Assembly (NCBI GenBank): GCA_938014865.1
Contig: CALLQJ010000350.1
Span: 1-32,000 of the forward strand
Length of the DNA stretch: 32,000 nt
Reading direction: 5' to 3'
Source: an uncultured Fastidiosipila sp.
GTDB lineage: Bacteria; Bacillota; Clostridia; Saccharofermentanales; Fastidiosipilaceae
Positions 1-32,000 of the stretch are shown here, piece after piece. The notes under the pieces are model-generated. The model saw only the letters and a list, made by a program, of their open reading frames with translations, did not search any database and was not told where the DNA came from. How positions within the stretch are numbered: the first letter of the stretch is position 1; the number at the start of each line of letters is the position of its first letter. A program made the translations under genes and the position numbers.

Positions 1-207
1 GCTGCAAACTGAGATGGAGGAAGCCGCGGCGCTGCTCGTCTTCTTGGAGGAATTGTTGTTCAAGTGCTTGGCAGGCGGCGTCGGCTTTCCCGGGGTCCGT
101 CAGTGCCTCGCAATACCGCATGAACGGAACTTGACGCGGCTCTTCCGCTTACAAGTCTTTTAAAGCTCGGGAACTTTTGTCTGCTACACTGATTCCATAA
201 GATTTTT

Positions 208-837
208 ATGAGGGAGGTTTTAATCTTGGGAGAAGAATTTTTCCATTATCCGCTGATAATGATCTGTAATGAAGCACCGGCCGCTGCAGCAAAACTTCCG
301 GAGGGCTATCGCTTTCAATATTATAAAAACGGCATGGCAGAAGATTGGTGTCGTATTCAGTATCAGGCGGGGGCTTTTGATTCCATGAAGGCTGCAGAAG
401 CGCTTTTCGAGCGTGAATTTGCCCCGCATCAAAAGCTGCTGAAAGAGCGCATGCTCTTTATTCTCCCGGCTGAAACGTCGGAAGATCCTGCGGGCACGGC
501 GAGTTTATGGATCGGCGACGATTTCGGAGAGAAAAGAGATCGGCTCCACTGGCTTGCCGTCGCCCCGTCGCATCAGGGAAAGGGTCTGGCCAAGGCCTTA
601 GTGGCTGAGCTTATCGCCTGCTACCGGGAAAAAGGGCTCGGGAAAGGGATTTATTTGACGACACAAACGGAAAGCTATAAAGCTATTAATATTTACCGGC
701 AATTCGCTTTTGAACCTTCTTTGGCTGCCATCCGAAAAAATGCACCCGAGGGACAGGCTTTTGATGAAGAGCAAAGCCGAAAAGCCTGGCAAATGACTGA
801 AAAAATCCTTTCAGACTACAAAGCGTCTTCGAAATAG
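208..837 (+). CDS. GNAT family N-acetyltransferase
   Basis: 209-aa ORF with the GNAT acetyl-CoA pocket motif 'HWLAVAPSHQGKGLAKALVAEL' (Q/R-x-x-G-x-G/A). The start is uncertain: AGGGAGG at 211-217 lies inside the listed ORF and would serve the in-frame TTG at 226. ATG 259 is also possible. Confidence 0.75.
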   Translation: MREVLILGEEFFHYPLIMICNEAPAAAAKLPEGYRFQYYKNGMAEDWCRIQYQAGAFDSMKAAEALFEREFAPHQKLLKERMLFILPAETSEDPAGTASLWIGDDFGEKRDRLHWLAVAPSHQGKGLAKALVAELIACYREKGLGKGIYLTTQTESYKAINIYRQFAFEPSLAAIRKNAPEGQAFDEEQSRKAWQMTEKILSDYKASSK

Positions 838-850
838 TATCGGGATACAC

Positions 851-900
851 AAAGAAAAACCGCCTCTCGGGATCTGTTTTCCGAGGGCGGTCTTGTTTTT
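851..900. terminator. Bidirectional rho-independent terminator between convergent genes
   Basis: Stem ccgcctctcgg (860-870) pairs with ccgagggcgg (881-890) with one bulge. It is flanked by an A-run (851-859) and a T-run (891-900), so it can terminate both the GNAT gene (+) and rhaM (-). Confidence 0.6.
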
Positions 901-913
901 GTATTATCGTTTT

Positions 914-1231
914 TTACGCTAAATAAAATACTTCTTCGAGCTTGGGCTGGGCGCCGGTTTCGGGGTCCATTTCCATGTCCATGACGTCTTTCATGTACTC
1001 ATTCCAGCGGTCGACGACGGGACTTTGGGCTTGGTGAGCGGCGGCAAAGTCCGCGCCTTTTTCGCATTCGTAGTAACCGAAGACTTCATCACCGACGATC
1101 CAAATACTGTAGTTGCGGATGCCGGCTTCTTTTAAGACTTCGACCATCTCCGGCCAGATCTCATTGTGGCGTTTCACATACTCATCTCTTTTTCCGGGAA
1201 GGATTCTTGCTTTCCAGGCGTAACGTTCCAT
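914..1231 (-). CDS. rhaM: L-rhamnose mutarotase (RhaM/DUF718 family)
   Basis: 105 aa, the typical size. The sequence pattern 'YAWKARILPGKRDEYVKRHNEIWPEMVEVLKEAGIRNYSIW...GYYE' is characteristic of the family. AAGGAG sits 6 nt upstream of ATG 1231. The start is 32 nt downstream of the preceding gene's stop, so it is probably co-transcribed. Confidence 0.8.
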   Translation of the reverse strand: MERYAWKARILPGKRDEYVKRHNEIWPEMVEVLKEAGIRNYSIWIVGDEVFGYYECEKGADFAAAHQAQSPVVDRWNEYMKDVMDMEMDPETGAQPKLEEVFYLA

Positions 1232-1263
1232 TCAGGGCTCCTTTCGCAAACGGGCTTTTGCTT

Positions 1264-2616
1264 TTATTCTTCGTAAATGTCTTCTGTATCTTCGGCGGCT
1301 TCAGCTTCGGGCAGGCCGGCGGCTTCGCGCAGCATGCTGATGACCTTTTTCAGGAGGAAGTTTTCATAGGCTTCATCGAGGTAGAAATTGACCACGATGC
1401 CGAGCCTGCCGCTGACCGTGGACAAACTGATGCTGCGGCTGAAATTCGGGGCCAGAGGCGGGATCACGTAAACTTGCGTGATGCGCCCGAACGCGTATTC
1501 TTCTTCGGCCGGGATGACGGTCATATTATTGATTTGGGTGCCGCTGCCGACACGGGTCAAGCCGTAAAGCTGCGCCATCATTTCGGCGGACTTCGCTTTG
1601 TAGCCGTCGTAGGCAAAGTAGTAGGCGGAGTCAATGAGATTTTCATCCATCCCTAAAAGGACGATGGCGGAGTGGTGCACTTGCTCCGGTTTCTGAATGG
1701 CTTCATCCGTTTTGTCACTGAGCATTTTTGCAATTTCCAAAAGATCATGCTCGCGCATCTTGCTGACATCAATGCTGATGCCGCCCTGGTAGGTACCGAC
1801 CCCTTCATAGCCTTCGGGCCGGGTGCTCAGAAGGAGCGACACCGCTTCTTTGTCGGCCGTTGCTTTCAGGTAGGCGGCTGCAAAAAGCATGCTAAAGCGC
1901 AGTTTATGATCGTGCGCTAATTGCCGCAGAGCGTCGGTAAATTCAGCTTCCAAGGATTCATGCAGGATGTAGAGCGGATAGGCTTCGTGAAAGTTTTTCT
2001 GCATGCGTTCCAGGTCGGGCCAGGTAAAGGATTTGCCTTCGCGCTGCCAGATTTTGTTCATGCGCTTGACTTTGAATTTGGCCGGCCAGGCCAGGGCATC
2101 GACGTTTAAAACCTCTTCGTTTTCCGGGGCCCGCCACTCGGGCGGAGCCAGCTTGAGGCTGCTGTCGTCAAGCAGGGCAAAGACGTCACGGGCCAGATAC
2201 TGGATCGACGGCGCGTCTCCCGCGAGATAGTGCGAAGCAATTCCCCAGACGGCTTTGACGCCGTCACTTAAAAGAATGTGACGCATGAGTTCGCCTTCAC
2301 TCAGGTTCAGGGAAAAGGTCACGGCCTCCTCCGCCCATTCAAAGGCAATATCCATCAGCGATTCCACATCATCGTCTTCGGCAGGTTCGTAGGTTTCCAC
2401 CTTGAGCTTGACATTAGCCCGGGGAATCGGCTCATAAAAGGCCTCACCGTCACCCTTAATCGTAATTTTCGATTTCAGCTGTTCGTGGCGGTTCATGGCC
2501 GAGGCCAGGGCGACCTTAAAATGATCCAAATCGACATTTCCCGTAATTTCAAACAAGGTCACCATCATGCTGCAGGGACGGTGTAAATACAATCGGCTTT
2601 TTGCTAACTCTCTCAT
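1264..2616 (-). CDS. Stand-alone condensation-domain-like (HxxxD) acyltransferase, function unknown
   Basis: 450-aa ORF, cytoplasmic, with no signal peptide. It carries 'SHYLAGDAPS', which matches the H-x-x-x-D catalytic motif of NRPS condensation/WS-DGAT/PapA-type acyltransferases at the expected position about one third into the protein. Coding status is high. The family assignment is moderate. Confidence 0.55.
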   Translation of the reverse strand: MRELAKSRLYLHRPCSMMVTLFEITGNVDLDHFKVALASAMNRHEQLKSKITIKGDGEAFYEPIPRANVKLKVETYEPAEDDDVESLMDIAFEWAEEAVTFSLNLSEGELMRHILLSDGVKAVWGIASHYLAGDAPSIQYLARDVFALLDDSSLKLAPPEWRAPENEEVLNVDALAWPAKFKVKRMNKIWQREGKSFTWPDLERMQKNFHEAYPLYILHESLEAEFTDALRQLAHDHKLRFSMLFAAAYLKATADKEAVSLLLSTRPEGYEGVGTYQGGISIDVSKMREHDLLEIAKMLSDKTDEAIQKPEQVHHSAIVLLGMDENLIDSAYYFAYDGYKAKSAEMMAQLYGLTRVGSGTQINNMTVIPAEEEYAFGRITQVYVIPPLAPNFSRSISLSTVSGRLGIVVNFYLDEAYENFLLKKVISMLREAAGLPEAEAAEDTEDIYEE

Positions 2617-2792
2617 ATCGGCTCCTGAAAATTTATTATGGAATTTCCTTTTTTATCAGAATTCCTTAAGTATAGTTTAACGCAAGCGTAAGGAGAAGCA
2701 TTTCAGAAGAAATTTCCTCGCTGCGCTTGCGTTGTGATTTTTGCTTATCTTCGCTTATTGAAGTCGAAACGCAGGTAAAGCGTTAAGTTTAT

Positions 2793-3977
2793 TTACCAGT
2801 AAGGCTCCCAATCTCCGCTGAGACGGGTCAAGGCTTCGACATAGTAGTAATCGCCCCAAAGATTGCAGGTATCCACGCCGCGGTCGGGTGTATTGTTGAA
2901 CGGGCTTTTGCAGCTGTAAACGCCGTGTTTGAGCTGCCCGTTGCTTTCTTCAGGGTCCGTGACCGCACATTTTTCAATCAGCATGTGCATCAGGCGGCGG
3001 GCGAAGCTTTTGAGGGTTTCGGCCTGCTCTTTATCCACATATTTAGCCATCTCCAGCATGCCGCAAACGGTAATCGCCGAAGACGAGGAGTCGCGCGGCT
3101 CGGTGCTGCCGCCCCGGAAAATGAGATCCCAGTGCGGGATAAGGTCGTGCGGGAGATGTTCCAGGAAATACTCGGTCACGTTAAAGAACATCTTCATGTA
3201 ATCGGGATCTTTGGTGTAGCGATAGGCAATGGCCAGGCCGTAAATGCCCCAGGCCTGCCCTCTGGCCCAGGAAGAATCATCCGAATAGCCTTGGTGCGTT
3301 TCACCGTAAAGGGGCGCTCCGGTTTCGGGATCGAAATAATAAGTGTGGTGGGTGGAATAGTCATGACGGACCACGACACGCAGGGTGGTTTCAAGGTGCG
3401 CACGGGCCGCTTTCTCATAGCGTTCGTCCCCGCTTTCTTCGCTTGCCCAGAACAAGAGCGGAAGATTGGCCAGTGAATTAATCAGCAAACGATATTCGCT
3501 CGTGTCATCAAGCGCCCCCCAGGCCTGAATGAATTGCCCTTTTTCCTGAAAACGCGACAGCAGCTTATCCGCCGCCATCATCGCGGCCTTGCGGGCCTTC
3601 TTATCCCCCGTCAATTTATAAGCGGCCACACAGGAAAGGCTGTAGAGAAAGCCGAGGTCGTGGGTATCGGTTTCGATATTCTCTTCAATGCGGCGCAGGA
3701 AGCTTTCCACCTGGCCCATGGCCGCTTTTTTAAAGCGTTCATCCCCGGTATTTTCATACGCGAGCCAAAGCTCACCGGTCCAGAAACCGTTGGTCCATTG
3801 CTCGTTTTTCGCCTCATGATAAAAGCCCTTATCATCAGCGACACTGGATTTAAACGTATCGGAAAATTCGGGAAGACAGCTTTCCGTCTGACGAATCGCA
3901 TGCTGCATCGCTTCTTTTATTTCCTCGTCTGTGGCAGGCGGGATATTCAGTATTTTTTCTTTTTCAACAGCTAGCAT
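2793..3977 (-). CDS. ugl: Glycoside hydrolase family 88, unsaturated glucuronyl hydrolase
   Basis: 394 aa. It is collinear with my recollection of Bacillus sp. GL1 UGL: 'WTNGFWTGELWLAYENTGDE', 'HDLGFLYSLS', 'IQAWG', 'NLPLLFWA', 'YFDPETG...THQGYSDDSSWARGQAWGIYG', 'RDSSSSAITVCGMLE', 'WGDYYYVEAL'. RBS AAGGGGG precedes ATG 3977. Confidence 0.88.
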   Translation of the reverse strand: MLAVEKEKILNIPPATDEEIKEAMQHAIRQTESCLPEFSDTFKSSVADDKGFYHEAKNEQWTNGFWTGELWLAYENTGDERFKKAAMGQVESFLRRIEENIETDTHDLGFLYSLSCVAAYKLTGDKKARKAAMMAADKLLSRFQEKGQFIQAWGALDDTSEYRLLINSLANLPLLFWASEESGDERYEKAARAHLETTLRVVVRHDYSTHHTYYFDPETGAPLYGETHQGYSDDSSWARGQAWGIYGLAIAYRYTKDPDYMKMFFNVTEYFLEHLPHDLIPHWDLIFRGGSTEPRDSSSSAITVCGMLEMAKYVDKEQAETLKSFARRLMHMLIEKCAVTDPEESNGQLKHGVYSCKSPFNNTPDRGVDTCNLWGDYYYVEALTRLSGDWEPYW

Positions 3978-4356
3978 GATTACCCCCTTGTATATAACGT
4001 ATTAAGATACCTTCCATTAGCAGTATAGCAGTTTCGCTGAGGGCTTAATATTGCAGGCGGGAAAATTTTAGCCAAATGTGCAGGAATCGGAATTACTGTT
4101 CTGCTGCTCATGGCAAAAACACCTTCTTCATTCGCTTAATACTTACTTAATAAGTGTACGTTATTTTCGTTATAAAAGTATTTAAAAGCTCGGAATCCCT
4201 GCCTCAATTGATTTGTAAAATTCCTGAAAATATTCCCTTTACGTTCCTGTTTACAGCACTGCTATTAATATTCTTGCTTACTTTTTGTGTAATACTGGTA
4301 TTAAGAGCATTCACAAAAAGTGAATGATTTTTCACAACACTATTCAGGAGGTAAAA

Positions 4357-5133
4357 ATGCGTTTAGAAGGTAAAAAGATTTTTGTAACAGGCGGCGCAAG
4401 CGGAATTGCTGCTGCCGTCGTACGCAAGTATGTAAACGAAGGCGCCAAAGTCGTTTCGGCCGATATCAATGATGAAGACGGCCGGAAAATCGTCGACGAA
4501 GCCAATAAAGAAGGTCCCGGCGAAGCCAAGTACATGCACTGCGATATTTCCAAGCAGGAAGAAGTTAAAAAAGTTGTCGCTGAAGCAGTCGAATGGCTCG
4601 GCGGCCTGGATGTCATGGCCAATATTGCCGGTGTCGAAGGCGGCTGCAAGGCCGAAGACGTAACGGATGAAGACATGGACTTCATCTTCGGCGTCAATAT
4701 CCGCGGTATGGTCTATACCAATCAGGAGGCTTTCCGTTATATGAAAGACACAGGCGGCGGCAGTATTATTAACTACTCCTCACATACTGCGATCAACCCA
4801 TACGTCTTTGGTTCTGTTTATTCCATGTCCAAAGGCGCCGTCATGTCCTGGACGCGTACCGTTGCGCACGAGTGGGGCAAATACGGCATCCGCGTGAACA
4901 ATGTGGCACCTTGCATCTGGACAAATATGTATGACGAGTATCTTGAGCGTCTGGACGAAGCCGGCCTCAAGGCCGAGCAGGAAGACAAGCGCGTCAAAAT
5001 TCCCATCGGCGGCAAACTCGGTGATCCTTACGAGGACCTCGCACCGGTTATGGTCTTCTTAGCAAGTGATGACTCTCATTTCGTCACAGCACAGATCATT
5101 CCCGTTGACGGCGGCTATATGCAGACTCGCTAA
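4357..5133 (+). CDS. Short-chain dehydrogenase/reductase (SDR) family oxidoreductase
   Basis: Rossmann motif 'VTGGASGIAAA', NAG-type 'ANIAGV' and catalytic 'YSMSKGAV' (Y-x-x-x-K). I moved the start from the listed 4324 to ATG 4357 because AGGAGG at 4346-4351 lies just upstream of it. The gene is divergent from the GH88 gene. Confidence 0.85.
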   Translation: MRLEGKKIFVTGGASGIAAAVVRKYVNEGAKVVSADINDEDGRKIVDEANKEGPGEAKYMHCDISKQEEVKKVVAEAVEWLGGLDVMANIAGVEGGCKAEDVTDEDMDFIFGVNIRGMVYTNQEAFRYMKDTGGGSIINYSSHTAINPYVFGSVYSMSKGAVMSWTRTVAHEWGKYGIRVNNVAPCIWTNMYDEYLERLDEAGLKAEQEDKRVKIPIGGKLGDPYEDLAPVMVFLASDDSHFVTAQIIPVDGGYMQTR

Positions 5134-5158
5134 ACGAACTATCCTTATAAAATCAGAA

Positions 5159-5192
5159 CTGCCTTTCCCGGTTTCGGGAGAGGCAGTTTTTT
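5159..5192 (+). terminator. Rho-independent terminator after the SDR gene
   Basis: Stem ctgcctttcccg (5159-5170), loop gttt, stem cgggagaggcag (5175-5186), followed by tttttt (5187-5192). Confidence 0.7.
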
Positions 5193-5291
5193 GCGGTTTT
5201 ATTATCTTCTGAGAGACACATCCGGAAAAACCAATCCAACTATACAAGCCAAAAGCATCCGCAGCCTCCCGCATTTCCGGATCACACTCTC

Positions 5292-6242
5292 TTAAATCCT
5301 GAACGCCTTTTTCCAGTTCCCATAATCCGACTTAAAATTATTCGCCTTCTTCAGCATGATGGCCCGTCTCGTGTTCGTCTTCCCGTCCACCTTGTAGTCC
5401 TTCCCCTCCATCTGGCGCTTCGCCAGGTCATGAAAGTCCACCTCAAGTCCGATCTGCTCCTTCTGAAAAGCCCTATAATACATGCCCGAAACCCAGGTCC
5501 TCTGATAGGTAAGTTTCGCACCCTCCGCCGCTTCCAGCCCGTCCTTCGTTTTCCGGGATATAATGACCCGGAAAGACTGCAGCTGAAGGGTCTCATTCAT
5601 GCCCCGAATCAGGCTTGTGCCAGAGGCACGTTTCTTCTTGATATCACTCTTGTAATTCGGATGTTTGAAAACAAATTCCTTCAATTTTGAAGCTTTTTTC
5701 AAGGCCGGCAGCGCTTCGCGGTAAATCGGGTAAGTCCTTCCGTTCACAATAATCGACGCAGTTTTTAAATCGAGCGACTTCGCCGTCACATCAAAAACGT
5801 CCTCTTCCGGCAAACCGAAAAAAGCCAGCCAAAAATAACACCTGTACACGATGTCCACAGTCTCTTCGGAAACCGGGTCAAAGATTTTATTTAAATACCA
5901 TTCCAGGTGCACGGGGTTAGCCACCATAAGCCGGCGCATCTTTTCCGTATTCTCCGGGTTTATTTTGAAAAAATTGTCGTTCGCTCCCGGCACATCATTG
6001 TCCAGACACCACCTTGTATAATCATTCAGAACAAAGATGCGCGGGTTCCTGTCCCAATATCGCAGCCCCATAATGTCTTCGGCCATTGTCTCGAGTTCCT
6101 CAACGGATCTGCTGCAGAGGTCTGCGCCCCACTTTTCTTCATATTCACCGGTCGCCTCAAAGAGCGTGATGCAGTATTCTTTTGTGCTTTTTTTGTCTGT
6201 GTAATAGTCAATAAATTTTCTTTTTGCATCTGCATTAAACAT
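5292..6242 (-). CDS. Integrase-fold protein of the MrpR/YopR-like (mobile-element associated) type
   Basis: The listed 411-aa ORF has a low-complexity, implausible N-terminus. ATG 6242 is preceded by AAAGGAG, which gives a 316-aa protein starting 'MFNADAKRKFIDYYTDKK...EEKWGADLC'. The pattern '...RRLMVANPVHLEWYL...VDIVYRCYFWLAFFGLPEEDV...YREALPALKKA...FKHPNY...DYGNWKKAFRI' matches, from memory, a family common on Clostridia mobile elements. That family is annotated as phage lytic-cycle repressor MrpR or integrase-like. Confidence 0.5.
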   Translation of the reverse strand: MFNADAKRKFIDYYTDKKSTKEYCITLFEATGEYEEKWGADLCSRSVEELETMAEDIMGLRYWDRNPRIFVLNDYTRWCLDNDVPGANDNFFKINPENTEKMRRLMVANPVHLEWYLNKIFDPVSEETVDIVYRCYFWLAFFGLPEEDVFDVTAKSLDLKTASIIVNGRTYPIYREALPALKKASKLKEFVFKHPNYKSDIKKKRASGTSLIRGMNETLQLQSFRVIISRKTKDGLEAAEGAKLTYQRTWVSGMYYRAFQKEQIGLEVDFHDLAKRQMEGKDYKVDGKTNTRRAIMLKKANNFKSDYGNWKKAFRI

Positions 6243-6498
6243 CCGTTTTGCTCCTTTGAATCTCAGACATACATTCCGCGATCCTGAAGCCGGGCTTTTG
6301 CTGCCGCTTCGGGAGGAATCGGAAGAATTGTTCTGCTTCCCATGACGCAGAAACATCCTTTCGTTCGTATGATAATCTTTCGTTATCACTATTATAAAAG
6401 TAATTTGTCTTTTTCGCTCTTTAAATTTGAAAATTCTAAGATTCCGCAGGAATGAAAATGCAAAAGGGCTCGCAAGAAAAGCCCTCTCAAAATTGCCA

Positions 6499-6540
6499 TA
6501 AAAAAATCTGTCGAAGCTTCCCCCCACAAAAGCTCGACAG
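6499..6540 (-). terminator. Rho-independent terminator of the ABC/VOC operon
   Basis: On the minus strand the sequence reads ctgtcgagctt-ttgtgggggg-aagcttcgacag followed by attttttta. The plus-strand arms are 6508-6519 and 6530-6540, with an A-run at 6499-6506. A second weaker hairpin (agggct/agccct, 6465-6486) follows. Confidence 0.6.
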
Positions 6541-6600
6541 ACCTATTTCATTTTACAATGCTAAAACTGATGATTCTGTATCAAATGTACGAATTCTAAT

Positions 6601-7074
6601 TTAATCTCCGAAATTTTCCAAAAGTTCCACCCGGCATTTCAAAAGATCAAAGGCATCGAGGTAAGCATACTTCCCCGATCCGTCTCCGTAAAAGCCCTCC
6701 TGTTCCAAAACCATGCCGAGTTTCTCACACTCGGCCACCGTCTCATCAATGCTGTCCACGACGAAGGCAATGTGGTGGATGCCCTCCCCGTATTTATCGA
6801 GATGATCGCGCCAGACCGAAGGCTTGTCATTCGGCTCAATCAGCTCAAGCTGCACGCCGTCCGACAAATTGAAAAACGCCAATTTACTCGCTGCTTCCGG
6901 GGCAGGCTCCCCAAAGACTTTCGTTTTCGTAATCGCATAATCCCCGTTAGGATTCGCCTCCGCCGGCTCACAGCCGAAAATCATCGCATAATTCCGGCTC
7001 GCATTCTCAATGTCATGCACGACAAAACCGACCTGTGTAAATCTCGCTTGATCCAGAATTTTTTGTTTGTTCAT
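6601..7074 (-). CDS. VOC (glyoxalase/bleomycin-resistance/methylmalonyl-CoA-epimerase-like) family protein
   Basis: 157 aa counted from ATG 7074. The listed start at 7143 would overlap the upstream permease. Paired beta-alpha-beta-beta-beta signatures are present: 'QVGFVVHDIENA' and 'GIHHIAFVVDSIDE', with His/Glu metal ligands. The start is only 4 nt after the permease stop (7079). Confidence 0.75.
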   Translation of the reverse strand: MNKQKILDQARFTQVGFVVHDIENASRNYAMIFGCEPAEANPNGDYAITKTKVFGEPAPEAASKLAFFNLSDGVQLELIEPNDKPSVWRDHLDKYGEGIHHIAFVVDSIDETVAECEKLGMVLEQEGFYGDGSGKYAYLDAFDLLKCRVELLENFGD

Positions 7075-7078
7075 GTTT

Positions 7079-7939
7079 TTATCCTTTAATCGCACCCATG
7101 GTAAGTCCGCTAACAATCTGATTACTGAACATAGAATACACAATAATTGTCGGCAAAACAGCTATAACAATAGCAGCAAACATTTGGACATAATTTGTAG
7201 CATAAGGACCCACAAAATACGTTAATGTTACCGGCAAAGTTTTCTTCATAGGATCAGAAATAAATACCATCGCAACCAAAAGCTCGTTCCATGTCGCAAC
7301 AAAACTCATCAGTCCGGTTACAAAAAGACCGGTTTTTACCAGCGGCAAAGCTATATTGAAAAATATTCTGTAGATTGAACATCCATCAATACAAGCAGCC
7401 TCAAAAATTTCACGAGGCATGCTCCTGAAAAAACCCACCAAAATAAAAATAGTTATAGGAAGAGCAAATGTTATATAGGGCAACATTAATCCGCCGAGTG
7501 AGTTAGTAAGACCAATTTTTGAAAAAACAACAAATAAAGGAATTAAAATACAATGCACCGGCACCATCATCCCGATCATAAAATAGATCAATGCAGCTCC
7601 TGATAATTTCCACTTCATCCTTGCAATCCCGAATGCTGCCATAGCACCGAAAAGCAAACTCACAATTAAGGTGACCGTACATACAACAAACGAATTTTTA
7701 AGTGCAACACCTAACTTTCCTGTATTCCAGGCAAATATATAATTTCCCAGCTGCCAAACTTCCGGCAATCCGAAAGGATTAGAAAAAACTTCAGCGTTTG
7801 TCTTGAATGAAACCAGCACAATCCAAAGCAGGGGCAGGACATATACGGCTGCCAACAATGTCAATATTATATAGATTATCGGTGTAGAGAGACGGACCTT
7901 GTTCCTCTTATTATTTTTACTTATATTTTTACCAGTCAT
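7079..7939 (-). CDS. Carbohydrate ABC transporter permease (MalG/binding-protein-dependent family)
   Basis: Six predicted TM segments and the EAA loop 'EAACIDGCSIYRIFFNIALPLVKTG'. The start is set to ATG 7939, with GAGGAG upstream, just after the stop of the preceding permease at 7953. Confidence 0.88.
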   Translation of the reverse strand: MTGKNISKNNKRNKVRLSTPIIYIILTLLAAVYVLPLLWIVLVSFKTNAEVFSNPFGLPEVWQLGNYIFAWNTGKLGVALKNSFVVCTVTLIVSLLFGAMAAFGIARMKWKLSGAALIYFMIGMMVPVHCILIPLFVVFSKIGLTNSLGGLMLPYITFALPITIFILVGFFRSMPREIFEAACIDGCSIYRIFFNIALPLVKTGLFVTGLMSFVATWNELLVAMVFISDPMKKTLPVTLTYFVGPYATNYVQMFAAIVIAVLPTIIVYSMFSNQIVSGLTMGAIKG

Positions 7940-7952
7940 TGTCCGTCTCCTC

Positions 7953-8840
7953 TCAAGCCGCAAAATCACGAGTATTAATTGTACGGTTGACAATTAATGT
8001 AACTGCAAGCGACATAATCAAAAGAACAACAGAAATCGCACTCGCATAGCCATATTTGAAATAGGAGAACCCTTGGAAATAAAGCCATGTTGCAAGAGTA
8101 TGCGTTTTGTTATTCGGGCCACCTTGTGTCATGTTATAGACCAAATCAAAAAATTTAAGAGAACCTATGCAGGTTAATGAAATTGTGGTCTTCATCATAG
8201 GCTTCAGCAAGGGTAAGGTAACATGAAAGAATGTCTGACGCTTATTAGCTCCATCAATATGTGCCGCCTCAAACAAAGTATTATCTATACCGGCAATACC
8301 GGCCATATAAAGCATCATTGTAGTACCCACATATATCCATAAAGCAACGATGCCGATCACCCACATGGTCAGTGGAATGAAGCCCTGAACATCCATCAAC
8401 CAATTTTTACCTTCAATTCCAAAGACTGCAAGCAATTGATTCAACCCCATATTAGGTTTTAAAAGGAAGCTGAACAAAAGCCCGAGAGCCGCCGACGACA
8501 GTACACAGGGCAGATAAAAGATATTCTTATATGTATTTCGACCGTGCTTTAAATTACTCAAAACAACAGCAAGCAAAAGCCCTGCGATCTGCTGAGTAAT
8601 TAATGAAAATACCATAAAGAAAATCGAGTTTTTCAGAGCAATTTTAAATATTTTATCTTTCGTAAACAGATCTACAAAATTTTGGAAACCAATAAATACA
8701 GGCGAAGTTAAAGCATTCCAATCACATAAAGAAATATACAGGGCATACAAGATAGGTAGAAATAATACTAAAGTAAATAAAATCCCTGCAGGCAACACAA
8801 AAAACGCTATCGCCTTTTTGTCTCTTAAAAGCTTATCCAT
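7953..8840 (-). CDS. Carbohydrate ABC transporter permease (MalF-like)
   Basis: Polytopic membrane protein with the EAA loop 'EAAHIDGANKRQTFFHVTLPLLKP'. The start is set to ATG 8840 ('MDKLLRDKKAIAFFVLPAG'), with GGAAGGTG upstream. Confidence 0.88.
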   Translation of the reverse strand: MDKLLRDKKAIAFFVLPAGILFTLVLFLPILYALYISLCDWNALTSPVFIGFQNFVDLFTKDKIFKIALKNSIFFMVFSLITQQIAGLLLAVVLSNLKHGRNTYKNIFYLPCVLSSAALGLLFSFLLKPNMGLNQLLAVFGIEGKNWLMDVQGFIPLTMWVIGIVALWIYVGTTMMLYMAGIAGIDNTLFEAAHIDGANKRQTFFHVTLPLLKPMMKTTISLTCIGSLKFFDLVYNMTQGGPNNKTHTLATWLYFQGFSYFKYGYASAISVVLLIMSLAVTLIVNRTINTRDFAA

Positions 8841-8937
8841 ACAGCACCTTCCAATTAAAAGAGGACGCTCGCAATTATTACGGCGTCCCCTTGCGTTCAT
8901 CTATCTAAAATCATTGACTCAGAACGCTCCGTCAGAA

Positions 8938-10287
8938 TTATTTCCAAACATTTTCTGCATAGAAATCTTCAACTTCTTGTAAACCTTCATCAATTGTTGA
9001 ATCTTCCATGACAATGGATACCATATTGTTGTCAAAAACATCGCCCGCTTCTACTGAAGCAAGAGATTCATTATAGAATCCGATAGTACCTTCTAAATTC
9101 TCGAGCAGATCCATTACATATCCAAGTTGTTTAGGAGCTTTTTCCAGATCAATATCTACTGTTGTCACCGGAATTTTACCTGCAATTTCTGCAGTTGCTT
9201 TCTGAGCGGTTTCATCTGTCATCATCTTTGTAAAAGCAATACATGCTTCAGGATTCTCTGTAGTTGCAGACAGCAGAAGATTATCAGTTTTAACAATCAT
9301 ATCCCCGACTGAACCGTCATGAGTGGGGAATGAAAAGACACCACACTTATCCTCGATAGTGTCAGAATTACCGTTCATCTGCGCTATAACCCAAGAACCT
9401 TGAACGAGCATAGCTGCTTCCTCATTATAAAAGTGCGCTGTTGCATCGTCATTTGAGTCTCCCAAGAATGTGGGCTGGAAATGTTGAGATAAGGTTTTCA
9501 AATCTTCCGCACCTTGCTTGCAGCGCTCGTCCGTCCAATGCATTTCACCTTCGTTTAACGCATCTGTATCAACACCGTTTCGATTCATACAATAGCTGGC
9601 TATCATCGAAAGACACCAGGCGGTAGAAGCTGAGTTCGTAATGGGCGTTATACCAGCTTTTTCCAGCTGTTCGCAAGCCTCTAAAAAGCCTTCCCAAGTC
9701 GCAGGGACTTCATCAATTCCTGCTTTTTCAAATAACTCCGTATTATAAAAACAGCATGCTGCAGCAAAGTTTGTAGGTATTCCGTAAATATCATCACCAT
9801 ACGTAACTCTGTCAAACATACCGCCGGCAAACGAATCTTTCCATTCAGGATCCGCATCTAAGTACTGATTTAAAGGCTGAACCGTATCCGATTCAACATA
9901 AACATCCGCATTCGGACCGGGATTGCAAGTTAAGATATCGGGTGTTTGCCCGGCCGCAACCAGCGCATTAACCTTTGAGTCATACTCTTCCAAATTTGTT
10001 GTTACAACATTTAAATGATATTTGTCTTTATACGTTTCATTAAAACGATCGACTGTATCGGCGTAGCATTGAGTCATCAAATCTGAACTAGCCTCAAGAT
10101 CATCCCAAAAAGCCCAGGTAATATTTACAGCGTTTCCGGAATCAGTATCTTTACCACCATCATCGACATTCTCTTGCTCTTTCGTTGTTTTTTTGTTTGT
10201 GCCATCGTCAGTCGACACATTACAAGCGCTTAAAAGCGGCAAGACCATTGCAGAAGCAATCAAAATTGATAGCAATTTCCTTTTCAT
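8938..10287 (-). CDS. Extracellular solute-binding lipoprotein (family 1 sugar ABC binding protein)
   Basis: 449 aa with signal peptide plus lipobox 'LPLLSAC'. A low-complexity linker is followed by a typical sugar-SBP body. RBS TAGGAGGGA precedes ATG 10287. It is the first gene of the SBP-permease-permease-VOC operon. No ATPase gene is present, as is usual when a shared MsmK-type ATPase is used. Confidence 0.85.
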   Translation of the reverse strand: MKRKLLSILIASAMVLPLLSACNVSTDDGTNKKTTKEQENVDDGGKDTDSGNAVNITWAFWDDLEASSDLMTQCYADTVDRFNETYKDKYHLNVVTTNLEEYDSKVNALVAAGQTPDILTCNPGPNADVYVESDTVQPLNQYLDADPEWKDSFAGGMFDRVTYGDDIYGIPTNFAAACCFYNTELFEKAGIDEVPATWEGFLEACEQLEKAGITPITNSASTAWCLSMIASYCMNRNGVDTDALNEGEMHWTDERCKQGAEDLKTLSQHFQPTFLGDSNDDATAHFYNEEAAMLVQGSWVIAQMNGNSDTIEDKCGVFSFPTHDGSVGDMIVKTDNLLLSATTENPEACIAFTKMMTDETAQKATAEIAGKIPVTTVDIDLEKAPKQLGYVMDLLENLEGTIGFYNESLASVEAGDVFDNNMVSIVMEDSTIDEGLQEVEDFYAENVWK

Positions 10288-10421
10288 TTTTCCCTCCTAT
10301 ATGATTGTTCTGCTTCTAAAGCAGATAATTAATTACATATTCAATATAGATCTAACAGCGGCCTGTTACTCATCAGTTTTTGCTGAATGGATTGCATAAA
10401 TTGTCATTTTATAATTATCAA

Positions 10422-10443
10422 TTATTGTCATTTAAGACAATAA
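10422..10443. promoter_or_regulatory. 22-bp palindrome, candidate operator upstream of the ABC operon
   Basis: TTATTGTC-atttaa-GACAATAA: perfect 8-bp arms with a 6-bp spacer, about 135 bp upstream of the SBP start. The half-site core TTGTCATTT recurs at 10401-10409, and related TGTCAT copies are at about 10477 and about 10530. Confidence 0.3.
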
Positions 10444-10646
10444 AATGTGATTTTAATGTATCTTAAATAGTCTACATGTCATTTTTTATTTATTAAGATA
10501 TAATCAATTCTGCATTTATAAAGAATCTTTGTCATGATTCTCTTTATCATTAGGATTATTTTCGCAATATCTGAAGAATGCCTATAATCATAGAAACGCT
10601 ACTTTATTTACAAAAACAATAAGGATATATTTTTATCTCAAGTCTC

Positions 10647-10682
10647 AAAAAAGCTGCCCCGAACTTCTCTGTCCGAGGCAGC
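10647..10682 (-). terminator. Rho-independent terminator after the PL8 lyase gene
   Basis: The minus strand reads gctgcctcg-gacagagaagtt-cggggcagc followed by tttttt. The plus-strand arms are 10653-10661 and 10674-10682, with an A-run at 10647-10652. Confidence 0.7.
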
Positions 10683-10763
10683 CTTCTGTTTTGCTCAGTC
10701 TCTGCAAGTTACGCTTAAAGGATCAATACTCTTAATCCCTGCCTTGCTTTCTTTCACTGAGAA

Positions 10764-13700
10764 CTATTGCTCATCTTCCCGTCTTCTGCGCTTGAGGACG
10801 ATTACGGCAAGGAGCAAGGCACTCAGCAAGAAAGCACTTCCGGCAATATACATTCGATTGTTTTCGCCTGTCTTGCCCGGCGCATCTTTTTCTGTCGGCT
10901 TGCTGCTCTCTGCCGGCTTCGTCTCCGTGGTGTCAGAATCCTGACTCGTCGCAGCCGATGCTTTCACCGTAAATCTCAGCTTCAGGACACCGGCCTCTAC
11001 GTCATCGCCTCGTTTGAACTTCAGTTCAAGCGTGTTTTCTCCGAGCGGCAATTTTTCCAAAGCCGCCGGAAGCAGAGTCAGAATCGTGCTGCCTTCTTCA
11101 AGGCGATACGCGTCGCTTTCCAAAGGCTCACCGGCTCTGAAGATAATCTCTCCGTTCAGCTTAATGCTGAGCAAATCTTCAATTTCGCCGTTTGCTTTGA
11201 AGACCAAGCCTTCAGCAGATCCTTTGAGCCATGTAATCCCTGTGGGTTCTTCTATGGGGCGGTCTGAATCCTCAATACGTTCATCCAGCCACGTAAGATC
11301 CTCAATTGACGCAGATGGTGTCGTCGGCGTCACGGGTTCGCTCGGCTCTGTGGGCTCTGTTGTTTCGGAAGGCTCCGTGGGTTCTTCCGGATCCGTGGGT
11401 TCTGTCGGCTCCTCGGACTCTGTGGGTTCTGTAGTTTCCGTAGGCTCTGTCGGTTCTTCTGTCTCGCCGACATAGCGTAAGCTCGCCTGTGATGTAATAT
11501 CCTTCAGGCCTTTGCTCGGAACAAAGGAAGCCTCGTAATCATCGGACAAGGTAAGATTTGCCTCGCCGATATCCTGATGGCCGGCCGGATCCACATAAGA
11601 GATTTCAAAAGACGCATCGTCCTTCTCTTTGATCGTATAAATACCGGCCGAATGAAGACTCACGTCCTCGTTCAGAACAAAGTCTTCCGCATCGTATTTC
11701 ACGATGCCCCAGGCCTTCGTTTCGGCATCATAGACTGCCTGGACGGAGGCATCATTGCGCAGAACTTCCAAGGTCTGATTTTCCGCACGCTGCCGGAATT
11801 CATCCCGGCTGTGATTCGGATAGAGCACATAGGCATAGCTCTGCTTTTCCGCATCATGAGCCTGCGAGACGGTAATATAATCTTCATTTACCGGCGCATC
11901 GGACTGGCCGTAGTTGATGGTCGACCAGGAGGATACACGGTTTTCATACTTGATCTTAAGATCCGTATCTTCCAGGAAGGCATAGCCGATATTCAGCTTT
12001 CTCTCAGGACCTTCCAGGAAAATAGTCTCCGCCTGAGCGATCGTGCTTTCGCCCGAACCTTTCGTCAGAGGATAGGCAGCGCCGTTCACGTAAAGATCGT
12101 ACGCCACATCAGAAACCTTGCGATTTTCAATGGTCGTCCGGATCGCTTGTCCTTCCGGACCCGTGATCTCACCGCCTAAGAAAACAATCTTATCGCCGAA
12201 GACGAACCAGGCTTTTTTGGCTGTAAGTTTTTCATTCCAGTTTGTAAAGTCCATCGCCACGGCCGCCTGATCCTGCGCGATTTTTGTCATCCCAACAAAA
12301 GCACTCGGCAGATTGGTCTCGCCGGAGCCGTCGGCCCTGGGTTCAAGCAAGACCGTTGTACCGGGGAAAGAATAAGGATCCACTGTCGGGCGATAGTCTC
12401 CGGAATAATGGCCTAAGTCGCCGTTATAGAGATAGAACATCCCGTCGCCTTCATACCAGCCCTGACGATTCTCGTCATTCATATCTTCATAGTTCTGGGT
12501 CTCATCGGAATACATGCTGATGCCGACAGCAAAGTCACGCTCGGCATTAAAGTAAACAAACTTATCCATGGAGTTATAAAGCTTGATATAGCTGTCTCTT
12601 GAAACGCCTTGAATCGTGTCGTCTTCGAGCAAATCTTTCATGGCTCTGAAGTCACTGTAGCCTTTAAGGTTCTTCAGGATGTCAAAATAACTGTCTTCCG
12701 CAACCTGGCTTTTGATGATTTCCTTCATGGCAATTTGTCTCGGATCATTGCCGTCTCCCATATTCGCAATACGCAAGCCCGGCCGGAAGACCTTAACTTG
12801 TTTGTCATGCGGCTGTTCTTTCACCCGGGATTTTGAACGTCCGCGCGTCATATCCATAAATTCGCCTTTATACATAAGCGGGAAATACGCGTCCCGGAAC
12901 CAGAAATAGACAATGTCCAAATCACTTTCATCCCAGGGGTTATCACTCATCTGAATGATCGGAACCACCTTGCTCAGTCCTTCGATAAGGACCAGGCCGT
13001 AGGCGCCGTTATACGCAACCGGCTTATTGTTTTTGCCGCCGTGATCCAGATAAGAACCGTCCGGATAAAAGCCGTTTCCTGATGTAACGAGCGGCAGGAC
13101 ATCCGCAATCGCTTCGGAAGCTTCTTTCATCTGCGCACTGTCTTCGCGCAGTACGCCCGTGATCAGTTTCACCTTGCCGATATCCACCTGATTGGCACCG
13201 TAGATACGATTTACGCGCGGTCCCTGAATCGTTGCCTGGCTGTAGCCGGGATCGGGAACATAATAGTTAATTGCATCCGTCAGCTGATCGACTTCTTCAT
13301 CCGTAAAGAAAGGATAAATGAAGCAGAGCAGGTTGTTGATGTGACGAGTTGCGCCGATCTCATAATTCCACCAGTTGCCGGTAACGGGCAAGCCTCTGTG
13401 GTAGTGCTGCTCGCAGAGCCATCTGAGATTATCTTTGATAAAGCGGATTGCTTCTATATCCATGTAATAGGCCGAATGCGGATTGCTGATGGCTTTGGCC
13501 ATTTCTTCCAAACGCAGGAAGCCGTAGCGAATACTTACGGAATATGCACGATCCGGCACCCCTTCAAAGGGATAGTCTTCCCAGATATACGTTCTCGCAG
13601 GATCCATGTCGGCCGTCGCCATGTAATTTGCAACGTTCTGTTCAAAGCGCTCAAAGTTTTCGCGCATTTGGGCTTCTGTCGGGTCATAGGCTGCATTGCC

Positions 13701-15941
13701 CGCCTGAATGTAGGCCCAGTGCTCACGCATGCGGTCAAAATTATTCTCGTCGTGCTTTTGTACCGTCAGCTCAAAGCTGTGGACTTCTTCATTGTCTTCG
13801 TTTGTCACATAAACTTTTGTGCTGCCCGGTGCCAGAGGCACGATAAAGCCCCGGTCATTGCGGGCGACGGACTCATCTTCCACCGTATACTTATGATTGC
13901 GCATATGCGGCACGTGAATCTTGTTCGTCGCCAGGATCATATCTTCTTCGGGCGTCTGATCAATGATAAAGGTCTCTTCTGCCGGCTCTTCCTCTTCTTC
14001 AACAGGCGGTCCGAAATAGATGCTGTCAAAATAAACCGCACCCGTCGTCCCGTTTCCGGAGGTATCCGTAAAGAGAATGACCCGGGCAGCCTTGCATTCG
14101 GCGGGAACATCACTTGCCGGAATATCGATCGTGTAAGTTTCCCAGTCGCTTGTCCCGCGCTTGCTTGAAGATTCAAGATAGCTTATCTGCTGACCGTTCT
14201 CATCAAACCAGGTCACTCGGCCGCGCGTCCCGCTGCCGCCTGTGATCTCTTGGGTTTTCATATCGAAGCGGAACTGATAGTCCGTCTCGGAATCAGGCAG
14301 TGCAAAATCCTGATCGATGGCTGCTCGGAGCGGCTTGTCGCCGTCTGATTTTATTTCCAGAATCTTATTGCCGCTGCCGTCATCAATGACCTGCAGTGCA
14401 TAGTCCGTATCCTGCCCCTTGGGGATCCAGGTTTTCGACCACAAAGCCGGAGCAGGCCCGGTGTAGCCGTCTTCAATCGCCCCCGGAACCGTCTCTTCAA
14501 AGCCCGGATTCAGCACAAGATTGTTCTCCGTAATGGTTTCAGAAGCCCCGGTCAGATCAATATAAGGAGCGCCGAAGTAAATCGAATCAAAATAGCTCTG
14601 TCCCGTAGCGCCTCTGCCGGAATCGTCGCTGATCAGCTGAATTCTTGCATAGGCTGCTGTTTCCGGAATATCCACGGGGAAAACAATTTCTTTCCAATCC
14701 GTGGTCCCCTTTGTGGTATCGGTCTGGACCTTCATAAGGACTTGATTCTCTTGGTCAAAGACTGTAACACGTGCTCTCGGACCGACCCCTAAAACGTCAA
14801 CCGTCTTGAGACCGAAGCGCAAAACATGCTCGGTCCCCGGATTTAAAATCTCCACATCCTGGCCTAAGAATAAACGCACCGGCGTCTCCTCATCCTGAGA
14901 GGCCATACGCAGAATATTATTCGATCCGCTGCCGTCATCGATAAGATCAAAGAGGTAATCACTCTCGGCACCTACCGGGACCCAGGTATTTGTCCACAAA
15001 TCCGGCATTTGCTCGCCGGTAAAAGGCGGCTCGGCACTTTTGCCGAGTTCAAAGCCCGGATTCTTCAATAAGTTGCTTTCGGGCGAAATTTCCGAAGGCG
15101 CACCACTTAAATCAATCTCCGTTTCACCCGTATCCGGCTCTTCAGGATCCTCCGGCTGAACGGGTTCCGTATACTCTGTCACCGGCGCAATAATGGCATC
15201 GTCAAACCAGACCGTTCCCGTTGTGCCTTCGCTTCTGTTATTATTCGCCAGCTGGAATCTCAAGCCCTGCGCCTCTTCCGGAACACTGATCACTTTTGTT
15301 ACACGCTGCCAGCCGTTCGTTTCGGAAATATAATCGCTTTGGATCATGTTGTCCGGCTTGGCCAGTTTAAAATCAGCGGAACGCTGCACGGGATCGCTGT
15401 ACCAGGTCAATCTGGCAAAAGCCCCGGTCTCTCCGTTCAGCTCTTCCGTTTTAAGTTCATAACTCAAAACGAGCTCTACGGAAGGATCGGGGATTTCGAT
15501 ATCCTGCCCGATAAATAAACGCACGGGCGTGTCGGCATCCTGTGACGCCATCTCAAGGATATGATTGGATCCGCTCCCGTCATCAATCACTTGGAAGGAA
15601 TAATCTGTCCCCTTCCCGACGGGCCTCCAGCTGTTTGTCCAATCTTTCGGCTGTAAATCACCTTGGAAATTATTGCCGCTTACCGCCTCTGTTTCTTCAA
15701 AACCCGGATTCTTCACCAAGTTTCTGCTTCTGAGAATCTCCAAAGCCGCCTCATCAATATGACTCGGATCTACGGCTTCGAAGTTCTGACCTTCTTGCCT
15801 TGAAAGCTGCGTTCGCTCTTTTGCCATCAGCTGCTTGGCCGGTCTGATCCCCGGGCTCGGCAGCAGAATCTGAGCCAAAAAGCCCAGACTCAGTACTGAC
15901 GTTATCGCAGCTTTGCAAACGCTCTTTTTGCGTAAATGCAT
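10764..15941 (-). CDS. Cell-wall-anchored multidomain polysaccharide lyase, family PL8 (hyaluronate/chondroitin-AC/xanthan lyase type)
   Basis: 1725 aa with an N-terminal signal peptide, three tandem CBM-like modules and a Big_2-like segment. The PL8 catalytic core carries hallmark strings 'NWWNYEIGATRHINNLL', 'FYPDGSYLDHG...AYNGAYGLVL' and 'RGRSKS'. These are followed by a (T/E)EPT linker, a C-terminal beta domain, and 'PGKTGE' plus a hydrophobic stretch plus 'KRRRRE'. RBS AGGAGG precedes ATG 15941. Confidence 0.85.
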   Translation of the reverse strand: MHLRKKSVCKAAITSVLSLGFLAQILLPSPGIRPAKQLMAKERTQLSRQEGQNFEAVDPSHIDEAALEILRSRNLVKNPGFEETEAVSGNNFQGDLQPKDWTNSWRPVGKGTDYSFQVIDDGSGSNHILEMASQDADTPVRLFIGQDIEIPDPSVELVLSYELKTEELNGETGAFARLTWYSDPVQRSADFKLAKPDNMIQSDYISETNGWQRVTKVISVPEEAQGLRFQLANNNRSEGTTGTVWFDDAIIAPVTEYTEPVQPEDPEEPDTGETEIDLSGAPSEISPESNLLKNPGFELGKSAEPPFTGEQMPDLWTNTWVPVGAESDYLFDLIDDGSGSNNILRMASQDEETPVRLFLGQDVEILNPGTEHVLRFGLKTVDVLGVGPRARVTVFDQENQVLMKVQTDTTKGTTDWKEIVFPVDIPETAAYARIQLISDDSGRGATGQSYFDSIYFGAPYIDLTGASETITENNLVLNPGFEETVPGAIEDGYTGPAPALWSKTWIPKGQDTDYALQVIDDGSGNKILEIKSDGDKPLRAAIDQDFALPDSETDYQFRFDMKTQEITGGSGTRGRVTWFDENGQQISYLESSSKRGTSDWETYTIDIPASDVPAECKAARVILFTDTSGNGTTGAVYFDSIYFGPPVEEEEEPAEETFIIDQTPEEDMILATNKIHVPHMRNHKYTVEDESVARNDRGFIVPLAPGSTKVYVTNEDNEEVHSFELTVQKHDENNFDRMREHWAYIQAGNAAYDPTEAQMRENFERFEQNVANYMATADMDPARTYIWEDYPFEGVPDRAYSVSIRYGFLRLEEMAKAISNPHSAYYMDIEAIRFIKDNLRWLCEQHYHRGLPVTGNWWNYEIGATRHINNLLCFIYPFFTDEEVDQLTDAINYYVPDPGYSQATIQGPRVNRIYGANQVDIGKVKLITGVLREDSAQMKEASEAIADVLPLVTSGNGFYPDGSYLDHGGKNNKPVAYNGAYGLVLIEGLSKVVPIIQMSDNPWDESDLDIVYFWFRDAYFPLMYKGEFMDMTRGRSKSRVKEQPHDKQVKVFRPGLRIANMGDGNDPRQIAMKEIIKSQVAEDSYFDILKNLKGYSDFRAMKDLLEDDTIQGVSRDSYIKLYNSMDKFVYFNAERDFAVGISMYSDETQNYEDMNDENRQGWYEGDGMFYLYNGDLGHYSGDYRPTVDPYSFPGTTVLLEPRADGSGETNLPSAFVGMTKIAQDQAAVAMDFTNWNEKLTAKKAWFVFGDKIVFLGGEITGPEGQAIRTTIENRKVSDVAYDLYVNGAAYPLTKGSGESTIAQAETIFLEGPERKLNIGYAFLEDTDLKIKYENRVSSWSTINYGQSDAPVNEDYITVSQAHDAEKQSYAYVLYPNHSRDEFRQRAENQTLEVLRNDASVQAVYDAETKAWGIVKYDAEDFVLNEDVSLHSAGIYTIKEKDDASFEISYVDPAGHQDIGEANLTLSDDYEASFVPSKGLKDITSQASLRYVGETEEPTEPTETTEPTESEEPTEPTDPEEPTEPSETTEPTEPSEPVTPTTPSASIEDLTWLDERIEDSDRPIEEPTGITWLKGSAEGLVFKANGEIEDLLSIKLNGEIIFRAGEPLESDAYRLEEGSTILTLLPAALEKLPLGENTLELKFKRGDDVEAGVLKLRFTVKASAATSQDSDTTETKPAESSKPTEKDAPGKTGENNRMYIAGSAFLLSALLLAVIVLKRRRREDEQ
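11318..11466 (-). repeat. In-frame Pro/Thr/Glu-rich tandem repeat (linker) within the PL8 gene
   Basis: The DNA is a degenerate gggttc/ggctc(t/c)gt(g/c)gg periodic tract. It encodes 'ETEEPTEPTETTEPTESEEPTEPTDPEEPTEPSETTEPTEPSEPVTPTTP'. Confidence 0.85.
14010..15722 (-). repeat. Three tandem ~180-210-aa CBM-like (CBM4/9/22-type) modules inside the PL8 gene
   Basis: Each module opens with 'N-L-(V/L)-x-NPGFE' (nt about 15722, about 15076 and about 14527). Each also repeats 'W(T/S)(N/K)(S/T)W(R/V/I)P(V/K)G...DY.F..IDDGSG(S)N.IL.(M/I)...PVRL..GQD' and ends in 'G(T/A)(T/V).FD(D/S)(A/I)'. Confidence 0.65.
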
Positions 15942-16003
15942 TCTCTACCTCCTCTGATTAGCATGGCAGCATTTTGCACAAATATTCTATACCAGATTAC
16001 CTT

Positions 16004-16026
16004 CTTATATATATTTTGTATATAAG
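16004..16026. promoter_or_regulatory. AT-rich inverted repeat in the PL8 promoter region
   Basis: CTTATATA-tattttg-TATATAAG: perfect 8-bp arms, 63-85 bp upstream of the PL8 ATG (15941). It overlaps -10-like TATA strings on the minus strand. Confidence 0.25.
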
Positions 16027-16149
16027 CCGTCTTTTTTGCATGTGCAGCTGTTGGAAGGAAGAGATTTTTTTGGCATAAAATTATGCATATTAATAGAGCG
16101 GAGGATGTTCCGCTGATAAAACCGCAATATCACAGCATTTCTCTGCTTA

Positions 16150-17625
16150 TTAAAAGAGCTTGTACTTTGTAATATCCATGCACGCATCACCAAGGGCTTC
16201 GAAGACAATTTCATCAGCACTCAGTTCGGTCTGAACAAGACACGACAGAACGTATTCTCCGCCATTGACAAATATTTCCGCGCTGTAGTGATCCAGTATA
16301 ATCTGCAGATCAAGCACACCGTTCCACGAATCAATTTTGAGATCTTTTTGGTGCATACTCGCCGCACGAATGCCTGAGCGGCTTCGGTCAAGTGTAAGCA
16401 AGGATTCCTGCGGGCGGAACGTTAAACTGCTAAAATTTTTGCCTCCGGCAGCGAAACAGATCCTAAAACAATGGAGCCATTTTTCAGGAATTGTCCGTAA
16501 ACGAACATGCAGTTCCGCGGAGCGTCCGCTGATGCCTTCCAATTGCTGCATTCCGCTCAGGCGCACATTTTTATAGTCAACTTTTTCACTGCGATAACGG
16601 GCCAGTTCACGGATAGGCTGCTGATAAAGTCTGCCGTTTTTAAGCGTTAATTCACGCGGCAGCGTCATTTGCCCCAGCCACTTATTTTTCTTAGGATAAA
16701 CGGCTTTATAAGTTTCCCAGTTCTGCATCCAGGCAACCATGATGCGTCTGCCGTCCGACGCGAGAACTGTCTGCGGGGCATAAAAATCAAGACCGTAGTC
16801 AATGGTATGCACGTGTTCACGGACGAAACGGACAGCATCTTTATCAATCCGTCCGATACAGGCAACAGTTCCTCCTCCGTTCCCGTACTCCGAACCATCC
16901 GGCATCATTTCCATGGGACTTAGCAGCAGAATGGATTTCCCGTCAAGCTCAAAGAGATCCGGACACTCCCACATCATGCCGAGGCTGCCGTCATTTTCAG
17001 CTAAAATACCTTCATAACGCCATGTATAGCAATCCGGACTGCGGTACAACAAAAGGGAGCCAAGCTGATGCTCATTTTTGGCGCTTACAACACAAAAATA
17101 ATCCCCCTCTTTTGAGCGCCAAATTTTAGGATCGCGAAAATCATAGGGGCTCATGCCCGGCGGCAATGAACTTGTATCCAAAACAGGATTTTCACTATGT
17201 TTTGTATAATTAACACCATCGCCTATGGCGATACATTGCATCTGAACTTCCTTGTCAGAATGCGTATGCGATTTGGACACGCCGGTATACATCAAAAGAT
17301 GTTTATCATCATAGGCAATGGCCGTTCCGGAAAAGCATCCGTGTGCATCGTAATTATGGTCAGGTGCAAGTGCCGCAGGAAGATAAGTCCAATGCAGCAA
17401 ATCCTCGCTTACCGCATGCCCCCAATGCATAGTGCCCCAAAATGTATTAAAAGGATAATACTGATAGAACAAATGGTACTGTCCCTTATAGAAAGAAAAA
17501 CCGTTCGGATCATTCATCCAGCCTGTCAAAGGTGTCAAATGAAAGACAGGACGTCCATCCTTCATATCGTTTTTTGCTTTTTCACGTTCAAAGTCTCTGA
17601 CCTTTTTCAATTCATTGCTATGCAT
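16150..17625 (-). CDS. Cytoplasmic GH32 beta-fructofuranosidase / sucrose-6-phosphate hydrolase
   Basis: 491 aa with no signal peptide. All three GH32 catalytic signatures are present: 'GWMNDPNG' (nucleophile), 'FRDPKIW' (RDP) and 'MWECPDLF' (EC acid/base). RBS TAGGAG precedes ATG 17625. Confidence 0.9.
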   Translation of the reverse strand: MHSNELKKVRDFEREKAKNDMKDGRPVFHLTPLTGWMNDPNGFSFYKGQYHLFYQYYPFNTFWGTMHWGHAVSEDLLHWTYLPAALAPDHNYDAHGCFSGTAIAYDDKHLLMYTGVSKSHTHSDKEVQMQCIAIGDGVNYTKHSENPVLDTSSLPPGMSPYDFRDPKIWRSKEGDYFCVVSAKNEHQLGSLLLYRSPDCYTWRYEGILAENDGSLGMMWECPDLFELDGKSILLLSPMEMMPDGSEYGNGGGTVACIGRIDKDAVRFVREHVHTIDYGLDFYAPQTVLASDGRRIMVAWMQNWETYKAVYPKKNKWLGQMTLPRELTLKNGRLYQQPIRELARYRSEKVDYKNVRLSGMQQLEGISGRSAELHVRLRTIPEKWLHCFRICFAAGGKNFSSLTFRPQESLLTLDRSRSGIRAASMHQKDLKIDSWNGVLDLQIILDHYSAEIFVNGGEYVLSCLVQTELSADEIVFEALGDACMDITKYKLF

Positions 17626-17633
17626 AAGATCTC

Positions 17634-19160
17634 CTAAGCGGTAAATTCTTGCAGATTGCTGAATAGTACTTTGTTGTTTTCAGCAAACAAATTAATTGCC
17701 TTTCCGCTGACTCCGTACAAGCGGACCGTTAAAGACGCAATGTCATCCAAATAAAAAATTCCGACAGAGCCTTCTTGTATATAAGTGAAGGAATATTTTA
17801 TTCCGGGCTTCAGCGCAGCATCACAGGAAGTAATTAAGGTATCCCCTTCATTAAAGAGAAGCTTAATTTGCTGATCTTTCGGACTATAGACAATACTTTT
17901 CGATTTGCTTTGATCACCGTCAAAGTCAAAACTGAGACCAAAACTGCCTTCATCTGAATAAGTAAAATCTCCTTTCAGCAAAAAGCTCTCATAAGATGTA
18001 AAAGCTTCCGTATAAAGGTACTTAGCTCCTGCATTCATTTCAACAGTATTGTCCTCTGTTCTGAGCGGTCTCTCCTGATCAAACTGTGAAATTAACTGTT
18101 CAAGCGGAACCAGAATAAGGTCACCATTTTCCTTTTGCTCAATCTTCTGGACGATCAGATTACCGCCCCATGCTGATACCTCACGCAAAGACGATGGTGA
18201 TTCGGAACGACGTGCCCAGCCCGCCATATAATGATCCGTCCCGTCAGAAACGTGTTTAGCGGCATAAAACAGTTTCCCGTCCAGACGCTTAGGTTCAGAA
18301 TAAGGTCCGTACGCTTCTTCAGACCGGGCATACCATAAGGTATCGTCCTGTCCCGAATAAGTCAGATAGTGCACATCACCGATCGAAAATGTATCACTGC
18401 ATTCTAAATTCCAAAACTCTTTCGCAGGATCTGTGAAAATAATCCCTTCATAATTTTGTTCTGTTAAATCCTTATTCAGACTGTACTTCAAAATTCGCGC
18501 CGTACCGTCTTGTTGTGCGGTAATCGTCATGATAATTTTCTCGCCGGCCGGATCGTAATAAGCCTGCGGATCACGGAAGTCCTTTTTTTGTCCCAGTTCT
18601 GCCGGAGGTGTGATCTCCCAGCCTTCACGTTTCTTCCAGCTGTGCAGATTATCACTTTCTGCAAGCATGATTTTTTGCGCATATTCATGCGATTCGGAGG
18701 AAGCCTGTCCCGTATAAAAGAAATAATATTTGTCCTCAACTTTAACTATTGACCCCGTGCCGATCCAGGCATCCTGTCCGCCTTTTCTGCTCGCTTCCAG
18801 TACCGGTTCCGGGTATTCTTTGTATGTAATAAAATCATCGCTTTCCGCCAGATACACAGAGTGATTATAAGAATCACCGCCGTCTTTAAGATAATAAATA
18901 TAAAAAATACCATCCTCGTAGTATGGCATCGGATCACCGACATAAGGCTGTTGAATGCCGTCTTTCTCCGGCAAAAAGAAATACCTATACGCATGAGAAG
19001 CTTCCTGCTTGCCCGGACTCTGTGCATCCGCGTAGTCTTTATCTTCGTCTGTAAAATAGCTCTTTTGCTGCTTCTCGCTGTTCAGTGTACCGTCACAGGC
19101 ACAAAGCAAACTTACGAGCAGTGCACCAATCATCAGCGTTTTAACATTTTTAGAAATCAT
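17634..19160 (-). CDS. Secreted lipoprotein, GH32/GH-J clan beta-fructosidase-like with a diverged nucleophile motif
   Basis: The start is set to ATG 19160 ('MISKNVKTLMIGALLVSLLCAC' is a signal peptide plus lipobox), with GGAGA upstream. It has 'FRDPQAYY' (RDP) and 'WNLECSDTF' (EC), but 'YVGDPMPYY' replaces WMNDPNG. A C-terminal beta-sandwich follows. Confidence 0.7.
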   Translation of the reverse strand: MISKNVKTLMIGALLVSLLCACDGTLNSEKQQKSYFTDEDKDYADAQSPGKQEASHAYRYFFLPEKDGIQQPYVGDPMPYYEDGIFYIYYLKDGGDSYNHSVYLAESDDFITYKEYPEPVLEASRKGGQDAWIGTGSIVKVEDKYYFFYTGQASSESHEYAQKIMLAESDNLHSWKKREGWEITPPAELGQKKDFRDPQAYYDPAGEKIIMTITAQQDGTARILKYSLNKDLTEQNYEGIIFTDPAKEFWNLECSDTFSIGDVHYLTYSGQDDTLWYARSEEAYGPYSEPKRLDGKLFYAAKHVSDGTDHYMAGWARRSESPSSLREVSAWGGNLIVQKIEQKENGDLILVPLEQLISQFDQERPLRTEDNTVEMNAGAKYLYTEAFTSYESFLLKGDFTYSDEGSFGLSFDFDGDQSKSKSIVYSPKDQQIKLLFNEGDTLITSCDAALKPGIKYSFTYIQEGSVGIFYLDDIASLTVRLYGVSGKAINLFAENNKVLFSNLQEFTA

Positions 19161-19238
19161 AAGTTCTCCGAAATCGCGGAACATGTGCATAGGGGGAGAG
19201 CCGTTCTCCCCCCTATTGCATTCCGCCAAAATATTCAC

Positions 19239-21071
19239 TTATTGAACCTTCGTTTGATAAATCTTCATATCCTCTATCTCTATGGTGACATCATCCAGAT
19301 TCGAGAGTTCTTCAGAGCCGAATTGGAAAAGGAGCTCAAAGTCCATATCCATCACGAATGTTTCGTCCGTCTTATAAGTAAATGTTTGTGCTTCGGGCGT
19401 CAGATCAATAGACTCCGCAATGCGCGGATCCCAGCCGCCAAGCGGGTTCAAGAAAACTCCGGCCGATATATTTTCATCTGCCCGTGCTTTGATTTCAATT
19501 GTGTAATAACTGTCAGACTGCAGGACCAGCGGGTTCCCGGTGTAGCCGAAAATCAATTTATTATGCCAGTCAACCGTACCGCCGTCATCAATGCGATAGA
19601 AGAGGCTGCCGTCTTCTGTCCAAATCGTACCTACACCTTTATCATGATCCTCATCGGTTCCGTTAAAAGTCTCCCACAATTTATCCGGATTGTTTCCGTT
19701 GGAGGTATTGCTGCCAAAAGCCATAAAACTGTCAATCATCTTCTCCGTTTCGAGATCGCCTTCAAGCTTTCCGAATTCAACGGAATGAATAAGCAATTTA
19801 TTCGTCGTGACCCCTTCCGCCGGATCACCGATCTGGAATCTGATCGTAGGATCATCTACCGGGTTCTCGGCTGTAAACTGCCCCTCAAGCTGAACTTCTT
19901 CTCCTGCTGCTGCCGTCAGCCCGCTGAACGAAACACGCTGCTTGTCATATTGGCTTTTGCTTTCGACTAGAATTTCACCGCCCTGATCCGCTTCGGATTC
20001 GAGTGTAATGACATAATAATACTTCTGATCTTTCTCTATTTTCACATCTTCCAGCGCTACGTCTGCCTTTATGCTCCAAACACCGCCTTCCGCGGGATAA
20101 GAAGCAATGCTGACCTCATTTGCACCTGCTAAACTTGCTTCTGCTCCGTCTCCTGCTTCCACTTCAGCAGAGACACCATCTGTGAAATCTGTTTTAAAGA
20201 GCTTTACTTTTGTTTGTTCGCCTGTGATCTTATAGATCTCGATTTTATCAATGACGATTGTGAAATTTTCCGGTGTTGTATCGTCAGGATTATCAGGATT
20301 AGGCGTGATCTTTCCGACATTAAACATCAGCTCGGCACTGCCTTCTCCTTCAGAACTGAAGTCCATTTCCAAAGGTGCAAGCTTAGGTCCGATCTCCACA
20401 TTAAATGCACCGCCGAAGGTCTTCCATTCTTCAGCCTTCTCATCTCTGGCTAAAATGTGTGCATACGTCTCTTTATCCGACTTTGCCCAGATTTTTACTT
20501 TATAGTCAGCTTTTTCCAGCTTAAAGCCGGGTTTCACAAGCTGAACATCACCGTCTCCTTCGCCGGGAGACTCTACGGAGAGAACGTAGGCACCTTTTTC
20601 AAGTTTCGCCTCCGCTTCTGCATTATCAGAAAGCTTAAACTCCCAGCCATGTGTGTCTTTTACTTCTTCCGTCGAAAAATCAAAATCTTTGTAGAGTATC
20701 TCTTCGCTTGTTTTCTTGGTAACGGTGAGGGTGGAATAAGCTTCAGCCGACATACCATCGTCATCCGTTACAGAATATGTCAATTCATAAGAGCCTGCTT
20801 TATCCGGTACCACCTGCCCGTTTTTAAAATCCAGTGAAGGCGTAGAATCCAGCTTAATAAGGTCACTGAGATCTTCGCCGTCTTTGCCCTCAGCGCTTAC
20901 GCCTTCGAGCGCATTGAACACTTGTCCCTCTTCAACTTTTTGATCTTCTACACCATTAATGACCGGAGCCGATTTGTCCGGCTCAGGTTCTTTATCCGAT
21001 CCCCCGCAAGCCGCCAAAGCAACAGCCGATGCTAAGATCATTGAGATAATCAGATTCCTTTGTTTTTTCAT
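19239..21071 (-). CDS. Surface lipoprotein with an Ig-like (DUF5011-type) domain and three CBM-like beta-sandwich modules
   Basis: 610 aa with lipobox 'AVALAACGG'. 'APVINGVEDQKV...GEDLSDLIKLD...GSYELTYSVTDDDGMSAEAYSTLTV' resembles Ig-like DUF5011/HYR-type repeats. No catalytic motif was recognised. The stop at 19239 abuts the end (19238) of the upstream ORF extension of the next gene, whose real start is 19160. Confidence 0.55.
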   Translation of the reverse strand: MKKQRNLIISMILASAVALAACGGSDKEPEPDKSAPVINGVEDQKVEEGQVFNALEGVSAEGKDGEDLSDLIKLDSTPSLDFKNGQVVPDKAGSYELTYSVTDDDGMSAEAYSTLTVTKKTSEEILYKDFDFSTEEVKDTHGWEFKLSDNAEAEAKLEKGAYVLSVESPGEGDGDVQLVKPGFKLEKADYKVKIWAKSDKETYAHILARDEKAEEWKTFGGAFNVEIGPKLAPLEMDFSSEGEGSAELMFNVGKITPNPDNPDDTTPENFTIVIDKIEIYKITGEQTKVKLFKTDFTDGVSAEVEAGDGAEASLAGANEVSIASYPAEGGVWSIKADVALEDVKIEKDQKYYYVITLESEADQGGEILVESKSQYDKQRVSFSGLTAAAGEEVQLEGQFTAENPVDDPTIRFQIGDPAEGVTTNKLLIHSVEFGKLEGDLETEKMIDSFMAFGSNTSNGNNPDKLWETFNGTDEDHDKGVGTIWTEDGSLFYRIDDGGTVDWHNKLIFGYTGNPLVLQSDSYYTIEIKARADENISAGVFLNPLGGWDPRIAESIDLTPEAQTFTYKTDETFVMDMDFELLFQFGSEELSNLDDVTIEIEDMKIYQTKVQ

Positions 21072-21092
21072 TTTTCATCTACCTTTCATTTT

Positions 21093-22781
21093 TTATTGAC
21101 TCTCTCTATAACGGTCATAGGCATTCTGATACACTTGTTTAATATCATTCAGCATTGTTTTTCCGGTCAGCTCGCTTTGGAAATTTTCCCATTCCTCATC
21201 GCTGACTCCGCCTTTCAGCAGCCAGTTGATCTGATTTGTCCGAATATAATCGTTGAGATTTGTCTCGTAATTGGCCAATGTGTTGAGTTCATCCAGGGTG
21301 AACTGCAAATTCGGGAACTGCTTCACATTTTCCGGAATAAAAGGTGTCGCATTCTCAGCAAGACGCTCCACTCTCAATTTGGCACGCGGTTCCATATGCA
21401 CAACATTATTCCATGCGTAATCATCCAGATAAATGATGCCTAAAGGCGCATTCTGCAGACGCAGTTCATCGGCAGTCACCCCTTCAGGAAGCGGTTTTTG
21501 GACAAGCATGCCTTCACTGTCTTTCTCCTCTTCATAAACAATACCGATGGGTCCGTAGTTAATCTGTGCAGAAATCTCAGGATCATAATAACGATCGAAA
21601 TAGCTGAGCAAGGCTTCAGGATATTTGCAGTTCGTCAAGATAACCAGCTCTCCCGTGCCGATTTCCGGATTATTCGAAACACTTACAGTCTGTTCTCCGT
21701 CGGGTCCGATAAGAGGATTCATGACGACATAGTTTTCCGGATTTGTCACAACGGTCTCACTTTCCCACCAGTAGAAAGCGCCATACGTTTCCAGCCCTTT
21801 GCCGTTCGCGAGAAAATTATCCTGAGACTGTTCAAATGAAACACGATCAATAAGACCTTTTTCCACCCAGTCCGCAATAAAATTCGTAGCTTCTTTAAAT
21901 TCTTCTTCTTGGACTGTATAAACAACCTTCTCGTCAACGATAATTCTGTGCTCTAAGTTTTCATTCAAGCCAAACATTCCGTAAAGGTCATTTTGATTAC
22001 CCTGCCAGTTGTTATAAACAAAACTCATGGGACGTTCATCGGTATTATCGCCGTTCCCGTTCATATCATTGTCGCGGAAATACGTCAGCATCTCCTCCAT
22101 CTGCGCAGAAGTCATAGCCATTCCGTCTTTTATATCTTCTTTTTTCAATGCTGTGACCGCATTCGCCTCAATCGCCTGTTCTGCCCAAACCTTATTCAGG
22201 AATAAGAGATTCGGATTCTGCAGCAGATCCATTTCTTCTACTCTGGGAAGTGTGTAGATTTTACCGTCTTCAACATTGATCAGCTGATTTTTAATATCAG
22301 GACGTTCCTCAAGAATCTTGCTGAAATTGGGCATGTACTCGAGATAATCACTTATCGGCAAGAGCACTTTCCGCTTTGCATATTTAATAACTTCGCCCGC
22401 ACTCATGCCTGCATGGTAAATCGCATCCGGTCTGTCATCTTTATTTCCGAAAACCAAATTTTTCTGCTGGGTATAAACGGATTCAGATACATTTTCCCAA
22501 TCCACCTTTACGTTCGTCTGATCAAAAAGATCCTCCATAATTTTCATATCGTTATAATCCAGCGCAGAAGCATTTTTGGAAGAATAAACGGTATAAGAAA
22601 TTTCTTGTGCGCCTTTATCATTCAGAATTTTTTCATCTGTATTCTGATACTGATAACCGTATGTATTTGTCAGCAGATCAAGATCCGCGTCCGAGCTGTC
22701 ATTATTTCCTGTTTTTTGTCCGCATGCAGACAACAGAAACATTGCTGCTGAAATCACAGCAAAACTTTTTGCTTTTTTCAT
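21093..22781 (-). CDS. Large (LplA-type) extracellular solute-binding lipoprotein
   Basis: 562 aa with lipobox 'FLLSACGQ'. The size and context, directly downstream of LplB/LplC-type permeases, are typical of this SBP class. RBS GGAGG precedes ATG 22781. Confidence 0.8.
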   Translation of the reverse strand: MKKAKSFAVISAAMFLLSACGQKTGNNDSSDADLDLLTNTYGYQYQNTDEKILNDKGAQEISYTVYSSKNASALDYNDMKIMEDLFDQTNVKVDWENVSESVYTQQKNLVFGNKDDRPDAIYHAGMSAGEVIKYAKRKVLLPISDYLEYMPNFSKILEERPDIKNQLINVEDGKIYTLPRVEEMDLLQNPNLLFLNKVWAEQAIEANAVTALKKEDIKDGMAMTSAQMEEMLTYFRDNDMNGNGDNTDERPMSFVYNNWQGNQNDLYGMFGLNENLEHRIIVDEKVVYTVQEEEFKEATNFIADWVEKGLIDRVSFEQSQDNFLANGKGLETYGAFYWWESETVVTNPENYVVMNPLIGPDGEQTVSVSNNPEIGTGELVILTNCKYPEALLSYFDRYYDPEISAQINYGPIGIVYEEEKDSEGMLVQKPLPEGVTADELRLQNAPLGIIYLDDYAWNNVVHMEPRAKLRVERLAENATPFIPENVKQFPNLQFTLDELNTLANYETNLNDYIRTNQINWLLKGGVSDEEWENFQSELTGKTMLNDIKQVYQNAYDRYRESQ

Positions 22782-22832
22782 ATTAACCTCCGGATTTTTA
22801 TAAAACTGCTTAACATGCTTTCCCTGTTTTCC

Positions 22833-23750
22833 TTATGCCTTGATCGACCCCACCATGACGCCCTGATTGAAATATTTTTGTACAAAAGGATACAAGCAGA
22901 GGACCGGCAAGCTCGATACAATGACGGTGACATACTTCAGCTGATTGGCCAGTCGGTACTGCTGCAGGATCGTTTCACCGCTGCCTCCGACCGTACTCTC
23001 AGATGCAATCAAAATTTCTTTTAGAATGAGCTGCAAAGGATAAAGTTCTTTATTTTGCAGGAAGATCATTGCGTTAAAATAACTGTTCCACTGACCGACG
23101 GCATAATAAAGTCCCATCACAGCGATTATGGCTTTAGCCAATGGCAAAACAATTGTGAGGAAGGTCCTGTATATACCGGCTCCGTCAATTTTTGCCGCTT
23201 CAACCAGGCCGTCCGGTATAGAGGATTCAAAAAATGCCTTGCTCATGAATAAATTCCAAACGGACAGAACAGCAGGCAGTATCAAAGCCCAAATGGTATT
23301 GATCAGATTTAATTTGCTCATCACATTGTAAAAAGGAATCAGCCCGCCGCCGAAAAACATCGGGACAATAAAGTAGAACATCCAGAATTGTTTGCCGGGC
23401 AGCGTTTTGCGGCTGAGGGCCCAGCCTGCAGGTATGGTTACTCCCAATGCCAGTACAACTGTCAGCAGCGTATAAATAATAGTATTAAGATATCCGCCCC
23501 AAATATCTTTGCGTTTCATGACCTCTCTGTAGCCATCCAGAGTAATCTTCACCGGATACAGAGTAACTTGTCCTGCCAAAACCGCTTCAGGATCTGAAAA
23601 AGAAGCAATAATAATGAAGTACAAAGGATAGATGATAATAATCGCCAGAAACGTTAAAAATAGGGTATTAAAAGCATAGAACACTTTATCCCTGCGGGAG
23701 TCTTTAAGAAAATCTGTCTTTTGTACTGTATTCATTTTTTTCTTCGACAT
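22833..23750 (-). CDS. Carbohydrate ABC transporter permease (LplC-like)
   Basis: EAA loop 'EAAKIDGAGIYRTFLTIVLPLAKA'. The start is set to ATG 23750 ('MSKKKMNTVQK'), with AAGGGGG upstream. The listed start 23768 is a GTG overlapping the previous gene. Confidence 0.85.
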   Translation of the reverse strand: MSKKKMNTVQKTDFLKDSRRDKVFYAFNTLFLTFLAIIIIYPLYFIIIASFSDPEAVLAGQVTLYPVKITLDGYREVMKRKDIWGGYLNTIIYTLLTVVLALGVTIPAGWALSRKTLPGKQFWMFYFIVPMFFGGGLIPFYNVMSKLNLINTIWALILPAVLSVWNLFMSKAFFESSIPDGLVEAAKIDGAGIYRTFLTIVLPLAKAIIAVMGLYYAVGQWNSYFNAMIFLQNKELYPLQLILKEILIASESTVGGSGETILQQYRLANQLKYVTVIVSSLPVLCLYPFVQKYFNQGVMVGSIKA

Positions 23751-23761
23751 AAAAACCCCCT

Positions 23762-24727
23762 TCACCACAAGGAATTTTCAGAAAAACGCCTGGATGTTGT
23801 ATTGGCAATAATCAACAAAACTACATTAATTACCGAATTAAAAAGCCCGATGGCTGTCGCATAACCTTGATCCGGCAAACCGGTCAGACCGCGTTTATAG
23901 ACATAAGTGGCTATGATCTCACTAACAGGCAAGTTACCGTCCGTTTGCATAAGCAGAGCTTTTTCATAGCCGACGCCCATCAGACCGCCAATGGACATGA
24001 TCAGCATGACACTGACCATCGGCATGATCGCCGGGAAATCGACATGTATAACTCTCTGAAAACGGGTAGCCCCGTCAATCATGGCTGCTTCATGCTGTTC
24101 GGGCTCAACGGAAGCTAACGCAGCAATATAGATAACTGCACTCCAGCCGAAATCCTGCCAGTTGCTGGACAAAATATACATGGCTCTGAAAGCCCCCGGC
24201 TCCAGGAAATAAGAATATTTTTCGCCGCCCCAGGAAGCTACCAGATTATTGATCAAACCGTGCCAGCCGAAAAAGAGCTGGAGCATACCTACAAGAACCA
24301 CAAGTGATATAAAATGCGGCGCCGTAAATATTGTCTGCAAATATTTGGCCGACTTGCGATTCTTCATAGCATTTAGGGAGAGGGCTACGATAATCGGTAA
24401 AGGGAAACCAATGATAAAACCATAGATACAAAGCAAAAATGTATTTTTCATCAGTGACCAAAACTGCACATCATTAAAAAAGCGCTTAAAATTGTTAAAT
24501 CCGACCCATATCGTATCGGCAGATAAAATATTGTCACCCGGCATAAAATCTTGAAATGCAATCAAAACTCCGTAGATCGGTAAATAATTAAAGAGAAAAA
24601 CAAGCAATACTGCAGGAAACAGCAGGACTAAATACGGAAAGTTATCTTTAAACTGCTTACGTTTCCTGTATCTTTTAGCTTGTTTTTCTGCAGAGGACAC
24701 AGATAATTGCCTCGCCCCGTCTTTCAT
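23762..24727 (-). CDS. Carbohydrate ABC transporter permease (LplB-like)
   Basis: 321 aa polytopic protein with EAA loop 'EAAMIDGATRFQRVIHVDFPAIMP'. RBS AAGGAGGG precedes ATG 24727. It is the first gene of a six-gene minus-strand operon ending at 16150. Confidence 0.85.
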   Translation of the reverse strand: MKDGARQLSVSSAEKQAKRYRKRKQFKDNFPYLVLLFPAVLLVFLFNYLPIYGVLIAFQDFMPGDNILSADTIWVGFNNFKRFFNDVQFWSLMKNTFLLCIYGFIIGFPLPIIVALSLNAMKNRKSAKYLQTIFTAPHFISLVVLVGMLQLFFGWHGLINNLVASWGGEKYSYFLEPGAFRAMYILSSNWQDFGWSAVIYIAALASVEPEQHEAAMIDGATRFQRVIHVDFPAIMPMVSVMLIMSIGGLMGVGYEKALLMQTDGNLPVSEIIATYVYKRGLTGLPDQGYATAIGLFNSVINVVLLIIANTTSRRFSENSLW

Positions 24728-24945
24728 ACGACCCTCCTTGCTCTTTTTTTACACTTGTAAACATTTTCCGCAAAAAACAGCCTGCGAATCACATAAATTT
24801 GTTTACATGATGTAATGTTTTGATTTACATTTTATTATCGTTATGTTCGTTTGTCAACTAATCCTTTGTTTTTATCAAATAAATTAGGGAAATTTCATAA
24901 TACTTTATAAAGAAATGTAAATTAAAAGTCGTTCTAGTACCAGCT

Positions 24946-24961
24946 GTTTACATTTGTAAAC
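24946..24961. promoter_or_regulatory. Candidate LacI-family operator (GTTTACA-tt-TGTAAAC)
   Basis: Perfect 7-bp inverted repeat in the divergent lacI / ABC-operon intergenic region. Related copies are gtttaca-tga-tgtaatg (24801-24817) and a TGTAAAC half-site (24766-24772), the latter 39 bp upstream of the permease ATG. Confidence 0.4.
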
Positions 24962-25006
24962 TTTTATGCCACAATATACTAGTGATGATGCTATGAGGCT
25001 AAATTA

Positions 25007-26059
25007 ATGAAAGTCGGGTGTTTTATGAACAAAAAACGTGTCACCATGCAAGATATAGCGGATACCTGCGGATTATCACGAAATACAGTTTCAAAAGTTT
25101 TCAATCAGCGCGGTTCGGTTAAAGACTCCACCAGAGAGCTTGTTCTGGAGACCGCACAAGCGCTAGGCTACTACGTCCCTAATCTTTCTGCCGCCAGCTT
25201 TTCTGAACCTTCCGGCAGCAGTATTGCCTTACTTACAGGAAATATGCCGGTCAATTATCATTTCGCCGCTTATTTATTCACGTCTTTCACTGATCAGGTA
25301 AGCCGCGCCGGTTACACCCTTAAAATATTTGAAATTACAGCTGAAGAAATGCAGGAAAAACGCTTGCCTCTGCATTTTATTACGCAAGAGACTGCCGGTA
25401 TTATTTGCATTGAATTGTTTGACGCAGACTACTTGGAGATGCTCTGCGGTTTAGGCATACCGACCGTCTCCATTGACAGCACAACTGATGCTTTATCAGA
25501 AATTATGCATTGTGATTTTGTCGCAATGGAAAATATTGCCGGAAGCACATCACTTGTCCGTCATTTAACGGATCAAGGCATAAAAGAAATTGGTTTTGTC
25601 GGAGATATTAAACATTGCGGCTCGTTCTATGAACGCTGGCTTGGCTATATTGGCGGCTTAGATGATGCAGGGCTTTCGCTTAACAAGGATTGCTGTATTT
25701 TAGAAAAGGATAACTTACCTTACGGAGATCCTGATTGGCTTTTGCAAGAGCTGAACAAGCTTTCCGTTTTTCCTGAGGCCTTCATATGCGCCAATGATTA
25801 TATTGCACTGAACCTCATGACTGCTCTGAAGAAAAAGGGCCTGGCCATACCGGACGATGTTTTAATTGCCGGTTTTGACGGCATACCGCAAACTGCCATT
25901 ACAGATCCCCCGCTTACAACAGTCAATATTCCGGGCGAATACATCAGCAATCTTACCGCCGATATGCTCATCAAGCGCATTAAAAATCCGCAGCTGCCGT
26001 TCATCTGGACTCGTGTAAAGACGACACCTGAGTTTCGCAAAAGCACAGAAAAGCAATAA
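25007..26059 (+). CDS. LacI family transcriptional regulator
   Basis: N-terminal HTH 'VTMQDIADTCGLSRNTVSKVFN' plus a periplasmic-binding-protein-like sugar-sensing body ('FICANDYIALNLMTALKKKGLAIPDDVLIAGFDG'). The start is either ATG 25007 (GAGG 8 nt upstream) or ATG 25025 ('MNKKRVTMQDIA', which gives the more typical length). Confidence 0.88.
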   Translation: MKVGCFMNKKRVTMQDIADTCGLSRNTVSKVFNQRGSVKDSTRELVLETAQALGYYVPNLSAASFSEPSGSSIALLTGNMPVNYHFAAYLFTSFTDQVSRAGYTLKIFEITAEEMQEKRLPLHFITQETAGIICIELFDADYLEMLCGLGIPTVSIDSTTDALSEIMHCDFVAMENIAGSTSLVRHLTDQGIKEIGFVGDIKHCGSFYERWLGYIGGLDDAGLSLNKDCCILEKDNLPYGDPDWLLQELNKLSVFPEAFICANDYIALNLMTALKKKGLAIPDDVLIAGFDGIPQTAITDPPLTTVNIPGEYISNLTADMLIKRIKNPQLPFIWTRVKTTPEFRKSTEKQ

Positions 26060-26235
26060 AACACTGTGTTCATATTCAGCTTTGAGTATCGCACTAAAGT
26101 AAGGGCTCCGGCAGACTCGATAAAAGCCCTCCGGGGGTATAGCTCGAGCGTCTGCTTAATGCAGTCTAAGTGGTATAAAGAGTCGGAAATATCAAATTCT
26201 GCTAAAATTAAAGAAATACATTTTCGGAGGCAGTT

Positions 26236-26595
26236 ATGGACTCCATTAAAGAAGCCGCTAAAATAGTAAAAGAATTTTGTGAAGCAAGAGACTGGGATCA
26301 ATATCACAATCCTAAGGATCTGGCCATCGGTCTGAGCACCGAAGCCAATGAACTGCTGGATATATTCCGCTTTCAGTCTCAAGAAGATATGGATCAGATC
26401 ATGAGCGATCCTGCTAAACGCGAAGAAGTTTCGCAGGAACTCGGTGATATCTTCTTTTTTCTGCTGCGCTTTGCTCAGATGAATCACTTTGATCTCTTTG
26501 AAGCGTTACAAGACAAAGTCAAGTTAAACGATCGGAAGTATCCGGTAGAAAAAGCCAAAGGCAAAAATTACAGATACAAAGATCTGCAGCATTGA
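26236..26595 (+). CDS. MazG-like (all-alpha) nucleoside triphosphate pyrophosphohydrolase
   Basis: 119 aa. 'FCEARDWDQYHNPKDLAIGLSTEANELLDIF' and 'EVSQELGDIFFFLLRFA' are the two acidic helices (E-x-x-E, E-x-x-D) typical of small MazG/dCTPase-type enzymes. GGAGG sits 7 nt upstream of ATG 26236. Confidence 0.8.
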   Translation: MDSIKEAAKIVKEFCEARDWDQYHNPKDLAIGLSTEANELLDIFRFQSQEDMDQIMSDPAKREEVSQELGDIFFFLLRFAQMNHFDLFEALQDKVKLNDRKYPVEKAKGKNYRYKDLQH

Positions 26596-26619
26596 TTTTT
26601 TAAGAAATGTGTGTGCGCG

Positions 26620-28569
26620 ATGATTCTTTACAGTTCAAATTTAGACGAATTCAAATACAATGTAGATACGAATCAAATAACCGAAGAAATCGAGCGGGCT
26701 TTTTTCAGCGGACTCGGATACCGTCCGAGCCCCGGCGAAGTTATGTCCTGGAATAACTCACTGCGGTATATGGAAACTGCAACACGGCTCGCCAGGCTGC
26801 CGGACTCATGCGGTGTGCTCATTGAATACAAAATTCCATCTACCAGCAAACGTATTGATTTTATGCTCACAGGTCAGGATAATCGCGGGAATGACAATTT
26901 TGTACTTGTTGAATTAAAACAATGGACTGAGGCAACACAGTCTTCGTCCTCTCGCCAGCTTGTCAATACCTTTGTCGGCAGAGACTACCGCGATGTCCCG
27001 CATCCTTCTGTTCAAGCAGATTCCTACTGTGAATTTCTGTCTAATATGAACGAATCCATTCGCCAGCAAAATATCTTAGGACATGCTTGTGCCTATCTAC
27101 ATAACTACAATAAAAAAGATCCGGAACCTCTCCTTGCAGACGAATTCGTACAGGTAACCGAGAAAGTTCCGGTGTTTTTCCGTAAAGACACAGAAAAATT
27201 TCAGCGTTTTCTTAAGCAATATCTTTCTAACGGCAATGGCGAAAGCACAAAATATTACATTGAAAACGGCAGGCTCAAGCCCTCAAAGCAGCTGATCGAC
27301 GCTGTAACATCCTTATTTAAAGGCAATGATGAGTTTATCTTGCTCGACGAACAGATCGTCGCCTACGAAACCATCGTTCAGCAGGCCCTCAAACCCGGCG
27401 AAGGTAAAAAAGTGATCGTTGTTGAAGGCGGGCCGGGAACAGGGAAATCCGTCGTTTCGATGCACGTATTTCGAGAAATGCTCGAACACGGTATGAACGT
27501 ACATTTTGTTGCACCCAACCAAGCCTTCCGCTCTGCTATCGTAGACAAGCTGTTTAAAGACGGCTTTCAGACAAAAAAGTACATTACGAATCTTTTCAAA
27601 GGCTCCGGAGGCTTCATAAATGCCCCTTATAATTTCTTTGATGCCTTAATCGTAGACGAAGCCCATCGCCTGAAAGATAAAGGCACTTATGGTTACAGCG
27701 GAGAGAATCAAATTAAAGATATCGTTAAGGCGAGCAAGCTCTCTGTTTTCTTCATTGATGATGAGCAGCAAATTCGGCCGGACGACGTAGGATCAACCAA
27801 AGAAATTTATAAATACGCCGAAATGTATAATGCACATATTTCACACCTTAAACTCAAAGCCCAGTTCCGCTGCGCCGGTGCTGAAGGCTATGTCCGCTGG
27901 ATATCCGATGTACTGCAGCTTGAATCAAATGCCAATGCGGAAGGCTGGGATCAGGGCGATTTTGAATTCGAAATTTTTGATAATCCGCATGATGTGACAA
28001 ACAAAATTGAAGCGCATCAAAAAAATGGTTTCAGTGCAAGAACCACTGCCGGCTATGCCTGGCCTTGGACAAAGACCGGCAATCCGGATGCTCAAATAAA
28101 GGATGTCGTCATAGAAGAATTTGACTTTGCCAGACCTTGGAACACCCGCAGCCCGTCTAAAATCTGGGCAAGAGATGAAGAATGTGCCCAACAGATTGGC
28201 TGCATTCACACTTGCCAAGGTCTTGAATTTGATTATATCGGCGTCATCTTCGGGAAAGAAATACGCTTCAACCCGAAAACTCAAAAGATTTATGCTGATA
28301 TCAAGGAATACAAAGACCGAAACGGCAAAAAGAACTTGAAAAACAATCCTGAAGAATTAACCCGCTACATTAAAAACATTTATAAAGTCTTGTGTACCCG
28401 CGGCATGAAGGGCTGCTATCTTTATATATCAGACCCGGATCTCAATGTGTATTTCAAGAATCGTCTGGCTGCTGCACGCAGAAACCGAGACGAGATTTCC
28501 TATGCATTCCCGGACAAAGAAATGTGGAAGGTTGCGGAGGATAATTCTGATGAGGATTCAAGGGATTAG
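26620..28569 (+). CDS. DUF2075 / Schlafen-group-3-type P-loop helicase with an N-terminal PD-(D/E)xK nuclease-like module
   Basis: The start is probably ATG 26620 ('MILYSSNLDEF...'). The listed GTG 26611 is an alternative. Nuclease-like core: 'IEYKIP...RIDFMLTG...FVLVELKQW'. Walker A 'GGPGTGKS' is at 27427-27450, 'IVDEAHRL' at about 27649-27672, and an SF1 motif-VI-like 'CIHTCQGLEFDYIGVIFG' follows. The gene starts 24 nt after the MazG-like gene. Confidence 0.75.
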   Translation: MILYSSNLDEFKYNVDTNQITEEIERAFFSGLGYRPSPGEVMSWNNSLRYMETATRLARLPDSCGVLIEYKIPSTSKRIDFMLTGQDNRGNDNFVLVELKQWTEATQSSSSRQLVNTFVGRDYRDVPHPSVQADSYCEFLSNMNESIRQQNILGHACAYLHNYNKKDPEPLLADEFVQVTEKVPVFFRKDTEKFQRFLKQYLSNGNGESTKYYIENGRLKPSKQLIDAVTSLFKGNDEFILLDEQIVAYETIVQQALKPGEGKKVIVVEGGPGTGKSVVSMHVFREMLEHGMNVHFVAPNQAFRSAIVDKLFKDGFQTKKYITNLFKGSGGFINAPYNFFDALIVDEAHRLKDKGTYGYSGENQIKDIVKASKLSVFFIDDEQQIRPDDVGSTKEIYKYAEMYNAHISHLKLKAQFRCAGAEGYVRWISDVLQLESNANAEGWDQGDFEFEIFDNPHDVTNKIEAHQKNGFSARTTAGYAWPWTKTGNPDAQIKDVVIEEFDFARPWNTRSPSKIWARDEECAQQIGCIHTCQGLEFDYIGVIFGKEIRFNPKTQKIYADIKEYKDRNGKKNLKNNPEELTRYIKNIYKVLCTRGMKGCYLYISDPDLNVYFKNRLAAARRNRDEISYAFPDKEMWKVAEDNSDEDSRD

Positions 28570-28763
28570 TGGAGTAATTTAATTCTTACTGATGGTTTTT
28601 TGCAGAGTATGGTAAGTCTGATTTTATAGCTGCTGTTTAGGCCGGTCATGATTAAAATACGTGATTGTAGTACGAGATCTCGAGGCACATGTATCAGGTA
28701 AATGACAACGTATATTGTATTATTGAACTACAAACGTAAGACCACTAATTAAATATTTATATG

Positions 28764-30251
28764 CTACACACCTATCCCTCTAACTTTCAAATCAGGTAAC
28801 CTTTTTCCTTTGTATTCAACATCCAATAAGCCAAGTTGATATTTGATTGTTTTTCTCATTTGATATGCTCTTCTAAAACAATATGTTTCAAATTCAATCG
28901 GATTAATATCTTTTGCATCCTGAACATGCGGAAATAAAAGTTTTAAGTACGCTGTTGATATCCGTTTAACCGCCTCTGTATCGCGGGTATCTGCACCTTT
29001 AGGTACAATAATCAGATCATCTACCACACTTCTATAAGTCATGTCCGAGCGCAATTCGTGAAGAATAGAACAGAAATATTCTGAATTTAGTGCCCAACCA
29101 TTAATTTTTAGATCATCGTTCATTCTAGGTATGTTCCACCCTTTTATAAAGCCGTGAAATCTTTCTATTAACGCCGATTCATGAAAGACTTCCGGCAACT
29201 CTAAAAACATATTCGACCAACCATCCTGATCCATGATCTCTTGACTAATATTGCCGCATAATATAACTCCGGCATCAGCAATACCTTTATAATCGCCTAC
29301 CGTAAATGTACCTTGCTCAAGATATCCCTTTAAAGCAGCTCTCATCTCATCTGTGTTACTAAATGAAATGGTCTGTACTTCGTCTAACGTTATGAAATCA
29401 TTACCACCTACGAGCCCTACCTGACGTTTCGATATATCATAAAACATTTTTGCTCTAGACATTACTCCGCCACTTGATAACCAACCAAAACGGCTTACAT
29501 TACCGAATAGATATGATTTACCTGTTCCCTTCGGAGCTAATTCAATTAAGTTTAGACGTTTTTCCGCAAACGGTAATAATCGAGTAATCATGGTGAGTTT
29601 CTCTTCAATTGTCTTATATCCATTTGCATTATAATCAACAGCTCCGAGAACGATGTCTATCCATTCACTTATCGAGAATTCTTGACGAGCCTCCTTGAAG
29701 TAGTCAAGGTTTATGTTATAAGGGCAGAAATTATTGAAAGAAATTAACTTTATCTTTCCATCATTCGACTTGCTTTTAGAAGAGCCTTGAAATGAAGGGA
29801 TAAATTCTGCTTCTTGTGAAGATCTGTATCCCAATTCGACCATTCCCCAAATTTCTTTTCCTTTTACTAATTCATCTTTATAAGATGACCAAACATCGTC
29901 TTCTATTATGGTCTGTTTGTAGTCCAAGCCAAAATCAGGAAGTGCAAAAGAGACTTCACCTGTTTTAATGTCAATATCTACAGAAATTTTTGCAAGAAAC
30001 TTTACGCGTTCACCTTCAACAATAATTCGATCTTTTATTGCAATCCAATCGTCTTTTCTGGGAATATATCTTTTTACAAATCTAAGTAACTCATCCTGAT
30101 CAAAGTATCCTGTATCATCTTGAAATTTTTTCAATAACCAATCACGCATAAAGGAAGGCAAGCTTAACGCAGAGAAAAAATTGGTTTTTGATAAGTCCTT
30201 AAATACCACCATCTCATCAAAGCAGTCTCTTAACTTTTTTGTTGCTGACAT
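28764..30251 (-). CDS. brxL: BrxL-like AAA+ ATPase (short form, no room for the Lon-protease-like C-terminal domain)
   Basis: 495 aa. The N-terminal region ('VVFKDLSK...FMRDWLLKKF...RYIPRKDDW...VKFLAKISVDID') follows the BrxL N-domain pattern as I remember it. Walker A 'LAPKGTGKS' is at 29514-29537 and Walker B is 'FITLDEVQ'. ATG 30251 directly abuts the pglZ stop (TAGATG), with AAGGAG upstream. Confidence 0.65.
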   Translation of the reverse strand: MSATKKLRDCFDEMVVFKDLSKTNFFSALSLPSFMRDWLLKKFQDDTGYFDQDELLRFVKRYIPRKDDWIAIKDRIIVEGERVKFLAKISVDIDIKTGEVSFALPDFGLDYKQTIIEDDVWSSYKDELVKGKEIWGMVELGYRSSQEAEFIPSFQGSSKSKSNDGKIKLISFNNFCPYNINLDYFKEARQEFSISEWIDIVLGAVDYNANGYKTIEEKLTMITRLLPFAEKRLNLIELAPKGTGKSYLFGNVSRFGWLSSGGVMSRAKMFYDISKRQVGLVGGNDFITLDEVQTISFSNTDEMRAALKGYLEQGTFTVGDYKGIADAGVILCGNISQEIMDQDGWSNMFLELPEVFHESALIERFHGFIKGWNIPRMNDDLKINGWALNSEYFCSILHELRSDMTYRSVVDDLIIVPKGADTRDTEAVKRISTAYLKLLFPHVQDAKDINPIEFETYCFRRAYQMRKTIKYQLGLLDVEYKGKRLPDLKVRGIGV

Positions 30252-32000
30252 CTAAATCTCCTTAAAAAAATCATCAAAACTCTCATTTATACTGCCGACT
30301 TTACTTTTTACTCTAATTTCCGAATCAAATATCTTGTTATCGCCATCATATATTTCGATCTCATACTGTCCCGGCTTTGTAATAGAATCAATATTTACGG
30401 TATAATGATTCTCGTATTGAAATTCTGCTCGATACCGTTTTTTCTTATATAATATGTCGACTTTATTTGTAAAATTTACATAGGATATGTAAATCGACAG
30501 AGTAATACCATTTCTTCTATCAGGATAAATACCATCTTTATTTAAAATCAGTACTTTTATTTCTTTTTGTTTTTTCAGCTTTAAAGTTATAACCGGTATG
30601 ACGACCTCTTCCAGAGTTGCTCCTCCGTGAGTCTCTATTTTTGCAGCCCTGCTGCCTTTAAAGCGTTTATAATCTGCCAACACCCAATATCCATTTTCTT
30701 TGAGTGCATATGATATATCAGCTCCGGGTACTGTTTTACAACATCTTCCCGAATGCTCGCCTTTACTTTCATAAACATATTTGTCTTCATCGTTGTACAA
30801 TACAGCCAATCTGGAAGCTCCATGATCACTTGCTATTGTAACCGCTTGTGATTGTTGAGTTTGAAGATCCGAAGCTATTTTCTCTATTACTTCTTGAATT
30901 AAGTCAATTTCGGAAGCCAAATATGAGGGATCATCCCCACTATACTGTCTTTTCGTTTTTCCATGTTTGATCAAATCTAAATCTTTAATATCTGCTTTTT
31001 TATTCCCGGGCCAAGAATCAAAAAACGATCTATTTATGCTTGTTAAAGTTGGTAAATCTGCACGACAAATTTGAATCTCTATAAGCAGATCATTCTTTTC
31101 AGCCAGATCTGATATTAATGATAAATATTCAACCCCGAGAGAATCTATCCAGAAAAGGCAAGTTGAGTTTTTGTCTTCAATTTTTCTTAAAACATTATCT
31201 CTGGTTTCTAGTTTTGAATATATTGCGTTGTCAGAATATTTATCTACCAGAGACAGAAACTTTGGGTCAATTGAGTTTTTGATTTTTTGAATTTTATATT
31301 TTTGAAAATAGTTAGTAAGATCATCAGATAAAACATCACAATCAAATACATATTCCTTCAGATATACATCTAAGGCAGGATAGATAATGGATAGCTCCTC
31401 GATATATCCATATTTTGAAACCCATTTTATTATTTCTTCTCTTTCAGCTAATGTATTGTCTGTATAACGATATATACTTTCTTTTGGATAAATCTTATTT
31501 TCTTTAATAAACAAATTAATATCATTTTTGCTGAAATTAGAAACTAAGGATTTTCGTTCATTATAAAACTTACTATATTCTTTGTGATTTGTAGGGATCG
31601 TAATTAATTTATTTAAAATATTTCTTTTTAAATCGTTGGATGTATTAGTTTGCTCTACTACTAAAGACAAATAATCATTCTTTATATTTCTTATATTTAA
31701 TTTTAAAAATATAAAGAATATCCAAGTTTTATATGACACGCCTTTTAATTTGCTATTTATGTTGCTTTGCCAATCGTCATCAATACCATATGTGCTATAA
31801 ATTTTCTCTAATGATCCATCATTTTTATTCAGCTCATCCAGTAAACGCTTCCATTGATCCGATGTACCATACTGCTCCGACAAGTTTAAATGATATAAAT
31901 CTTGTAATGCAGAATATGCATTTTCTATATTGTAAATTTGTAAATATGACTCTTCAAAAGTCAGGGCTGTATCAACATAATAATTATTATAATTTGTTTG
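30252..32000 (-). CDS. pglZ: PglZ-domain (alkaline-phosphatase superfamily) BREX protein, 5'-truncated by the window edge
   Basis: PglZ-type strings 'LFWIDSLGVEYLSLI' and 'TIASDHGASRL...HGG' are present. The listed start at 31883 is a TTG. My hand translation of 31884-32000 in the same frame found no stop (...QTNYNNYYVDTALTFEESYLQIYNIENAYSALQDLYHLN-), so the gene continues beyond 32000. Confidence 0.7.
   Translation of the reverse strand, partial: QTNYNNYYVDTALTFEESYLQIYNIENAYSALQDLYHLNLSEQYGTSDQWKRLLDELNKNDGSLEKIYSTYGIDDDWQSNINSKLKGVSYKTWIFFIFLKLNIRNIKNDYLSLVVEQTNTSNDLKRNILNKLITIPTNHKEYSKFYNERKSLVSNFSKNDINLFIKENKIYPKESIYRYTDNTLAEREEIIKWVSKYGYIEELSIIYPALDVYLKEYVFDCDVLSDDLTNYFQKYKIQKIKNSIDPKFLSLVDKYSDNAIYSKLETRDNVLRKIEDKNSTCLFWIDSLGVEYLSLISDLAEKNDLLIEIQICRADLPTLTSINRSFFDSWPGNKKADIKDLDLIKHGKTKRQYSGDDPSYLASEIDLIQEVIEKIASDLQTQQSQAVTIASDHGASRLAVLYNDEDKYVYESKGEHSGRCCKTVPGADISYALKENGYWVLADYKRFKGSRAAKIETHGGATLEEVVIPVITLKLKKQKEIKVLILNKDGIYPDRRNGITLSIYISYVNFTNKVDILYKKKRYRAEFQYENHYTVNIDSITKPGQYEIEIYDGDNKIFDSEIRVKSKVGSINESFDDFFKEI

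Follow-up and report, generated by a model that had tools for sequence, protein, structure and literature searches.

The window, i.e., the whole 32,000-nucleotide stretch of DNA that was analyzed, contains two co-oriented genes, the first coding for a small MazG-type NTP pyrophosphohydrolase and the second for a large protein that combines a nuclease-like head with a DUF2075 helicase (Table 1). As the sequence-only reading had it, these are lodged between a LacI-linked sugar locus and the 3' end of a convergent BREX operon, with a GGAGG ribosome-binding site ahead of gene 1 and an intergenic gap of 24 nt, a figure that holds with gene 2 starting at its ATG. The ORF caller places that start at GTG 26611; we instead adopt the ATG at 26620, because all 73 of the 73 aligned homologues open with M-I-[LIV]-Y. 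The residues of gene 2 picked out earlier were correct in identity but not in numbering: E72, D83, E101 and K103 are E69, D80, E98 and K100, the earlier numbers being three too high because they were counted from the GTG.

Table 1. Features of the two-gene locus and its flanks (positions in the window)
Feature	Position	Strand	Remarks
LacI-family regulator	25007-26059	+	context; closes polysaccharide-utilization locus; Pfam LacI/Peripla_BP
Gene 1 ribosome-binding site, GGAGG	26226-26230	+	5 nt 5' of ATG, read from sequence
Gene 1, DCTPP1-like MazG (all-alpha NTP pyrophosphohydrolase)	26236-26595	+	ATG start, 119 aa
Gene 2, nuclease-helicase of Nhi-like architecture	26620-28569	+	ATG start, 649 aa, stop at 28569
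Gene 2 N-terminal head, aa 1-240	26620-27339	+	restriction-endonuclease-like core, then helical linker
Head residue E69	26824-26826	+	invariant in 73 sequences
Head residue D80	26857-26859	+	invariant in 73 sequences
Head motif E98-L-K100	26911-26919	+	invariant in 73 sequences
Gene 2 DUF2075/Schlafen-group-3-type SF1B helicase domain, aa 263-605	27406-28434	+	PF09848
Gene 2 Walker A, GGPGTGKS, aa 270-277	27427-27450	+	
Gene 2 DEAH box in VDEAHR, D346-H349	27655-27666	+	
Gene 2 motif VI-like QGLEFDY, aa 533-539	28216-28236	+	
BrxL	28764-30251	-	context; convergent BREX 3' end; PADLOC E = 4e-222
PglZ	from 30252	-	context; extends past window end; PADLOC E = 4e-147

The LacI-family assignment was made on an identical gene in another locus (L081), and upstream of the regulator lie genes for a PL8 lyase, GH88, GH32 and sugar transport. 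A promoter and terminator scan of positions 25900-28900 gave counts not above those of shuffled sequence, with no usable signal after gene 2.

Since the pair directly adjoins the BrxL/PglZ 3' end, and auxiliary nucleases are known in BREX loci (PMC12839542), it might be read as an accessory component of the neighboring BREX system. However, the two genes converge with the BREX operon from the opposite strand, and their GC content is a host-like 43-44% as against the 27-37% of BREX (a gap of 7-16 points). Moreover, BrxL and PglZ are absent from all 80 other loci that we collected; thus, the proximity to BREX is specific to this genome. The LacI-MazG-helicase order also recurs on an independent contig, and MazG goes unmentioned in the BREX survey (PMC12839542). 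Judging from strand, GC content and the absence of BREX genes elsewhere, we conclude that the pair is not part of BREX; an accessory role in it is largely refuted by these same observations and strikes us as highly improbable.

The pyrophosphohydrolase and the nuclease-helicase

Gene 1 matches the Pfam MazG-like model PF12643 with 40.2 bits (cut-off 27) and PF03819 with 23.5 bits (cut-off 22), as well as a PHROG pyrophosphatase (E = 9e-11), while PADLOC returned no match for it. Its counterpart in the PDB is the mammalian dCTP pyrophosphatase DCTPP1/RS21-C6 (6sqw, 2a3q, 2oie; E = 1e-17), to which it aligns gap-free over 113 residues (5-117). The predicted catalytic residues are E36, E39, D42, E68 and D71, with E36, E39, E68 and D71 pairing with E63, E66, E95 and D98 of DCTPP1; all metal-binding acidic residues are common to both, and they are conserved in at least 98% of 49 partner MazGs. 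The PF12643 match, the DCTPP1 alignment and the intact acidic residues bear out its earlier designation as a MazG-type enzyme, and by these features gene 1 looks catalytically intact. Knowledge of the substrate preference is limited to DCTPP1 (PMC7162842), which, unlike gene 1, is not operon-linked to a nuclease-helicase.

The product of gene 2 matches PF09848 (SLFN-g3_helicase/DUF2075) over residues 263-605 with E = 6e-93, and its AlphaFold model (pLDDT 85.8) yields SLFN11 as the top Foldseek match of the helicase part, the other best matches being RecD2, RecD, Dna2, Dda and Upf1. Together these confirm the previously noted DUF2075 helicase core and place it in SF1B. The Walker A motif, the DEAH box, Q533-G-x-E and the E69/D80/E98-x-K100 constellation are all invariant among 73 homologues. 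The PF09848 helicase domain is shared with the eukaryotic group-3 Schlafens (SLFN11, SLFN14); however, Pfam detects only this domain and no Schlafen/AlbA_2 RNase core in gene 2, the head of which appears restriction-endonuclease-like rather than an AlbA_2 RNase. It is the RNase domain, not the group-3 helicase, that defines the bacterial Schlafen defense systems published in 2025-2026. Single-sequence and profile PDB searches with gene 2 and its head recovered only designed pentatricopeptide and armadillo repeat proteins, which we dropped as low-complexity artefacts.

In the head, the motifs IEYKIP, RIDFML and VLVELKQW are present, and the structural model of this region (pLDDT 87) comprises a helix (38-57), three strands (65-70, 79-86 and 92-100), a second helix (129-143) and a final strand (153-160). 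This alpha-beta-beta-beta-alpha-beta topology places E69, D80 and E98-x-K100 on the strands expected for a PD-(D/E)xK fold. The matches from fold searches are weak (E = 0.009-0.8) and include EcoO109I, Can2, EndoMS, SfsA, EcoT38I and XisH; several of the top ones are PD-(D/E)xK nucleases. Hence, of the PD-(D/E)xK head proposed earlier, the motif order and topology fit, but no fold match is better than E = 0.009; the model weakly suggests that the head is a putative nuclease of this superfamily. The head domain alone comprises 2542 clusters at 50% identity and is N-terminal in all 2542 representatives.

Conservation, distribution and neighborhoods of the pair

Of 78 informative species loci, 47 have a MazG gene as the immediate, co-oriented neighbor of the helicase, a further nine have one within 5 kb of it, and 22 (~28%) have no MazG at all. 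Among 42 measured gene junctions, 16 are 4-nt overlaps and eight more have a spacing of 0-4 nt; the three closest relatives all carry PF12643 immediately upstream of the helicase. Pairwise identities of the MazG and helicase proteins are correlated (Pearson r = 0.57). The adjacency, the 4-nt overlaps and this partial co-variation uphold the view that the genes form one unit, and on such comparative sequence evidence we conclude that the MazG-helicase pair is one conserved operon. In the PADLOC run called for by the sequence-only reading, no model spans both genes. On the helicase tree, the loci devoid of MazG are grouped in patches, a pattern suggestive of secondary loss. MazG is not a dedicated partner of the helicase, because about half of its close relatives stand without one, in ordinary contexts; no constant alternative partner was found for these MazG-only loci. 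In some loci, the neighbor of MazG is another nuclease gene, with the helicase several kb away.

The pair had been considered undescribed, but it was already shortlisted by Millman et al. 2022 (bioRxiv 10.1101/2022.05.11.491447), whose Table S2 has it as the candidate system 'Pyrophosphatase', one of 45 picked by defense-island signal. Their construct SG192, from Bacillus firmus LK28, has the same gene order, with a 98-aa pyrophosphatase (36% identical to gene 1) followed by a 643-aa DUF2075 protein (41% identical to gene 2 and colinear over the 399 aa compared); it differs in coming from another host lineage, and the candidate has no name, text description or validation there. SG192 conferred no defense against 26 phages in E. 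coli or B. subtilis, whereas the cloning of SG193, from B. thuringiensis Lr3/2, failed. Our literature search for DUF2075, Schlafen or helicase together with MazG or pyrophosphohydrolase found no paper naming or validating the pair.

A small gene placed first and translationally coupled to a large one is also the arrangement of a toxin/antidote-like abortive system, in which MazG would restrain or buffer a toxic nuclease-helicase, by binding it or by removing an activating nucleotide, until infection frees the nuclease to attack the DNA of both host and phage. The toxicity of one Nhi homologue upon induction (bioRxiv 10.1101/776245) and, anecdotally, the failure to clone the related SG193 pair would be in keeping with such a system. 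However, the 22 of 78 loci without MazG imply that the helicase is tolerated alone, the fully intact catalytic site of MazG speaks for enzymatic action rather than inhibition, and MazG may stand beside another nuclease gene several kb away from the helicase. Accordingly weighed, this explanation appears quite unlikely to us.

The pair occurs in more than 10 bacterial phyla and in the archaeal Methanobacteriales and Thermoplasmatales, at 38-51% identity, and is also found on plasmids; the helicase itself matches at least 8000 clusters at 90% identity. Within what we regard as the best explanation, the pair is spread by horizontal transfer. A relative is present in only four of 50,697 phage records; thus, the module is not typically phage-borne, and we reject a phage origin. 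Its vicinity is often populated by defense genes, as had been anticipated, with raw counts pointing to Type IV restriction, restriction-modification (R-M), Abi and Abc3C genes. For example, a single stretch of a Priestia plasmid combines Abc3C, a restriction endonuclease, MutT, an MrcB_N protein, MazG, DUF2075 and a type I R-M system, and in one locus (L079) a HEPN AbiU2 gene sits between MazG and the helicase. By raw locus counts, the surroundings of the DUF2075 gene include PLD-SF2-DUF3427 genes in ~10 of 80 loci, McrBC-like genes in 5-7, NUDIX genes in eight and a second MazG type in four. That DUF2075 genes adjoin those of DUF3427 modification-dependent restriction enzymes had been reported independently by Lutz et al. 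2019 (PMC6765204), and the association is seen here as well; that study does not mention the MazG partner, and the present window has no DUF3427 gene. Among 116 neighbor proteins (one half of the set), Pfam detected Fic, AAA_21, C5 methylase, PDDEXK_1 and Macro amid housekeeping families, and PADLOC returned redundant methyltransferase models with at most two members each.

The three closest relatives are partly in ordinary chromosomal contexts: the closest (P0009) lies between a gene for an HhH-GPD glycosylase and ruvC/ruvA/ruvB, and another (P0007) adjoins gyrB/gyrA. Such neighbors raise the possibility that the pair is a genome-maintenance module, i.e., a mobile accessory repair function rather than immunity, in which MazG cleans up non-canonical dNTPs in the manner of DCTPP1 and the nuclease-helicase acts on damaged or stalled DNA much as Dna2 and RecD2 do. 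The presence of the latter two among the structural neighbors of the helicase, the host-like GC content of the pair here, the occurrence of this MazG subfamily alone in housekeeping contexts and the negative phage-defense assay of SG192 are all compatible with this. Conversely, a patchy, cross-domain distribution at 40-50% identity, plasmid carriage, the recurrence of Type IV restriction, R-M, Abi and Abc3C genes in linkage with the pair and its selection by a defense-island screen speak against repair. On balance, we hold a maintenance function to be somewhat unlikely, if deserving of serious consideration.

Relationship to Nhi and proposed function

The known systems most similar in architecture are Nhi of Staphylococcus epidermidis (SERP2475; Bari et al. 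2022) and the validated Nhi-like protein of Bacillus cereus (SG141; Millman et al. 2022), both of which unite an N-terminal PD-(D/E)xK-type nuclease and a DUF2075 SF1B helicase. Gene 2 appears to share this single-polypeptide architecture, and its putative nuclease motifs align with theirs, those of SG141 being colinear with the head (hhalign E = 0.027). However, BLASTP against SG141 covers only the linker and early helicase region (22% identity, E = 2e-5), and the PADLOC matches are partial, namely AbiO and Nhi (60.7 bits, residues 219-502 only); none of the PADLOC model, BLASTP and hhalign comparisons with Nhi or SG141 supports full-length Nhi membership. Gene 2 is thus best treated as a separate subfamily that is Nhi-type by architecture, because these matches are partial and distant. 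There are further differences: Nhi and Nhi-like work as single genes, whereas the gene 2 family usually comes with a MazG partner; and the S. epidermidis Nhi has an extra C-terminal glyoxalase/bleomycin-resistance-like domain (Glyas_Bleomycin-R), poorly conserved among Nhi homologues, which Pfam does not detect in gene 2.

Taking these comparisons together, we propose, giving it about an even chance, that the pair is an Nhi-like DNA-degrading module with an accessory MazG acting on the dCTP pool, potentially in its modified form. Briefly, gene 2 would be an ATP-driven SF1B helicase with its own PD-(D/E)xK-type nuclease, by architectural homology to Nhi, and would load onto and degrade foreign replicating DNA, the probable target. 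Gene 1 would hydrolyze dCTP or 5-modified dCTP, its presumed substrates, to the monophosphate, and might thereby starve phages that build modified-cytosine DNA or, alternatively, keep salvaged modified nucleotides out of host DNA. Genes for modification-dependent restriction and for further NTP pyrophosphatases, frequent in the neighborhoods, are in line with this proposal. Nucleotide-pool attack might be a logic shared with the dCTP deaminase and dGTPase defense systems; however, gene 1 belongs to another enzyme family, an all-alpha MazG that would act by pyrophosphohydrolysis. A role of the pair in anti-phage defense is plausible in this light. Weighed against the proposal are the SG192 null test, the host-like GC content, the housekeeping neighbors, the ~28% of loci without MazG, the close MazG relatives that stand without a helicase, a nuclease fold that is statistically unconfirmed and the distant kinship to the proven Nhi-like proteins.

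A more specific version of the proposal, which we advance as a doubtful but attractive idea, holds that the pair is a widespread immune module against modified-cytosine invaders, in which MazG destroys 5-modified dCTP and the Nhi-like enzyme degrades the invader DNA. The loss of 5-modified dCTP would then starve the phage, or else prevent salvaged modified nucleotides from marking the host DNA for co-resident modification-dependent nucleases.

These considerations bear on a helicase family that is large and mobile across bacteria and archaea, the single published test of the pair being negative and confined to a supplementary table (Millman et al. 2022). If the pair is a repair module, it should leave the lists of defense candidates. 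If it is a defense module, it would bring a far larger clade within the Nhi type of nuclease-helicase immunity, and a dNTP pyrophosphohydrolase would join the known manipulations of the nucleotide pool during infection. Type IV restriction, NUDIX and the second MazG type, as recurrent neighbors, point to DNA or nucleotides with modified cytosines. Should the modified-cytosine version be true, the Sorek-lab null result for the Bacillus homologue in heterologous hosts would be explained, and the sanitation of the nucleotide pool would belong to defense islands as a regular and conserved component.

The gene pair and its encoded proteins

The sequence-only reading had placed two co-oriented ORFs, a MazG-type pyrophosphohydrolase gene (gene 1) and a DUF2075 nuclease-helicase gene (gene 2), 24 nt apart in the window, and this arrangement holds once gene 2 is taken to begin at its ATG. 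A mechanical ORF call starts it at GTG 26611; the ATG is the true start because every aligned homologue begins M-I-[LIV]-Y. Since the earlier residue numbers for gene 2 were counted from the GTG, they are three too high. The polysaccharide-utilisation locus 5' of the pair encodes a PL8 lyase, GH88, GH32 and sugar-transport proteins; at its far end lie two ORFs unrelated to the pair, respectively with an MrpR-type recombinase core-binding domain (5292-6527, minus strand) and a weak condensation-domain match (1264-2616, minus strand).

Features of the gene pair and its flanks
Feature	Position	Strand	Remark
LacI-family regulator	25007-26059	+	5' of pair, end of polysaccharide-utilisation locus
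GGAGG ribosome-binding site of gene 1	26226-26230	+	five bases 5' of ATG
Gene 1, MazG	26236-26595	+	ATG start, 119 aa
Gene 2, nuclease-helicase	26620-28569	+	ATG start, 649 aa, stop at 28569
BrxL	28764-30251	-	3' of pair, convergent
PglZ	from 30252, past window end	-	3' of pair, convergent

The assignment of gene 1 to the MazG-type pyrophosphohydrolases is confirmed: its product scores above the curated cut-off for Pfam MazG-like and aligns gap-free over 113 residues (E 1e-17) with DCTPP1/RS21-C6, the mammalian all-alpha dCTP pyrophosphatase. In this alignment E36, E39, E68 and D71 correspond to E63, E66, E95 and D98 of DCTPP1; across 49 partner MazGs encoded at other loci, retention of these residues is at least 98%. 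Given this match and the conserved acidic residues, the product looks like an active enzyme.

The helicase assignment of gene 2 likewise stands: residues 263-605 match the DUF2075/Schlafen-group-3 helicase domain (E 6e-93), and a confident AlphaFold model (pLDDT 85.8) finds the SLFN11 helicase, RecD2, RecD, Dna2, Dda and Upf1, all of SF1B type, as structural neighbors. The Walker A, DEAH and QGLEFDY motifs are invariant in 73 homologues. The first 240 residues, which form a distinct head, match no Pfam family. Here E69, D80 and E98-L-K100 never vary, and three successive strands carry these sites in turn; with a long helix in front of the strands and a helix plus a fourth strand behind them, the model shows the classic restriction-endonuclease core topology. 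Modelled separately (pLDDT 87), the head gives weak fold matches (best E 0.009), the top ones including the PD-(D/E)xK nucleases EcoO109I, Can2, EndoMS, SfsA, EcoT38I and XisH. The PD-(D/E)xK fold proposed earlier is thus likely rather than established: the residues and topology fit it, and the fold matches are weak. A profile search with the head recovered 2542 cluster representatives, about 620-650 or about 790-815 residues long; the head is N-terminal in all of them, which marks it, as judged from these sequences, as specific to this helicase family. The same head also occurs in a longer helicase form of about 790-820 aa (L013 4139-6529, L062 7992-10388, L077 7932-10388); in the two Halomonas loci, L062 and L077, a MazG-like match lies about 0.6 kb past the end of the helicase homology, with a gene called only in L077.

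Conservation of the operon and its neighborhoods

We collected 80 helicase loci from different species (38-51% identity), 78 of them with enough upstream sequence. They range from Bacillota, Bacteroidota, Gammaproteobacteria, Zetaproteobacteria, Desulfovibrio and Sphaerochaeta to Chloroflexota, Omnitrophota, candidate-phyla-radiation groups, Mycoplasmatota, Methanobacteriales and Thermoplasmatales; the pair has spread widely by horizontal transfer. MazG lies immediately upstream on the same strand in 44 of the 78 loci, immediately downstream in 3, 0.3-4.9 kb away on the same strand in 9, and was not found in 22. Among 42 upstream-adjacent cases, 16 have a 4-nt overlap between MazG stop and helicase start, 8 a gap of 0-4 nt and 17 a gap of 9-35 nt. 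Pairwise identity among the MazGs correlates with that among the helicases (Pearson r 0.57), and independent gene calls place PF12643 directly upstream in all three closest relatives. Hence, the view of the pair as one unit is upheld. It forms an operon that is conserved and translationally coupled, in which a DCTPP1-like pyrophosphohydrolase and an SF1B helicase bearing a nuclease-like head are both intact.

On the helicase tree, the loci without MazG are grouped in patches (Paenibacillus, several Bacillaceae), a pattern that suggests loss. Their number, along with the intact MazG active site, argues against a toxin/antidote-like arrangement, which we regard as quite improbable. Conversely, among 70 informative metagenome loci found via MazG, the helicase is adjacent in 25 and nearby in 7; in the other 38 there is neither a helicase nor a partner gene in common, and housekeeping genes surround many of them. 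Thus, this MazG is a general house-cleaning enzyme recruited by the operon rather than a dedicated subunit.

By raw counts among the 80 loci, the helicase is accompanied by PLD-nuclease/SF2-helicase/DUF3427 proteins, whose layout is that of modification-dependent restriction enzymes (about 10 loci), McrB- and McrC-like pairs (5-7), NUDIX hydrolases (8) and a second, unrelated all-alpha pyrophosphatase (4, three lacking the first MazG); Fic proteins and C5 methylases also recur. Genes for modification-dependent restriction and for further NTP pyrophosphatases are frequent in the surroundings of the pair; DUF2075 genes next to DUF3427 enzymes were already observed by Lutz et al. 2019 (PMC6765204).

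Individual loci display further variations. In L020 (1007-8146) and L024 (4136-9959), MazG, a 1041-aa PLD-nuclease/SF2-helicase/DUF3427 protein, NUDIX and the DUF2075 helicase follow on one strand, L020 alone adding a second all-alpha pyrophosphatase and an HNH protein before the helicase; up to three different NTP pyrophosphatases are thus packed with two nuclease-helicases. Between MazG and helicase, L079 carries a HEPN AbiU2-family gene (5370-5933), and L072 (4520-5014) and L074 (7517-8011) a 165-aa protein without a Pfam match. On the Priestia aryabhattai plasmid NZ_CP083270 (L083, 6548-9866), a 355-aa MrcB_N protein, a McrB-like DNA-reader, overlaps MazG in a three-gene operon with the helicase, inside a dense defence island (Abc3C, restriction endonuclease, MutT, type I R-M). 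The same pair, at 40% identity and with a TPR protein ahead of it, occurs in the record of Microcystis phage Mwe-JY31 (PP438423; L082, 5657-7863), which is 22 kb long, was submitted as a phage genome and has all genes annotated hypothetical. In the metagenome contig L111 (1075-1632), MazG precedes an ORF that opens with a GIY-YIG-looking motif and, truncated by the contig end, closes with a P-loop (HGKPGTGK). This ORF may encode a GIY-YIG version of the helicase partner; the truncation explains why no Pfam family matches it.

A tie to the adjoining BREX genes is not borne out. These are convergent to the pair, and in the 28500-32000 region their GC is 27-37% against 39-45% in the rest of the window, the pair (43-44%) resembling the sugar locus. 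This low GC suggests that BREX is a separately acquired island abutting the pair; the rest of its operon is unseen, as PglZ runs open to the window end. An independent contig also carries LacI-MazG-helicase, and the 80 other loci contain neither BrxL nor PglZ. The position next to BREX is peculiar to this genome, and a BREX accessory role is very hard to credit.

Relation to known systems and predicted function

As anticipated, no PADLOC model covers both genes: gene 1 has no match, and gene 2 partially matches PDC-S41, AbiO and Nhi. Among the papers searched, we found none joining DUF2075 with MazG or a pyrophosphohydrolase, and no named system. Nevertheless, the description of the pair as undescribed does not fully hold, for Table S2 of Millman et al. 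2022 (bioRxiv 10.1101/2022.05.11.491447) lists a candidate 'Pyrophosphatase' of pyrophosphatase plus DUF2075 protein. Its Bacillus firmus construct SG192 is colinear with our pair (helicase 41% and MazG 36% identical) and is scored 'x' for observed defence; cloning of SG193, from B. thuringiensis, failed. That screen used native promoters, E. coli and B. subtilis hosts and 26 phages, and its authors note that unverified candidates may be defensive under other conditions. This negative phage test, and the partly ordinary contexts of the closest relatives (gyrBA, ruvABC, glycosylase), would fit an accessory genome-maintenance module, which we consider unlikely, though the foremost alternative.

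In the same study, an 'Nhi-like' protein encoded by one gene was validated; it has the nuclease-DUF2075 layout of gene 2, to which it is only distantly related (22% identity, E 2e-5; heads, hhalign E 0.027). Nhi, the Staphylococcus epidermidis nuclease-helicase immunity protein, depends on the residues of both its nuclease and its helicase, and restricts how much phage DNA accumulates (bioRxiv 10.1101/776245). By analogy, we propose that the pair provides a form of Nhi-type immunity in which the nuclease-helicase has a nucleotide pyrophosphatase as its partner. This predicted defence role is plausible, but the one related test, of SG192, was negative; we give the defence module as a whole an even chance. 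The gene 2 protein would, like Nhi, unwind and cut foreign replicating DNA, and MazG would act on dCTP or modified dCTP. It might thereby: (i) starve phages whose DNA is made with modified cytosine; or (ii) exclude modified nucleotides obtained by salvage from the host's own DNA, sparing it attack by neighbouring modification-dependent nucleases. Any particular MazG role is less probable than the defence module as a whole.

The pair had thus already been seen by specialists, and nothing about it is mechanistically startling so far; the helicase family to which it belongs is both large and unexplained, with modified cytosine as a testable lead into it.
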